Of a stretch of 64,000 nucleotides of DNA, positions 1-64,000 are shown one piece after another. The notes beneath the pieces are model-generated. The model worked only from the letters and a program-made list of their open reading frames with translations, was not told the DNA's origin and did not search any database. Numbering within the stretch: the stretch's first letter is position 1; every line of letters starts with the position of its first letter. The position numbers and the translations under genes were made by a program. Source of the DNA: Chloroflexota bacterium (GTDB lineage: Bacteria; Chloroflexota; UBA11872; VXOZ01); assembly GCA_964291655.2 (NCBI GenBank), contig OZ219802.1, positions 352,001-416,000 on the forward strand, given 5' to 3'.

Positions 1-706
1 CGCAGCCAATCTCACTGCCATAATCGTCGTCGGGGTGGACATTTCCTCGAGCCATGCGGCCGTAGCCATTGCCGAGCGCTATCCAAATTGCTGGGCGACG
101 GTTGGCGTGCACCCACACGAAGCAGATTCCTGTACTCCGGCTACCTGGCGCGACTTGGAAGCGCTTGCGCAGGCGCCAAAGGTGGTGGCTATCGGTGAGA
201 CCGGCCTTGATTACTATCGCAATTACGCCTCCAAGCGTGCTCAGCAGGACGCCTTTACCAGACAACTCGCACTCGCGTCGCAGTCCCAATTACCCATAGT
301 GGTTCACATGCGGGATGCCTACGCTGACGTGCACCGTATGCTCACGCAAGCTTCGCCCATGCAGCAAGCGGTGATGCATTGCTTCTCCGGTGATAGCGTG
401 CAAGCGACGGCACTCCTTGATCTCGGGTGCATGATATCCCTTGCGGGTCCGGTGACGTTTCGCTCTGCGGCAAAGTTGCATCAAGTTGCAAAGATGGTAC
501 CATCGGATAGGCTATTGATCGAGACCGATTGCCCCTACCTTGCGCCAGGGCCGTACCGAGGCAAGCGGAATGAGCCAGCTTACGTACGTTGTACATTGGA
601 ATCTATTGCCCGGAGGCGCGGCATCGCGCCAGAAGACCTGGAAGAAATAACTGATTGGAATGCCCAGACGTTCTTCAAACTCCCCACCCACGACGCAACC
701 AAATGA
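1..706 (+). CDS. tatD: TatD family hydrolase (5'-truncated by window edge)
   Basis: GVHPH, AIGETGLDY, VVHMR, MHCFSG and IETDCPYL motifs; frame is open from position 2. Confidence 0.93.
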   Translation, partial: AANLTAIIVVGVDISSSHAAVAIAERYPNCWATVGVHPHEADSCTPATWRDLEALAQAPKVVAIGETGLDYYRNYASKRAQQDAFTRQLALASQSQLPIVVHMRDAYADVHRMLTQASPMQQAVMHCFSGDSVQATALLDLGCMISLAGPVTFRSAAKLHQVAKMVPSDRLLIETDCPYLAPGPYRGKRNEPAYVRCTLESIARRRGIAPEDLEEITDWNAQTFFKLPTHDATK

Positions 707-1685
707 GGAACAGGCCTCAATTGGTCGAATAAGTGCGCCTGTGGCGGACGAACTGGCTCAAGTTGAGGAGTTTCTCGCGTCCGTGTGGGAAGAGACGCCA
801 AACCCAGCGCTCTCGCGCCTGGTGCGCCACATCCTCGCGGCCGGGGGCAAGAAGCTCCGACCGCTGCTCACGCTGCTGTGCGCGTCAGTACATTCACCCG
901 TGGACTCCCGTGCTGTGAAAGTGGCCGCTGCTATTGAGATTCTGCACGCGGCAACGCTCATCCACGATGACGTTATCGACCACGCGTATGTACGACGAGG
1001 CCTACCTACGGCCAATTCAATGTGGTCCAACAACCTTGCCGTGCTCTCTGGCGACTACCTCTTTGCCAAGTGTTCCCACGTCGTGGCACAGTTGGGCGAT
1101 CCGGCATTGGTGCGCATTCTGGCACGTACCGTAATGCGCATGGTGGAGAGTGAAACGACACAATTCTCGGACATTGCGTACGTTGAGCGGCTGGAAGACG
1201 AATATTACCGGAAAGTGCAAGGCAAGACGGCGTCTCTGCTCGAGCTGTGTTGCGACGGCGGGGGCCTGGTTGGAGGTGCTTCTGAGGAAGAACAGCGCGC
1301 TCTTCGCACGTACGGTGAGAACCTGGGTATTGCGTTTCAAATCGTCGACGACATTCTCGACATTGCAGGCACCGAGGCGGAGCTGGGAAAGCCCGTCGGC
1401 GGGGACCTGCGTGAAGGAACTATAACGCTCCCCATCGTTTTCTTCTTGCGAAGCAACCCAAAGCATGCCGCCTTGACTACTTTGCTGAAACAAGAGGCCG
1501 ACAATGACACGCTTGTGTGGGAAGCAGTTGAAGCAATACGCACGTCCGGCGCGATAGACTTGGCGTATACCAAGGCAAGGCAGTTTGGCCAACATGCGCG
1601 CTCCGCGCTCATTGACTTGCCGTCCGGCGTTAGTCGCGATTCTCTCGACATGCTCATTGACTACGTGGTAGAACGACGACAGTGA
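660..1685 (+). CDS. Polyprenyl diphosphate synthase (HepT/IspB-like)
   Basis: GGKKLRP, LIHDDVID..RRG (FARM), FQIVDDILD (SARM), GKPVGGDLREG; start codon uncertain. Confidence 0.92.
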   Translation: MPRRSSNSPPTTQPNEEQASIGRISAPVADELAQVEEFLASVWEETPNPALSRLVRHILAAGGKKLRPLLTLLCASVHSPVDSRAVKVAAAIEILHAATLIHDDVIDHAYVRRGLPTANSMWSNNLAVLSGDYLFAKCSHVVAQLGDPALVRILARTVMRMVESETTQFSDIAYVERLEDEYYRKVQGKTASLLELCCDGGGLVGGASEEEQRALRTYGENLGIAFQIVDDILDIAGTEAELGKPVGGDLREGTITLPIVFFLRSNPKHAALTTLLKQEADNDTLVWEAVEAIRTSGAIDLAYTKARQFGQHARSALIDLPSGVSRDSLDMLIDYVVERRQ

Positions 1686-1716
1686 ACCAACAACGCCCAG
1701 AGTGAAAGGGTTTCAC

Positions 1717-3186
1717 ATGGCGCGCGTGCTGATCGCGGAACTCCAGCAAGAGACGGCGACCTTCAATCCGCATCTTACCCAATATGAGGACTTTCGCGTC
1801 GTGCGCGGCGCCGCAATCCTGGAAGAACTACAGGGCACGAATACCGAGATTGCAGGTGCGCTCGATGTCTTTGCCGAACACGGCGACGTCGAATTAGTCC
1901 CAACTATGGCGGCCTGGGCCGTGCCCCATGGGCCGGTCGCCGATGCCGTACTCGATCGGCTGATTCAGGAGATCATCAACGAAGTAAAGCAGAATAGCGA
2001 TGTAGACGCCGTGTTCCTCGTGCTGCACGGCGCCATGGCCGGCGAGACTGAGTTCGATCCGGAAGGCAGGCTGTTGGAAGAGGTGCGGGCGTGCGTGGGA
2101 GCCATCCCTATTGTCGCTTCTCTGGACTTCCATGCAGTCATCACCGATCGCATGCTCCGAACGGCCGACATTATGGTTGGCTACCATACTTACCCGCATA
2201 CGGATTTTTACGAGACGGGAGTGCGGGCGGCACGAAACCTCATGCGCCTGTTGAAAGAGAACGCCGTCCCGACCACCGCCCGAGTGAAGATCCCGCTGAT
2301 GGCCCGGGGCGATGAACTGCTTACGGATTCCGGCCGCTTTGGCGATGCCATTCGCATGTGCCAGGCGCTCGAAGACTCACCGGGGGGACTAGTGGGCAAC
2401 ATTTACCTTTCCAATCCCTTCACCGACGTGCCCGATCTTCAGTCTTACGCCATAGTGTCAACGGACAACGATGTGGCGCGGGCCAAAGCGGAAGCCGAAC
2501 GAATTGCCGCATTTATGTGGGAGAATCGAGAATTGTGGACGGCTGAACTGACGCCGCTTCCCGAAGCGGTTGCCCAAGCACAGGAAACTCCCGGCCTCAC
2601 CGTATTTTCCGATGCCGCCGACGCTACGTCCTCCGGCGCGCCGGGTGACAGCAATGCCGTGCTGAAAGAATTGCTGGCACAAAAATACGATAGACGGGCG
2701 CTCATACCGCTGATTGACGCTCCTGCCGTGGCCGCCGCATTCCAAGCCGGGATCGGGAGCACCGTTACCCTTCAATTGGGTGGAACCATGGATCCCGGAC
2801 GCCACACACCGTTTTCGGTTTCAGTTTATGTAAAGAGCTTGCATGACGGTGAGTTCGCCTATGAAAACGGTGTAGTCGAGCAAGCCGGCCGCACGGCGGT
2901 GCTCGCTATTGGTAACATCGTCGTGCTCACCACGGAACGTCTGATCTTATTTGTAGGCCGCAGGGTCTTTCAAGCATTCGGCCTGGAACCGCAAGACTTC
3001 TCACTGATCGTTGCAAAGTCCCCCAATGGGTTCCGCACATGGTATGAATCGATTGCATCCCGTATTGTCCACCTGGACACACCCGGTTCCGCGAGCCTCA
3101 ATCTCGAGTCGCTGCCCTACGAACACTGCGTGCGCCCCATCTATCCATTGGATGAGAACGTGGTCGCCACCTTGCGCGCCGGCTAG
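1717..3186 (+). CDS. M81 family metallopeptidase (MlrC-like)
   Basis: QETATFNP, LHGAM, SLDFHA, YHTYPHTD, DAADATSSGAPGD, VAKS motifs. Confidence 0.88.
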   Translation: MARVLIAELQQETATFNPHLTQYEDFRVVRGAAILEELQGTNTEIAGALDVFAEHGDVELVPTMAAWAVPHGPVADAVLDRLIQEIINEVKQNSDVDAVFLVLHGAMAGETEFDPEGRLLEEVRACVGAIPIVASLDFHAVITDRMLRTADIMVGYHTYPHTDFYETGVRAARNLMRLLKENAVPTTARVKIPLMARGDELLTDSGRFGDAIRMCQALEDSPGGLVGNIYLSNPFTDVPDLQSYAIVSTDNDVARAKAEAERIAAFMWENRELWTAELTPLPEAVAQAQETPGLTVFSDAADATSSGAPGDSNAVLKELLAQKYDRRALIPLIDAPAVAAAFQAGIGSTVTLQLGGTMDPGRHTPFSVSVYVKSLHDGEFAYENGVVEQAGRTAVLAIGNIVVLTTERLILFVGRRVFQAFGLEPQDFSLIVAKSPNGFRTWYESIASRIVHLDTPGSASLNLESLPYEHCVRPIYPLDENVVATLRAG

Positions 3187-3252
3187 CTCGCCGGAGGGCG
3201 GTCCTGCATCTCTTGCGGGGCCCAATTTGCGCACAATGCACGTTAAGGAACT

Positions 3253-3972
3253 ATGGATTCACAACAAGAAAAACCGAAGTACGTGCGGCGCATGTTCGAC
3301 GCCATTGCGCCCACGTATGACTTCATGAACACGGTCATGACCGCGGGCGCGCATCATCTCTGGAGACGTACCACGGCACGCCAAATCGTCGCGGATGACC
3401 CTCGGATTGTCTTGGACCTAGCATGCGGCACCGGCGACCTAAGCTTCGCAGTGATGCAGGAAGCCATGGCGCCCTGTACGATTCTGGGCGCTGACTTTTC
3501 TCCGCCAATGCTGTCGCTGGCACAAGAAAAGCACGAGCAACTTACTGAACATCGCTTCCCAATAGCATTCATGCGGGCGGACGTGCTTGCCTTGCCGTTG
3601 CCTGACTCCAGCGTTGACGTTGTTACCAATGCGTTCTTGCTGCGCAACCTCGTAAACCTTGGCGAGTTCTTCGCCGAGTGCCACCGCGTGCTGCGTCCGG
3701 GCGGTCGATTCATCACACTGGAAATCACCCATCCACCATACCCTGGGTTTCGCGGCGCCTTTGAATTGTACTTCAACAATGTCGTTCCGCTGCTGGGAAA
3801 ATTGCTAGTGCGTCACCAAGAGGCGTACACCTATTTGCCTACGTCGCTACAGGCATTCCCCGATGCGCCGACTTTGGCCGCAGCAATGCGAGAGTCCGGG
3901 TTTGCTGAGGTCTCTTATCGCTACCTTGGGCTGGGCACAGTAGCAGTACACATTGCAAATAAGGTACCCTAA
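3253..3972 (+). CDS. menG: Demethylmenaquinone methyltransferase UbiE/MenG
   Basis: MFDAIAPTYDFMN, LDLACGTGD, RVLRPGG, AYTYLP.S; near a polyprenyl synthase. Confidence 0.9.
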   Translation: MDSQQEKPKYVRRMFDAIAPTYDFMNTVMTAGAHHLWRRTTARQIVADDPRIVLDLACGTGDLSFAVMQEAMAPCTILGADFSPPMLSLAQEKHEQLTEHRFPIAFMRADVLALPLPDSSVDVVTNAFLLRNLVNLGEFFAECHRVLRPGGRFITLEITHPPYPGFRGAFELYFNNVVPLLGKLLVRHQEAYTYLPTSLQAFPDAPTLAAAMRESGFAEVSYRYLGLGTVAVHIANKVP

Positions 3973-4024
3973 GAGCAACGGTAGCGGAGTGATCGCCCCC
4001 CCGTCCACAAGGAGAAGCCCTCAA

Positions 4025-5197
4025 ATGAAACAACGTCTTGGTCTTGCGTTCATGCTCGCGTTCATGCTTACGCTTCTCGGTGTATCTACCGCCTCCGCGG
4101 CTGACTTTCGCACCGACACCACAGTCACGATAGGTGCAGGCGAAGTCATCGAAGACGATCTCTACCTGTTGGGCACGACAATCATAATCAACGGCACGGT
4201 GAACGGTGATGTCCTCGCCGCTGGGAACACAATTGAAATAAACGGCACCGTGAATGGAAACGTGCATCTTGCCGGTCAGGACGTCACAATCAGCGGCACG
4301 GTCTCGCAAGGCGCGCGGGTGGTCGCCAACAGCTTCTTCTTGATGTCGGGTTCGGTGGATGAAGATCTCTTGATCATAGGCAATTCAATTGCCATCAGCA
4401 GTGACGGAGTAGTTGGCCGCGACTTGATATTGACAATATCCACATTGACACTTGACGGTACCGTGGAACGCCGCGTTGCCGGTGTTGCCGAGAAGGTCAC
4501 ACACAACGGGAGTGTTGGCGCAGAGGTTGACATCAGTGTAGAGGATTTAGTTATCACCGATGACGCAAGCATCGGCGGGGATCTCATCTATCGCTCCGAG
4601 AAAGCAGCTGAGATTGCTAGTGGCGCCGAAATTGGTGGCGAAATTGCAGGCGAGATGGTTGAAGAGGCGATCGACATCGATCTCGGCATTGCGTTTGACC
4701 CGATCATTATAGGAATCGTCGGCCTTATCACGAGCGCAATCTATGGAACTGTGCTGCTGCTCGCATTCCCCCGGCTAACGGTCACAGCGTCCAATCAACT
4801 CCTTCAGAGTCCGTTCATGAGTATCGCGATGGGAATTGTCTTCCTGATAGTCGTACCGATTGCTGCCATTCTCGTGATGATCACGGTCGTTGGCATTCCA
4901 CTCGGGCTGATTTCACTCCTTCTCAACGGCATCGCACTCTTTTCAGCACAGGTGTTCGTCAGCTTGACTATCGGCCGGTTAATCCTAAGCTTCTTTGCCG
5001 ACGGTAAGCGACGCCTCGTTCAATTCTTTGGGCTGCTAATCGGGTTGCTCATTCTCTTTGGTTTCTCGTTCATTCCTTACGCCGGGCCTTGGGTACCCCT
5101 TGTCGTGGTGATTCTTGGTTTTGGCGGATTGATGATGGCGATAGGTCGGCTGCGGCATGAGCCGGTTCGTGGCACATCGCAGCCTGCTGAGGGATAG
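4025..5197 (+). CDS. Membrane protein with signal peptide, polymer-forming (bactofilin-like) beta-helix repeats and C-terminal TM bundle
   Basis: Signal peptide ending ASA-AD; repeated I(N/S)GTVxG(D/N)V units; about 5 hydrophobic helices at the C-terminus. Confidence 0.75.
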   Translation: MKQRLGLAFMLAFMLTLLGVSTASAADFRTDTTVTIGAGEVIEDDLYLLGTTIIINGTVNGDVLAAGNTIEINGTVNGNVHLAGQDVTISGTVSQGARVVANSFFLMSGSVDEDLLIIGNSIAISSDGVVGRDLILTISTLTLDGTVERRVAGVAEKVTHNGSVGAEVDISVEDLVITDDASIGGDLIYRSEKAAEIASGAEIGGEIAGEMVEEAIDIDLGIAFDPIIIGIVGLITSAIYGTVLLLAFPRLTVTASNQLLQSPFMSIAMGIVFLIVVPIAAILVMITVVGIPLGLISLLLNGIALFSAQVFVSLTIGRLILSFFADGKRRLVQFFGLLIGLLILFGFSFIPYAGPWVPLVVVILGFGGLMMAIGRLRHEPVRGTSQPAEG

Positions 5198-5200
5198 TCA

Positions 5201-6271
5201 GTGCGGAATGGAGGAGTCGCCGCGTCTGTGACGAAGTCAGCAAATTCTACGGCGACTGTTCTGGATTTTGCAACTCCGTCAACGCAAAGCGAGTGGGACA
5301 CGCCGGTAAGTGCTTGGGATGGAGAGTTACTCCAAAGCTGGGCTTGGGGAGACTTTAAGTCACGCACAGGTTGGGAGACATCTCGTCTACTCTGCCTGCG
5401 TGATGGTCAACCCATCGCCGCCGCTCAATGGTTGCTGCGACGTGTGCCACTGTTGGGTGCGCTCGCTTATGTGCCGCGGGGGCCGGTGGGAGCGAGTTGT
5501 GATCGAGAAGCGTCACTCGCCCTGATCCGGCGAGTCGCGGAGGAAGCACGCCGCGCAGGTGCATTTGCGCTCTGGGTAGAGCCTCCCTGGGAGGCGGGCC
5601 AAGGTCCGGCGCTTCCCGCCGCATTCGTCGCCACACCAAACTACATTCAGCCGCCGGCAACCGGTCTCATAGACCTTCGTCCGCCGAGCGAGGATGTGCT
5701 CGCCGGCTTCCAAAGCAGTATGCGGCGCAACATCCGCTTGGCCGATCGTCGGGGTCTTGAAGTACGCCACGGGCGGACGGAAGCAGATTGGCGGGCTTTT
5801 TATGCGCTGCTCACCGAGACTGCGGCCCGCGACAACTTTGGCATTCACACCTGGCCGTACTTTGCAGAGATGCGCGCTACCCTCGAGACTACAGATGTTG
5901 CTGCGCTGTTTGTGGCCGAATACGGTGGCAAGCCTGTAGGGGGCCTCCTGCTCACTTCGTACAGCGGCACAGCCTCTTACCTCTTTGGCGCTAGCGCTAC
6001 ACAGGAACGGGACCTGCGCGTCGGGCACGGACTGCAGTGGCACGCTATGTGCTGGGCGAAGAATAATGGCTGCCACACCTACGACCTGTGGGGGATGCCG
6101 GCTACACCGAGCCCAACCGACCCCTTAGCAGGGGTCTACAGGTTCAAGCGAGGGTTTGCGCCAAGAGTTGTCAGCTACGCGCCCACAGTGGTGGCAGCGC
6201 TGGATTCCCGCCGCTTTTGGATCTGGCGGCAACTGGCACCACTGGCACGCAGACTCTTGCCCGGATTCTGA
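5201..6271 (+). CDS. FemAB/FemX family peptidoglycan bridge aminoacyltransferase
   Basis: LLQSWAWGDFK, YVPRGP, YDLWG, GVYRFKRGF; start uncertain. Confidence 0.88.
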   Translation: MRNGGVAASVTKSANSTATVLDFATPSTQSEWDTPVSAWDGELLQSWAWGDFKSRTGWETSRLLCLRDGQPIAAAQWLLRRVPLLGALAYVPRGPVGASCDREASLALIRRVAEEARRAGAFALWVEPPWEAGQGPALPAAFVATPNYIQPPATGLIDLRPPSEDVLAGFQSSMRRNIRLADRRGLEVRHGRTEADWRAFYALLTETAARDNFGIHTWPYFAEMRATLETTDVAALFVAEYGGKPVGGLLLTSYSGTASYLFGASATQERDLRVGHGLQWHAMCWAKNNGCHTYDLWGMPATPSPTDPLAGVYRFKRGFAPRVVSYAPTVVAALDSRRFWIWRQLAPLARRLLPGF

Positions 6272-6310
6272 AATCATCTCGTACACAATTCCTTTGGCGG
6301 GTGGGGTGCA

Positions 6311-7351
6311 TTGTCATCTGTTGCCCTAAACTGCATCTCGAATGTCTCGCACGCAGCCTGGTCGCAGGCATTGCAGGCGTTGCCCGGTCAGCACTTTCTC
6401 CAAACCTGGGAGTGGGGCGAGCTCAAGGAGCGGTTTGGCTGGCAAGCCGAGCGTTACTTGTGTGAGCTAGACGGTCAGACTGTGGCTGCTTTCACCTTGC
6501 TGACCCGCCGTGTTCCTCTGTTGCCGTGGGTTATTGGCTATGTGCCGAAGGGTCCATTGCTTGACTATGCAGATACGTCGTTGTTTGGTGCTGTGTTAGA
6601 TGAAATCGTCGCTGCTGCGAGAGCATCACGTGCAATTTATGTAAAGATCGATCCTGACTTTTCCGAGGAGAACGAATGCGTGGCGCAGACCTACAACGAG
6701 CACGGATGGCACGCTAGTGATGAGCAGATCCAGTTTCCCCACACCGCCACGCTTGACTTAGGTCTGGGGCAAGATGCGCTGCTCGCGGCAATGAAGCCAA
6801 AGACCCGCTATAACATTCGCCTCGCGGCCCGCCGCGGGGTCGAAGTACAACAGACAACCGACTGGCAGACCCTCTTCAATCTCTATGGGGAGACAGCGAC
6901 TCGTGACGGCTTCCCGATCCGGGAAGCAGGCTACTATCATGCCCTGTGGTCTTCATTCCAACAGTCCGGCCAGGGTGAAGGCTTCTTGGCATGTGTCGAC
7001 CGTGAGCCCGTGGCAGGGCTATTCCTCATGCACACCGGCAACACGGGCTGGTTCTACACCGGCGCTTCCTCGCAGCGGCATCGCGACAAAATGCCGAATT
7101 ATCTCCTGCAATGGCACACTATCCAATGGCTGATCGACCGCGGCTATCGCTGGTACGACCTGTGGGGTGCGCCTTCCGTGATGGACGAGCGAGACCCGCT
7201 GTGGGGAGTGTACCGATTCAAGAGCGGTTTCGGCGCGGGCTATGTGCGCCGTCTCGGAGCGTATGACCACGTACTCAACCGCCCCGGATACGACGTGCTC
7301 ACCCGTATCATTCCCCGTTTCCGGCAGCTTCGCCGCAGTCTCGCCCGCTAA
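6311..7351 (+). CDS. FemAB/FemX family peptidoglycan bridge aminoacyltransferase (second paralog)
   Basis: FLQTWEWGELK, YVPKGP, KTRYNIRLA, PNYLLQW, GVYRFKSGF. Confidence 0.9.
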   Translation: MSSVALNCISNVSHAAWSQALQALPGQHFLQTWEWGELKERFGWQAERYLCELDGQTVAAFTLLTRRVPLLPWVIGYVPKGPLLDYADTSLFGAVLDEIVAAARASRAIYVKIDPDFSEENECVAQTYNEHGWHASDEQIQFPHTATLDLGLGQDALLAAMKPKTRYNIRLAARRGVEVQQTTDWQTLFNLYGETATRDGFPIREAGYYHALWSSFQQSGQGEGFLACVDREPVAGLFLMHTGNTGWFYTGASSQRHRDKMPNYLLQWHTIQWLIDRGYRWYDLWGAPSVMDERDPLWGVYRFKSGFGAGYVRRLGAYDHVLNRPGYDVLTRIIPRFRQLRRSLAR

Positions 7352-7446
7352 ATCCCCCTGTGCGCAGCCATCACTGCTTGACCGCTCGTGCGGGGTAAAT
7401 TACCATGCGCGCAAAGACATAGGAAGTGGTCGAGGAGCAGAAACAC

Positions 7447-8817
7447 ATGGCAAGAATCGCCTTCATCGGCGCAGGGAGCGTGACATTTGCGCGCCGCATT
7501 CTCACCGATATCCTGACGTGGCCCGAGCATAGCGAGAGTTCGCTGGCGCTGATGGACATCGATGGCGAAACGCTACAAATGACCGGAAAATTCGTGAAGC
7601 GGCTCATCGCAGAGCAGGGGCTCGGCGCCACCGTCACCACCACGCAAGACCGGCAAGAGGCGCTCGCCGGTGCTGACTATGTCATCACGGCGATAGACGT
7701 CGGCGGGCAGCCACTTCGCATGAAAGACTGGCAGATTCCCGCCCAGTTCGGCGTCTATCAAACGGTGGCCGATACGATTGGACCGGGCGGGGTCTTTCGA
7801 GGTCTGCGCACTGCTCCTGCACTCGCGGCTATCGCACATGACATGGAGTCACTTTGCCCCGATGCCCTGCTCATCAACTATGCCAACCCGATGAATATCA
7901 ACATGTGGCTGATTGGCGCTACAAGCAACATACGCGCTGTTGGCCTGTGCCATAGCGTTCAAGGCACGGCCGCAAGGCTGGCCCAGTATTTGGGCATGGA
8001 GCCGGACGACGTGTCTTATTGGGTGGCCGGCATCAACCATCAAGCGTGGTTTCTTCAGTTCCACCACAATACATTTCGCGGGCAGGACCTATACCCACGA
8101 CTGCGGGCGGCAATGGATGACCCAGAAACCTACGCCAGAGACAACGTTCGCTTCGAGGTCTTACGCCACTTCGGCTACTTTGTCACCGAGTCGAGCCACC
8201 ACATGTCGGAATACACGCCGTGGTTTCGCCGTACCGCGGCCGACCGTGCGCGCTACATGCCTGAACACTTGAAGCGCTGGGCGGAGGAGAACAACGTCGA
8301 GCGAGACAGCGAGGGGCGGATTTTGGATGAAGAAGCGCAAATTCGGGAATCCTTCATGTACGCCCGACAGGAGCGGCGCGAAGACTACTTTGCGAATCAA
8401 CAAAAAGACCTGGAGAGCCCCGACCCACTTCCCTTCAATCGCACGCACGAATACTGCTCGTACATTCTCCATGCTGTCGAAACAAATACACCCTATCGCT
8501 TCAACGGCAACGTGCCGAACACCGACCTGATTTCCAATCTTCCCTCTGGCTGCAACGTGGAAGTGCCGGTCTTGGTGGACAGCGCGGGTCTTCATCCCTG
8601 CTATGTCGGCAAGTTACCTGCTCAGTGCGCGGGCATAAATCGGACAAACGTCAATGTCCAAGAACTCACTGTTCAGGCGATTCTGGAACAAGATCGGCGC
8701 CACGTGCACGAGGCAATCGCATTGGACCCGCTCACGACAACCCGGTGTTCGCTGGAAGACGTGCGCGCCATGACTTATGAGCTCTTCGCCGCCAGCGAGG
8801 CGTATTTGACAATCTAG
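7447..8817 (+). CDS. melA: GH4 NAD+-dependent alpha-galactosidase/alpha-glucosidase
   Basis: IAFIGAGS, DTIGPGG, NYANP, GLCHS, AGINH, TESSHH motifs. Confidence 0.88.
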   Translation: MARIAFIGAGSVTFARRILTDILTWPEHSESSLALMDIDGETLQMTGKFVKRLIAEQGLGATVTTTQDRQEALAGADYVITAIDVGGQPLRMKDWQIPAQFGVYQTVADTIGPGGVFRGLRTAPALAAIAHDMESLCPDALLINYANPMNINMWLIGATSNIRAVGLCHSVQGTAARLAQYLGMEPDDVSYWVAGINHQAWFLQFHHNTFRGQDLYPRLRAAMDDPETYARDNVRFEVLRHFGYFVTESSHHMSEYTPWFRRTAADRARYMPEHLKRWAEENNVERDSEGRILDEEAQIRESFMYARQERREDYFANQQKDLESPDPLPFNRTHEYCSYILHAVETNTPYRFNGNVPNTDLISNLPSGCNVEVPVLVDSAGLHPCYVGKLPAQCAGINRTNVNVQELTVQAILEQDRRHVHEAIALDPLTTTRCSLEDVRAMTYELFAASEAYLTI

Positions 8818-8930
8818 CTACGATGCGGGGGAGAGATCATTGCCAGTTGGTATCGCATTAGAGACAATCGAGCGAGAAGCTAGAACCAAATCATCTCAGA
8901 GCATGAAGGCCAAGGGGTATTGGGCACGTC

Positions 8931-9314
8931 ATGAGTGACGATCGCAGCTTGTCCTCGCCAGAAGAAGCGCAGCGGCAGCAAGATGACGCGTTAGAGGCAG
9001 CTTCAACCATTGATGAAACTCCAGAAGGATTCCCAATCTGCCAGTGGTGCGGGGGCGCTATTACGGAGAAGGAAGACCTGGTTGTCGCGGTAGATGACAT
9101 GGGCGCTCCCGCCCAGATAGCGCCGGTAGGATATACTGCCCCGCGCACCTATGCCGCCTTTCACCGTGAATGCCATATCGAATTCTCAGAAGAACCTCAC
9201 CCAGAGCAAGACGCGGATACCGCTGGATTTTGGACGCCGGTAAATCTGCTGATCGTCGGAGTGAGTGTGATTGCGATCCTTATCGTGCTGGCCTTTGCCG
9301 TTCTCCCGCAATAG
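8931..9314 (+). CDS. Hypothetical membrane-anchored protein with a possible Zn site
   Basis: Acidic N-terminus, CQWC...HREC, single C-terminal TM helix. Confidence 0.6.
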   Translation: MSDDRSLSSPEEAQRQQDDALEAASTIDETPEGFPICQWCGGAITEKEDLVVAVDDMGAPAQIAPVGYTAPRTYAAFHRECHIEFSEEPHPEQDADTAGFWTPVNLLIVGVSVIAILIVLAFAVLPQ

Positions 9315-9546
9315 CGCGCCGGCAGACGTTCGTGAATTCTAGCGAAACCGGGGAGTGGCAGATGAGCAGGGCACACTTGACGACCACTCACTTTTGACGT
9401 AGACTTCATCTGTACTATGCGATGCATGGGTAGGGGTAGTTTATCGTTGAACCATGCACGCAATTGTAGTAGAGTAAGTTCAGTCGTGTGGCCATGCCAC
9501 ACAAAGCTGGTGAAAGTAGTGAATTACACAGAAGGAGTTGCTGCAA

Positions 9547-10656
9547 GTGGCTAGTGTAACTCTTGAATCCGTCTCTAAGCGCTTTGGCGAGGTTGTTGCG
9601 GTAAGCAACATGAACCTGGAAGTCAAGGACAAGGAATTCCTCGTCCTCGTTGGGCCTTCCGGCTGTGGCAAGTCGACGACATTGCGCATGATTGCCGGCC
9701 TGGAGGAGATTACGGAAGGTAGTCTCTTCATTGGTGACCGGTTGGTCAATGACGTGCCGCCGAAGGACCGTGACATCGCCATGGTGTTCCAGTCCTACGC
9801 GCTCTATCCGCACATGTCGGTGTATGACAACTTGGCGTTTGGTTTGCGCCTGCGCCGTACTCCTAAGAAAGAGATCGACCGCCGCGTGCGTGAGAGTGCG
9901 GAAATGCTTGGCATTGGCGAGCTCCTCAACCGCAAGCCGCGGCAGCTCTCCGGTGGCCAGCGGCAGCGTGTAGCGCTGGGACGCGCCATTGTACGCGACC
10001 CCGCCGTCTTCCTAATGGATGAGCCTCTTTCAAACCTGGACGCCAAGCTGCGTGTTACGACGCGCGCCGAGCTCATCAAACTACACCGGCGCTTGGAAAC
10101 CACTACCATCTACGTGACTCACGACCAGGTAGAGGCCATGACGATGGGTCACCGCATTGCGGTGATGCGAGACGGGGTTCTGCAGCAACTCGATACGCCG
10201 CAGAACATCTATGACCATCCTTCCAACATGTTCGTGGCCGGTTTCATCGGCAGCCCGGCCATGAACTTCCAAGAGGCCACGCTCTCTGGCGATGCTGACG
10301 AGATGTGGGTGGAAACCGGCGGTTTCAAGCTCCGCTGGCCGCCTGACAAGGCAGCCGCTCTGGCAAAGGTCGACACGGACAAGATCTACTTCGGCTGGCG
10401 GCCTGAGGATATGTTCGACCCACGCTTCCGCCCCGCCGCCCTGGACGTGTCGCAAGGCAACTCCATGACTGCCCGCGTAGACGTGGTTGAGACCCTCGGT
10501 TCTGAAATGTACGTCTACTGCCTTGCAGGCGACATCGACTTTGTTGCCCGGCTCGACCCGCGCGCTGAGGCGATCGTTGGCCGCGACATCGAGATGGTGG
10601 TTGACGTAGATAATTGCCACGCCTTCGACATGCGGACGCAAGAGTCGATCTTCTAA
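9547..10656 (+). CDS. Sugar ABC transporter ATP-binding protein (MsmX/MalK/UgpC family)
   Basis: GPSGCGKST, LSGGQRQR, MDEPLSNLD, YVTHDQ, C-terminal TOBE region; GAAGGAG RBS. Confidence 0.95.
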   Translation: MASVTLESVSKRFGEVVAVSNMNLEVKDKEFLVLVGPSGCGKSTTLRMIAGLEEITEGSLFIGDRLVNDVPPKDRDIAMVFQSYALYPHMSVYDNLAFGLRLRRTPKKEIDRRVRESAEMLGIGELLNRKPRQLSGGQRQRVALGRAIVRDPAVFLMDEPLSNLDAKLRVTTRAELIKLHRRLETTTIYVTHDQVEAMTMGHRIAVMRDGVLQQLDTPQNIYDHPSNMFVAGFIGSPAMNFQEATLSGDADEMWVETGGFKLRWPPDKAAALAKVDTDKIYFGWRPEDMFDPRFRPAALDVSQGNSMTARVDVVETLGSEMYVYCLAGDIDFVARLDPRAEAIVGRDIEMVVDVDNCHAFDMRTQESIF

Positions 10657-10718
10657 AGAGACGCTATTAGTCCCGCAGAAATGCTCCCTTAATCGGGAAT
10701 GTCCGGAAGAAACTTGAG

Positions 10719-10751
10719 AGAGGAGCCAGGAGAAATTCTGGCTCCTCTTTG
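10719..10751 (+). terminator. Intrinsic terminator hairpin
   Basis: AGAGGAGCCAGGA-GAAA-TTCTGGCTCCTCT followed by T's, between convergent genes. Confidence 0.7.
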
Positions 10752-10998
10752 GATTCTGGTGCAGATTGCGCTGACTTAGTAATAAGCTTCCAGCGACCTA
10801 GTCCTGCAAATAGGTGCAAAGGGCTGAGAAGAGCTTCTCGCAGTGGTGCCGCGAACGGAATCGCTACACAGCCTTATTCCTGCAAGCAATACTTAAGAGT
10901 GCTCAGCCCTAGACCGGCGGTACGTGATTGCAGGTTGGAGGTGGGAGAACCCAAGGCTGCCATTCAGCGCGGCAATCCCGGTGGAGCAATGACGAGGG

Positions 10999-11568
10999 CT
11001 AGACTGGCAATTCCCACAGCGCGTACCACTTGGACTGGTCGGCTTCCAATGGCAGTTCGCGATCAGCCACCGCCTGCATGCGTAATTCAAGCGCATTGTC
11101 CCGCGTGCGGGAGCCGTTAGGAGCAAACGGATAGAAGGATCCACGCTTGTAATTGTAGATCCAATACATCCCCGTGCCCGTCATATCCTCGAAGTGGAAT
11201 GCCGCAGCTAGAAGCTGATCTCGGAAACCGTGTTCGGAAAGAGTAAGACTGACCATATGAATGGTGGTGACCAAATCCTCGAAGTCGGGGTCTTCGAGCA
11301 CGACCCAATGATAGCCAAACGAGTCTTCCTTGATCAGGGTATCCGTGCCGGTCTCCTTGCCGCTCACTGCCAGCAGTTCGGAGAGTTCACGCTGGAGGCT
11401 TGAGAATTGGCTTGACGATAGAGAGCGAAAGCAAATACCGGCGCTGCCCTTGCTCTGTAAGCCATTGGATGCGGCAAAGGCCAACGCGGCGGTGGAAATG
11501 CTCATCAGACGTTCCAAGTGGGAGCGAACCGGGCGACTGCGGCCCAGTAGCGCGTCCAGGAACTTCAC
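10999..11568 (-). CDS. pspAB: PspA-associated protein PspAB family
   Basis: DSFGYHWVVL.D.DFEDLVT.IH, YWIYNYKRGSFYPFAP, RDNALELR, WYALW; coupled to htpX. Confidence 0.8.
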   Translation of the reverse strand: MKFLDALLGRSRPVRSHLERLMSISTAALAFAASNGLQSKGSAGICFRSLSSSQFSSLQRELSELLAVSGKETGTDTLIKEDSFGYHWVVLEDPDFEDLVTTIHMVSLTLSEHGFRDQLLAAAFHFEDMTGTGMYWIYNYKRGSFYPFAPNGSRTRDNALELRMQAVADRELPLEADQSKWYALWELPV

Positions 11569-12470
11569 TACGCTTGCTCCATCTGCTGCTCCAGCGCAGC
11601 AAGACGCTTGAGGCGATTTTCAAGGGAAGGGTGGGTTGAGATCAGTTCCATCAGCGAATTCTTGCCTACGGCAGGCATGATGAAGAATGCGTTCGCACCT
11701 TCCACCTGACGCAAGTCATCTTTCGGAATACGTTGCATGCGACCGCTGATCTTCAGCAGGGCAGATGAAAGATGTGATGGAGAGCCCGTAAGCACAGCGG
11801 CGCCGCGGTCAGCGGAGTATTCGCGATAGCGAGACAGCGCCCGGATCAATAGAAAGCTAACGATCCAGACGAGCACAGCCACGAAATATACGAGGATGAT
11901 CGCGCTTCCCTGGTTGTCCCGGCCCCGGCCGCCAAAACCGCCAAAGAGACCCATATACATGCCAAAGCGCATGATCATAAATGCCAGAGTGGAAAAGAAG
12001 CTCGCCAGCGTAATCACCATGACATCACGGTTCTTAACGTGGCTGAGTTCGTGAGCCAGCACGGCCTCCAATTCGTCGCGATTCAGTTGGTGGATCAGGC
12101 CGGTCGTCACCGCCACGACGGCGTGCTTGGGGTCCCTGCCGGTAGCAAAGGCATTCGCCATGGAATGTTCAACCATCGCGATGCGCGGTTTTGGCATATC
12201 CGCCATAGCCGCCAAGCGTTCTACCATGGCGTGAAGATCCGGCGCTTGTTCCGGAGTCACGTCCTTTGCGCCCATGGACCACAGAATCATTCTGTCACTG
12301 AAAAAGTACTGCGCTGCCATCATGGCGCCGGCAAAAGCGAGCATAGTCATGGCGCCCGCTCCCAGCGACCAAAGTGCCGCCAAGAAGAAGACGTAGACGG
12401 CACCAAGGAGGAAGATCGTGATGAGCATGCGAATCTGCAGTCCACCATCCCCGATCCACTTTTGCTTCAT
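11568..12470 (-). CDS. htpX: Zinc metalloprotease HtpX (M48)
   Basis: NAFATGR, AHELSH, SRYREY.AD, STHP. Confidence 0.93.
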   Translation of the reverse strand: MKQKWIGDGGLQIRMLITIFLLGAVYVFFLAALWSLGAGAMTMLAFAGAMMAAQYFFSDRMILWSMGAKDVTPEQAPDLHAMVERLAAMADMPKPRIAMVEHSMANAFATGRDPKHAVVAVTTGLIHQLNRDELEAVLAHELSHVKNRDVMVITLASFFSTLAFMIMRFGMYMGLFGGFGGRGRDNQGSAIILVYFVAVLVWIVSFLLIRALSRYREYSADRGAAVLTGSPSHLSSALLKISGRMQRIPKDDLRQVEGANAFFIMPAVGKNSLMELISTHPSLENRLKRLAALEQQMEQA

Positions 12471-12764
12471 CAAGAATCTCCTTAAGAATGTTGTGAATTC
12501 TTACTTGAATCTTTCAAATTTCGAATGGCCATAGCCAGACGTAGGGAGGTCAGTAAACGATGTGCGACGATACGTAAGTTTCGTTTCATCATTAATTATA
12601 CTCCAGTCATTGCTCCTTGACTACGTCAACGAGCCATGGCGCTCACCGGCCAAGCCCCGTACGGCAGCCAGTATGCACAGTTGCTGGGAATTTGCTACAG
12701 TAGAAGCGTTGAGACAATCTTCGCGTGGCTTTTGTTAGTGCTGAGAGCGCAAGAACCTGCCATC

Positions 12765-13493
12765 ATGAGCATTGCAGACAACATAGTTCACGTTTGCCGG
12801 CGCATCGCAGAGGCGGCGGAGAGAGCAGGGCGGGAGCCGTCTGACGTTACCTTGGTAGCGGTCTCAAAGGGCTTTGGCGTTGAGACCATCGAGCAGGCTG
12901 CCGCTGCCGGACTCTCAGTCTTTGGCGAAAACCGCGTGCAGGAGGCGGCAGAGAAGATTTCAGTGCTTCCTTCGTCCCTGGAATGGCACATGCTCGGGCA
13001 CGTGCAATCCAACAAGGCCAAGCAAGCTGAAGCGCTTTTCGACCGCATTCACTCCGTGGATAGTGTCCGATTAGCCAGCGCGCTCGCACGGCACGCAGCA
13101 GACCAGGGCCGCTGCATACCGATACTCATCCAAGTGAACGTAACCGGGAAGGAAAGCCAGTTTGGGCTCCCTCCCACCGACGTACCGGCGGTTGCCCGCA
13201 GCATCGCGGCGTGTACGGGTATTCGTATTGACGGCCTGATGGCAATTGCGTCCTTTACCGAAGATGAGGTAACGCTGCGCGCGGAATTTCGCGCGCTGCG
13301 GCAACTTCGCGACAGGCTTAAGTCTATCGTCCCCGACCACCCGTGCCGAGAGCTCTCGATGGGCATGACAAACGACTATCCCATTGCCATCGAAGAGGGG
13401 GCTACAATCGTGCGAGTTGGGCGGGCCATATTCGGTGAACGTCCGCTGCCTCAGTCACGTTACGAACCAAAGAAAGTTTTGCAGGGAACGTAG
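12765..13493 (+). CDS. yggS: PLP homeostasis protein YggS/PLPBP
   Basis: LVAVSK, FGENRVQE, WHMLGHVQSNK, LSMGMT.DY, VRVGRAIFG. Confidence 0.93.
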   Translation: MSIADNIVHVCRRIAEAAERAGREPSDVTLVAVSKGFGVETIEQAAAAGLSVFGENRVQEAAEKISVLPSSLEWHMLGHVQSNKAKQAEALFDRIHSVDSVRLASALARHAADQGRCIPILIQVNVTGKESQFGLPPTDVPAVARSIAACTGIRIDGLMAIASFTEDEVTLRAEFRALRQLRDRLKSIVPDHPCRELSMGMTNDYPIAIEEGATIVRVGRAIFGERPLPQSRYEPKKVLQGT

Positions 13494-13510
13494 TTGGGAA
13501 TTCAGATCGT

Positions 13511-13771
13511 ATGACCCCGATAGTTTGCACCTTCATACAGTTCCTCACCTTAGCACTGATCTTTGCGATCATCGCGCGAGCGCTCGCATCATGGTTCGTT
13601 CAGGATTCGAGCAACCCAATTGTTGCGATGCTCCACGACATTACCGAGCCGATTGTGGGGCCGATACGGCGGCTCATGCCAAGTACCGGCATGATTGACT
13701 TGTCTCCGTTGATTGCCCTGATCCTGCTTCAAATTCTGCAGCGAGTCTTGGTCTCTTTGATTTGCAGTTGA
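13511..13771 (+). CDS. yggT: YggT family membrane protein
   Basis: SW...ITEP...PIRR..P..G.IDLSPL; follows yggS. Confidence 0.88.
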   Translation: MTPIVCTFIQFLTLALIFAIIARALASWFVQDSSNPIVAMLHDITEPIVGPIRRLMPSTGMIDLSPLIALILLQILQRVLVSLICS

Positions 13772-13774
13772 CGG

Positions 13775-14089
13775 ATGTCGCCCCCGATTCTGGACATAAG
13801 AGATTCCTCTAGTGGCTGCCGGCTGGCTGTACTTGCCAAACCACGAGCGCGCCGCACGGAGTTCGCAGGTATTCACGACGGTGCGCTATGCGTTCGATTG
13901 CAGGCCCCTCCGGCGGATGGCAAAGCCAACGAAGAGTTGCTGCGGTTTCTCGCTGACAAGCTTGGGGTGCCAATGGCTGCCGTCACACTTCGCCAGGGAG
14001 TTTCGTCGCGACGCAAGGTGGTAGCTGTAGAAGGCGTTGGGGCTGCTACTATATCGCGCTGTATCAACGCATTACAGACGGGAGAGTAA
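13775..14089 (+). CDS. DUF167 (YggU) family protein
   Basis: KPRARR, APPADGKAN, G.SSRRK; yggS-yggT-yggU gene order. Confidence 0.85.
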   Translation: MSPPILDIRDSSSGCRLAVLAKPRARRTEFAGIHDGALCVRLQAPPADGKANEELLRFLADKLGVPMAAVTLRQGVSSRRKVVAVEGVGAATISRCINALQTGE

Positions 14090-14092
14090 GAC

Positions 14093-15367
14093 GTGCTGCA
14101 GACCCCGCGAGGCACAACCGATGTCCTTCCCAGCGACCAAGCGTACTGGAGCTACGTAACCGCTCACTTCAAGAGCATTTGCAACTCCTACGGCTATGGC
14201 GAAATCCGCACGCCGGTCTTCGAGGACACGCGGCTCTTCCAGAGGACCGTGGGGGAAGGCACGGATATCGTTGAAAAAGAGATGTACACGTTCTCAGATC
14301 GGGGCGGCGACAGTCTCACCTTACGTCCCGAGGGTACGGCGCCGGTGGTGCGGGCCTACCTCGAACACGGCATGCATCGCTTGCCCCAACCCGTAAAGCT
14401 TAGTTACATTGCCTCGATTTTTCGCTACGATCGTCCCCAGGCGGGACGGTTGCGGCAGCACCACCAGTTCGGCGTGGAGGCGCTGGGAGAAGAGTCCGCC
14501 GCCATCGACGCCGAAGTCATCAGCTTGCTCTTGAGTCTCTACCGCAGCATTGGGCTGACCGAAGTTTCACTCCAACTAAACAGCATTGGCGATGCGGCTT
14601 GCCGCCCACAGTACATCGCAGACCTCGCGGCGTACTACCGCTCGCACGTGCATGCTCTCTGCGAGAACTGCCAGACCCGCTTGGAACGCAATCCGCTACG
14701 CCTCTTAGACTGCAAGGAAGACTCTTGCCAACCATTCATCGCAGAGGCGCCGCACACCTTGGACAGTCTCTGCGCAGACTGCGATACCCACTTTGGCACC
14801 CTGAAGCGGTCGCTGGAGGCTATGAAGATCAGCTATACACTGAATCACACGCTCGTGCGGGGTCTCGACTACTACACGCGCACAGTCTTTGAGGTCTGGC
14901 CGGAAATGGTGGGCCGGCAGAGCGCCTTGGGCGGCGGCGGCCGCTACGATGGCTTGGCGAGACAAATCGGCAAGCGCGACCTGCCCGGCATCGGCTTTGG
15001 CACAGGCATCGAGCGGATAATTCTCAACCTGCAGCGCCAGGGCATAGCACCAACAGACGAAAAGCAATTCAGTGTCTATGTAGCAACACTTGGCGAGCAG
15101 GCCGGAACCTACGGCACCGGCTTGGTTGACGACTTGCGGCAGCGGGGAATTCGCGCGCTCACATCCTATAAGCCGCGCAGCCTCAAGGCTCAACTCCGCC
15201 AAGCGGGAAACTTCCAAGCAGAATATGCCGTGATAGTCGGCGACGATGAGCTGGCGGAAGGTCAGATCTTGCTGCGGGACCTGGGGTCGAGCTCGCAAGA
15301 AAACATAGCAGCACCGGACGTTATAGCAACGCTTGAGCGGCTACGCGCTAACGGAAATTCCAGCTAA
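14093..15367 (+). CDS. hisS: Histidine--tRNA ligase
   Basis: PRGT.D, LRPEGTA, FRYDRPQAGR, LVRGLDYY, GGGRYDGL, G.ERI. Confidence 0.97.
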   Translation: MLQTPRGTTDVLPSDQAYWSYVTAHFKSICNSYGYGEIRTPVFEDTRLFQRTVGEGTDIVEKEMYTFSDRGGDSLTLRPEGTAPVVRAYLEHGMHRLPQPVKLSYIASIFRYDRPQAGRLRQHHQFGVEALGEESAAIDAEVISLLLSLYRSIGLTEVSLQLNSIGDAACRPQYIADLAAYYRSHVHALCENCQTRLERNPLRLLDCKEDSCQPFIAEAPHTLDSLCADCDTHFGTLKRSLEAMKISYTLNHTLVRGLDYYTRTVFEVWPEMVGRQSALGGGGRYDGLARQIGKRDLPGIGFGTGIERIILNLQRQGIAPTDEKQFSVYVATLGEQAGTYGTGLVDDLRQRGIRALTSYKPRSLKAQLRQAGNFQAEYAVIVGDDELAEGQILLRDLGSSSQENIAAPDVIATLERLRANGNSS

Positions 15368-15419
15368 GTAGGTGTCTTAGGAGTTGCCTAGCCGGCACTT
15401 GCGGTCGGCAGGCCGCTCG

Positions 15420-16187
15420 TCAAACGGGTACGCCGGCGAGCTCTTCGACGAGCTCGACATTCTCGTCAACCTCTGCCTTATTTTCCATGCCCAGCACAAC
15501 CGCGTCTACGCTGGGAAGATCGAGCACGTACCCAAGCGCCCGTCGCCGATCGTGCAGGAGCTTGCCTGCCCCGTAGACTTTCATGCCGTAGATGCCTTTG
15601 CCGCGCGCAGACATCTCGTCCATCACGGGAATCACCTCTTCGGGTGACGCATCCATGGACACGCCGTCATAGTTGATCCGGGCAAGCACAACTTCTACCC
15701 ACGGCGAAACGGCTGCGAGCTTGAAGGCTGCGAAGTCGTGGCAAGAGACGCCGACTGCCCGCACCATGCCTTGCTCCCGGCACTTGCTGAGCGCCTCCAT
15801 GGAGTCCTCATAGCGCGTCGTCCAGTCGTGCTCCGTAAGGCAGTGCAGCAGCACGATGTCAGCATAGTCGGTGCCCAACTCACGCAGAAAGCGCTCCACG
15901 TCGCTCCTAACCCCATCCGGAGTTCGCGACGTGGTCTTTGTCGTAACGACCACCTGATCGCGAGGCAGCACGCGCAAAGCCCCACGGACGTGGGGATGGG
16001 AACCGTATTGATCGGCCGTGTCCCAAAACCGGACGCCGGAGTCATAGGCATAGCAGAGGAGGTCTATCAACCCTTCCGAGCCAAGCTGCCGCGTCTGATT
16101 CGACGAACCATTCCAGCCTACCGTACCAGTGCCGATGCATAGCCGGGAGACTTCGATTCCGGAATTTCCGAGTACAACTTGCTGCAT
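15420..16187 (-). CDS. Aldo/keto reductase
   Basis: LGNSG..VSRLCIGT, WDTADQYG, TK, DYADIVLLH, GVSCH. Confidence 0.9.
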   Translation of the reverse strand: MQQVVLGNSGIEVSRLCIGTGTVGWNGSSNQTRQLGSEGLIDLLCYAYDSGVRFWDTADQYGSHPHVRGALRVLPRDQVVVTTKTTSRTPDGVRSDVERFLRELGTDYADIVLLHCLTEHDWTTRYEDSMEALSKCREQGMVRAVGVSCHDFAAFKLAAVSPWVEVVLARINYDGVSMDASPEEVIPVMDEMSARGKGIYGMKVYGAGKLLHDRRRALGYVLDLPSVDAVVLGMENKAEVDENVELVEELAGVPV

Positions 16188-16264
16188 GATGGTCGACTCC
16201 TCTCTTAATGCGAATTCGCATCCATTCTACCACTCAATGCCTTTCGCTGCTTGACTGCCGGCGC

Positions 16265-17500
16265 CTACGGTACGACGTATGGCAGCGCCAATTGCACCAC
16301 AATGCCGAACGACGCCCCACCGACAATTAGCCAGATTGAGTTGATCTTTGTGCGCCACAGCAGCACGAGGGCGACGCCCGCAGCGGCGACGGTGGGAATG
16401 TCAATGAGTGCGGCCTGCCCGAGGAAAACTGCCACGGCGGCCATGAGTCCCATCGCCGCACTGACGACACCGTCGAGGACGGAGCTAAAGAACAACGACT
16501 CTCGCAGTCGCGGAATCCAGGGATTCACTGCCGCTACGAACAGAAATGACGGCAAAAATATGCCCACGGTAGCCAGTCCACCCGCCAACAATGCCCCTTG
16601 GATGGAGCCAAGATACTCAAGTCCAACGACATACCCAACAAAGGAGGCGGTCGTGAAGAGCGGGCCGGGCGTGAGCTGTCCTACAGCCACCGCGTCGAGC
16701 AACTGCTCCTCACTCAGCCAGCCGAGACCCTCGACAAAGTCACCATGTAGGAATGCCAGCAGCACGTAACCACTGCCATACAACACGGCGCCGATCTTGA
16801 GAAACGTGAGGAAGAGCTGGACGAGACCGAACGGCGCCGCAACCGGGGCGAGCACCAAGCTTGGGAAAGCCAGGAGAGGCTTAGCAAATGGCGAGGCCGC
16901 GCCGAGAGCCGCGAACGGTACCGCTAACTGACCGAATCTGCCTCTGATGCTCGGCAGTCTGCGCTGCGTTGACACAACAATTGCCGCCAGCACGCCGCAC
17001 CCAAAAAGCACGATAAGCTCATTAATGCCGAACAGCGCGAGTGCTCCCGCGGCCAGCCCAAGCGCCCCCAGCGGTATGTTGCGCCATGCCGTGCCTAAGA
17101 GACCAATCAACGCGTGGATGACGATCGCAATGACAACCGGCTTGACCCCATAGAGAATCCACGAAGCTTGCGGCAAGTGGCCGAATGTCGTGTAGCCCCA
17201 CGCCAGAGCGGTTACCATGGCCGCCGCCGGCAGGATGAATGCGATGCCGCCGCCAATGAGACCGCGCCAGCCTCCGCGAAGCGAAGAGATGTGGATCGCC
17301 ATCTCAGTGGAATTGGGTCCGGGGATGAGGTTCGTGGCCGCCCACAGGTCAACAAACTGTTGCTCCGTGAGCCACTTTTTGCGATCGACTAACTCGCGGT
17401 GCATCAGCGCCACATGCGCGGCCGGCCCGCCAAAGGCAACGCACCCGAGCACGAAGAAGTAGGATACTACCTCACGAAGACGTCTCTCTTTGCTCACCAA
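16265..17500 (-). CDS. chrA: Chromate efflux transporter (long-chain CHR)
   Basis: AFGGPAAH, IPGPNS, GSGYVL, TPGP duplicated CHR motifs. Confidence 0.92.
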   Translation of the reverse strand: MVSKERRLREVVSYFFVLGCVAFGGPAAHVALMHRELVDRKKWLTEQQFVDLWAATNLIPGPNSTEMAIHISSLRGGWRGLIGGGIAFILPAAAMVTALAWGYTTFGHLPQASWILYGVKPVVIAIVIHALIGLLGTAWRNIPLGALGLAAGALALFGINELIVLFGCGVLAAIVVSTQRRLPSIRGRFGQLAVPFAALGAASPFAKPLLAFPSLVLAPVAAPFGLVQLFLTFLKIGAVLYGSGYVLLAFLHGDFVEGLGWLSEEQLLDAVAVGQLTPGPLFTTASFVGYVVGLEYLGSIQGALLAGGLATVGIFLPSFLFVAAVNPWIPRLRESLFFSSVLDGVVSAAMGLMAAVAVFLGQAALIDIPTVAAAGVALVLLWRTKINSIWLIVGGASFGIVVQLALPYVVP

Positions 17501-17696
17501 ACGGCGCTACCTAACTTTTTATGTCAATTCTTCACGGGGTTGATTTCCGGCTGGGTAGATAGGACGATGGTGACAAACGGCCAGCCAGTCGTCAAGCAGA
17601 CTGAAGCTCACTATTGCGAACGGAGGCAGAAGGTGACAAGAGAGGCGCTCTCTAGTACTGTAGATGAGTGCATGCACTGTTTTCCGGGAGACTTGG

Positions 17697-18632
17697 ATGT
17701 CGCGATTTGTCCGAGTGGCTGTCTGTTCCACGCCACTCCGCGTACCTGACGGCTCTGACGCCGAAAAGCTCGCGTACAACCTCGAGACTGCAGAAGAACT
17801 CATCGTCCGCGCAGCAGAGCGTCAGGCTGATATTGCCTGCCTTCCCGAAGTCTTCCACGTGAAAGGCATCAGTAGGGCCGGCGAGGCCGGGAAGTGGTTT
17901 GAGGACGTGCCGGGTGGCCCAACCTTCAGCCGCATGTCCCAGATTGCTCAGCGGTACAACATCAACGTCGTGGCGCCCATCTTGGCCATCGAGGAGGGTG
18001 AACGCCGTAACTTAGCGATGGTCTTTGACCGAACAGGTGCATACGTCGGCGGCTACCAAAAAGTGCATCTCACAGAAGTTGAGAGTGACGAGTGGGGCAT
18101 CATACCGGGACGCGATTGGCCGGTATTCGATCTTGACTTCGGCAAGATTGGGATCACGATTTGCTATGACGTGAACTTCCCTGAGGGATTTCGCATTCTT
18201 GCCCTGCAGGGCGCCGAGATCATCTTTCATCCTACCGTCTACGGCATGTATGGCGAGGTCGGTTGGGAAGCGGTCATCAAGGCACGTGCAATAGACAACT
18301 GTGTGTACGTTTGTCCCGTAAACAACGGCATTGAAGATGACGCGCCCTGGATGCCCGGCATGTGCCTCAATCGGAGCAGTGTTATCGGCCCGGACGGCGT
18401 GTTTCTGGCGGATTTGGGTCGCTATTGGGGCATGGCGGTCGCCGAGATTGACTTGGACCGACCACGCATTGTTCGGAGCATGGGGGCGTCCGGTGAAGCA
18501 AATTTCCGGGAGAAGATGTGGGAACACCGTCGGCCCGAGACATACGGAAAACTCTCAGAACACGGCCATTGGGTAGAGAACGGTTACCCGCGCGAGACAG
18601 CCGCTGTTGTCCAAGCAACGGATAAGGAGTAG
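17697..18632 (+). CDS. Carbon-nitrogen hydrolase (nitrilase superfamily)
   Basis: E-K-C triad motifs LPE, YQKVHL, ICYD..FPE. Confidence 0.9.
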   Translation: MSRFVRVAVCSTPLRVPDGSDAEKLAYNLETAEELIVRAAERQADIACLPEVFHVKGISRAGEAGKWFEDVPGGPTFSRMSQIAQRYNINVVAPILAIEEGERRNLAMVFDRTGAYVGGYQKVHLTEVESDEWGIIPGRDWPVFDLDFGKIGITICYDVNFPEGFRILALQGAEIIFHPTVYGMYGEVGWEAVIKARAIDNCVYVCPVNNGIEDDAPWMPGMCLNRSSVIGPDGVFLADLGRYWGMAVAEIDLDRPRIVRSMGASGEANFREKMWEHRRPETYGKLSEHGHWVENGYPRETAAVVQATDKE

Positions 18633-18638
18633 TCGGTC

Positions 18639-19928
18639 ATGGCACAACAAACTGCAGTACGCTTTACTGAATCCCTGGACCTCTTTGCCCGCGCCCAGGA
18701 CGTAATTGCCGGAGGCTCTCAGACGTCAAGCAAGCGACCGGGCGCATATGCCTTTGGCTCCTATCCAATTTACGCATCGCGCGCTCGCGGCTCCCACATT
18801 TGGGACGTTGACGGCAACGAATACATTGACTTCGTGAATGGGCTCGGCCCCATTGTTCTGGGTTACTGCTACCCGGAAGTAGACGCCGCCATCGCCGAGC
18901 AACTCAACAAAGGCATCATCTACGGATTGCTGTCGCCACTGGAAGTGGCAGTAGCTGATAGCCTTATCGATGCCGTTCCTGCCGCGGAGGCAGTCCGCTT
19001 TCTCAAAGGCGGCGCCGAGGCGAACAACGCTGCTGCACGGATCGCCCGCGCGCACACCAAGCGCGAGATCATCCTCAACAGCGGCTATCGCGGCTGGTCG
19101 GACGGTTGGAATGCCGATCGCAATGATGGCGGTATTCCAGTCGCGCTGGAGCCGTACGTGAAGTCATTCCGCTACAACGATCTCAACCACCTCGCGGATC
19201 TCTTTCTGGCCTACGATAACAAGGTTGCGGCAGTTGTCTTGGATGCAGCTTCCCTTGGCAAAGAGCCTGAACCCGGGTATCTGCAGGGGCTGAACGACCT
19301 GGCCCACAGCAACGGCGCACTCGTCATCTATGATGAAATCGTGACCGGTTTTCGCCTTGCCATGGGCGGAGCGCAAGAGTACTTTGGCGTAACGCCGGAT
19401 CTGGCTACTTTCGCGAAAGCCATGGCGAACGGCATGCCGCTCGCTGCTGTGGTCGGCAGCAGAGAGGTAATGCAAACGGCGGCGGACTGCATGATTAGCA
19501 TTACCTACGGCGGCGAAGCGCTGTCACTCGCCGGGGCGATGGCGACAATGAATGTCATGCGTGAAAAGAATGTGCACGAGCATCTCTACCGGACCGGCGA
19601 GCTGCTGCGGGACGGCATAAACGAAGCAGCACGACGCGCCGGCGTGGCCCTGGAAGCCTACGGTCTGGCCCCTATCGGCGGCGAGAGATTTCTCGACGCC
19701 AAAGACGCTGAAGAAGATGCCCTTATGTGGCATTTCCTCCTCGCCGGTTGCGCCCAACGCGGCTTACTCATTCGTCGCGGCGGTGTGAACTTCATAACTT
19801 ATTCTCACACGGAAGACGACGTTGCGCAGTCAGTTGCCGCAGTAGAGGATACCTTGCACGAGCTGCGCCGCGCGCGCGAAGGCGGTTCTCTGGCACGCGT
19901 CGCAAGCGAAGCCGCTGCCACAACTTGA
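18639..19928 (+). CDS. Class III PLP aminotransferase (glutamate-1-semialdehyde aminomutase-like)
   Basis: WDVDGNEYID, DEIVTGFR, PDLATFAKAMANG. Confidence 0.88.
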   Translation: MAQQTAVRFTESLDLFARAQDVIAGGSQTSSKRPGAYAFGSYPIYASRARGSHIWDVDGNEYIDFVNGLGPIVLGYCYPEVDAAIAEQLNKGIIYGLLSPLEVAVADSLIDAVPAAEAVRFLKGGAEANNAAARIARAHTKREIILNSGYRGWSDGWNADRNDGGIPVALEPYVKSFRYNDLNHLADLFLAYDNKVAAVVLDAASLGKEPEPGYLQGLNDLAHSNGALVIYDEIVTGFRLAMGGAQEYFGVTPDLATFAKAMANGMPLAAVVGSREVMQTAADCMISITYGGEALSLAGAMATMNVMREKNVHEHLYRTGELLRDGINEAARRAGVALEAYGLAPIGGERFLDAKDAEEDALMWHFLLAGCAQRGLLIRRGGVNFITYSHTEDDVAQSVAAVEDTLHELRRAREGGSLARVASEAAATT

Positions 19929-19969
19929 ATGATCCCAACACAGTCAACGCTCAACCTGATTGAATAAAC

Positions 19970-20779
19970 ATGCTCATACCCTCAGTCATCACCATCCACA
20001 TGGATCCCGTATTGGTCCAGCTTGGACCGATTGCGCTCCGCTGGTACGGCTTGATGTACGTGCTGGGGATCATGGCAGGTGTCTGGATCATTCGCAAGTA
20101 CGCCAACCAATGCGGTATCAATGACGATCAGATCAATACGCTCTTCTGGCCGGCGGCTATAGCAGGATTTCTGGGTGGGCGAATCTACTATGTCATCCAG
20201 CAACCCCTCGGCCCGTATTTGCAGCAACCTTGGCGCATTCTTGCCACCTGGGAAGGCGGCATGGCGTTTTATGGCTGCATCTTTGGTGTGGTGCTTGCGC
20301 TGTTGATTACGTGCTGGCGGACCAAAATCTCACACTGGCGCGTACTCGATGCTGCCGCGCTGCTGGCGCTTCCCGCGCAAGGAATCGGCCGCATCGGCAA
20401 CATCGTCAACGGTGATGTGATCGGCTATCCGGCGGAATTACCTTGGGCCGTTCAATACACGCATCCAGCAACGTTTGCCCCTAGTACTTCAGTTACTTAC
20501 CATCCTGCAGCCATCTATGAATTGCTGGGCAATGTGCTAATCTTCGCTATTCTCTGGCCGCTGCGACATCGTCTCCGCACGCCCGGGATGGTATTTGCCC
20601 TCTATCTGGTAGGATATTCCATCGCTCAGATCATCATTTTCATTTGGCGGCTGAATGAGATCGTCATTTGGGAACTGAAACAAGCACAAGTAACCGGCAT
20701 CATCGTCGCCGCCGCCGGCATCTTGCTGGCAGTTTGGCTACGTCAGGAAAGTCGGAATAGAGACGAGCAAACAGCTTAA
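19970..20779 (+). CDS. lgt: Prolipoprotein diacylglyceryl transferase
   Basis: RWYG, GGRIYY, WEGG, GRIGN..NG, HP..IYE. Confidence 0.9.
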   Translation: MLIPSVITIHMDPVLVQLGPIALRWYGLMYVLGIMAGVWIIRKYANQCGINDDQINTLFWPAAIAGFLGGRIYYVIQQPLGPYLQQPWRILATWEGGMAFYGCIFGVVLALLITCWRTKISHWRVLDAAALLALPAQGIGRIGNIVNGDVIGYPAELPWAVQYTHPATFAPSTSVTYHPAAIYELLGNVLIFAILWPLRHRLRTPGMVFALYLVGYSIAQIIIFIWRLNEIVIWELKQAQVTGIIVAAAGILLAVWLRQESRNRDEQTA

Positions 20780-20817
20780 TTCTGGCCTGCGGCCAGGGAG
20801 GAGCCACAGACGCAGAC

Positions 20818-22362
20818 ATGTCGAGAACTTCACGCACTCTTCTTATCCTCATTGTCTTTGTGGGCGGCATATCAAGTTTAGGGACGGAGATTGCTTTGTC
20901 CCGGCTCATCGCCCCGTTCTTCGGCACATCGCTCTTCGTTTGGGCAAACGTCATCGGGTTTACGCTTCTTTACCTGACATTAGGCTACTACCTCGGCGGC
21001 CGTTTGGCCGACCGCTATCCTCGCGAGGAAGTGCTTTACCAATTGACTGCGGTGGCAGCGGTACTGATTGGTGTGCTGCCGTTTGTCTCCCGCCCCATCC
21101 TGCAATACTCCCAGGTTGCATTCGCCACGTATTCTCTCGGCGTCTTTTGGGGTTCACTCTTAGTAGTGTTGCTCCTGCTGGCGGTTCCCATTACGTTGCT
21201 CGGTTGTGTTTCGCCCTTTGCGATCCGGTTGTCCTTGGAAGATGGCGACGTGCGGCAATCAGGCAGCGTGGCCGGCCAGCTCTATGCAATCTCGACCGTC
21301 GGCAGTTTGCTCGGCGCATTCTTGCCCACGCTCGTGCTGGTCCCAAACATCGGCACGCGCAACACGTTTCTGGCGTTTGCCTTCACGCTGCTCATCCTCT
21401 CAATCGTCGCCTTAGGTAGAAGGAGACTCTATCCGCTTATCTTCGTGCTCGTGCTTGTTGGGCTGGCAATTGTGCCTCAAGTGACAATTAAGCCTGCGGA
21501 CGAAGGGGTTGTAATAGAAGAAACTGAATCGGCATACAACTACATTCGCGTAATCGAGCTTGCAGACACCACGCGCTTGCTCGAGCTGAATGAAGGGCAA
21601 GCGACGCACTCGATTTATCATCCTGAACGGCTGCTCACGGGCGGACCGTGGGACTACTACTTGGTCGCGCCGTACTTCGCACCCAACGTCGCACCCGCCG
21701 ACCTGCAGCACGTTCTCATGATTGGGCTTGGCGCGGGCACAGTGCCCAAGCAAATTACGCAGATTTACGGGCCGATTAAGATCGTCGGCGTTGAGATCGA
21801 TCCCGAAATCGTGGAGATCGGGCGCAAGTTCTTTGACATGACGGAACCAAACCTCGAAGTGGTGGCGCAGGACGGCCGCTACTTTCTCATGACGGACGAC
21901 CGCAAATATGACCTGATCGGCACCGATGCCTACCAGCAGCCGTACATCCCGTTTCAAATGACTACGAAAGAGTACTTCGAACATGTGCGGGACCGGCTGA
22001 CTCCGAACGGTGTCGCCGTTATCAATGTCGGGCGTACGTCGACTGACTTTCGTTTGGTGCACACAATTGCCGGCACGATGAAGGCAGTCTTCCCAAACGT
22101 CTATATAATCGACATTCCGGGGACAATCAACAGTATTGTAGTTGCCACGAATCAGGCAAGCTCGCCGCAAGACTACCTGGAAAACATACAGCCACTTCTT
22201 GTCAGCCAGGACGTGGACGACCGGCTGCGCATTGTACTCTCCGTGGCATCCGAGCACTACCGGGAACTCACGACGGTAGATACCCAGACCTTCACCGACG
22301 ATTTGGCTCCGGTTGAGCAATTGATCCACACCATGATCCTCGACGTTGCGCAGGGTGAGTAG
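20818..22362 (+). CDS. Fused membrane / spermidine synthase-like SAM-dependent protein
   Basis: N-terminal multi-TM region; IGLGAG, VEIDPE, DGR.F, TDD.AP.E. Confidence 0.85.
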   Translation: MSRTSRTLLILIVFVGGISSLGTEIALSRLIAPFFGTSLFVWANVIGFTLLYLTLGYYLGGRLADRYPREEVLYQLTAVAAVLIGVLPFVSRPILQYSQVAFATYSLGVFWGSLLVVLLLLAVPITLLGCVSPFAIRLSLEDGDVRQSGSVAGQLYAISTVGSLLGAFLPTLVLVPNIGTRNTFLAFAFTLLILSIVALGRRRLYPLIFVLVLVGLAIVPQVTIKPADEGVVIEETESAYNYIRVIELADTTRLLELNEGQATHSIYHPERLLTGGPWDYYLVAPYFAPNVAPADLQHVLMIGLGAGTVPKQITQIYGPIKIVGVEIDPEIVEIGRKFFDMTEPNLEVVAQDGRYFLMTDDRKYDLIGTDAYQQPYIPFQMTTKEYFEHVRDRLTPNGVAVINVGRTSTDFRLVHTIAGTMKAVFPNVYIIDIPGTINSIVVATNQASSPQDYLENIQPLLVSQDVDDRLRIVLSVASEHYRELTTVDTQTFTDDLAPVEQLIHTMILDVAQGE

Positions 22363-22436
22363 ACTAACGGCTTAGCGCGCATCAGTTCTCTATGCGGCCA
22401 AGCAGAATCAAGTTTTCCCGCCGTGCCACTGAATCA

Positions 22437-22474
22437 AAGAAGCCAGCTGACAAATGCGAGTCAGCTGGCTTCTT
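22437..22474. terminator. Bidirectional intrinsic terminator
   Basis: AAGAAGCCAGCTGAC-8 nt loop-GTCAGCTGGCTTCTT, a perfect 15-bp stem between convergent genes. Confidence 0.8.
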
Positions 22475-22506
22475 CCTATTCGGTGCATCTCTTGCGAGAA
22501 GCTTAC

Positions 22507-22845
22507 CTAAGAAGCAGTCTGCAAGAGGTCGGCTTCGATAGCCTTGAGCAATTGCGCTTTGGGGCGGAACCCCACGACTCTCCCAACCTCTTGGCCGCCG
22601 CTGAAGAAGATGAGAGTCGGTATTCCTTGAACACCTAGCCGCGTTGGCGTTTCCAAATTATCGTCCGTGTTGACCTTGGCAAAGACTACCTTGCCTTCAA
22701 GCTCATTTGCCAACTCTTTGACGATCGGTTCTACCATTTTGCAGGGACCGCACCAGGATGCCCAAAAGTCTACGACAACAGGCAGAGCGGACTCTGTAAC
22801 GTCACTTGTAAAGCTATCATCCGTCACGGTAATTGGCTCAGCCAT
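22507..22845 (-). CDS. trxA: Thioredoxin
   Basis: DFWA.WCGPCK, GIPTL. Confidence 0.96.
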   Translation of the reverse strand: MAEPITVTDDSFTSDVTESALPVVVDFWASWCGPCKMVEPIVKELANELEGKVVFAKVNTDDNLETPTRLGVQGIPTLIFFSGGQEVGRVVGFRPKAQLLKAIEADLLQTAS

Positions 22846-23214
22846 TGCTTCCTCTTTCTTGTCTCGTCTAGGACCGCAGTCGCTTTTCCACTAGTTTCAC
22901 TATGACAGAGACCCTAGCGAATTTCAACCTGTTTATGTTCGCACCGAGCATGTTCTCCGGTACCAAATGTGTGCCCGGTTGAAGACGTTGGACATGCAGA
23001 GTGCAAATCGCATCCACGGTTGCCTGTGAGCTAAATTGTCTCGCTCCATTCACCCCGCACGTAGCAGGAGGTGGCCGTTCGTCAGGCAACATAGTACACG
23101 CACTTTCGCTACGACGACGAAAAAGATTCAGCTTGACGTTTGCTTGCCCCTACACAGCAGATTTGGTAGCATGGTGACCTAGAAATATAACCCCCTTTCC
23201 TCTCGCCTAGCTCA

Positions 23215-24603
23215 ATGTCTACCTTAGACTTACGAACCCTTTGGCAAACTGTTCTCGGGGAACTTGAACTCGAAGTGCCCCGCGGCCAGTTCACTGCCTG
23301 GCTCCGAAATACGCATCTCATCGATGCCAATAACTCTCCAGTTAGAGTTGGTGTGCCGCATACCTTTGCCAAAGAGGTGGTAGAGCGGAATTACCACGCT
23401 CTGGTGCAGCAGATACTGGCACGCCTTTGCAACCGGGAGGTCACGGTCGTGTACGAGGTATCCTCATCCGTACCGGAGGCCTTGGGTCAAGACACTCCTG
23501 CAGCCAGTGTGAAGTCTGCTACGCCAGACTCCCAGGAATTAGAGCAGACACAACTGCGGCGAGGTAGCGGCACACAAAGCATGGTGAACGAGAGATTCAC
23601 GTTTGACCGCTTTGTTATCGGCGCGGGGAATCGATTGGCCGCCGCCGGGGCACAGGCCGTGGCGGAACGTCCGGCGGAGGCATACAATCCGCTCTTCCTC
23701 TACGGTGGCGCAGGTCTGGGGAAGACCCACCTGCTCCATGCTATTAGCAATTATGTAATGCACTCGCAGACTGAGCGCCACATCGTCTACGTCACGTGCG
23801 AGACCTTTACGAACGAGTTCATCCGGGCGATTCAATACAAACGCATCGATGAATTTCGCGACCGCTACCGCAGCGCCGACATTATCCTGATTGACGACGT
23901 ACAATTCCTCGCCGGCAAAGAGCAGACCCAAGAAGAATTCTTCCATACATTCAACGCTTACCATGAATTCGGCAAGCAGATTGTGCTTTCGAGCGATAGG
24001 CCGCCAAAGAGCATCGAGACTCTTACCGAACGCTTGCGGAGCCGCTTTGTGTGGGGTCTCATTGCCGACATCCAGCCCCCAGACCTGGAAACCCGCATTG
24101 CAATCCTCAGCGAGAGAGCCGAGGAAGAACATGTGAAAGTCTCGGATGATGTCCTTGAGTTCTTAGCCAACCACCTCGTGAGCAACGTCAGAGAGTTGGA
24201 GGGCTCGCTAACCCGCCTCTTGGCGTTTGCGAAGTTAAACAGACAAGAGCCAACGCGGGACTTAGCGATGGAAGTCCTGGACGGTCTACTCTTCAATGTC
24301 CGGAAAGACGCCTTTTCACCTGAACAGATCCTCGATGCCGTTGCGACGCACTATCGAGTACCGGTGACGGACCTTATCGGTCCCAAGCGCGACAAGACGA
24401 TTGTCCGTCCACGCCAGATTGCTATGTATATAATGCGGGAAGAAACCAAGCTTTCGTTGCCGGAAGTCGGCAGAGTACTTGGCGGCCGGGATCACACCAC
24501 CGTGATGTACGGCTGCGACAAAATTGGCAAAGAACTCGAACAGAGCACTGAACTGGAGCAAGAGATTGCGAGCGTGTGGCATATCTTGCGGCCCGCTCGG
24601 TAG
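23215..24603 (+). CDS. dnaA: Chromosomal replication initiator protein DnaA
   Basis: YNPLFLYGGAGLGKTHL, IDDVQFL, QEEFFHTFN, RLRSRF, NVRELEG, GGRDHTTV. Confidence 0.96.
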   Translation: MSTLDLRTLWQTVLGELELEVPRGQFTAWLRNTHLIDANNSPVRVGVPHTFAKEVVERNYHALVQQILARLCNREVTVVYEVSSSVPEALGQDTPAASVKSATPDSQELEQTQLRRGSGTQSMVNERFTFDRFVIGAGNRLAAAGAQAVAERPAEAYNPLFLYGGAGLGKTHLLHAISNYVMHSQTERHIVYVTCETFTNEFIRAIQYKRIDEFRDRYRSADIILIDDVQFLAGKEQTQEEFFHTFNAYHEFGKQIVLSSDRPPKSIETLTERLRSRFVWGLIADIQPPDLETRIAILSERAEEEHVKVSDDVLEFLANHLVSNVRELEGSLTRLLAFAKLNRQEPTRDLAMEVLDGLLFNVRKDAFSPEQILDAVATHYRVPVTDLIGPKRDKTIVRPRQIAMYIMREETKLSLPEVGRVLGGRDHTTVMYGCDKIGKELEQSTELEQEIASVWHILRPAR

Positions 24604-24964
24604 AATGCTGCTGTGCCGGCAAGACCGACTACTGCCGGTTCCATTCCTGAAGCAATGACACGACCAGGTTGTCCTCAATGGCGCGACTTCTCAGCAGCTA
24701 TTCTTCCTAGCCAGGCAACCGGACCCTGCCCGAGACTGTCCCCGTCCTCTCCTACATGTCGCCGCCCCCGAAAGCCAGTGCGATGCAATTCCTCCACCCG
24801 GGCAGTCTGCCGTTGTCACGGCGGCCCGCCTTCATCGATCCACGGTGCCACGATAGCAGCCCTGGAAAAGTCAGATCTCACTTGCAAAGACCTAAGGCGA
24901 ATCTAGATCCAAGCTATCGGCCCTCCGCATCAGGCTCCATCAATCCGCAAGGCGAGGCACGTCT

Positions 24965-25588
24965 TTGAACCCCAAACCCCCACTCCTGGTTCTTGCGACC
25001 GGGAACTCCAATAAGGTTGTTGAACTCCGGCACCTCCTGCAGGACGTTCTCATAGCCCCTGTAACCGCCACCGGCCTGGGACTAGCATTGCCTGCGGAGG
25101 AACCGTACGCAACCTTTCGGGAAAACGCAGCGCACAAAGCGCTGTTTGTCGCGCGGCAGACTGACCTCTTCGTGCTGGGTGAGGATTCAGGGCTCGAAGT
25201 TGACGCGCTTGATGGAAGACCCGGTGTACACTCAAAGCGCTACAGCGGCCCCGAAGGAGATGCAGAAGCCAACAACGACAAGTTGCTGGCTGAACTCAAG
25301 AACGTACCTTGGCAACTACGTAAGGCCCGCTTTCGGTGTGTCCTGGCGTTGGCATCTGCCGATAAGGTACTGTTTACTGCGACCGGGGAGTGTGCAGGGA
25401 TAATCGCGAACGAGCCCCGCGGCAGCGGGGGCTTTGGCTACGACCCACTCTTTTTCCTGCCGGAACGGAACCGGACCATGGCCGAACTCTCGGCCGACGA
25501 AAAGAATCGGATCAGCCACCGTTCCCGCGCCCTTGTGAAAGCACGGGCATTCATACGACAATATGCTGTAGAAGCCGAGGCGCCGTGA
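24965..25588 (+). CDS. rdgB: Non-canonical purine NTP pyrophosphatase RdgB/HAM1
   Basis: ATGN..K, EDSGL.VDAL.G.PG, GFGYDP.F, KNRISHR; TTG start. Confidence 0.93.
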   Translation: MNPKPPLLVLATGNSNKVVELRHLLQDVLIAPVTATGLGLALPAEEPYATFRENAAHKALFVARQTDLFVLGEDSGLEVDALDGRPGVHSKRYSGPEGDAEANNDKLLAELKNVPWQLRKARFRCVLALASADKVLFTATGECAGIIANEPRGSGGFGYDPLFFLPERNRTMAELSADEKNRISHRSRALVKARAFIRQYAVEAEAP

Positions 25589-25668
25589 GGGAATCCCATG
25601 CGGGCGGCCGGGCCGGACACACGGAGCTAACGCAAGCCGCAGAAAGACTTCGACCGAGAGGAAAAACA

Positions 25669-26772
25669 ATGTCAGAAGAGTTAGAAGCCAAACATGAGCG
25701 CATCGCCCAATTTCTCGCGGGACAGAGTCTCGACGCTCTCGTCCTCGGGCGTGTGGCGAACTTTGCCTGGGCGACAGGCGGACGCGACGGCTTCATCATG
25801 GTTGCCACCGAACATGCCGCGGCGCACCTGATCTACACTGCTGATGAGAAAGCCCTGGTGGCGGATCGCATTGAGATGCCGCGATTTCAAGGCGAAGAAG
25901 GTCTCATGCCACCTGAGTGGACGCCGATAGCACCGTACTGGCACGCCGACCGGGCCCAAATGGTCCACTGGAACACGGTGGCCCAAGGCAAGCGTACCGG
26001 CGCAGACACCGACATCCCGGGCGCGCAGAAGCTCCCCGGTGATATCGCGCGACTGCGCTATCAACTGCTGCCTGAAGAGATCAAGCGATATCGCGCGCTG
26101 GGCCGGGCGGCCGCACACGTGCTCGAGTTAGTCGCCCACGAGATCGCGCCCGGCATGACAGAACATGCAATTGCCGGCGCAATTGCCGGTAAAGCTATCG
26201 CCCAGGGTCTCCAGGCGGCATTAACGCTCGTAGCGACCGATGAGCGCATCTTCAAGTACCGGCACCCTATCCCTACGGCAAAGTCGCTGGATAAGTACGC
26301 CATGCTTGTACTGTGTGCACGCCAACACGGCCTCATCTGTTCAGTGACGCGCTTTGTGCATTTTGGGGAAATTCCCAATGAGATTCGGACAAAGTCAGCC
26401 GCCTGCGCGCAGGTAGACGCAGCCTTTGTCCTCGGTTCGGTGCCGGGCCGCCCGGCACGCGATGTCTTTGCCGAGGCCGTAAACGAGTACGCCAAGGCCG
26501 GGTATGCGGACGAATGGCGGTATCACCACCAGGGCGGGGCGTGCGGCTACGAGTCACGCGACTACAAGGCGTCGCCTGTGAGCCAAGAGGTAATTCTTGA
26601 GAATCAAGCCTTTGCGTGGAACCCGAGCATCGCGGGCGTAAAGAGCGAGGACACAACCCTCGTAACCGCGAACGGGATCGATGTCCTCACCGCCGCTTCT
26701 GCCGATTGGCCGATGATCTCAGTGGAATGGCAAGGCAAGACGATTGAACGGCCTGCCATCCTCCAGCGATAG
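25669..26772 (+). CDS. M24 family metallopeptidase (Xaa-Pro peptidase-like)
   Basis: YRHP, TR, HHQGG..GY..R, AWNPS..G.KSEDT. Confidence 0.85.
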   Translation: MSEELEAKHERIAQFLAGQSLDALVLGRVANFAWATGGRDGFIMVATEHAAAHLIYTADEKALVADRIEMPRFQGEEGLMPPEWTPIAPYWHADRAQMVHWNTVAQGKRTGADTDIPGAQKLPGDIARLRYQLLPEEIKRYRALGRAAAHVLELVAHEIAPGMTEHAIAGAIAGKAIAQGLQAALTLVATDERIFKYRHPIPTAKSLDKYAMLVLCARQHGLICSVTRFVHFGEIPNEIRTKSAACAQVDAAFVLGSVPGRPARDVFAEAVNEYAKAGYADEWRYHHQGGACGYESRDYKASPVSQEVILENQAFAWNPSIAGVKSEDTTLVTANGIDVLTAASADWPMISVEWQGKTIERPAILQR

Positions 26773-26783
26773 GACGCGACGCA

Positions 26784-27701
26784 TTGCAGTCAACACCGCC
26801 TTCTCTGCAGCAGTCTGAGCACGACAGCCCCAAGCCCCCGCTGGAATGGCGCGGCATTGGGGTTTTCTTGGGTTGTGCTTTCGGTGTGACATGGGGAGTG
26901 TGGGGGATCGTCTTCCTGCTGGGCGGCCTTGGGAACTTGCTTGTCTTTACGGTGGGGTCTCTGCTTGCGATGTGGGGACCGGGCGTAGCCGCCATTTTCT
27001 GCAGCCGGTACATAACGCCCATGTCCAAACGCGACCTCGGCCTGCAGCGCGGCTTCCTGGAGCGCTACGCCAGCATCTACTTCTTCGTAATTCTCTTTCT
27101 CATCGCCGCGATGGGCCTGAGTGTTGGACTAGGCCTTCAGGAGGTCAATGCCACCCTTGAACCGCTGAGCAGCGAAATTGCAGACCAACAGTACCCCTTC
27201 AACGATCCGATTCTGGTGGTGTTCATCAACATCATAACCGCTTTTACCCTGGCGGCTCTGATCAACAGCCTCTTTGCGCTCGGTGAGGAACTTGGCTGGC
27301 GCGGCTACCTGCTGGCAAAGTTGGCGCCGCTCGGCATGAGCCGCGCGAGTTTACTTATCGGCGTAATCTGGGGAGTGTGGCATGCGCCGGCCATCTTCAT
27401 GGGCTACAACTATCCCGGACACCCGTTGATGGGCGCCCTCTTCATGGTCTGGTTCGCGATTGGGTGGAGCGTCATCTTTACATGGCTCCGCCAGGTGACA
27501 CACAGCGTGCTGGCTGCCGCTTTCGGTCACGGCCTCCTAAACGCCGTCGCCGGACTTCCGCTGCTCCTTCTGCTAGACACAGATTCTCTCATTCGGGCGC
27601 CGCTTGGCATCACCGGCCTCGTGCCGCTGACGTTGCTGGCAGTGCTGGTCTTCGGGCTGCTGCGAAGACAAGAACGCGAGGGTGTGGAATCGGCGGCGTG
27701 A
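26784..27701 (+). CDS. CPBP family intramembrane glutamic endopeptidase (CAAX protease/Abi)
   Basis: GEELGWRGY, WGVWH.P, HG..N motifs. Confidence 0.9.
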   Translation: MQSTPPSLQQSEHDSPKPPLEWRGIGVFLGCAFGVTWGVWGIVFLLGGLGNLLVFTVGSLLAMWGPGVAAIFCSRYITPMSKRDLGLQRGFLERYASIYFFVILFLIAAMGLSVGLGLQEVNATLEPLSSEIADQQYPFNDPILVVFINIITAFTLAALINSLFALGEELGWRGYLLAKLAPLGMSRASLLIGVIWGVWHAPAIFMGYNYPGHPLMGALFMVWFAIGWSVIFTWLRQVTHSVLAAAFGHGLLNAVAGLPLLLLLDTDSLIRAPLGITGLVPLTLLAVLVFGLLRRQEREGVESAA

Positions 27702-27957
27702 GCTCCCCAGGAATGGGAGATGGAATTGCGTGCCGCACGGCAAGAGACTTCACGATTCGCGCCACGGTCTATGCCAACGCCTATTGCGGCTGTCCGGTTC
27801 ACTCTTCGAACTTCGGAAGGGTTGAGACTGATTCCTCTGACGCTTCGAAAGGCGTATCCGCTAAAGTCGAGAGAACACCAAGTCACCCGACACTTCCGCG
27901 CGGTTCCAGCAATGACCTTGCGCTAGGACACTGCCCAGAATACCTCACACAAATCGC

Positions 27958-29799
27958 TTACGCCTGGTCGGCAAACTGCATCGTGTAGAGTTGGAAGTAG
28001 CTGCCTCTCCGCCGGAGCAATTCCTCGTGGGTGCCTTGCTCTACAATCTTGCCCCTATCCATTACGATCACCTGGCTGGCATTCTGGATGGTGGACAAGC
28101 GGTGGGCGATTACGAAACTCGTCCGTCCGCGCATAAGCACTTTCAAGGCTTCCTGTATCTGCTGCTCAGTTTCGGTATCCACGTTGGACGTAGCCTCATC
28201 GAGCACGAGAATGCGTGGGTCGGCGAGGAGTGCCCGCGCAAACGAGAGCAATTGCCGCTGACCGATTGAGAGTTGCGTGCCGCGTTCGCCAACCATCGTT
28301 TCATAGCGAAAGGGCTGCGCCTCTAGAAAGTCATGGAGACGCACCGCCTTGGCAACCGCTACGATCTCCTCATCGGAAGCATCGAGCTTACCGTAACGGA
28401 TATTCTCACTAACGGTGCCCGAAAACAGAAACGGTTCCTGCAGAACGAGTCCAATCTGGTCGCGCAAGCTCTCGACGGTGACGCTGCCAATATTGTAGCC
28501 GTCGACCGTCACCGTGCCCGACCGAATGTCATAGAAGCGGCAGAGAACATTGATAATGGACGTCTTCCCCGCGCCGGTGTGTCCGACGATGGCGAAGATC
28601 TCTCCCGGTTTCGCGTCCAGCGAAATGCCGTGGAGCACAGGCGTATCCTCGACGTATTCAAAGACAACGTTTTCGAAGCGGACGTGGCCGCGCACTGCCG
28701 GCAGGGCCCGGGCATCCGGCGCGTTCACAATGTCCGGCTTCTGGTCCAGCAGTGCAAATACCCGCTCGCTGGCAGCCATAGCCGACTGCATCTGGTTGAA
28801 GCGCGCAGAGATGCTCTGCAGGGGCTGGAAGAACCGTTGCACATAACTCAGGAAGGCAACAAGGATCCCGAGAGTGAGGGTGCCCTGGACGACTGCCACG
28901 CCACCAAACCAGATGATGATTACGATAGCGACCGAATTTATGATGCTTACGGTTGGCGAAAAAGCCGCGGCGAGTCCGTTTGCCTTTAACGTAGATCTCA
29001 CGTACCGATCGCTCAAACCCGTGAACCTGCGCAAATTCTCAACTTGACGAGAGTACGCTTGGGTCACGCGTACGCCCAGGATGCTCTCCGCAAAATACCC
29101 ATTCATTACGCTGCGTTCTTCACGGGCCTCGCGCCACGCGTTGCGAGTCTTGCCTTTGAAAAAGAAAGCCACGGCGATGAGGCCGGGGAAGACAATGAAC
29201 GTGAAGAGCGCCAGTTGCCAGTGCATGTATAACATGACAAAAAGGATGCCCACCAAGATGAAGAGATCCGTAGCGGTGTTCACGATGCCTTCCGTAACGA
29301 GACGGTTGATGTCCCGCACGTCGCTTGTTACACGTGTGATGATCCGCCCGGCGCGGTTGCGGTCGTAGAAGCCCAGCGAGAGACGTTGGAGGTGCTCAAA
29401 GAGGCCCTGGCGCAGTGAGAAGAGCAACTGCTGGCCCAGCCAGCTTATGATCCAGCCCCGTGCTCCCATGGCGCCAAAGAGCACTAGTCCGGCGGCGAGA
29501 TAGAGTACGGCGAGAATATCAAGTCCGCGCAAATCGCCACTGGCGAGCGGACCGTCGATGGCCAGCTTGAGCAAGAAGGGACGTAGCACGCTCGCTACCG
29601 TATAGATGAAAGTGACGATAACCCCGCCTGCTATTTGCCAGCGGAATCCTGCCGTATAACCGAAGAGGCGGGCAATGATCTTGAAGTCGATCTCACCCTT
29701 AACCTGCTCCTCCTCGTCCACCGGCTCTGCAGAGGGCTTGTTGGGCGCCTTGCGGTTTTCGTTCGCGGAAGGCGGCGGCTGTTTGGCACGCTCAGTCAT
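27958..29799 (-). CDS. ABC exporter, fused TMD + NBD (heterodimer subunit B)
   Basis: GHTGAGKT, LSIGQRQ, LDEATS, IAHRL; start overlaps the upstream stop (ATGACTGA). Confidence 0.93.
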   Translation of the reverse strand: MTERAKQPPPSANENRKAPNKPSAEPVDEEEQVKGEIDFKIIARLFGYTAGFRWQIAGGVIVTFIYTVASVLRPFLLKLAIDGPLASGDLRGLDILAVLYLAAGLVLFGAMGARGWIISWLGQQLLFSLRQGLFEHLQRLSLGFYDRNRAGRIITRVTSDVRDINRLVTEGIVNTATDLFILVGILFVMLYMHWQLALFTFIVFPGLIAVAFFFKGKTRNAWREAREERSVMNGYFAESILGVRVTQAYSRQVENLRRFTGLSDRYVRSTLKANGLAAAFSPTVSIINSVAIVIIIWFGGVAVVQGTLTLGILVAFLSYVQRFFQPLQSISARFNQMQSAMAASERVFALLDQKPDIVNAPDARALPAVRGHVRFENVVFEYVEDTPVLHGISLDAKPGEIFAIVGHTGAGKTSIINVLCRFYDIRSGTVTVDGYNIGSVTVESLRDQIGLVLQEPFLFSGTVSENIRYGKLDASDEEIVAVAKAVRLHDFLEAQPFRYETMVGERGTQLSIGQRQLLSFARALLADPRILVLDEATSNVDTETEQQIQEALKVLMRGRTSFVIAHRLSTIQNASQVIVMDRGKIVEQGTHEELLRRRGSYFQLYTMQFADQA

Positions 29800-31582
29800 G
29801 TGCTGTCCCGTCATCACTCTGGACCCAGCCGGCCTCGCGTGCAAGCGCGGCCATGCGCTCTTGATCCTTGAGCTGGATATCATAAATGCGCGCGTAGAAT
29901 CCCTCTCGTTGGATGAGTTCCTCGTGCGTGCCTCGGTCGACAATTCGGCCATCCTCTATGACGAGGATGAGGTCCGCATCCTTGATCGTGGAGATGCGTT
30001 GCGCCACTACGAACATCGTGCAGTCTTTGGCGTATTCCTTTAGGCCCTCATAGATCCGGTATTCCGTCTCCGTGTCGACGCTGGCGGTGGCGTCGTCCAA
30101 GATGAGAATCGGCCGCCGCAGCAGCAGCGTACGCGCGAGCGCGGTACGTTGCCGCTGACCGCCGGACAGGCCGGCCCCACGCTCGCCAACGCGGTGTTGA
30201 TAGCCTTCTGCAAACTCAGTGATAAAATCATGGGCTTGGGCGGCTGTGGCCGCAGCCACGATCTCATCCATGCTGGCATCAGGCCGGCCGTAAGCGATGT
30301 TGTTCGCCAGCGTGTCCGCATAGAGGAGTGGCTCTTGGAGCGCGATCCCAATCTGCTCCCTCAGGGACTCCTGCGTAACGTCGCGCACGTCGTGGCCGTC
30401 AACTTTGACCGCACCCTCCTGCACGTCGTAGAACCGCGCAATCAGGTAAAGGAGCGTGCTCTTGCCACTGCCGGTGGGTCCCACGATGGCAATCATCTTG
30501 CCTGACGCGGCTTCAAGATTGACTTCATGCAGCACGGAGTGGCCGCGCTCATATGCGAATGAGACATCTTCCAGCGTTACTTGCCCGTTGATGGGCGGAA
30601 GCTCATGGGCACCGGTCCGGTCCCGCACAGGCGAACGTGTGTCGATCACGCCAAAAAGGCGCTCTCCGCTCGTCATACTGGATGCGATACTATCCATGAT
30701 GCCGGGGAGTTGCTGGGTCGGCTGCACAAGCATCTGAAAGTAGGTGATGAATGCCACGAGCGCGCCAATTGACAGTTCGCCTCCAATGACGAGCCGACCG
30801 CCAAGCCATAGGACGATGACAATACCGGAAACCGCAACCATATTCATGAGCGGGCCGAACGTCGAATTGAGATTAACTGCCCGCATCATGAGACGCACCA
30901 GTTCGCGCCCCTCCCGCTCAAACTTCGCCTTTTCGTGGGATTCCCGCGCAAAGGCCTTTACCACGCGCGCGCCGTTGATAGCTTCTTCCAACGTTACAAC
31001 GACACGCTCACGCTGTTGCCGAATCCAACCGTAAGCGGGACGCACACGCTTGTGGTAGACCCACGCGGTCACGCTCAAGATGGGGAGAAGCGGCAGCGAC
31101 CAGAGAGCAAGCTCGCCACTGAGCCAGAACATGATAGAGAGCACGATTGCATAGCGCAGGAAGGTATCGAGGATATTTATGATGGCTTGGGTGCCGAATC
31201 CCTGCACCAGCTCGATATCGCTCAAGGCGACGGATATCATCTCACCTGCCTGAATCTTGTCGTGAAAACCAAATGAAAGATGTTGCAGGTGGTCGTAGAG
31301 CTGCGAGCGCAGATCATACCCCGTCTTTTGGGACGTGGCGGCGGTGAAGAATGCCTTGCCAAAGAGAAAGAGCGCCGCAAGAATCGCCACTGAAATTATT
31401 GCGCCGCTCATGACCCCAATGAATTGTAGGTCTTTCTTCTCCAGGCCATTGTCGATGACTTCCTTGAAGAGCGTAGGTGCGACCAAGCTCAGCGCCGTAC
31501 TTATGAGCCACGAGCCATACGCCAGGAAGGCAAAGCCACGGTGCCGGAACGATGCAGCGATGAGTCGACGAAGAATCTCCAT
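29792..31582 (-). CDS. ABC exporter, fused TMD + NBD (heterodimer subunit A, degenerate site)
   Basis: GPTGSGKST, LSGGQRQR, LDDATAS and VAQRIS (degenerate Walker B and H-loop typical of heterodimers). Confidence 0.93.
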   Translation of the reverse strand: MEILRRLIAASFRHRGFAFLAYGSWLISTALSLVAPTLFKEVIDNGLEKKDLQFIGVMSGAIISVAILAALFLFGKAFFTAATSQKTGYDLRSQLYDHLQHLSFGFHDKIQAGEMISVALSDIELVQGFGTQAIINILDTFLRYAIVLSIMFWLSGELALWSLPLLPILSVTAWVYHKRVRPAYGWIRQQRERVVVTLEEAINGARVVKAFARESHEKAKFEREGRELVRLMMRAVNLNSTFGPLMNMVAVSGIVIVLWLGGRLVIGGELSIGALVAFITYFQMLVQPTQQLPGIMDSIASSMTSGERLFGVIDTRSPVRDRTGAHELPPINGQVTLEDVSFAYERGHSVLHEVNLEAASGKMIAIVGPTGSGKSTLLYLIARFYDVQEGAVKVDGHDVRDVTQESLREQIGIALQEPLLYADTLANNIAYGRPDASMDEIVAAATAAQAHDFITEFAEGYQHRVGERGAGLSGGQRQRTALARTLLLRRPILILDDATASVDTETEYRIYEGLKEYAKDCTMFVVAQRISTIKDADLILVIEDGRIVDRGTHEELIQREGFYARIYDIQLKDQERMAALAREAGWVQSDDGTAHD

Positions 31583-31603
31583 ATGGCGGCCTATGCCATC
31601 TTT

Positions 31604-32032
31604 CTAAAGGGGTTGTCTGCCTGCAAAGCCGGTATGCAATTCATGCCAGAAGCGTATGTCGTCCTCCCCCTGCTTCCAGCAAAGATAAATGACCCGTCCA
31701 TCGCGCTCCGCGGGGAAGTCCACCAGACCTTGCTCAACGTCCTTCAGCACTGCGCCCGTTCCCACGATCTCCTTGATCAAAGACTCGGCCTCATCGCGCA
31801 AGGCTTGGATTTCGCGCAAGTGCGGCAAAGACGATGCGGACTTCGACCTGGGATGTCCGTTGCTGCGCTGCAGCGAGGCAGGATATTCCTCTCCCTCGGC
31901 ATACTGTCTGAATTGAGCGTAGATCTCTTGTAGACGGGCGATAGCTTCGCTCACGCGCGGCAAGATGGCATTGGCTTCTTGCAGCGTAAAGAGCTTGAGC
32001 GGCGGCTCGGAGGGTGTCTCTTGAAACGACAT
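31604..32032 (-). CDS. DUF2203 family protein
   Basis: FTL.EAN..LP, KD...GLVDFP, LCW..GE..I..WH....GFAGR.PL. Confidence 0.85.
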   Translation of the reverse strand: MSFQETPSEPPLKLFTLQEANAILPRVSEAIARLQEIYAQFRQYAEGEEYPASLQRSNGHPRSKSASSLPHLREIQALRDEAESLIKEIVGTGAVLKDVEQGLVDFPAERDGRVIYLCWKQGEDDIRFWHELHTGFAGRQPL

Positions 32033-32162
32033 TGACAAAGGGAGGGAATTGCAAACACTAAAGGGGACGCCTACTATCGTTGCATAGCGACTCGTCAAGG
32101 TCAAGGCTGCTACTCTTACTACGAACCTTGTTAGTCTGTCGTACGATTGCTAGAATCCAACC

Positions 32163-33458
32163 ATGGACCGCATCACCCTTGAGAACTTCCGCTGTTTCCG
32201 AGAGAAGCAATCAGCGCGTTTGGCCCCGCTGACCCTTCTTGTTGGCAACAATAGTACGGGAAAGACATCTTTCTTGGCGCTAGTCCGCGCGTTATGGGAC
32301 ACCGCCTTCTTGGACAGAGTACCGGACTTTCGAGAGGATCCATTCGACCTTGGTACGTTTCAAGACATCGCTCACAATCGCGGCGGTAGAGGTAGCCAAG
32401 CAACATCTTTCGATGCAGGATTCAACTACAGAGAAAAACAAACTCCAATCAAGACAAAAAGAGGCATTTCATTTCACGTCTCATTTATTGAACGCAATTC
32501 TGTCCCCTATCCGATCATGCACTCCATCACCGGGAACAATGTAGAGTTCCAAGCAGCCAAGCAGGAGGATGGGAGCTACCTCCTGCGTCTTGGCGCACCT
32601 GATTCCAGTAGAGAGGTAGCTGTAGACCACGGAATATTCTTGCAAGATGAAATGTTCGTATTTCCTCTAAAGCATTTAATTTCAGAATTCGCTAGACGTG
32701 ACAGAGGCGATGAGCTAAAGGAATTGACCGAAATCCTACATGAGTCATTGAGTTCAGTAATCGAAGGAAAACGACCTGTTGCGAGTGCACCGATCCGTTC
32801 GCGCCCACGCCGTACGTACGATCCATCTCGCCCTACAAGGGATCCTGAAGGTGAATACGTGCCCACATTTCTAGCAAGCATCTCTGGCCGTAAAAAGAAA
32901 GACTGGATAGTTCTTCGAGACGCGCTCGAAGAATTCGGGCGAGAATCAGGACTGTTTGATGAGATTGACATTAAGCTACTTGGCAAGACTGAAGGATCAC
33001 CATTCCAAGTTCAAGTTCGAAAGTTTGGCGGACGATTGAAAGGCGTCAAGCGCAATCTTATAGACGTTGGCTACGGCGTGAGCCAAGCGTTGCCGCTACT
33101 TACCGAGCTACTTCGTGAAGATGCGTCTTCCATGTACTTGATGCAACAACCAGAAGTTCACCTCCATCCCAGCGCCCAAGCCGCCCTCGGCAGCCTATTT
33201 TGCAAACTTGCCGGCTCGGAATTTCAACTCATTGTAGAGACTCACAGCAACTATATCCTTGACCGCGTCCGCATGGATGTTCGCGACAAGAAGACAGATC
33301 TCAAACCGGAAGACGTTTCGATCCTCTTCTTCGAAGCCGGCGAGCTTGACGTCACCATTCATTCACTGCGTCTGGACCAAGAAGGCAATGTCCTGGATGC
33401 GCCGCCGGGATACGGGCAGTTTTTCATGGATGAAACACGACGCTCTATCGGAATCTAA
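32163..33458 (+). CDS. ABC-type/AAA_21-like ATPase (DUF3696-like C-terminus)
   Basis: ITLENFRCF, GNNSTGKT, DVGYGVSQ.LP, QQPEVHLHP, IVETHS. Confidence 0.85.
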   Translation: MDRITLENFRCFREKQSARLAPLTLLVGNNSTGKTSFLALVRALWDTAFLDRVPDFREDPFDLGTFQDIAHNRGGRGSQATSFDAGFNYREKQTPIKTKRGISFHVSFIERNSVPYPIMHSITGNNVEFQAAKQEDGSYLLRLGAPDSSREVAVDHGIFLQDEMFVFPLKHLISEFARRDRGDELKELTEILHESLSSVIEGKRPVASAPIRSRPRRTYDPSRPTRDPEGEYVPTFLASISGRKKKDWIVLRDALEEFGRESGLFDEIDIKLLGKTEGSPFQVQVRKFGGRLKGVKRNLIDVGYGVSQALPLLTELLREDASSMYLMQQPEVHLHPSAQAALGSLFCKLAGSEFQLIVETHSNYILDRVRMDVRDKKTDLKPEDVSILFFEAGELDVTIHSLRLDQEGNVLDAPPGYGQFFMDETRRSIGI

Positions 33459-33929
33459 ATGTGTACGATTATCGACGCTAACGTGAGAGACCAGGTCTTT
33501 GGTGACAGCCGACCGAAAGCGGGGGAATACCTTTTCGACCAGCTAAACAGTGATATGAAGAATCTGAAGCTTGTCGTAGGCGGCAAGCTCCTGCAGGAAC
33601 TTAGCCAGTCTACGGCATTTAATACTTGGCTTCAGACTGCACTTCAGTTTGGTAGGGCACAACGGGTTCCTGACGAAGAGGTGGAAATCGCGGCCAAAGA
33701 GTTGCAGCAAAAACAGATCTGCACATCCGACGATGAGCACGTGGTTGCTCTCGCGGAAGTAAGCGGAGCACGCTTACTGTTTACAAACGACAAGCCCCTG
33801 CAGAAAGACTTTGGCAATCGACAGATTCTTGGAGGCATCCAAGGGAAAGTCTACACGACTGTGAAGTACGAACACGTCACAAGTACGCATAAGGCACTTC
33901 TCAGACGTACCGACCTTTGTGGCACTTAG
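33459..33929 (+). CDS. PIN-domain-like protein
   Basis: IIDANV, SDDEHVVALA, LFTND acidic PIN-like motifs; ATG directly follows the ATPase stop. Confidence 0.7.
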   Translation: MCTIIDANVRDQVFGDSRPKAGEYLFDQLNSDMKNLKLVVGGKLLQELSQSTAFNTWLQTALQFGRAQRVPDEEVEIAAKELQQKQICTSDDEHVVALAEVSGARLLFTNDKPLQKDFGNRQILGGIQGKVYTTVKYEHVTSTHKALLRRTDLCGT

Positions 33930-34000
33930 TGCCAAGCGATGAACAGGCGCTTGTTATCATCAAGACGAGAACAGTAAACATCTAGGGAAACAGCTTAACC

Positions 34001-34813
34001 GTGAAACGCATTCAGCAAAGAATCTACGAACTTCTGGAGGTCGCCCACCCTGACGACACCGCCAGCCGTTTCACCGACCTCTTTCTCTTTATATTGATTG
34101 CCCTCAACGTCATCGCGGTGATTGTGGAGACCGTTGATGACGTGAAGACTCAATACGCTACCGTCTTCCTGTACTTCGAGGTCTTCTCGGTCGCGGTGTT
34201 TACGGTGGAATATGTGTTGCGCCTATGGACGTGTGTCACGGACCGCAAGTATGCCCAACCAGTCTTAGGACGCCTCCGCTTTGCCGGTTCGTGGCATGCC
34301 GTAATCGATCTGTTGGCAGTTTTGCCGTTCTTTCTCCCGATGTTCCTGCCCATTGACTTACGAATCTTGCGTGCCCTGCGCTTCTTCCGCCTCCTGCGTT
34401 TCTTGAAGCTGAGCCGCTATTCCGAATCGATGCGCATTTTTGGCAAAGTCCTGCGCAGCGAACGTGCCGAATTGATGGTGGCGCTCTTCGTCGCAGGCGT
34501 GCTGCTCATCATCGGCTCCAGCTTCCTCTATCTTGTGGAACACGATGCGCAGCCGGACGTGTTTTCCAGCATTCCGGCAGCCATGTGGTGGGGCGTAGCA
34601 ACCCTCACGACCGTCGGCTATGGTGACGTGTACCCTGTGACCCCGATTGGCCGCTTTCTCGGCGCGATCGTGGCCATCATGGGTGTAGGCATGTTCGCCC
34701 TGCCAGCCGGTATCCTGGCATCCGGCTTCGCGCGAGAAATGGGGAAACGTCGTGCAGAGCCGGAAGTCTGCCCTCACTGTGGCGAACCCATCCACGAAGC
34801 TGAAACAGAATAG
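34001..34813 (+). CDS. Voltage-gated potassium channel / ion transporter
   Basis: Arg-rich S4 (LRILRALRFFRLLR) and TTVGYGD selectivity filter. Confidence 0.93.
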   Translation: MKRIQQRIYELLEVAHPDDTASRFTDLFLFILIALNVIAVIVETVDDVKTQYATVFLYFEVFSVAVFTVEYVLRLWTCVTDRKYAQPVLGRLRFAGSWHAVIDLLAVLPFFLPMFLPIDLRILRALRFFRLLRFLKLSRYSESMRIFGKVLRSERAELMVALFVAGVLLIIGSSFLYLVEHDAQPDVFSSIPAAMWWGVATLTTVGYGDVYPVTPIGRFLGAIVAIMGVGMFALPAGILASGFAREMGKRRAEPEVCPHCGEPIHEAETE

Positions 34814-34968
34814 AACGCTTGAGGATTTGCCCGACGTACTGTTGCTAGCATCAAGCGCGAAATTGGTACTAGACTTTCATAGATTTCCCACCGCCACACG
34901 GCGCAGGTGCTAACGCGTCCGTACGGGATTCAGGGCAAACGGATAGAGCTAGGCATCAATGCCAGTTT

Positions 34969-35499
34969 TCAGTCTTCTACGTATTCACCGCGTGCCACCA
35001 AGTACTCCCGCGCGTAGCCCAAGTATGTTTCCGCGTTGCTATAAATGCGTTCAATCTCCTGCTCGGTAACCTCGCGCAGCACTTTGCCCGGGACACCAAG
35101 AATCAGCGATCGCGGCGCGAACTCTTTCCCCTCCGCGAGCACTGCTCCCGCGCCGACGATGCTTTCCGGTCCCACAGTTGCACCGTTGAGCAGCAGCGCG
35201 CCCATGCCGACGATGCAGTGGTTGCCCACACTCGCTCCGTGAATGACGGCGGTGTGACCTGTCGTGACGTGCGACCCAACCGTAGATGGAAAGTTGTGGT
35301 CGGTGTGCACGACGCAATTCTCTTGAATGCTGGTGTGCGAGCCAATGACAATCGGCGCAAAGTCGCCGCGCAACACGGCTCCATACCACACGCTGGCATA
35401 GTCGTGGATCTCCACGTCGCCAATGACGTAGGCGTTCTCCGCAATGAACACGTTCTTGCCAACACGGGGCATCACACCCTTGTATGACAGCAGTGGCAC
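34969..35499 (-). CDS. Gamma carbonic anhydrase family protein
   Basis: IGDV, LRGD, IQENCVVH, GH..V.HG hexapeptide repeats. Confidence 0.9.
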   Translation of the reverse strand: MPLLSYKGVMPRVGKNVFIAENAYVIGDVEIHDYASVWYGAVLRGDFAPIVIGSHTSIQENCVVHTDHNFPSTVGSHVTTGHTAVIHGASVGNHCIVGMGALLLNGATVGPESIVGAGAVLAEGKEFAPRSLILGVPGKVLREVTEQEIERIYSNAETYLGYAREYLVARGEYVED

Positions 35500-35700
35500 T
35501 GTTCAATTCCTCTCTCGTATTCGCTTCAGATCTGGCTGTTACTCGAATGGACAATATCCTGGATCTTGTACGCCTTTGCAGCACATCGTCACTGCCCATC
35601 ATAGCATTCGCTCTCAAACGCACGAGAGAGTCTACTCGTTGGAGAGTGTGGTTAGATCCAAGTCCGAAGCCGGCATGCCACTTCCCACTGGCGATATTCT

Positions 35701-35872
35701 CTCCTATCCGGTACCGGGTAGGAGAAGAGGGGTGCCTCTCCTTGGAGAGAGGACCGAAGAGAGCGGCAGCCTGCACCGCACCAGCCCAATTTCACCTGAG
35801 TGTCAGAGATCCCCAGTGCTCGCTTCATACCCCGAAATGGAGGTCTCCTTCTGAAGAGGGACTGGGTGAGGG
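35701..35872. repeat. Cluster of degenerate palindromic repeats
   Basis: CTCCTATCCGGTACCGGGTAGGAG hairpin, CCTCTCCTTGGAGAGAGG, and GAGGGACTGGGTGAGGG; the last two resemble the REP-like unit at 38934 and 57463. Confidence 0.5.
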
Positions 35873-36044
35873 AATAACACTTGCCTACCGCGGAATGTCC
35901 GAGGGATTGGTAGCGAATGCGAGACCGCAGTTACAACATGACAAGGCTCTGTGGCAAGTCACGACATACGTGTACGAATACTAATGCCTATGCTATGGTG
36001 ATATAAATTGCACATGAGATAACTGAGACAAGGAGATTGAAATA

Positions 36045-37493
36045 ATGGCGGTTTCAACAGAACCGAAGCACTTCGGACTGCTCATTGACGGAGAGTGGAT
36101 CGAACGACGCGACGGCAAGGTGTTAGAGGTACGCAGCCCCAATGACGGTCAGGTATTTGCCACACTGCCGGAGGCGACGCAAGCGGATTTAGACGCGGCA
36201 ATCGAGGCGGCGCAACGCGCCTTCGACAAACAAGAGCTTTCAGCCTACCAGCGCTACGAAATTCTCTACAAAGCGTCTCAGCTTCTTACGGAGCGCGTCG
36301 AAGATATCGCCTTCCACATGAGCATGGAGGGCGGTAAGCCGATCAAAGAGGCGAGGATGGAGGTAGCGCGCGCAGCCAGCACGATTCTCGTTGCAGCCGA
36401 AGAGGCCAAGCGTATCCACGGCGAGCAGATTCCGGTGGAGGCTGCCGTGGGCTCGGAGAAGCGCCTGGCGTTCACGTTGCGCCAGCCCATCGGCGTAATC
36501 TGCTGCATCTCGCCCTTCAACTTTCCCGCCATTCTCGTTGCGCACAAGATCGCGCCGGCGATTGCTGCCGGCAATACCGTGGTACTCAAGCCCGCCAGCG
36601 CCACGCCGGTCACGGCGGCGAAGATTTGCCAGGCGTTCCTCGATGCCGGGCTGCCGGCGGGTCACCTCAACCTGGTGGTCGGTGGCGGCGCAACTGTCGG
36701 CGAATGGCTGATTCAGGACGAGCGCTTCGCCATGTATTCGTTCACCGGCTCACCGGAGGTCGGCAGACATCTGCGCAATAGCATCGGTCTCCGCCGCGCC
36801 ACGCTGGAATTGGGCGCCAACTCACCCGTGATCGTGGACAAGACTGCTGACGTGCAGGCAGCCGCGGAAGGTGTGGCCCAAGGCGGCTACATGAACGCCG
36901 GTCAGGTGTGCACATCCGCCCAGCGCATCCTGGTACATCGCGACGTCGAAGCGGAGTTCATCGCAGCATTGGTGCCGCACGTTGAGAAGATGCACGTTGG
37001 GCCATCCTTCGAAGACAGTACCGATGTTGGCCCCATGGTCACATTGAGCGCCGCCGAGCGCGTGGAAGCGTGGTTCAAGGAAGCGGCTGCAGACGGCGCG
37101 AACGTGCTCTGCGGCGGCGAGCGCGATGGGCAGTTCGTTACGCCTGCCGTGCTGAGTGGCGTGCGCTCTGATATGCGCATTTTCAAGGAAGAACTATTCG
37201 GTCCCGCGGTCACCGTGACAGTATTCGACGACATCGACGAGGCGATTGCCCTGGCGAACGAATCGCGCTACGGGCTGCAGGGCGGCATCTTCACCAATGA
37301 CCTGGAGACCGCCTGGAAAGCCGCCAAGCAGGTGCACATCGGCGCACTCATGATCAACGATACCTCACGCTACCGCGCCGACCAGATGCCGTTCGGCGGC
37401 GTGAAAGAAAGCGGCATGGGTCGCGAGGGTCCCAAATTCGTCATCGAAGAGATGACCGACCTGAAGCTGGTGGTCTTCAACCTGCAAGGATAG
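36045..37493 (+). CDS. Aldehyde dehydrogenase family protein
   Basis: SPFNFP, FTGS, LELGAN, GQVC, EELFGP, PFGGVKESG. Confidence 0.95.
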   Translation: MAVSTEPKHFGLLIDGEWIERRDGKVLEVRSPNDGQVFATLPEATQADLDAAIEAAQRAFDKQELSAYQRYEILYKASQLLTERVEDIAFHMSMEGGKPIKEARMEVARAASTILVAAEEAKRIHGEQIPVEAAVGSEKRLAFTLRQPIGVICCISPFNFPAILVAHKIAPAIAAGNTVVLKPASATPVTAAKICQAFLDAGLPAGHLNLVVGGGATVGEWLIQDERFAMYSFTGSPEVGRHLRNSIGLRRATLELGANSPVIVDKTADVQAAAEGVAQGGYMNAGQVCTSAQRILVHRDVEAEFIAALVPHVEKMHVGPSFEDSTDVGPMVTLSAAERVEAWFKEAAADGANVLCGGERDGQFVTPAVLSGVRSDMRIFKEELFGPAVTVTVFDDIDEAIALANESRYGLQGGIFTNDLETAWKAAKQVHIGALMINDTSRYRADQMPFGGVKESGMGREGPKFVIEEMTDLKLVVFNLQG

Positions 37494-37576
37494 GCTGTGT
37501 GCCTGCGCACTCAGTGACAGCCAACGAACGAGCTTGGTTGACCTCGAGTGAGGCGATCCCGACGAGGCTGTCTTCA

Positions 37577-37684
37577 GTAGCGCGGGGGCTTGTCCCCCGC
37601 CTGCTTGGAGGCTGCTTCGTAGCATTAGAGTTAGACCCTTTCGGTCCGGATGCATAGCCGTAGCGCGGGGGCTTGTCCCCCGCC
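37577..37684. repeat. Two identical GTAG-type REP-like repeats
   Basis: GTAGCGCGGGGGCTTGTCCCCCGCC at 37577 and 37660. Confidence 0.8.
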
Positions 37685-37826
37685 CCTTGGTATTGGCGAC
37701 CCTACGGATTCACTCACGTGATCGCACTTTGGTCGAAAGTGCTAAGGACCAAGCGTGATGCACAGAAGAGGCACTCTGAGATACTCCTACACACTCAGCC
37801 TAAGCGATACTAGGTAAGCAATCATC

Positions 37827-39452
37827 ATGCCCAAAGACCGCATGCTCAGCGTAGAAGAAGCGTTCGCGCGCATCGTCTCCCAGTTCTCCGTACTTGAAAC
37901 GGAGACAGTGCCCCTAATGGACACGCTCGGCCGCGTGCTGGCGGAGGACGTGGTGAGCGCCGAAGACGTTCCGGCTTTCGATAACTCGGCAATGGACGGC
38001 TACGCCGTGCGCTTTGCCGACACCAAGGCGGCGAGCGAGGCGCAGCCGGTACCCTTGCGCGTGGTTGGCGACCTGGCCGCCGGTTCAGTTCCTTCTAACC
38101 CACTGGGGGCTGGCGAGGCCGTGCGCATCATGACCGGCGCGCCGGTACCGCCGGGGAGCGACGCTGTGGTGCCGTTTGAGGATACCGACCGCACCGACTG
38201 GGCGAAATTCGGCACGCCCCCCGGCGCAAGCGGCGATCCTGCCACCGTCGGCATCCTGCTGGCGCCGGAGTACCAGGACAACGTGCGTTTTCGCGCGGAA
38301 GACATCAAAGCCGACGAGACCGTGCTCTTGCAAGGACAACGCCTGCGTCCTGCCGAAATTGGTGTGATGGCCTCTTTGGGAAAGTCACAGGTCGCAGTCT
38401 ACCGGCGGCCCGTGGTGGCCGTGATCCCCACCGGTGACGAGGTGATCGAGATTGACCAGCCTTTGCAGCCGGGGCAAGTGCGCAATAGCGCGGCCCACGC
38501 CTTGGAAGCGCTTGTCACTCGCTATGGCGGCATTCCTCGACGACTGCCCGTGGTCGGTGACACAGTTGAAGAGACCCGCGCGGCGCTGCTCTCCTGCCTC
38601 GATTGTGACCTGATCGTGACGATCGGCGGGGTCTCCATGGGCGACTATGACCTCGTGCGCAACGTGCTGGGCGCGGAAGGCGAAATAGATTTCTGGCGCA
38701 TCCGCATGCGCCCCGGCAAGCCGTTGGCTTTCGGACACATTGAGGGACCAGCACGTGCCGCTGATGCCAGCGCACGACCAGATAGAGTAGCGGACACCTC
38801 CGTCATTCCGGCGCAAGCCGGAATCCAGTCTTCGCCCTGCTCACCAGAAGACCCGGTCGCATCCGTCAAGCCCACGAGCGCAACCGAAGAGTATGCAGGT
38901 ACGTCCGACACTCCCGCGCAATCGGGAATACTTCCCTCTCCTGGGGGAGAGGGTCAGAGTGAGGGGGCATTTCCCGCGGAGGTTTCTGGTCCCATCACTC
39001 CCGCGAATGCCTCAGATTCCGTCATTCCCGCAATTGTCTCTGATTCTGTCATTCCCGCGAAAGCGGGAATCCATCTTACTTCCGATGCTCCCAGCCGCCG
39101 CGTCCCCGTGGTCGGCCTGCCCGGCAATCCGGTCTCGGCTTATGTCACCTTCGAGGAATTCGTCCGCCCGGCGCTGCTCGTCATGCAGGGCCACACACAC
39201 CTGCACAAGACCACCGTCACGGCCCGCTTCCTCGACAGCATGGAAAACCACGGCCGCCGCCAGTTCGTGCGCGTGATCGTCGAGCGCGACGACCACGGCT
39301 ACACCGCGCGTCTCACCGGCGAGCAGGGCTCGCAGCTTCTCACGTCCCTCGCCAAAGCCAACGGCCTCGCCATCATCTCCGAGCACACCACTTATGTCGA
39401 GCCCGGCAGCGACGTCACCGTGCAGATGCTCGACTGGCCGGAAGAGGCGTGA
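37827..39452 (+). CDS. moeA: Molybdopterin molybdotransferase MoeA with a ~120-aa in-frame repeat-derived insertion
   Basis: SAMDGYA, IMTGAP.P, TGDE, GGVSMGDYD, RPGKP...GLPGNP, QGS..L..LAKANGL. Confidence 0.92.
   Translation: MPKDRMLSVEEAFARIVSQFSVLETETVPLMDTLGRVLAEDVVSAEDVPAFDNSAMDGYAVRFADTKAASEAQPVPLRVVGDLAAGSVPSNPLGAGEAVRIMTGAPVPPGSDAVVPFEDTDRTDWAKFGTPPGASGDPATVGILLAPEYQDNVRFRAEDIKADETVLLQGQRLRPAEIGVMASLGKSQVAVYRRPVVAVIPTGDEVIEIDQPLQPGQVRNSAAHALEALVTRYGGIPRRLPVVGDTVEETRAALLSCLDCDLIVTIGGVSMGDYDLVRNVLGAEGEIDFWRIRMRPGKPLAFGHIEGPARAADASARPDRVADTSVIPAQAGIQSSPCSPEDPVASVKPTSATEEYAGTSDTPAQSGILPSPGGEGQSEGAFPAEVSGPITPANASDSVIPAIVSDSVIPAKAGIHLTSDAPSRRVPVVGLPGNPVSAYVTFEEFVRPALLVMQGHTHLHKTTVTARFLDSMENHGRRQFVRVIVERDDHGYTARLTGEQGSQLLTSLAKANGLAIISEHTTYVEPGSDVTVQMLDWPEEA
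38802..39073. repeat. Intragenic stack of palindromic elements (GTCATTCCCGCG..CGGGAATC family plus one CCCTCTCC..GGAGAGGG unit)
   Basis: Full copies at 38802-38828 and 39048-39073, partial copies between them, REP-like unit at 38934-38967. Confidence 0.85.
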
Positions 39453-39594
39453 CAATGCAAGAGTGGGAGTGTTCCATCGCGCAATCGTACAAGTATCAAA
39501 ACTCTATGGAAGCTTTCTCCCCCGGCAATTGTCTCCAAGTCTGCCATTTGGTACACTTGGTTTAGGCTATTGAAGGCCTCCCGAAAGAAGGAGC

Positions 39595-39843
39595 ATGGCG
39601 TTGGCAGTTTTCGATACACACAAGGCCTATGAGGCGCTTACGGCGGGAGGATTCACGGATTCTCAGGCAAAGACATTACTGGATACCCTCGGTGATTCCA
39701 ACGAGGCGCTTGCCACCAAAACAGACATAGGCACGGTAAAGACCGACCTTCGCGAACTAGAATTGCGTATGAGATTGCATCTCTATGGCGTAGCCATCGT
39801 AGTCATTGGCGTCTTAGCCGCCTTGGAACTGCTGCCTCGGTAG
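39595..39843 (+). CDS. DUF1640/CCDC90-like coiled-coil protein with C-terminal TM
   Basis: FDTH....L..GGF...QA, LATK.D, C-terminal TM; AAGGAG RBS. Confidence 0.7.
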   Translation: MALAVFDTHKAYEALTAGGFTDSQAKTLLDTLGDSNEALATKTDIGTVKTDLRELELRMRLHLYGVAIVVIGVLAALELLPR

Positions 39844-40048
39844 ACTCACTCCAGCGAATTCGTCGAGATGCCTGTCACCTGCTAGCGATTGTCCCTTGTC
39901 CGCTGCTCTGCTACACTCTACCCAACAATGCGGGGCAATGTCATTTGATGCAGATTTGCACTCCACTTAGCGGTGTCGTTCTGGACAATGCCGATGATTG
40001 AACTTGAGTCACCGCTACTCTAGCCCGCGTCGCCAGAGGAAGCCACAC

Positions 40049-40210
40049 ATGTTGATCCAGTGGATGTCGACGCTCAGCACCGTGGACACCATGCTCTTCT
40101 TCATCTCGCTCGTCGTGATCTTCCTCATGCTCGCCATCCCCTTCGCCCTGCTCTTCTCCGTCGCCATCATCGACGAAATCCTCTCCAACCGCTTCAGCAG
40201 CCTGGATTAG
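40049..40210 (+). CDS. Small hydrophobic membrane protein (53 aa)
   Basis: GAGGA RBS, strong C-ending codon bias, long hydrophobic stretch. Confidence 0.55.
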   Translation: MLIQWMSTLSTVDTMLFFISLVVIFLMLAIPFALLFSVAIIDEILSNRFSSLD

Positions 40211-40248
40211 CCCGTCGCTTGCCTCTTGGCTGCCTAGCTCCAATCCAT

Positions 40249-41994
40249 TTACGACGACTCTAAGGAGTCGTTTGCCTTCAAGAAGTCCTCGGGGGCTGTA
40301 AAGGCATTCAAGAAGAGGGGAGTACCGGCAAATGAAAGAGGAGAAACGGGGCCTATGGTCATGAACGAGTACTCCCGAGAGGCTAGGTCGAACGATGATT
40401 GCGGATCACGGAAGAGTTGATAGAGTTCTAGGGCTTTGCTGCGGCCACCAACTAGATCACGCAGAGCCTGAAATTCACTACCCATCGACAGACCAAAACC
40501 GAAGAAGTAGATACGCAATTGATCTGCAATTGCGCGGTCCAGACTTGACAGCGTAGGTGAAATGAACATCCAACCAACCCCATACTTTCGGGTTGTCCGC
40601 ACCGAGTCTATAAAGATTCTCCGGACTTGCTTGATAGTCTCATTGTCAAGACTTCCAGATGGGGCTAAACGATGTGCTTCATCCATTAAGACTAACGTAT
40701 TGAGACTCTTCTTATTGGCATAAGCGTGCTCAGCAGAGACACGAATTCCTTCCAAGAGCCGCCTAATAATGAGTGCCTGAATTGTCTCGTTCCAAAACAA
40801 ACTTTCACTACTCTGAGCTGCTAGGTCCACTATGATCAGAGGTTTGTCTTGGGGATTGAACAAGCTGCTCAGGATTGACCCCACCGATTGTGTTCCGGAT
40901 CGACTCTTGTCAAATAGGCGAGTAATTGGTTGCCAATACTCATAGAATTCATCGGGGTCAGCATCGACATACTGCGAATTAAAGCGATTTCGAGATTCAG
41001 CCCCAAGGTAGAACAGTTCCTGCACACTCTCTTGGCCAAGAATACCCCAAGCCTTTTCGAAAGACTCCCGTTTGTGCAGGTCTGTCAGTTTGACCCTCTT
41101 CTTCTGCAGATTGTCACTCAAGACACCGGCAGCTGCTTCTTGCTTCCCGCCTTTAGATACGCTGAGCCTATCAAAAAACGAGGACTCGCTAAGGACTTGG
41201 GCAAACAAGTCCCACCTATCAAGAACTAGATTCTGCACGCTTATGACCCTCGTCGTTTTCTTGATCCCAGCCAATACTTCCTTGACCGGAAGCTGAAAAC
41301 TCCCCATAGCTCCCGAACCCGAAACATCCTGCGAGAATTCACCTTTTGGGTCGATTACTAGAATGCCCATTCTCTTGTAACGGGCGTAAGCCAGCATGAT
41401 CATTCTTGCTAAGACTGACTTTCCCGAACCCGTCTTGCCGAAAATCCCAAGGTGATAGGCTTCTCCTGCTCCATCAGCACCGGTATCGAAGTGCTTGAAC
41501 CACAGCGGTAGCTTAGGCTTTGAGCCGTAGACATGACCCAAGTAAAAGATCTGTTCCTTGTATGGTTCGAGCAAGACTTCCAAGACCTGATCATCAACTA
41601 GATGTACGTACGTTCCTGTAGCCGGTACCGTCCCAAGACTGCTGGGGCGGTACTTTCCATTCTGGTCAGAAAAGACTGCGCTGACTCCCATCTCACCTTG
41701 GTGGGTATCCTGACGTTCGCTCACAGCATCGACCGTGCCTCGCTGGCGAATCAGGCTCCGCATTGTAGGGTCTTCATGCCAGATGTTTCGCAGTGCTATT
41801 TCAGTAATCTGTCCGAGCGCGTAATGGTCAGAGTTATCTTGTAGGTAACGAAACAAAGCCAGTTCGCCTATTAGCTTTTTGTTGACAGCACTAGCCAAAA
41901 TGTCAAGCGCAAGTTCCGATGTAGAAGACGGAGAACCAATGACGCCTATTCTCTCGGACTGATCAACCAACTTGCTCATTACTTGAATCGACAT
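40249..41994 (-). CDS. herA: HerA-like (DUF87) ATPase/helicase
   Basis: HAS-barrel-like N-terminus, HLGIFGKTGSGKS, VIDPKGEF, LMDEAHR, RKYGVG; directly downstream of nurA. Confidence 0.88.
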   Translation of the reverse strand: MSIQVMSKLVDQSERIGVIGSPSSTSELALDILASAVNKKLIGELALFRYLQDNSDHYALGQITEIALRNIWHEDPTMRSLIRQRGTVDAVSERQDTHQGEMGVSAVFSDQNGKYRPSSLGTVPATGTYVHLVDDQVLEVLLEPYKEQIFYLGHVYGSKPKLPLWFKHFDTGADGAGEAYHLGIFGKTGSGKSVLARMIMLAYARYKRMGILVIDPKGEFSQDVSGSGAMGSFQLPVKEVLAGIKKTTRVISVQNLVLDRWDLFAQVLSESSFFDRLSVSKGGKQEAAAGVLSDNLQKKRVKLTDLHKRESFEKAWGILGQESVQELFYLGAESRNRFNSQYVDADPDEFYEYWQPITRLFDKSRSGTQSVGSILSSLFNPQDKPLIIVDLAAQSSESLFWNETIQALIIRRLLEGIRVSAEHAYANKKSLNTLVLMDEAHRLAPSGSLDNETIKQVRRIFIDSVRTTRKYGVGWMFISPTLSSLDRAIADQLRIYFFGFGLSMGSEFQALRDLVGGRSKALELYQLFRDPQSSFDLASREYSFMTIGPVSPLSFAGTPLFLNAFTAPEDFLKANDSLESS

Positions 41995-41996
41995 TG

Positions 41997-43157
41997 TTAC
42001 CTTCCTGCCTCTGTCCGATAGCTATGAAGGCCAACGAATACATCATCAATGTTGCCTTGGTAGTCTTCCGCAAGATACTGACTGGCAATTTGGCGAAATG
42101 CAGGAACAGCTTGGGGCAAGTGCTTGACCATTCTGTCCGCCAGATAAAGCGGGTATGGTTCCATAATGGCCGCAGTGCCGCACTGGTCCTTGATGCCCTG
42201 CAACGCTATGCTCAGCCGACCTTGATTACTGGCAATGGCTCGGCTCATCTCCAACCGCAAAGCTGGCATATAGGAGTGGGGACGATAGTAGAGAACATAG
42301 ATGTCGCCCAAGAGACTAGTGACTTGGTCGACCAGTTTGTTTATTTCATCTCGTTCAGCGTTTTCGACAATTCCATCGACCACTGAAGTGTCGATGTGCC
42401 ATGGCTGAGAAGGTTGCAATAGTTGAGTAGGTGACGTGTATTCGCCTGCTTCCAAGACAGAGCTAAGTAGTCCACGGTCATCATATGACTCGGGCCAGCC
42501 CAATTCACTACCTATTTCTCGACGAGTAGTGTACTTTGGCACCGCTACCCACTGACGGTCACTACGCTGGGCTGCTAACACAGTACAGTAAGCATCCAAG
42601 AAAAACCTGACTCTCCTGATTAAGTATTCTTCAACGGTCTTGAGGTTTGGATACTCTTTAGCTTTGTTGAATCCTTGATTGAAGTATATGGCTGGCGTGG
42701 TAAATGACCCATCCAAAAGTACAAGCTCGTGAGGGGCGTCTGCGGCCAAGTGCAATTCCATACCAATCATCCCTGCGCGCAAGACAGACCCAGTATCAGG
42801 ATTATGGGCTTCAGTCTCGACATGAACAAAGTGAGTGGGCTCGGGCCAGAACCGTTTCTCAGAAGGAGGAGTCAAACCTTCGACCGCTACCGCGCCCGCT
42901 ACGACCAAATCCGTGGCGAGCAGTCTTTCAACGGCATAAGACCCGTCTACACCACAAGTGGTGGGGCTTTGCACTCGTGGCAGGCTGGAGTCACGTCTTG
43001 CCTTGCCAGAGTCAATTAGCTGGTCGCGCCACTCTTGCTTTTTCTTGCGTAACTCCTCAAAGGACTCCAATAGTTCTTTCCCTATTCCCTTTGTTCGGTT
43101 AAGCACCTCGTCAACAAGCGACTTTGGCAATTCCCTAAAGCTAGACTGTTCGTCCAT
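41997..43157 (-). CDS. nurA: NurA-domain nuclease
   Basis: CGVDGS, LLDGS, VPK, PYPLYLAD motifs; coupled to herA. Confidence 0.85.
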   Translation of the reverse strand: MDEQSSFRELPKSLVDEVLNRTKGIGKELLESFEELRKKKQEWRDQLIDSGKARRDSSLPRVQSPTTCGVDGSYAVERLLATDLVVAGAVAVEGLTPPSEKRFWPEPTHFVHVETEAHNPDTGSVLRAGMIGMELHLAADAPHELVLLDGSFTTPAIYFNQGFNKAKEYPNLKTVEEYLIRRVRFFLDAYCTVLAAQRSDRQWVAVPKYTTRREIGSELGWPESYDDRGLLSSVLEAGEYTSPTQLLQPSQPWHIDTSVVDGIVENAERDEINKLVDQVTSLLGDIYVLYYRPHSYMPALRLEMSRAIASNQGRLSIALQGIKDQCGTAAIMEPYPLYLADRMVKHLPQAVPAFRQIASQYLAEDYQGNIDDVFVGLHSYRTEAGR

Positions 43158-44319
43158 TGCCTTCTCCGTTTGACCATAGCTGCAACTCTTGAGGGCTCCA
43201 GTCAATGTGCCGTTTCTCACGTTGACTACGTGGCATCAGCCATCTTTCACGATACCAACCGAAGAGTTCGCTTACAGGTTGATCATAGTAGTCCAGCTTC
43301 GAAGCACCACCACTTAGGAATTGGCGAGCATTCTCCGCTAACGGAGAAACGAATATCTCTCGATTGATTCCATGATTCCGCCATTCCTGCGGCAACCCCA
43401 ATGCAATGAGCACTTTTTGAAGGACTTCCCTTCTGTTCCTGAAACCATTTCCCCACGCTTGATGCTTAGCAGTAGCCCTTGAGTTTATTCTAGCAAATTC
43501 CACCATAGACTCGTAAATCCCGTTGGAGATGTGGAATTCACCAAACCCACGAGTGAACCCTACCGACCTAAACACCAATCGATCATTGAATCTCAATCGA
43601 TTGTAGAGCGACGACCTACCCAAGGCAGAGGTAGTGGTAACCAGAGCAATCTGCCCGGTTAGCTCTCTTTGCTGAATTAAGGATGCCCTTCCTTCATATT
43701 TGACCCTAAATGCCTCTCGTACTTCATTGCTTGCGGCCAGCAAAGCAATGAGCTTGCCTCCTAGCAAGAATGAATATGGGGGAACCGCTCCCAACACGTA
43801 AGCATCTACAACATGGTGAAGCCTCTCAATTCGACCCTCCTTTTCCCAACCGATCCACTGGTCCCGGTTCTTTAGGCTAAAGACAGGATCCCCCAAGCCG
43901 AAAAGGCCCATCAGCTTGTCCGAGTATTGATCCACTACGAGAAATCTCAATCTTCGCCCATATCCCGAAGACACCGGGATGCTCCAGTGCAGACTTGCAT
44001 ATCGGAATAACAGTTCGTCATTCGTATTCGGATGGACTTCGACCAGCTTGGGGTTGATTTCATCAATATCAATGTCTCTCCCAGAAGCAAAACGTTGTAA
44101 TAGTGAGGGTTCGTGCTTGAGAAGTCCTTTCCTGCGCTGACTCAGTCTATGGTGAACCGCTTCAGAATGCAGGGATCTTATCGTGTCCTTGTCCAAGTCA
44201 TTGGGCAAGTAGAACTGGTTGTCCCGCAGCACAAAACCTTGCTTCTCAAGGGACGCCAGAATGCGTGCTTTGAGGAGTTCTGGATCATTCTTCTCAGTGG
44301 TGTCAGGGTTAGTCGACAA
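43141..44319 (-). CDS. druA: Druantia DruA-like protein (DUF4338)
   Basis: WSIPVSSGYGRRLRFLV.D, GLGDPVF.L..RD.WIGW, VLGAVPPY..LLGGKL.A, TTTSALGRSSLYNR, GFT.G.G; TTG start. Confidence 0.8.
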   Translation of the reverse strand: MSTNPDTTEKNDPELLKARILASLEKQGFVLRDNQFYLPNDLDKDTIRSLHSEAVHHRLSQRRKGLLKHEPSLLQRFASGRDIDIDEINPKLVEVHPNTNDELLFRYASLHWSIPVSSGYGRRLRFLVVDQYSDKLMGLFGLGDPVFSLKNRDQWIGWEKEGRIERLHHVVDAYVLGAVPPYSFLLGGKLIALLAASNEVREAFRVKYEGRASLIQQRELTGQIALVTTTSALGRSSLYNRLRFNDRLVFRSVGFTRGFGEFHISNGIYESMVEFARINSRATAKHQAWGNGFRNRREVLQKVLIALGLPQEWRNHGINREIFVSPLAENARQFLSGGASKLDYYDQPVSELFGWYRERWLMPRSQREKRHIDWSPQELQLWSNGEGNGRTV

Positions 44320-44456
44320 TTGCTAGTCTCGTTCTGCAGTCAGTTTTTCCTGGACCATACCCATTATATGGCAAGATATGGGAATGCATCTGGAGGTAGC
44401 AGCAGCCTTGTCGATTACTTTGGCCGATTCTTGCCCAGCTTGCGAGACACATAGCC

Positions 44457-44492
44457 GAGCGACGCCAACAGAAGAAACCGTCAGCGTCGCTC
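44457..44492 (-). terminator. Hairpin downstream of the substrate-binding protein gene (possible terminator)
   Basis: GAGCGACGCCAAC / GTCAGCGTCGCTC imperfect inverted repeat; no clear U-tract. Confidence 0.35.
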
Positions 44493-44516
44493 CGTGAATT
44501 AGCTGCCTAAACTACC

Positions 44517-46373
44517 CTATTGATCCAACCGGTACAGATACCGAATATCCCACAGCCCATATAGTGTTGGCGTCGTATTCCCGAACTCGTTGCGGGTGGC
44601 GGTGAGGCGTTCGGACTGGGTAGTGTAGATGATGGGGAGGTTTTCGGCGATGATTTCTTGGGCGTAGTGGTAGAGTTCCACGCGCATATCGTGGTCGAGT
44701 TCCTGGCTGGCCTGGATGTAGAGGTGATCGACCAAAGCCTCCCACTCGGTGGCGGGCTCCGGCTGGTTGGGGTACCAGAGGTGGAAGGCCTCGCTGCTAT
44801 GCCAGAAGCTGATACCGCTGTAGGGGTCCGAGCCGCCGGAGAAGCCGACCACCATGGCCTCCCACTCGTAGGAAGTAATCAAACGGTCGACGAGATCGCC
44901 AAACTCGATTGACTCATACTCCGCCTTGACGCCGATCTCCTTCATCCCGTCCGCGATGTGCTGCGTGACGGCCCCGCGCACGGAGTTGTCGCCGTTCGTC
45001 ACCAGCGTAAACTCAATGGTGTTGCCGTCTTTATCCTCGCGAATGCCGTCGCCGTTGGTATCCAGCCAGCCGAGGCTATCCAGGATAGCGTTGGCCTGGG
45101 CGATGTCGTAGGGATACCGGCGCACGTCCGGATTATGAAAATCGCCGGCCGCCGGGCTGATGGAGGCCCACTGCGGGTAGCCGAGCCCGTGCAGGATGTC
45201 CCTGACGATAGCGTCCTTATCGATGCTGTGAGCGACGGCCTGGCGGAACTGCGTATTCTGGAACCAGGCCAGTTTCTCCGGCGGCACGTAGGGCGCGCCG
45301 GTCTCCGCGTTCGCGCCGGGGTTCAGGTTGAAGCCGAGGAACGTGGTGCCGAACGCCGGGCCACGGCGGTGAATGGTAAAGTTGCCCTCCGCTTCCAGCG
45401 TTTTCAGGTCTGCGTACTCCTCGCCCAAGACGCCGTGGACGTCCGTCTCACCGGCTTTGAACAGGGCAAGCTCGGTCTCTAAGTCGTCCACGATGTGATA
45501 GACGATCGTATCCAAGTACGGCAGCGCATTGCCTTGTGCGTCCTGGAGCCAGTAATTGGGATTGTGCCGCAGCACCACGCGTTCATCGACGTCGTAGCGC
45601 TCGATGGTGAACGGGCCGGTGCCGATGACTTCACGCGGGTCTGTCTCGATATCCCACAGGGAAGCGAACGTGCCGTCGTTCACGTGGGGTTCCAGGATGT
45701 GCTTCGGATAGATTGCCGTACCCATGGAGCGCAGGAACGGCGCAAAGGAGACCGGCAGCACGCACTCGATGGTGTACTCATCTAGCGCGCGCACGGTCAT
45801 GCGGCCTTCCGTCCACTCGCCGCTCTCTGCATCTATGTAACGGAAGGTGAAGGCGGCGCGCGTCGTAGTGGGAATGTCGTCGTTGTAGATGATGCGATTG
45901 AAGGTGAAGTCCACATCCTGGGCGGTGAACGGCTCGCCGTCGTGCCAGGTCACGTCTTTGCGCAGGTAGAAAATCCAGGTCATGCCGTCCTCGGAGCGCT
46001 CCCACGACTCAGCCAAAGCCGGTTCCACCTCATTGGTCAACCACGATGTCTCGGTGAGACCTTCGAAGAGATAACCGAGGTACCCGGATGACGAAGAATC
46101 ATTGGCAAGCGCCAGATTAAAGGTCAGCGGTTCGCCAATTGTAGAGTAGGTAATCTGCCCGCCATGCGTGCCGATGGTGTACGCAAACCCCTCGGCACTT
46201 TCCTTGAGTTCGGCGACGATTGTCTCATAATCGTGATCGGCAATAGTTTCGACTTGATCGGGCTGCTCGGTAGGCTGAACCGTGGTGTAGACGCCGCATG
46301 AAGATACGATCAGCACCGCGACGAGCGCCAAAAAGGCGAGCACGAAGCTTCGTGGCCGCAGCCTTGCTCGCAC
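44517..46373 (-). CDS. ABC transporter substrate-binding lipoprotein (family 5, peptide/nickel)
   Basis: Lipobox VSSC, PALAESW, LRKDVTWHDGEPFTAQDV.FT, GTGPF, FRQAVA..ID; GTG start inferred. Confidence 0.9.
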   Translation of the reverse strand: MRARLRPRSFVLAFLALVAVLIVSSCGVYTTVQPTEQPDQVETIADHDYETIVAELKESAEGFAYTIGTHGGQITYSTIGEPLTFNLALANDSSSSGYLGYLFEGLTETSWLTNEVEPALAESWERSEDGMTWIFYLRKDVTWHDGEPFTAQDVDFTFNRIIYNDDIPTTTRAAFTFRYIDAESGEWTEGRMTVRALDEYTIECVLPVSFAPFLRSMGTAIYPKHILEPHVNDGTFASLWDIETDPREVIGTGPFTIERYDVDERVVLRHNPNYWLQDAQGNALPYLDTIVYHIVDDLETELALFKAGETDVHGVLGEEYADLKTLEAEGNFTIHRRGPAFGTTFLGFNLNPGANAETGAPYVPPEKLAWFQNTQFRQAVAHSIDKDAIVRDILHGLGYPQWASISPAAGDFHNPDVRRYPYDIAQANAILDSLGWLDTNGDGIREDKDGNTIEFTLVTNGDNSVRGAVTQHIADGMKEIGVKAEYESIEFGDLVDRLITSYEWEAMVVGFSGGSDPYSGISFWHSSEAFHLWYPNQPEPATEWEALVDHLYIQASQELDHDMRVELYHYAQEIIAENLPIIYTTQSERLTATRNEFGNTTPTLYGLWDIRYLYRLDQ

Positions 46374-46760
46374 AATTCCGCCTGTCTGCGACGCTGGAAT
46401 GCCGTGCCTGCATTGCACCGCCCTGGTTGCAGGAATCCGAAAGAATCGCATACTTCTTCCTCCTTGGAAGAGTCTCAAGAAGTCGCCTGTGAATTCTTGA
46501 AACAAGACTTACTTGGCCCTAGTCGTTATGAGGCCACATTCAGCCGCCTCGTAGCCTCTCTCTCACATTTATTTCAACTGTAGCACTTTGGCTGCGGCGC
46601 TAGTGTAGATTCGCTTACAGCTTCTCCGGGTTGTTGGCGCTCCGTGAAAATCAGGCAACCGACGCAAAGCAAATCCCTTGAAAAACTACGCGACGGTACG
46701 TGCCATCACGCGCATTCCCCTTCCCAGCGGGCCACTCTTCCCATGGCTGGAGGGCGGTGC

Positions 46761-47552
46761 TCACTTGACCAGTCGCCGGTGCAATAGCGTGGTGGCGATG
46801 GGGAATAGCGCGGCGGTCAGAGCGAATACATAGAGTAGGGCAAATAGATGCGAAATCCCCAACTCCCCGGTCACGAATCCCCGCGCCAAGTGCACAGAGG
46901 AGGTGAGGGGCGCAGCCCACGCTATCGGCTCTACCCAATCCGGCATGACGGCAATCGGGAAGAACGCGCCGCTGAAGAAGTAAAGAGGACTTGCTACTAC
47001 AGTGAAGGTCAGCGACAGAATGTGCACGTTCGGAGAGAGCGCGGCGAATATGAGACCCAGCGCCCCAAACTGCATGCCAACCAGCGCCGCTGCCAGCAGG
47101 ACGCCCACGCCGGACACGTTGTCAATCCACCCAAACAGTGCCGCCACCGTCCCTATGCACACAGCGGTGAGGACCGTCCTGGTCATGGACCAGGCTATGT
47201 CGCCCATAGCGATCTCCCGCGTGCTCACCGGTGCGGTCAGCGTTGTTTCATACACACCCTTCTGAATGCGCATGAACCCTCCCCAAGAGCACTCGAAAAT
47301 AGCATGGAACATGGCAGAGCCAATGATGACTCCGGGAGTAACGAACTTTGCGTACGGTACCCCATCGACACTATCCACCAACGTGCCAACACCGATGCCA
47401 ATGGCCATGAGGATGACGAATGGCTCTACGAAATACCACGATAAAGATGTAAGCAAGTTGCGCCTGAGCACCAGGGCGTGCCGGTACCAAATCCCGGTAA
47501 TGCTGCGCAGCCTGACGCCGGCGAGGTATGTGTTGGGTGCGGCAACGTTCAC
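46761..47552 (-). CDS. ABC-2 type transporter permease (NodJ-like)
   Basis: EP, F..PG, FFSGAFFP, PL; about 6 TM helices. Confidence 0.87.
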   Translation of the reverse strand: MNVAAPNTYLAGVRLRSITGIWYRHALVLRRNLLTSLSWYFVEPFVILMAIGIGVGTLVDSVDGVPYAKFVTPGVIIGSAMFHAIFECSWGGFMRIQKGVYETTLTAPVSTREIAMGDIAWSMTRTVLTAVCIGTVAALFGWIDNVSGVGVLLAAALVGMQFGALGLIFAALSPNVHILSLTFTVVASPLYFFSGAFFPIAVMPDWVEPIAWAAPLTSSVHLARGFVTGELGISHLFALLYVFALTAALFPIATTLLHRRLVK

Positions 47553-48478
47553 TCGTCCGTCAGCTTCCTGCCCGCCATGGCCAAGAAAACGTCCTCGAGA
47601 TTCGAAGACCGGTAGGAGACGCGTACGCCTTCCAAGCCGGAGAGATCGGGACGCTCACCGTTACGGGATGTGACAGTGATTATCGCACCGGCTTCCCGAT
47701 AGTCGAATCCGGCGCTTTCGATCCAGCCCACAACGTCTTGCCGTACGCCATTAGACACCCGTACCTGCGCCACCTCCGGCCCCGCGTGCTTGTTTACGAC
47801 TTCGTCCGGCGCGCCCTCAGCGAGGATCTTGCCGTGGTGCATGATGGCGAGCCGGTCGCACAAGGCCGTGGCTTCATCCATGTAATGCGTGGACATGAGA
47901 ATAGTCACGCCTGCCTGCTTCATGGTATCCAGTTCTTGCCAGACGCGATTGCGGCCTTGCGGGTCGAGTCCGGTTGTGGGCTCGTCGAGCACGATTACTT
48001 GCGGGTTCGTCATGAATGCCCTGGCAATCGCGAGACGCCGCTTCATGCCACCCGAAAGATAGTCGATTTCCCCATCCGCCTTGTCGGTCAAGTCGAAGAA
48101 CATCAGCACGGCGTCCGCTCGCTTTTCAGCTTCCTTGCGTGAAAGCCCAGCGATGAAGCCATACGTAATGAGGTTACTCTTGGCATCAAGATCAGTATCG
48201 AGACCGTCCTCCTGGGTAACGACACCGAGGATGTTGCGGACTTCTCTCGCCTGCCGGGACACGTCGATGCCTGCAACGGTCAGTTCCCCTGCAGTCAAAG
48301 GAGATAATCCGCTTACCATGCGCATGGTAGTGGTCTTGCCCGCGCCGTTCGGACCGAGCAGGCCGTAGGTCTCGCCGCGGCTAACCTCGAAAGAGACTCC
48401 GTCCACTGCGACGGTTTCGCCAAACCGTTTGGAAATGTCGGTTGCGCGAATGACAATTCGGTTGCTCGAGCCGCTCAC
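47549..48478 (-). CDS. ABC transporter ATP-binding protein (NodI-like)
   Basis: GPNGAGKTT, LSGGMKRR, LDEPTTGLDP, STHYMDEA. Confidence 0.92.
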   Translation of the reverse strand: MSGSSNRIVIRATDISKRFGETVAVDGVSFEVSRGETYGLLGPNGAGKTTTMRMVSGLSPLTAGELTVAGIDVSRQAREVRNILGVVTQEDGLDTDLDAKSNLITYGFIAGLSRKEAEKRADAVLMFFDLTDKADGEIDYLSGGMKRRLAIARAFMTNPQVIVLDEPTTGLDPQGRNRVWQELDTMKQAGVTILMSTHYMDEATALCDRLAIMHHGKILAEGAPDEVVNKHAGPEVAQVRVSNGVRQDVVGWIESAGFDYREAGAIITVTSRNGERPDLSGLEGVRVSYRSSNLEDVFLAMAGRKLTDE

Positions 48479-48591
48479 CCCTACTCCTTTGTTCCGACTT
48501 CAAACAGACAGACAGCCCTAGACCGCAGCAGACAGTCCGCATGATACTGAGGAGCCGATCTCTTCAGGTCGGCGAAATTCGACGATAGGAT

Positions 48592-48667
48592 TGGCACGCC
48601 TGGAGGGATTCGAACCCCCGACCCTCGGTTCCGAAGACCGATGCTCTGTCCACTGAGCTACAGGCGC
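48592..48667 (-). tRNA. tRNA-Arg (anticodon TCG), CCA encoded
   Basis: GCGCCTGTAGCTCAGTGGACAGAGCATCGGT-CTTCGGA-ACCGAGGGTCGGGGGTTCGAATCCCTCCAGGCGTGCCA folds as a canonical cloverleaf. Confidence 0.96.
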
Positions 48668-48899
48668 ATGGCGTTCTCTTACCAGTATAACAGGGGTACG
48701 GGAGGAGTCTCGGAGTCAAATAAGACTGGAAAGGCCGGCAGCAGACTACCAATACTGAACAGCAAGACTAGGCTTCAGCCATGTCTCTCGCTGTTGGTTT
48801 CCCGCAGGGACTCTAGATTCCGCAAACGTCGTTCAACGCTGCGCTCGAAATAACAACCCAACGGCTTGGTTGCTGGAGCAGGGCGTCCCACTTTCACTG

Positions 48900-50186
48900 T
48901 TAGGGGCTAACGACAGTGCCATCGTCGCGGCGCAGGGGCGCCCAACCACCGCCATATGGCATTTCCGGCAAGGGGAAACGCGCCGCCAACTCTTCGTCGA
49001 GCTCAACGCCGAGGCCAGGTCGTTCGCTCGACCACATTGCCCCGTTGCGAATCTCAGGCGTACCGGGAAACACGTCCTGTGCAGCCTGGTTGAACACGTG
49101 CTGCTCCTGAATGCCAAAGTTGTGGCAGGCAAAATCTAGATGCATGTTGGCTGCATGTCCCACAGGAGAAACATCTGCCGGGCCGTGCCATGCCGTGCGC
49201 ACGCCGTAGAATTCACAAAAAGCCGCCAGCTTGCGGGCCACCGAAATGCCGCCAATGTCGGAGATGTGGACCCTGATAAAGTCGATAAGCCGTTCTTGAA
49301 TCAGGGGCACATACTCGGCCTGATTGACAAAGAGTTCGCCCATGGCAATTGGGGTCGTGGTCTGCTGGCGCATGATGCGAAAGTAGCCGTTATCCTCCGG
49401 CGCCAGCGGGTCCTCCAGGAAGAATAGATTGAAGGGTTCTAGCGCCTTCGCCAGGCCAAGCGCCTGCACCGGCGGAATGCGCTCGTGCACGTCGTGGAGC
49501 AGTTCCACACTATCACCTAATTGGTCGCGCAGGTGCTCAAAGAGACGGGGCACCTTCCGCACGTACGGCGTTGGCTCCCAAGCACCCTCTAGAGCTCCAT
49601 GATCCACTCCGAGCACTTCGTCATCGGGTGTGCCGGCATGCCCATCTTGGCTGCCCGGTTCGCCTTGGGCCGAGCGCTGCCAACCGGTGGCGTTGCTGCC
49701 GGCGCTGTATCTCGCCAATCCCGGCTCCGACGTTGAACATTTCACATAGCGGTACCCCTGTTCCATAAGCCCGCGCACGGACTCTTCCACCGCGTGCACA
49801 TCGTCGCCGCCGGCGGCGGCATAGAGCGGGACATAGTCCCGGCATTTGCCGCCAAAGAGCTGGTACAGGGGCACGTTTGCGCACTTGCCCTTTATGTCCC
49901 ACAGCGCCGCATCCACTCCCGCCAGGGCGTTATTCAGCACCGGTCCGCTGCGCCAGTAGGAACTCACGTAGGCCGACTGCCAGATGTCCTCGATGGCGGA
50001 CGGGTCCTTGCCGACCAGGAAGGGGCGCAAGTAGTCGTTGACAGCAGTTACAACGGTCAGTGGGCGTTGCCTGAACGTGGCACAGCCCAAGCCGTGGAGA
50101 CCGGGCGTGCTCGTCTCGACTTTGACGACGACAAGCGCAAGGCCTGCCGGCGCGGTACAGATAGCGCGTACGTCTGTGATGCGCAT
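48900..50186 (-). CDS. Enolase-superfamily sugar-acid dehydratase (ManD/RspA-like)
   Basis: YWRSGPV, ALWDIKGK, LLHDVHER, FLEDP, AMGEL, WHGP.D.SP.G. Confidence 0.88.
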   Translation of the reverse strand: MRITDVRAICTAPAGLALVVVKVETSTPGLHGLGCATFRQRPLTVVTAVNDYLRPFLVGKDPSAIEDIWQSAYVSSYWRSGPVLNNALAGVDAALWDIKGKCANVPLYQLFGGKCRDYVPLYAAAGGDDVHAVEESVRGLMEQGYRYVKCSTSEPGLARYSAGSNATGWQRSAQGEPGSQDGHAGTPDDEVLGVDHGALEGAWEPTPYVRKVPRLFEHLRDQLGDSVELLHDVHERIPPVQALGLAKALEPFNLFFLEDPLAPEDNGYFRIMRQQTTTPIAMGELFVNQAEYVPLIQERLIDFIRVHISDIGGISVARKLAAFCEFYGVRTAWHGPADVSPVGHAANMHLDFACHNFGIQEQHVFNQAAQDVFPGTPEIRNGAMWSSERPGLGVELDEELAARFPLPEMPYGGGWAPLRRDDGTVVSP

Positions 50187-50255
50187 GAGTGAAACTCCTC
50201 AAGAGGGCGCGTCCCGAGTCTATGCCACGGTAAGCGGCCGTCGCTTGCCGCCACG

Positions 50256-51281
50256 TCAGGCATTCGGTGCAATTTGGGAGATACAGAGTATCCTGTCAAA
50301 CCCTGCCAGATCCTGGTAAACGTCTGCGCGAGCGTCCGGTAGGTGTTTTGCTGCCAGCGCGGTCAAGCGCTCTGCCATATCGAATCCTATTTCAAAGAGC
50401 GCGTGACCACCGGGCAGGAGATAGGTTGAAAGTTCAGGAAATAAGGCCCGATAGGCATCTAGGCCGTCCTCGCCGCCGGCAAGTGCAATGGTAGGCTCAT
50501 AGTCCCGCACGTCGCGGTCTAGGCCCGCTACCTCTTCTCGTGGGATGTAGGGCGGGTTGCAGATGATGACGTGGACAGATTCAGGCAATGCCTGTAGGTA
50601 ACTTCCCTGCAGCAAGACGAGCCTGTCCGAAACCCCGTGAGCAACTCCATTCCGCCGCGCCGATACCAGCGCTTCGGCAGAAATGTCTGTGGCGTAAACA
50701 GTGGCTCGCGGCAGCGCCTTGGCGATACTCACGGCAATCGCGCCGCTGCCCGTGCCAATGTCGGCGATGAGCGGGTGAGATATACCGTGGCAATACGGCG
50801 GACTGAGCAAATGGTAACTGTTGCTGCTATCGCAGTCGAACAGATCAAGCGCCTTCTCAACCAGCAGTTCCGTTTCCGGTCGAGGTATAAGGACGCGCCG
50901 GTCTACGGCGAAGTCCAGTCCCATAAACTCTTTCCTGCCAACGATATAGGCGACGGGTTCACCTTGCTGACGGCGCTGTACATGGCCGTGAAACGACGCC
51001 ACCTGCGCGGGCGAAAGCGATTGGACGTTTCCTCCGGCCAAGGCTACTTCAGTGCAGTCCAACACATGCCTAAGAAGCAAGCGCGCATCCCGGGCGTGGG
51101 AGTCAATGCCACGCCCTTTGAGCTGTTGTGAGGCCCAGTGGAGTACGTCCTGCAGGCAAGATGATTGGTGACCACTGCTCGCCGTCGCGACAGCGTTCAC
51201 ACTTGGGGAGCATGCCCGCGAAGAAGCAACGGCTGCTTCATTCCCGGATGTGGGAGCTCCTGTTGCTGAAGATACGAGCAC
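50256..51281 (-). CDS. prmC: Release factor glutamine methyltransferase PrmC/HemK
   Basis: GEPVAYI.G, VLIPRPETE, DIGTGSG, NPPY; true start probably downstream of 51281. Confidence 0.92.
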   Translation of the reverse strand: MLVSSATGAPTSGNEAAVASSRACSPSVNAVATASSGHQSSCLQDVLHWASQQLKGRGIDSHARDARLLLRHVLDCTEVALAGGNVQSLSPAQVASFHGHVQRRQQGEPVAYIVGRKEFMGLDFAVDRRVLIPRPETELLVEKALDLFDCDSSNSYHLLSPPYCHGISHPLIADIGTGSGAIAVSIAKALPRATVYATDISAEALVSARRNGVAHGVSDRLVLLQGSYLQALPESVHVIICNPPYIPREEVAGLDRDVRDYEPTIALAGGEDGLDAYRALFPELSTYLLPGGHALFEIGFDMAERLTALAAKHLPDARADVYQDLAGFDRILCISQIAPNA

Positions 51282-51298
51282 AGTGGCGCTCCAATGGC

Positions 51299-52369
51299 TT
51301 AGCTCTTCGAGCCGGCGGCAGCCAATCGCTCTGACTCGTACGTGGTTGTGAGAGCGTCCACGATGCCTTCTACGTTGCCGTCCATCAACTGGTCCAGGTT
51401 ATAGACGGTAAGGTTGATGCGATGATCGGTCACGCGGTTCTGTGGAAAGTTGTAGGTGCGGATCTTCTCGCTCCGCTCTCCCGTACCCACCAAGCTCCGA
51501 CGCATGGCCGACTCTTCCTCCCGCTGCTTGCGCTGCTCCAATTCAAGCAGGCGCGCCCGCAAGACTGCCAACGCACGCATCCGGTTCTGCTGCTGCGATC
51601 GTTCATCTTGGCATGTCACCACCAGACCGGTTGGGAGATGGGTAATGCGCACGGCTGAGTCGGTAGTGTTCACGCTCTGGCCGCCGTGACCGCTCGCGCG
51701 ATAGACGTCAATTGAGAGATCGTCCGGGCTGATGCTGACGTCGATATCCTGCGCTTCGGGCAATACGGCGACCGTGGCAGTGGAGGTATGGATGCGGCCG
51801 CTCGTCTCAGTCACGGGAACGCGCTGCACACGGTGCACACCGCCTTCAAATTTGAGCCGGCTATAGGCGCCTTGCCCTTTCACGAGAAAGATGATCTCTT
51901 TGAAACCGCCAATGCCCGTCGGACTGGATGACAAGAACTCCGTCTTCCAGCCCTGCTTTTCCGCAAAGAGGTTATACAGGCGAAAGAGGTCGGCAGCAAA
52001 GAGTCCCGCTTCATCGCCACCCGTGCCGGCGCGTATCTCCATGATGACATTGCGGTCGTCGTTTGGATCTTTCGGCACCAAGGCAGCCCGGGTACGCTCC
52101 ATGAGCGACTCTTTTTCCGTCTCAAGTTGCTGTATTTCGAGCCGCGCCATCTCTAGGAGCTCGTCGTCATCCTCTTCAGCCAACAACTCTTCAGCACCGC
52201 TGATTTCTCTATCCACCCGCCGGAGGTTGTTATAGAGGACAACTACCTTTTCCAAAGAGGCCTGTTCCTTGGCGAATGCAGTGATTTGAGGAATGTTGTT
52301 GCTATGCTCGACCATGAGCAGATTGAGTTCCTGGTAGCGCGCTTCAATTTCAGCCAGTTTTTCTAACAT
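51299..52369 (-). CDS. prfA: Peptide chain release factor 1
   Basis: [14 protein letters not shown] anticodon motif, [12 protein letters not shown]. Confidence 0.97.
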
Positions 52370-52385
52370 CGTTCATTACAATTCC

Positions 52386-53309
52386 TCACGCACTACTCGC
52401 TGCAGGCAAAGATTCATTTCGCGCCCGCTCATCTGCCGCCATTACAGCCTGCAAGGCGGCAATGGCAACGGCAACTTGATCGCCATCCGGCTCACGTGTT
52501 GTCAGAGACTGCATGAGCAGACCGGGCCACACGAGCACGCGCACAAGTAGCTGCTGAAAGTGAGCTGCCGAAAAGCGCAGCCATTCGTAAGAGACACCGA
52601 TGAGTACCGGGACCAGCAGAATACGGGAGAGCACCCGCAACCACAGTGGCGGATGCCCCAAGGACGCAAACAAGATCACACTCAATGCTACCACTACCAG
52701 TAGAAGGGCCGTGCCGCAGCGTGGATGGGCAGTGGAGCAGGTCTGCACGGATTCAGGCTTCAACTCAATGCCCTGTTCCTGCGCGTGGACTGCTTTGTGC
52801 TCGGCACCGTGGTACGCAAATACCCGCGCGATCTTCGGCGCACTTCCAATGAGCCATAGATAGCCAATGAACGTGAGAAGCCGTATCAGCCCCTCGATGA
52901 GATTGGTTCCTACGGCACTTCCAATCAAATCGTGCATAAAGCCGGCGACAATCATCGGCATGACGAAGAAGAGACTAATTCCTATCGCCAAGGAATTGAG
53001 CATAGGCACGCGCACTGAGGCGGCGGAAGGTAAACGCTCCGGTTCGTCCTCATCACGCTCGTCGGCCTCTGCCACCTGAGCAGAAAACGAAAGCGCCCGG
53101 GTGCCCAACGCCAAAGCATCCCACAGTAGGGCCATGCCTCGCACAAACGGAATCTTGCTTGTCCTTCCTCCGTAAAGTCGCTGGGGAAGGGCCTCGGCGC
53201 ACGTCACGATGTGCCCCTCAGGATGCCGAACGGCCACCGCCACGTGGCGATGACCGCGCATCATCACACCTTCCAAAACCGCTTGTCCGCCATAAAGGGA
53301 CCGTGCCAT
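52386..53309 (-). CDS. DUF1385 family protein
   Basis: GGQAVLEGVMMR, YHGAEHK, HPRCGT, LTTREP; lies between rpmE and prfA. Confidence 0.9.
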   Translation of the reverse strand: MARSLYGGQAVLEGVMMRGHRHVAVAVRHPEGHIVTCAEALPQRLYGGRTSKIPFVRGMALLWDALALGTRALSFSAQVAEADERDEDEPERLPSAASVRVPMLNSLAIGISLFFVMPMIVAGFMHDLIGSAVGTNLIEGLIRLLTFIGYLWLIGSAPKIARVFAYHGAEHKAVHAQEQGIELKPESVQTCSTAHPRCGTALLLVVVALSVILFASLGHPPLWLRVLSRILLVPVLIGVSYEWLRFSAAHFQQLLVRVLVWPGLLMQSLTTREPDGDQVAVAIAALQAVMAADERARNESLPAASSA

Positions 53310-53486
53310 GCTTCCCAAACCGGGTGGCGCTCATCCATCCAGCGCTACAACCAACCTCACTTGGCAGTTACTCCCGCCTTGAGTACACCCATCTCACCTT
53401 CTGCAAGGTCAAGACGATTAACAACACTTTGCAACGTCAGCACAGGAGCGAGACTTTGGATTGTGCGTGCAGGGAAACGGCCAACG

Positions 53487-53705
53487 CTACTTCTGTAGCC
53501 GCTTCGAACGTCTCATCCTCTGCATGAAGCGGTCAACTTGACCCTCTGTATCTACCAGTTTCTGCTGGCCGGTGTAAAAGGGGTGACACTTCGAACAGAG
53601 GTCGACGCGCAGCGACTCCGCAGTTGATCCGGTTGTAAACGTGTTGCCGCAACTGCAAACGATTGATGCTTGCTCGTGATAGGTTGGATGAATATCAGCT
53701 TTCAT
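53487..53705 (-). CDS. rpmE: 50S ribosomal protein L31 (Zn-binding type)
   Basis: [22 protein letters not shown]. Confidence 0.96.
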
Positions 53706-53977
53706 TTTCTCTTCCTCTTCAACAGCTTGTTCTCTCAATATAGGAAGCGAATTCTCTCGCCATGCACTTGAATCGCGTGCTTCCTATTCCCTGGTCAAGG
53801 GCAGGCAGCGGCGAGGATCATATGTGCTAACAGTATACCCCATGCTTGTCATATGGTACAGTAAATGCGCCGTTCACCAGCCCGTGTTTCGCGCCAGGGA
53901 CAGCGGGAGTAGACACAGCGAGACCCACTATCCGCGGGCTACTTCCACCCTCGAGAGTTCGCACTGTCAGGCAGGTT

Positions 53978-54928
53978 ATGATGCCGCAATTGGAAGTGAA
54001 CATTGCGCCGCGCCACCCGACAGGACTCATACTCAAGAATCCCGTGATTACGGCCTCCGGCACGTTTGGCTACGGCACGGAATACGCGCCCATCTACGAC
54101 GTGAACCGCCTCGGCGCCATTTCTGCTAAAGCTGTCACGCTAAAGCCGCGTAGCGGCAATTCTATGCCCCGTATCGTAGAGGTGCCGGGCGGCATGCTGA
54201 ATGCCATCGGCTTGCAGAATATCGGCGTTGAGGCATTGATCCGCGAAAAGGCGCCGCTCTGGGAGAAATGGGATGTGCCGGTAATTGCCAATGTGGCGGG
54301 AGCCTCATTGGAAGAGTACGTTACCATCGCCGAAATGTTGGACGGCGTGCCGGGAATCGCCGCACTCGAACTCAATATATCGTGCCCGAACGTTGCCCAC
54401 GGTCTCGACTTCGGCACCGAGCCGGCCATGGCCGGCGCGCTTACGCAAGCCGTCAGCGAGCGCTCTTCCCTGCCCTTGATCGTCAAACTAACGCCGAATA
54501 TTACGGACATACGGCCGGTTGCCGCCGCCGTAGCCGATGCCGGAGCGCATGCTTTGGCAATCATGAATACCGTAACCGGACTTGCCATTGACGTAGAGCA
54601 GAAGCGTCCCGCGCTGGCTACGACAACCGGTGGTCTATCCGGCCCGGCGGTGCGCAGCATTGCACTCTGCCTCGTCTACGCCGTCGCGCCTCTGGTAGAC
54701 ATACCAATCATTGGAATTGGCGGTATCGGTACCACCGATGATGCCCTCATGTTCCTCATGGCGGGAGCGACAGCCGTTCAGGTAGGCACGGCAAACTTCT
54801 ATAACCATCGTGCGCCCTTGGATATCATTGCAGGACTTAGAGACTACGGCGCGAGAGAAGGGTTGGCGAGCATACAGGACATCATTGGAGCGGCGCTACC
54901 TCAGCGCGCCGGGATTCCGGCTACCTAA
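53978..54928 (+). CDS. pyrD: Dihydroorotate dehydrogenase (family 1)
   Basis: ASGTFG, NAIGLQN.G, ELNISCPN, KLTPN, GGLSGP, IGIGGI. Confidence 0.93.
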   Translation: MMPQLEVNIAPRHPTGLILKNPVITASGTFGYGTEYAPIYDVNRLGAISAKAVTLKPRSGNSMPRIVEVPGGMLNAIGLQNIGVEALIREKAPLWEKWDVPVIANVAGASLEEYVTIAEMLDGVPGIAALELNISCPNVAHGLDFGTEPAMAGALTQAVSERSSLPLIVKLTPNITDIRPVAAAVADAGAHALAIMNTVTGLAIDVEQKRPALATTTGGLSGPAVRSIALCLVYAVAPLVDIPIIGIGGIGTTDDALMFLMAGATAVQVGTANFYNHRAPLDIIAGLRDYGAREGLASIQDIIGAALPQRAGIPAT

Positions 54929-54949
54929 GATGCCCTGTGCGGCCGGCCG

Positions 54950-55741
54950 CTACATGATGGAGCGAACGAGCCCGCCGTCTACCTGAAGAGTAGCCCCAGT
55001 TATGTAGCTTGCCCGCGGGGAAGCCAGAAAGACCGCCAGATCCGCCAGCTCCACCGGTTTACCCAGACGACTCAGGGGAATCTTGGCCTCATACTCTTGC
55101 ATGATGCTTTCTTCGGACTGGCCGGTCGCCTTCACCTGGGCGGCCACATTGTCCTTGATCCGGTCTGTATAGATGCTGCCGGGGCAGATGTTGTTTACAA
55201 GAATGCCGTCAGCCGCCAGTTCATTCGCTAGAGACTTGGCTAAGCCAATGACGGCAGGACGAATTGAATTTGAAAGCAAAAGATTTTCCAGGGGTTGTTT
55301 TACCGAGGTTGAGGTGACATTGATGATCCTCCCACCATCGGTTTTTCGCATATGAGGCAGCACTGCCCGTACAAAGCGTACGACGCTCATGAATGTAAGA
55401 TTGAATGCGTTTTCCCAGTCCTCGTCTTCGAAGTCTGCAAATGTACCCACCGGCGGACCGCCGGCATTATTCACCAGAATGTCGATCTTGCCCTGCCGCT
55501 GCACGATAGTATTAACGAAATTCTCAATTGCATCGGGTTTCATGACGTCTACGGGAACGGCCAGCACCTCAAATTCGGCTACGGCTTGAATTTCCTGGGC
55601 CGCCTGCGAAAGGTTGTCCGGACTGCGTGAACAGATTGCAACCCGCGCCCCTTCCTTGGCCAAGCCCAGGGCGATTGCCTTGCCAAGACCCTTGCTTCCC
55701 GCGGACACGATAGCTGTTTTGCCGCTTAACTCAAGATCCAT
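54950..55741 (-). CDS. SDR family oxidoreductase
   Basis: GSKGLG, NNAGGPP, LSNSIR, YITG..L.VDGG. Confidence 0.9.
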   Translation of the reverse strand: MDLELSGKTAIVSAGSKGLGKAIALGLAKEGARVAICSRSPDNLSQAAQEIQAVAEFEVLAVPVDVMKPDAIENFVNTIVQRQGKIDILVNNAGGPPVGTFADFEDEDWENAFNLTFMSVVRFVRAVLPHMRKTDGGRIINVTSTSVKQPLENLLLSNSIRPAVIGLAKSLANELAADGILVNNICPGSIYTDRIKDNVAAQVKATGQSEESIMQEYEAKIPLSRLGKPVELADLAVFLASPRASYITGATLQVDGGLVRSIM

Positions 55742-55957
55742 GTGCCGTCTCCTTAATCTATGGCTGCAAGTGAGCACATGAGGCCACGCGCTCGTTAAGA
55801 CCTTTCAATACAATTTACTCTGAAGGGAACGATCTGCAAGTCCATCTCGACGATGAGATGATCGCCGCCTTTCTCATGTGCCTTCTCGCCGACTTTTCGT
55901 CACACTGACCCTTCGTCAATCCAAGTCGAGAACTGCCGGAGCGAGCTTGACAGGGCG

Positions 55958-57145
55958 CTAAACTGCGGTTTCCACGTGTTCAGCAAAGGGAATACGCAAG
56001 GTTTGGTCCTCCAGCCGTGCCGTGCCTGGAGAGAGCCGGGCAAGGACCGTTGGAAGCACAATGTTGCGGCGATACACGCCTATGCGCACTGTGAGTTCAT
56101 CTCCCCTCTTCACCACGTCAATGTTCCCTTTCTGACCAAAGGGTAAATCAATGTCCAAGACATAGCCCCCGTCTTCCCGCTGTACGGTATGGCTTTGTCC
56201 GTCATAATAGAGCTTCAGCGGGTCATCTTCCGCAAAGAGCACGGATGCCGTCTGCTTCAACATCTCAAGTCCCACGGCCTCTTGAGCAAAGAGGGGCACC
56301 CGCCGTGTCGGCAGCGGTGAGAAAGCCTCATGGATGAACTGCAAGTGCTTCTTCTGGGCCTCATGCCACGCCGTGAAGTAGGAATCCTGCACGCTATCCG
56401 GCAGCACCCGGTTGCAGATGACGAGGTCAGTGCCGTAGCCGTAAAGAGTCAGGTAGGTAAGCGTCCGCTGCGCCTCGCGGATTACCATACGCTCCGGATT
56501 CAATACCAAGCGCACCGAAGCACGTTGCCGGTCGGCCAAGAGGTCGCGCAGCCTTCCCAACTGCCGCACCAGGTCTTCAGCCTGATTGAAGACCTCACTG
56601 CCTGGCGTGGGGACCCCCAAAACCGATTCAAGGACTGGATTCACTACCCGTGCCACACGCCTTTTGAGGGGCAGAATGCGCTCCAGCCACCAGCGGGCAT
56701 CCTCCGGAAAAGCCAGCAGTCGCAGTGTCTCAGCGGTAGGCGCGCAGTCAACCACCACGGCGTCGAACTCATTTGACTCATGGTGCATATTCACCCAGAG
56801 CAGGCTCGACAACTCCTCCATGCCGGGCAGAATTGCCATTTCCTCGGCGAGCGTCTCATCTATGCCGCGCCATGCCAAGAGTGCGCTCAGCCATGCCTGT
56901 ACCGTGCCCCAGTGTTTGCGCAAGTTGTAGTAGACATCAGTCTCCTGCGCCCATAGATTTGGTGCAATATTCTTGGGTTCCGGCCCCAGCTCGATGTCGA
57001 GAGAATCACCCAGGCTGTGCGCAGAATCCGTGCTGAGGACAACCGTGCGGTAGCCGAGCTCTGCGCACCGCAACGCGGTGGCGGCAGCACACGTGGTTTT
57101 GCCTACCCCTCCTTTGCCGGTATAGAGTAAGACGCGCTCTGCCAC
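55958..57145 (-). CDS. ArsA/GET3 family ATPase with C-terminal HSP20-like domain
   Basis: GKGGVGKTT, STDSAHSL, DCAPTA.TLRLL, C-terminal beta-sandwich-like segment. Confidence 0.9.
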   Translation of the reverse strand: MAERVLLYTGKGGVGKTTCAAATALRCAELGYRTVVLSTDSAHSLGDSLDIELGPEPKNIAPNLWAQETDVYYNLRKHWGTVQAWLSALLAWRGIDETLAEEMAILPGMEELSSLLWVNMHHESNEFDAVVVDCAPTAETLRLLAFPEDARWWLERILPLKRRVARVVNPVLESVLGVPTPGSEVFNQAEDLVRQLGRLRDLLADRQRASVRLVLNPERMVIREAQRTLTYLTLYGYGTDLVICNRVLPDSVQDSYFTAWHEAQKKHLQFIHEAFSPLPTRRVPLFAQEAVGLEMLKQTASVLFAEDDPLKLYYDGQSHTVQREDGGYVLDIDLPFGQKGNIDVVKRGDELTVRIGVYRRNIVLPTVLARLSPGTARLEDQTLRIPFAEHVETAV

Positions 57146-57477
57146 CTCTGGCTCCTCGAATAGTCTTTAATCTTCATATGCATTTGCCTCACTCCATGGT
57201 AGCACCTTTAAATTAGTGCCATGTAAATACTTGCCGTGTAAGTGCGTATTGACTTTTGTTCTTAGGGGCGTCACGACCATTTGCTCGACTGAGAAGTTGA
57301 GTAGACTATTCACCCTCTTCAAACGGTAGTGTAACTCGAGAGACCACACGGCATTTGGTGATTTGGACGAGGCCACGCCGTCGTCCCGTATCGCGTATGG
57401 GACAGGCTCCGGCACTCCCTCTCGGAGACCTTTGCATAATCCCACTTTCAAGCAGGGGCACTCCCTCTCCTGGGGGA

Positions 57478-57765
57478 TGTACAGACCGGGGACATAGGTA
57501 ACAGTTGTTCGGGGACATGGGTTACACATTTTACTGATTGACACCTACGAGAGCATTGGGTTGGTCCGGGTTTGATAAGAGACTGGCGACACAGTGCACT
57601 CACTTTCAGCCTGTCAGCTTGTGCCAGAGAAACAAACTGTGTGCATAAGGATATTGAGCGGATCTAACTTTCAAGGCAAGGACATCGCATACTACGAAAA
57701 TCCCCTCGTTCTATGGTGTAACCTATGTGCCCGAACATGTGTAACCCATGTACCCGGTCTATACA
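57478..57765. mobile_element. 288-bp MITE with IS481-like TGT...ACA ends and 5-bp TSD GGGGA
   Basis: TGTACAGACCGGGGACATAGGTAACA vs reverse complement of the right end TGTATAGACCGGGTACATGGGTTACA (22/26); doubled sub-repeats at each end; GGGGA at 57473-57477 and 57766-57770. Confidence 0.85.
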
Positions 57766-57878
57766 GGGGAGAGGGTTGGGGTGAGGGGGTCCTTATGCTT
57801 CTATTGCCCTTTACTTTAGGCAGTGTCAAGACGTATCAGGGCAGAATCGGTGTGCATATGGAGAGATTTCAGGAGATT

Positions 57879-57916
57879 CACCCTCACCCTAGCCCTCTCC
57901 CGTCGAGGGAGAGGGG
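57879..57916. repeat. REP-like palindrome CACCCTCACCCTAGCCCTCTCCCGTCGAGGGAGAGGGG
   Basis: Inverted partner of the interrupted copy at 57463-57789. Confidence 0.8.
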
Positions 57917-58162
57917 ACATCCGCGCTGTGGCGAGGGTTATGCAAAGGTCTCCTCTCGGTGGCAAAACGACTCAGCGCCACTAACAAGGGATGTGCGAAT
58001 GTCTCCCAGGAAAGACAAGAAGGAGATTGAGTGCCGTTACACTCAATCTCCTTTCAGCGAATCGCGCCATAGCTTCTCGGTGACGCTAGACCATGCGGCA
58101 GTTCCCTTAGTAATCCAGCCGGAAGCGGCAGAAGGAACAGGGACGATCTTAGCCCCAGCAGT

Positions 58163-59074
58163 CTATGATGCTGTTTCCAGCCTTGTTGCCGCGCCGCCAT
58201 TCTGACTGGACCGATACGCAGCTTCGATGAACGAAATTATCTCAATGGTCTCTTCGATTGCCAGCGGCGGAGTGCCGCTTTCGAGCATTTTCATGATCTC
58301 CCGCAAGAGATTCCGGTAGTTGTTGCTGGCGTCGATACTGGTGGTAACGGTCTGCTTCTCAGAATATACCGTCAACCCATAGCCTGCGCTCCCACTCCGG
58401 ATTGCACGCACAGTACCCAAGCGGCCGCCATCCCAACGCCCCGTCACATGATCCGCGCCGTCGGTGCGAGCGGCCCACACCTCTTGGCAACCGGGTCCCA
58501 TCAGAGAATAGAGCACCTCAACGCCGTGAATGCCGTAATTGAGCAGTCCCGGATTTGCGTAGTGTTCGGAGCCCGGACTATGCACAAATGCCCCCACCGC
58601 GCCGCCCTCATCTGCCAGCGATGCTTGGACTTCCATCACTGTCTCCGTATAACGAAGTGAGGAGGCGGAAAAGATGGGCACACCGTGCTGTGACGCCAAA
58701 TCGGCAATGGCGCGCGCCTGCGCCGTGGTAGCAGCATAGGGCTTGTCGATGAAGAGCGGCAGGCCGGCCTCCAGGAAGGGCTTGGCATGTCCAAGATGAA
58801 CGCCGCCCTCATTTGATTCGATAAACACAGCGTCAACGGCACCGATCATTTCATTTGGACTATCAACAATCTGCACGCCCATTTCTCTGAGCTCTTCCGT
58901 GTATCCAGGGACTCGCTCAGGCGAAACCCGCGACTCTCCCGGGTACCCCATGACGACGTTTCCGCCGTCCACCCATTGATCCTCATCAATGTCAATGTGG
59001 TTGAGCCGCTTCGTGAACTGCACCACGTGGGACGTATCGAAATCCACAATGCCGATCTTACGCATGTTCTCCAC
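58163..59074 (-). CDS. Gfo/Idh/MocA family oxidoreductase
   Basis: IGIVDFDTSH, FIDKP, SSLRY, YGIHGVE. Confidence 0.85.
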   Translation of the reverse strand: MENMRKIGIVDFDTSHVVQFTKRLNHIDIDEDQWVDGGNVVMGYPGESRVSPERVPGYTEELREMGVQIVDSPNEMIGAVDAVFIESNEGGVHLGHAKPFLEAGLPLFIDKPYAATTAQARAIADLASQHGVPIFSASSLRYTETVMEVQASLADEGGAVGAFVHSPGSEHYANPGLLNYGIHGVEVLYSLMGPGCQEVWAARTDGADHVTGRWDGGRLGTVRAIRSGSAGYGLTVYSEKQTVTTSIDASNNYRNLLREIMKMLESGTPPLAIEETIEIISFIEAAYRSSQNGGAATRLETAS

Positions 59075-59394
59075 TTACCTCTCCAATGCAAACAAAACGA
59101 ACATCTTACACAAGCCACGAACTCTTCGAGCCCAGTTAACTCGATAAGCGATTCAAAGTCCGGGAGTTGTGCATCGTGTCAAGTATAGCCGAAGTACGAT
59201 GCGCCTTCTAGCAACAGCGCGAATCAGGAGCGCTAGTTGCTTTCATAGCGTAGGGAGCGACCTTGGCAATACAATACCGAGCAGCCGGGACTTGCGTTCA
59301 CTATGCTACTATGCACCTGACAAGATGACTGCAAGAACCTCAATTACCTGCGTGGAAACGCCGACCCTTGTATCTGAGTAGCGGGGAAGATCCA

Positions 59395-60237
59395 ATGAAT
59401 CGAAACGACTTGCGCCAACAGTTTGACGACCAGGGCTATGTGAAGCTCAAGGGCTTTCTCGATTCCAGTGTCGTAGCCCAAGCACGCACTGCCATGGAAG
59501 CGTTAGTAGAACAGCGAGCCCAGCAGCTTGTGGCAGCCGGCAAAATCGCCAGTCCGATGCACGCAGAGCCATTTGAAACACGCTTCTTTCGACTCTACGA
59601 AGAACACCTGGACGACGCCCCGAAGTCGTTTCGCAGAGAGTTGCACCTATCAGGGCTTTTCGAACTCTTCTTCAACCCGGCCCTGCTCGATGTCGTAGAA
59701 GTCCTCATTGGGCCGGAAGTTCGCCTCTATCCAAACTACACCGCCCGCCCCAAATTCCCCGATTGGAAAGGGACTGAAGTCCTCTGGCACCAGGACGGCG
59801 GCTACACGGAGCAAGTCGCAGAGGATGTTGAGAGCGTGGAGTTGCAGCGGATGGTGAATGTCTGGACGCCGCTGGTTCCCGCCCGCGCGGCAAACGGCTG
59901 TATGCAGTTTGTGCCGGGCACCCATAAGCTTGGCGCCGTGCCCCACGAGAGCCGCGAATACTACTTGGAAATCGCGCGTGAATCCCTGGACCCCTACGTG
60001 GAATCGGCTGTGGACGTCGAACTCGATCCCGGGGACGTTGTGCTCTTTCAGAACCTCCTCTTCCACCGGGGCCAGCCGAACCTTAGCAAAGAAATCCGTT
60101 GGAGTTTCGACTGGCGCTATCAAGATGCGCGGCAGCCTACCCTGCGTAAAGAAGAAGGCCATATCGCCCGCAGTAGCAGCAATCCAGACTGTGCGGTCAA
60201 GAGCGCAGATGAGTGGGCAAGTCTGACGTTTCGCTAG
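59395..60237 (+). CDS. Phytanoyl-CoA dioxygenase (PhyH) family Fe(II)/2OG enzyme
   Basis: WHQD, NGCM..VPGTH, PGDV..F....H, R. Confidence 0.88.
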   Translation: MNRNDLRQQFDDQGYVKLKGFLDSSVVAQARTAMEALVEQRAQQLVAAGKIASPMHAEPFETRFFRLYEEHLDDAPKSFRRELHLSGLFELFFNPALLDVVEVLIGPEVRLYPNYTARPKFPDWKGTEVLWHQDGGYTEQVAEDVESVELQRMVNVWTPLVPARAANGCMQFVPGTHKLGAVPHESREYYLEIARESLDPYVESAVDVELDPGDVVLFQNLLFHRGQPNLSKEIRWSFDWRYQDARQPTLRKEEGHIARSSSNPDCAVKSADEWASLTFR

Positions 60238-60267
60238 GGGAGTGTCTGCAAAGCCACGAAAGCCGAT

Positions 60268-60344
60268 CGTGCTGAGCCCGGCGAAGCATGAACGGCCCTT
60301 CGACTGGCTCAGAGCCTGCCTCGTTCTCGATACGAGGGCGAAGG
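60268..60344. repeat. Composite intergenic palindromic repeat
   Basis: CTGAGCCCGGCGAAG / CTTCGACTGGCTCAG stem followed by AGAGCCTGCCTCGTTCTCGATACGAGG; the second unit resembles the reverse complement of 57383-57410. Confidence 0.65.
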
Positions 60345-60414
60345 TTTCCATTGGAGGAAACGCCTTTGCACACGCCCTATAGGGAATGTTTCTTCGCATT
60401 CGCAAGGAAGGATC

Positions 60415-61185
60415 GTGATGCAACTTACGAACAGAGTGGCGATTGTCACAGGGTCCGGACGCGGAATTGGGCGGGCCACAGCTGAGCGCTTGGCGGAAGC
60501 TGGCGCGCGGGTTGTGGTGGCCGATCTCAATGATGAGAGCGCGGCGGCAGTCGCCAGTGTAATTGATGCTGCGGGCGGGACGGCTCTTGGTGTACAGATA
60601 GACGTCTCCAGCGAAGCAAGCGCCGAGAAACTTGCCCAAGCAGCCCTTGAAAGCTATGGCCGCATTGACGTACTGGTCAACAATGCCGGCATCGGTCTCT
60701 ACACGCCGCTGGTAGAGACGACTTTGGAGCAATGGAACCACGTACTCGCGGTGAACTTGACGGGAATCTTCCTCTGCAGCAAGTATTGTGTTCCCGCCAT
60801 GATGGAGAATGGCGGCGGTAGTATCGTGAACATTGCGTCCGCTCGTGCCATCGCCACCACGGCGCGCACCACGGCGTACACCGCCACCAAAGGTGCGGTT
60901 GTGGCGCTTACAAAAGCGATGGCAACTGAGTTTGGCGATGAGAAGATCCGAGTCAATTGTGTGCTGCCCGGCGCGATAGACACTGACATGATGCGGGAGA
61001 ACCTGGCGGAAGACGGCCTCACTTTTGAAGAGGGTACCGCCCAATCCATGCAGAAGACCCCGTTACGGCGTGTGGGTAAGGGGCGCGACATTGCCAATAC
61101 CGTGACGTTCCTGGCCTCGGACGACGCCTCATACATTACCGGCGCCGGCTTTGTCGTAGATGGTGGCCGCACGGTACACATTTAA
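60415..61185 (+). CDS. SDR family oxidoreductase
   Basis: TGSGRGIG, NNAG, YTATK, VDGG. Confidence 0.93.
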   Translation: MMQLTNRVAIVTGSGRGIGRATAERLAEAGARVVVADLNDESAAAVASVIDAAGGTALGVQIDVSSEASAEKLAQAALESYGRIDVLVNNAGIGLYTPLVETTLEQWNHVLAVNLTGIFLCSKYCVPAMMENGGGSIVNIASARAIATTARTTAYTATKGAVVALTKAMATEFGDEKIRVNCVLPGAIDTDMMRENLAEDGLTFEEGTAQSMQKTPLRRVGKGRDIANTVTFLASDDASYITGAGFVVDGGRTVHI

Positions 61186-61456
61186 CCCGCAGGCCCTGCA
61201 GACTCCTTGATCATTTAAGGCGTGCGCGGTTGCCGCCGCCGGAGAATTTCACGGCCTCGTGGCGTGCCGCTGCTGAGACGTACTCTCATCGGACAGCCAG
61301 GACCCAAGCATGGTAGCATGCGCCCTCGCGCTGGCGGCGCTGCCTGCCGTAGTAGTGCCTGAATGCCCAATGGTATAATGAATGAGGATCTCAGCCGACT
61401 TCTACCTCGCAAGGATGTACCGGCTAGGCGGCTGACGATGCAGGAAGAGAGAACCG

Positions 61457-61672
61457 ATGGAAACTATGATCAACTTTCCCCAGTGCCAGAAATGTCATAC
61501 GGGCGTACTGGTGCCGTTTTCCGACTTCGGCGGACAAGGGGCATCTGTGATGTTCAAAGCCTGGGTATGCACAAATCCGGACTGTTTCTTCAATTTGAAA
61601 ATTCGCAATGGGGATGTCTACGTAAACGAACGAGTCACCGATGCTGAGCGGGAGCCGCGCCCCGTTCGCTAG
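61457..61672 (+). CDS. Small zinc-ribbon-like hypothetical protein
   Basis: CQKC...WVCTNPDC; purine-rich RBS; upstream TGGTATAAT extended -10. Confidence 0.7.
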   Translation: METMINFPQCQKCHTGVLVPFSDFGGQGASVMFKAWVCTNPDCFFNLKIRNGDVYVNERVTDAEREPRPVR

Positions 61673-61758
61673 TGTTGTCCGTTGCTCTCATCGGATAGCG
61701 CACCTGGCATACGGCGCAGATACGGGCACCCTCGGCATTGCGTTCCTGGACAGTTGCT

Positions 61759-62592
61759 ATGGCAAGGATTCTCCTGCGTGAGCAGTACACGTGCTACAAC
61801 CACCCGCATCGCAAGACCACCGATCGGTGCGATCGCTGTGGCACCGTGTTTTGCAATGAGTGCTTGACAGCACGGGGCAAGCGAGAACTTTGCAATCATT
61901 GCGCTACTGAGGTCGATGCCATCCAGGCGCGCCGCCAACGTCCGCTGCGCCAGAAGCTCATGGACTTTGCGCCCAGCCGGGCCTCTGTCGTGGTTACGCT
62001 CTCGTTCCTCCTCTTGATTGTGGTAGTTGGCGCTTTCTTCGGCAGACAGCTTGCCTCCGTAACGCTGGAACCGGAAGAAGCCGCGCGAGTGGCACGCGCC
62101 TTCCGCGGTACGCTGCAGACGACAGAGGGGCTCAACCTCGTTGAGACGATCGTTGGGGGAGAGGTTGTAGCCGCCACCAGCGAACGGGAAACAGACGATC
62201 ACGTCGCGAAGCGCCTCGTCGATGGGTGGGCAGATTCGAGAGTGCCGGACTGGCGCTCTGAGACTGCAAGCCTGCCCCAGGAACTCGTCTTCGCCATCGA
62301 GCGGCAAGTCCTTGCCGGCGGTCAGGCATTCTCCAATACAGTAACGCTTCAAACCAGCGAACAGAGCCCTCCCGATACGTGGGTGCGGGAATTCCGCGTA
62401 TTTGTAAGCACTGAATCAGCAGAGGGGCCTTGGGAAGAGGTTGGCACCTTCACCCTGGCAGATAGCCCTCTCCTGCAGCGATTTACATACGAGACACGGC
62501 CCACTTGGTATATAAAGCTCGTGATCCTCAGTAACCATGGAAGTACCGATTATATCTCACTGGCGGAGGTCGGGGTCTATCTCACACAGTGA
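61759..62592 (+). CDS. B-box-like zinc finger + TM helix + discoidin/F5-8-like domain protein
   Basis: C..HP......C..C....C..C........C..C, one TM helix, W.S...PQEL, YIKLVILSNHG...SLAEV. Confidence 0.72.
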   Translation: MARILLREQYTCYNHPHRKTTDRCDRCGTVFCNECLTARGKRELCNHCATEVDAIQARRQRPLRQKLMDFAPSRASVVVTLSFLLLIVVVGAFFGRQLASVTLEPEEAARVARAFRGTLQTTEGLNLVETIVGGEVVAATSERETDDHVAKRLVDGWADSRVPDWRSETASLPQELVFAIERQVLAGGQAFSNTVTLQTSEQSPPDTWVREFRVFVSTESAEGPWEEVGTFTLADSPLLQRFTYETRPTWYIKLVILSNHGSTDYISLAEVGVYLTQ

Positions 62593-62718
62593 AGTCTTCG
62601 TACAAGCCTCATCGATCCCGCTGAGCGTACCGAGCGTACCTCGGGCATGTTGAAATCTGCGCAGACAGTAGAGAACCCCTCAGCATTCGATTGCAAAATC
62701 TAGAGAGAAAGCAACTCT

Positions 62719-63660
62719 GTGAAGCAATTCAAGCAGCTTCTTGGTGGGACATCGCTCGAAGAAAGTGTTGCAAAGAGTCGCGGTGGCGCCTTTTCGGCGC
62801 TGCGGGATCTCTTTAGACCCGGCGTACGGCTTGATGAAGACTTCTGGGAAGAACTGGAAGATACGCTCATCATGGCTGATGTCGGACCCTACCTGGCAGG
62901 GGAGCTCGTCGAGAGCGCGCGCGAGACGATTGCGCAGACTCAATTGGACTCGGCAGCGGAGGCCCACGGCCTCATCGAGGAGCTTCTCGTCGCACACCTT
63001 GGCCCCGATTCTGCACAAGTCATTTCCGGCCAACCGCTCACCGTGATATTGATGGTTGGCGTGAATGGCTCCGGCAAAACCACGATGACGGCGAAACTTG
63101 CCTATTGGTTGAAAGAGCAGGGCCACACGTGCATGTTGGCGGCGGCGGACACGTTTCGCGCCGCTGCCATCGATCAACTCCGTGTGTGGGCAGAGCGTAT
63201 AGATGTGCCTGTCATTGCGCAGCAACCGGGTTCGGACCCAGGCGCCGTCGTATTCGACGCCATCGACTCTGCCACTTCGCGCAATGTTTCCCATCTCATC
63301 GTGGATACCGCAGGCCGTCTCCACACAAAGGCCAACCTCATGGACGAACTGCGCAAGGTACAGCGCATTGCTACAAACCGCGTTGGCGCTGCCGCAGTTG
63401 AGACTTTGCTCGTCATCGACGCGATAACGGGTCAGAACGTGCTCAATCAGGCGAAGATCTTTTGTGAATCCGTCCAAGTCACTGGAGTTGTCCTTACCAA
63501 GCTAGATAGTACGGCGCGGGGCGGGAGCGTGTTCGGCATCGCTCGCGAGTTGCAGCTACCTATCAAATTGGTCGGCACAGGCGAGCAATTGAACGACATG
63601 GATGCTTTTGACAGCCAGCGCTTCGTGCGTGCCTTGCTGAGCGAGTCTGTGCCCACATAG
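62719..63660 (+). CDS. ftsY: Signal recognition particle receptor FtsY
   Basis: GVNGSGKTT, DTFRAAA, DTAGR, GQN, TKLD..ARGG, GTGE. Confidence 0.96.
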   Translation: MKQFKQLLGGTSLEESVAKSRGGAFSALRDLFRPGVRLDEDFWEELEDTLIMADVGPYLAGELVESARETIAQTQLDSAAEAHGLIEELLVAHLGPDSAQVISGQPLTVILMVGVNGSGKTTMTAKLAYWLKEQGHTCMLAAADTFRAAAIDQLRVWAERIDVPVIAQQPGSDPGAVVFDAIDSATSRNVSHLIVDTAGRLHTKANLMDELRKVQRIATNRVGAAAVETLLVIDAITGQNVLNQAKIFCESVQVTGVVLTKLDSTARGGSVFGIARELQLPIKLVGTGEQLNDMDAFDSQRFVRALLSESVPT

Positions 63661-63728
63661 ACTCATCTACGCGTTGATAGACGAGCAGTCCATTGCTGGC
63701 GGAGTTGGTGGAAAGGAACGGAACCAAC

Positions 63729-64000
63729 GTGAAAGGCGTAATCCTGGTCGGAGGAAGCGGCAGTCGCCTCGACCCACTGACTCGCGTTACGAACAAGCAT
63801 CTATTGCCAGTTTATGACAAGCCGATGGTGTTCTATCCCATTCAGGCGCTCGTGAACGCCGGCATAACCGACATAATGCTCGTCACCGGCGGCAGCAACG
63901 CCGGCGACTTCCTGCGCTTGCTTGGCAACGGCAGTGATTTCGGTCTCAAGCGCCTTCACTATACGTACCAAGACCGCCCCGCAGGCATCGCCCACGCATT
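63729..64000 (+). CDS. Sugar-phosphate nucleotidyltransferase (glucose-1-phosphate thymidylyltransferase-like), 3'-truncated by window edge
   Basis: Own translation from GTG at 63729: MKGVILVGGSGSRLDPLTRVTNKHLLPVYDKPM...YQDRPAGIAHA. Confidence 0.9.
   Translation, partial: MKGVILVGGSGSRLDPLTRVTNKHLLPVYDKPMVFYPIQALVNAGITDIMLVTGGSNAGDFLRLLGNGSDFGLKRLHYTYQDRPAGIAHA

Follow-up and report, generated by a model that had tools for sequence, protein, structure and literature searches.

A mobile DruA–NurA–HerA cassette of a Chloroflexota bacterium as a candidate system against foreign DNA

The druA, nurA-like and herA-like genes of a Chloroflexota bacterium constitute a cassette that is very likely a conserved functional unit. 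The cassette is accessory and horizontally mobile, it is placed in a defence hotspot, and, judging from its gene content and genomic context, it probably serves in defence against phages or plasmids. It resembles immune systems that combine modification with degradation, and appears to be an undescribed relative of them. The reading as a whole, i.e., an accessory, horizontally transferred anti-foreign-DNA system working by self-marking and degradation, falls slightly on the doubtful side of an even call.

The cassette was found in a 64,000-nucleotide stretch of contig OZ219802.1 (the window), and the features of the locus are given in Table 1. In agreement with the initial annotation, the three genes are co-oriented on the minus strand and tightly coupled: re-reading of the sequence gave a 17-bp overlap between druA and nurA, and a 2-bp gap between nurA and herA. 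The domains that had been proposed were all matched in Pfam, i.e., PF14236 (DUF4338; E-value, 1.1e-113) in DruA, NurA PF09376 (E-value, 1e-6; 28.9 bits vs. a cut-off of 21) in the NurA-like protein, and DUF87/HerA (E-value, 7.3e-12) in the HerA-like protein. As read from the sequence, an ATG near ~44288 is out of frame with druA, and a TATAAT hexamer is located at 44368-44363. The consensus promoter scan of the upstream intergenic region called no promoter; the hexamer may mark a putative promoter upstream of druA.

Table 1. Features of the cassette locus (positions in the window).
Feature	Position	Strand	Description
Whole inserted block	40211..44516	.	4.3 kb; missing from the same site in congeners
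54-aa membrane ORF	40049-40210	+	Convergent neighbour
3' tail	40211..40248	-	38 bp; herA stop to stop of the convergent 54-aa membrane ORF
herA-like gene	40249..41994	-	FtsK/HerA-class ATPase, 581 aa; ATG 41994
nurA-like gene	41997..43157	-	Nuclease, 386 aa; ATG 43157; ORF spans 41997-43220
druA	43141-44319	-	392 aa; TTG start 44319, TAG stop 43143-43141
Upstream intergenic region	44320..44516	-	Hairpin resembling a terminator (preceding transporter gene), followed by TATAAT hexamer

For comparison, the best 80 of 222 confirmed stretches, originating from about a dozen phyla, were picked by NurA similarity. Among these best 80 of 222, DruA and the NurA-like gene are found together in 78 loci (DruA just upstream by tblastn in 74, with a closer query in L047, by Pfam in L043 and L053, and in permuted order in L033), and HerA is directly downstream of the NurA-like gene in 78 as well. 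Thus, the synteny in unrelated genomes on which the initial annotation had made its proposal depend was indeed observed. The gene order in L033 is NurA-HerA-DruA, as it is in genome G192, the NurA of which was missed by the NurA profile used. No fourth recurring gene was found in the flanks of the cassette loci. The trio is also present on three IMG/VR viral contigs, and a congener harbors an independent version at another locus (53% identity for DruA, 26% for NurA, 36% for HerA) that adjoins an Eco57I-like methylase. Among 401 sampled Chloroflexota genomes, 29 were DruA-positive, and in 16 of them (17, counting G192) DruA adjoins the NurA-like gene; the sole other DruA context among those examined is that of DruE-type defence operons.

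The cassette shares with type I Druantia (druABCDE) a full-length DruA, which stands first in the operon in both and is ~40% identical to the DruAs of canonical plasmid-borne operons. This similarity would fit a remnant of type I Druantia, with DruA lying beside an unrelated NurA-HerA pair by chance. Such an origin is hardly credible, as it is contradicted by the conservation and translational coupling of the trio in 78 of the best 80 of 222 loci. The cassette lacks DruB, DruC, DruD and DruE, and has the NurA-HerA pair in the effector's place. DruE is a large DEAD/DEAH helicase carrying a DUF1998/MZB domain. A search for its hallmark PF09369 across the entire genome (97.6% complete) was negative, i.e., no DruE-type helicase is present, while a control search was positive in 8 out of 14 genomes; the PADLOC DruB-D models had no match among the seven local proteins. 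As had been noted from the sequence, neither DruB-E nor Mre11/Rad50 genes were found within 26-58 kb of the window. Moreover, DruA sequences fall into three clades, of which two large ones comprise the cassette DruAs, apart from the DruE-linked one.

The first gene of the cassette can be replaced or lost. In five out of five genomes examined of one genus, a GT1-type glycosyltransferase tightly coupled to NurA-HerA is found in place of DruA. In each of three loci with a lost or frameshifted DruA (L057, L062 and L071), either NurA or HerA is damaged, and in G339 and G294 the first gene is kept and NurA is broken, which brings the decay pattern to five loci in all. Intact NurA and HerA of the cassette lineage were never found among the loci without the first gene, except for a divergent bare pair of a related lineage in G414, which indicates that a NurA-HerA pair can also occur alone.

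The inserted block was confirmed to be AT-rich with abrupt edges, as had been described earlier: its G–C content is 0.494, compared to 0.607 in the left and 0.587 in the right flank, and with BLAST, homology to congeners G001, G003, G004, G007 and G015 was seen up to 40210 and again from 44516/44517. Each of the two breaks falls exactly at the stop codon of a flanking gene, and these two genes are convergent; the block is adjoined by a gene for a solute-binding protein and the 54-aa membrane ORF. No alignment was obtained between the intergenic spacers of filled sites and those of empty ones. In G001 this slot is empty (141 bp); it is occupied by an Mrr_cat nuclease in G015, by a TIR-like protein and PDC-S11 in G007, and by methylase-HNH fusions in G003 and G004. 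A low G–C content is common among the cassettes, being below that of both flanks in 46 out of 54 loci (median deficit, 8 points). Whole cassettes in records of Planctomycetota, Bipolaricaulota and Acidobacteriota share up to 86-88% nucleotide identity. Many of the records used are metagenome bins, in which taxon labels and contig membership may be wrong; for example, bins assigned to two phyla contain a 100% identical cassette. Speaking against the defence reading, the genes that most closely flank the other loci are mostly of housekeeping type; defence or mobile-element domains are found in ~24 of 148 flanking proteins, a count that comes without a baseline rate.

The three genes are transferred together from phylum to phylum, the cassette was found to carry neither an integrase nor a transposase, and in several assemblies it resides on contigs of only 3-5 kb. 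These features, together with the decay pattern, which is also expected of an addictive toxin/antidote pair, could point to an addiction module or a self-spreading mobile element, in which NurA, with its RNase H fold, and the HerA pump would perhaps serve the element's own mobility, with no net benefit in defence. We consider a selfish element of this kind very improbable: the search for terminal direct or inverted repeats at the block ends found none, the cassette is present as a single copy in its own genome, and the permuted gene order of some lineages suggests selection on function rather than on the ends of an element. One and the same system can be both addictive and defensive, as is seen in restriction-modification systems.

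A role of NurA and HerA in end resection is established, and relatives of the cassette NurA are named "DNA double-strand break repair nuclease NurA" by NCBI. According to record titles, many of the carriers are from thermophile or hot-spring sources. Together with the mostly housekeeping flanks, this would be in line with an accessory module of DNA repair or recombination, i.e., a second HerA-NurA resection machine that DruA would regulate as an acetyltransferase and that would be kept in thermophiles and other stress-exposed bacteria. Such a role appears improbable, as the genome already possesses a canonical Mre11-Rad50-NurA-HerA cluster on another contig (C1), and the cassette NurA shows neither profile similarity nor an alignment to the canonical NurA of the same genome (hhalign probability, 1.4%). 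The low G–C content, the transfer between phyla, the restriction-type genes that otherwise fill the slot, and the DruE-type operons as the sole other examined context of DruA also argue against it, as does the patchy distribution. The cassette is found in only 3 out of 16 congeners and in none of 24 other genomes of the same class, which, with the canonical repair cluster located elsewhere, is at odds with the vertically inherited core repair locus that the initial annotation had named as a possible objection. The cassette does resemble the canonical HerA-NurA end-resection complex of archaea and Deinococcus in its NurA fold, intact HerA Walker motifs and adjacent coupled genes; it differs from it in being unlinked to Mre11-Rad50, accessory, mobile, low in G–C content, and accompanied by a transferase gene.

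Structural comparison (VIA) of the NurA-like model (mean pLDDT, 73) revealed that it best matches 9x1m_G (Z, 12.6) and 2ygk (Z, 12.4), followed by TdpB (8wet_G; Z, 7.9). All ten chains at Z of about 8 or above (7.8-12.6) are NurA or TdpB, and the next match is at Z 4.7. The family shows no variation at D71-G72, E116, D149-G150-S151, D341 and H378; of these, D71, E116, D149, D341 and H378 may be the counterparts of the known NurA catalytic residues. No PDB chain matched this protein at the sequence level at E-values up to 1, and none of the families in PADLOC-DB v2.0.0 was matched. In the HerA-like protein, the Walker A residues within G186-S193 (G186, K187, T188, G189, G191, K192 and S193) and the Walker B residues D438-E439 are invariant in an alignment of 44 sequences. 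PADLOC gave weak matches of this protein to the generic HerA (1.1e-13) and mad8 models, and its weak PDB profile relatives are defence HerAs (8wiv and 8xau) and TdpA, the latter match (E-value, 4.5e-6) covering the Walker A region alone. Like Sir2-HerA and DUF4297-HerA, the cassette is a short mobile operon that joins a HerA-family ATPase with an effector. Unlike in these systems, the effector is a NurA nuclease and an additional third gene codes for a transferase; neither Sir2 nor DUF4297 was found next to the cassette HerA, Pfam and PADLOC giving NurA and DruA alone.

To our knowledge, DruA has had no role assigned since the description of Druantia, and we know of no DNA modification by DruA of type I Druantia. 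The cassette DruA matches the PADLOC DruA model (E-value, 3.4e-118), solely as a Druantia component. Its AF2 model (pLDDT, 88.4) consists of an N-terminal helical part, a core of GNAT fold (~residues 83-348), and a basic C-terminal helix. In total, 655 of 997 aligned chains had a Z of at least 5, and among the 50 matches listed essentially all are GNAT-type acyltransferases. The alignment of 47 DruA sequences contains 36 invariant columns, and we take the conserved R-L-L-G-G-K stretch after strand 170-178 to resemble a pyrophosphate-binding loop. By its predicted structure, DruA has a GNAT fold, and it looks like an active transferase. The top structural match of the core is the DNA-modifying GNAT Mom of phage Mu (8bv8; Z, 9.6; rmsd, 4.1; 177 aligned; VIA); a phage Mom is also among the matches listed in a viral fold library (E-value, 9e-3). 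DruA differs from Mu Mom in having extra N- and C-terminal parts, and the two share 12% sequence identity. The earlier suggestion of a GNAT/Mom-like protein therefore holds at the level of the fold. The match to Mom is tied with those to other GNATs (Z, 8.3-9.2), both protein and small-molecule ones, and thus the substrate of DruA could be a protein or a metabolite.

Within the same defence cassette, DruA could accordingly be an infection sensor or regulator instead of a self-marker, with NurA/HerA, a phage protein or some small molecule as the target of acylation, for example; NurA-HerA would then tell self from non-self by DNA ends or structure in a RecBCD-like manner. Many protein N-acetyltransferases match DruA at the same Z as Mom, and DruA diverges more quickly than NurA and HerA do and is exchanged among cassettes (in L005, the identity is 36% for DruA vs. 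79% for NurA and 78% for HerA), as sensors and specificity subunits do. In the available part of PMC10853773, Aravind and colleagues catalogue DUF4338 among the effector-type domains, as a GNAT in fusion with DndF, and the available part of PMC12977600 has canonical HerA-NurA digesting both strands from the ends, a proposed route to the destruction of foreign DNA. We regard a sensor or regulator as unlikely: a protective modifier accounts better for the replacement of DruA by a glycosyltransferase, and for the lack of intact effectors wherever the first gene is missing, although such cases are few.

The closest known system to the cassette is TdpABC, as far as the available part of PMC12914056 describes it: a phosphorothioate-based restriction-modification system (An et al. 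2025, Nat Chem Biol), reported from extremophiles. According to the same source and the titles of PDB entries 8wet/8wfd, its cluster comprises one modification gene, the HerA-like ATPase TdpA and the NurA-like nuclease TdpB. Both systems thus combine one modifier-type gene with a HerA-like/NurA-like pair, and the fold search with the cassette NurA also recovered TdpB (Z, 7.8-7.9); the relationship is distant. The modifier candidate of the cassette is the GNAT-fold DruA (a glycosyltransferase in one genus) and not the TdpC phosphorothioate synthase of that description; no phosphorothioate-synthesis gene of TdpC type is present in the block, judged by its gene content. The cassette NurA has no match to TdpB at the sequence level and is structurally nearer to archaeal NurA (Z, 12.6). 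No description of a DruA-NurA-HerA combination was found in the literature searched, and no single PADLOC-DB v2.0.0 system matches all of the genes. The initial remark that the combination was not known as a described system therefore stands; the logic itself has already been described for TdpABC in the available part of that source.

We infer that the cassette products act as a complex on DNA, and that self-marking and protection are the outcome. HerA, a hexameric ATPase of the FtsK/HerA class, would combine with the NurA-like nuclease into a translocase-nuclease complex which, by homology, may thread and degrade DNA as canonical HerA-NurA does. DruA would put an acyl-type mark on host DNA, or otherwise license it, and only unmarked foreign DNA would be destroyed, which corresponds to the restriction-modification logic of TdpABC. 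The idea of a modifier comes from the GNAT fold of DruA with Mom as the top match, the glycosyltransferase swap, and the precedent of TdpABC. By this analogy, DruA may be a self-marking DNA modifier in a restriction-modification scheme, a tentative assignment with somewhat less than an even chance of being right. A more specific version, also built on analogy, is doubtful: DruA as a Mom-like writer of a non-methyl, acyl-type mark on host DNA, with NurA-HerA destroying unmarked DNA and the glycosyltransferase writing a sugar mark in the sister cassettes.

In the Chloroflexota sample, the commonest partner of DruA is NurA-HerA rather than DruB-E, and a minimal three-gene system makes direct testing of DruA chemistry possible. 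DruM, the counterpart to be considered, is the methylase of type II Druantia; if the specific version holds, type I Druantia would be modification-dependent, with DruA playing DruM's part, and restriction-modification systems of the "transferase + NurA-HerA" type would make up a family in which one chemistry can be exchanged for another. If DruA does write a DNA mark, restriction-modification would gain a new epigenetic chemistry, and the Tdp principle of one modifier with a HerA/NurA-like degrader would be widened to other transferases. The cassette would then be a case of a bacterial NurA-HerA pair working in immunity and not in repair.

The three co-oriented genes of the cassette proved as tightly coupled as the initial annotation had described: reading of the sequence gave an overlap of 17 bp between nurA and druA (druA stop codon TAG, 43143–43141) and a gap of 2 bp between nurA and herA. 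Since the ATG near 44288 lies in another frame, the upstream TTG was kept as the druA start codon; alignments with relatives sharing 86–93% identity begin at residue 1. A consensus promoter scan upstream of druA called no promoter. The DUF4338, NurA and DUF87 domains suggested for the three products were recovered by Pfam. DruA matches PF14236 (E-value, 1.1e-113) and the DruA family of PADLOC-DB v2 (3.4e-118), the NurA-like protein matches PF09376 (E-value, 1e-6; 28.9 bits, cut-off 21) and no family in PADLOC-DB v2, and HerA matches DUF87 (E-value, 7.3e-12) and, weakly, the generic HerA and mad8 families of PADLOC-DB v2, with nothing stronger. The block carrying the genes (40211–44516) is indeed AT-rich, with a GC content of 0.494, compared with 0.607 and 0.587 in the flanks.

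Coordinates of the cassette genes, their neighbours and two further loci (window positions unless a locus is named)
Feature	Location	Strand	Details
54-aa membrane ORF	40049-40210	+	left neighbour, convergent
herA-like ORF	40249-41994	-	ORF listing and sequence reading; ATG 41994
nurA-like ORF	41997-43220 as listed	-	ORF listing and sequence reading; ATG 43157
druA ORF	43141-44319	-	ORF listing; 392 aa, TTG start
family-5 solute-binding protein	stop at 44517	-	right neighbour, convergent
canonical repair cluster	L103, own genome (G000), contig C1, 86000-104000		Mre11-like 555 aa, Rad50/SMC 971 aa, NurA 398 aa, HerA 624 aa
glycosyltransferase-NurA-HerA variant	L111 (genome G331), 4722-8973		gene ends abut; NurA-like 42%, HerA 57% identity

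In a protein collection clustered at 90%, 2264 relatives of the NurA-like protein were found at E-values up to 1e-3. When one genome per species was scanned, 222 stretches were confirmed, and the best 80 of these, picked by NurA similarity, were kept. According to the record titles, the 80 loci come from Chloroflexota, Poribacteria, Latescibacteria, Planctomycetota, Verrucomicrobiota, Acidobacteriota, Bacillota, Cyanobacteriota, Bipolaricaulota, Armatimonadota, Zixibacteria, Thermodesulfobacteriota, and one Thermoproteota archaeon bin. Thermanaerothrix daxensis and Caldanaerobacter subterraneus are among the isolates that carry the cassette. With the window proteins as tblastn queries, DruA was found directly upstream in 74 of the 80 loci, and HerA directly downstream in 78. 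DruA was also recognized at a contig edge (L047, C-terminus only, seen with a closer query), as a short and divergent protein (L043 and L053, by Pfam), and behind the other two genes, in the order NurA-HerA-DruA (L033), which brings its total to 78 of the 80 NurA-selected loci. The three-gene order proposed as a system thus recurs in unrelated genomes, and it is very probable that the trio is a conserved functional unit. Clustering of the flanking ORFs revealed no recurrent fourth gene (the largest cluster covers 10 loci). Enrichment of the 80 loci in defence islands was considered as a claim but given up for want of a baseline. The whole trio is present on three IMG/VR viral contigs; a search of the phage collection with the NurA-like protein gave no match, and a search of plasmids a single weak one. 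Two further independent versions of the trio were observed, one in congener G008 (DruA 53%, NurA 26% and HerA 36% identity), where an Eco57I-like methylase adjoins, and the other in G192 of the phylum sample, which has the order NurA-HerA-DruA, a GC content of 0.36, and a NurA undetected by the cassette NurA profile.

Canonical HerA-NurA can digest both strands from DNA ends, as stated in the Discussion of PMC12977600, and the trio might be regarded as an accessory repair module. This explanation is less likely. The own genome has, on another contig, an additional NurA (Pfam, 1.3e-27) and an additional HerA (5.7e-34), which follow an Mre11-like phosphoesterase and Rad50/SMC and make up the canonical repair cluster with them. 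Against the NurA of that cluster, the profile of the cassette NurA gave no alignment (hhalign probability, 1.4%). In the canonical cluster, two unrelated genes, a 198-aa ORF and an HpcH-type aldolase, lie between NurA and HerA. Furthermore, the cassette-type NurA-like gene was detected in only 3 of 16 congeners, two with 91–97% identity at the same site and the third with 29% identity at another locus, and in none of 24 genomes from five other families of the same class. Based on this distribution and on the location of the canonical cluster, the pair is not a vertically inherited core repair locus.

The initial annotation had reported no DruB–E or Mre11/Rad50 genes nearby, and the part of the window from 26 to 58 kb indeed holds no gene of the DruB–E or SbcCD-like type. 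The DruE hallmark PF09369 had no match in the whole genome (97.6% complete), while control matches were obtained in 8 of 14 genomes. Plasmid DruAs from canonical five-gene Druantia I operons are ~40% identical to the window DruA; a Druantia remnant is nevertheless among the less likely explanations. Of 401 genomes sampled evenly across the phylum, 29 have a match to the DruA family and 33 to the NurA-like profile. By coordinates, DruA adjoins a NurA-like gene in 16 of the 29 DruA-positive genomes (17 when G192 is counted), and in 14 of the 18 with full-length DruA matches; in one genome DruA is placed at a contig end. A Druantia-type context, with a DEAD+MZB helicase of 1820–1875 aa and a PD-(D/E)XK nuclease beside DruA, was found on inspection of two genomes, G248 and G392. 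Upstream in the former (L113) lie genes for a WYL regulator and two large proteins of unknown type; in the latter (L112) DruA has an extra N-terminal extension of ~180 aa and is adjoined by a primase-polymerase and a serine recombinase. Three supported clades were obtained in a quick maximum-likelihood tree of 57 DruAs: a DruE-linked clade (SH-aLRT 99; 6 rows), cassette clade I (support 98; 11 rows, among them the window), and cassette clade II (support 97; 39 rows). The tree sets no order among them and favours no direction of recruitment.

The cassette is mobile. Its GC content is below that of both flanks in 46 of the 54 loci where both are available, with a median deficit of 8 points. The whole cassettes of Thermogutta (Planctomycetota) and of an Acetothermia record are 87.5% identical over 4068 nt, and both share ~86% nucleotide identity with that of a Pyrinomonas isolate (Acidobacteriota). 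The cassettes of a Verrucomicrobiia bin (L064) and a Terriglobia bin (L065), which are assigned to different phyla, are 100% identical over 2877 nt, owing either to transfer in the very recent past or to faulty binning. Parts of cassettes are exchanged as well: in L005 NurA and HerA share 79% and 78% identity with those of the window and DruA, a member of clade II, only 36%, whereas in L058 DruA (93%) and NurA (97%) are close and HerA is only 78% identical. A multicopy element, considered in view of the many contigs of 3–5 kb, was rejected, as the own genome has one copy and the two cassettes in one Gemmatales bin share no nucleotide similarity. The latter two (L022 and L040) lie on separate short contigs and represent either two distinct versions in one genome or a mixed bin.

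The chromosomal site was examined with a 7.5-kb query across the block in five congeners lacking the cassette. In all five, homology ends at window position 40210 and restarts at 44516/44517, in keeping with the abrupt edges noticed from base composition. Alignment to the empty site of congener G001, where 141 unrelated bases separate the two flanking genes, placed both break points at the stop codons of these convergent genes. A repeat search revealed no terminal inverted or direct repeats of the block, and the intergenic spacers of empty and filled sites are unalignable and thus offer no basis for a target-duplication comparison. Among the congeners, the same slot holds an Mrr_cat restriction-type nuclease (G015), a weak TIR-like protein with a PDC-S11/DUF4268 protein (G007; PADLOC, 2.8e-112), and an N6/N4 methylase-HNH fusion accompanied by either an 826-aa TPR protein (G003, L104) or a 1258-aa protein of no family (G004, L105). 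Since the cargo of the other congeners is restriction-type or candidate defence, the cassette site is a variable slot otherwise so filled. A selfish element, to which the signs of mobility could also be ascribed, is a less likely explanation of the cassette. The two fusions are single polypeptides of 454 and 468 aa with a C-terminal HNH nuclease, and the slot cargo in both loci is compact and restriction-modification-like, of unclear type.

A second low-GC patch (32163–33926, plus strand, GC 0.49–0.51) lies ~6 kb from the trio. It encodes a 431-aa ABC-type ATPase matching PADLOC NsnB (1.5e-45), PDC-M55A and AriA, followed by a 156-aa ORF without a family match, and is possibly another small defence cassette. 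In addition, a sequence of 33–40 nt occurs at 38795–38837 and 39043–39085, inside the MoeA ORF (37827–39452), and resembles a dispersed REP/MITE-like repeat; each of five genomes of congeners has dozens of matches to it at 93–100% identity. This MoeA ORF has 541 aa, compared with 448 aa in the relative L011, and has a long insertion in its MoCF_biosynth domain, and so the repeats may sit in frame within the gene.

The AF2 model of DruA (pLDDT 88.4, pTM 0.87) has a GNAT fold in residues 83–348, which agrees with the placement of DUF4338 among GNATs by Aravind and colleagues in PMC10853773. The best VIA-align match was Mom of phage Mu (8bv8; Z 9.6, rmsd 4.1, 177 aligned), with which Naa60, KKT23 and many other acetyltransferases tie within one Z unit; the suggested GNAT/Mom-like character therefore holds at the level of fold, Mom being first but tied. 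Foldseek matches in the PDB were weak (E-values from 1e-3 upward), and a sequence-profile search of the PDB gave nothing meaningful for DruA (two best rows, 0.6 and 0.92) and no match at all for the NurA-like protein. Across 47 DruA sequences, 36 columns are invariant, among them an R-L-L-G-G-K stretch that follows the fourth strand and is presumably the cofactor-binding loop. The top DruA matches from the viral fold library were uncharacterised proteins of giant viruses and of an uncultured tailed phage (E-values, 7e-18 to 3e-9), with Mom at 9e-3, and DruA-like folds in six Synechococcus phages are reported in the Phold preprint. The NurA-like model (pLDDT 73; low confidence in residues 71–120) matched ten chains at Z ~8 or more (7.8–12.6), all of them NurA or TdpB, while the next row had Z 4.7. 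The scores were 12.6 for T. kodakarensis, 12.4 for S. solfataricus, ~11 for P. furiosus, 8.0 for D. radiodurans, and 7.8–7.9 for TdpB. Residues D71-G72, E116, D149-G150-S151, D341 and H378 are invariant in the NurA-like protein, as are Walker A (G186–S193) and Walker B (D438–E439) in HerA, whose weak PDB relatives are defence-system HerAs, TdpA and Sulfolobus HerA. Complex prediction from alignments, run for the DruA-NurA pair without HerA, scored 0.00 and gave no verdict.

Clues to the role of the first gene come from loci in which it is replaced or lost. In one Chloroflexota genus, the first position is occupied by a GT1-type glycosyltransferase (Pfam EryCIII-like_C, UDPGT and Glyco_tran_28_C), found in L111 and adjoining the NurA-like gene in all four other searched genomes of the genus (G197, G261, G324 and G339). 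That either of two unrelated transferases can fill this slot points to a modifying function of the first position. The glycosyltransferases are 89–96% identical to each other across the genus. In all three loci with a lost or frameshifted DruA, a partner is crippled as well: NurA lacks its first 33–39 residues behind a Mutator-family transposase (L057), HerA has lost the Walker A region to an internal deletion (L071), or HerA is absent (L062). Conversely, the first gene is retained beside a damaged NurA in G339 (glycosyltransferase intact, several stop codons in NurA) and in G294 (DruA kept, NurA split between two frames). Such asymmetric decay, based on five cases, would be expected if the nuclease did harm in the absence of the first gene. 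In G414, a NurA-HerA pair from a related lineage stands without such a gene. The main rival explanation retains the defence role and regards DruA as a sensor or regulator, which the faster evolution of DruA and its exchange between cassettes also fit.

No catalogued counterpart of the combination was found: PADLOC-DB v2 has no system covering the trio, and a link between DruA/DUF4338 and NurA-HerA is absent from the article texts searched; DruA contexts may be listed in the supplements to the papers on PADLOC and on YprA helicases. The very same layout is known from a published system, TdpABC, described in PMC12914056, according to which only tdpC is needed for phosphorothioate synthesis. There and in Table 1 of PMC13223576, tdpABC is classed among phosphorothioate-based restriction-modification systems, and PDB entry titles present TdpA-TdpB as a complex with DNA. 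The authors of PMC12977600 also discuss destruction of foreign DNA by HerA-NurA and a nurA-csm6-herA cluster next to CRISPR arrays. Tdp and the HerA-effector systems are among the known systems closest to the trio. A mobile defence cassette is the best-supported explanation, and the trio probably acts in defence. In such a cassette, NurA-HerA would serve as the degrading machine, and DruA would be a transferase most likely marking self DNA to protect it, although its assignment as a self-marking DNA modifier is tentative.
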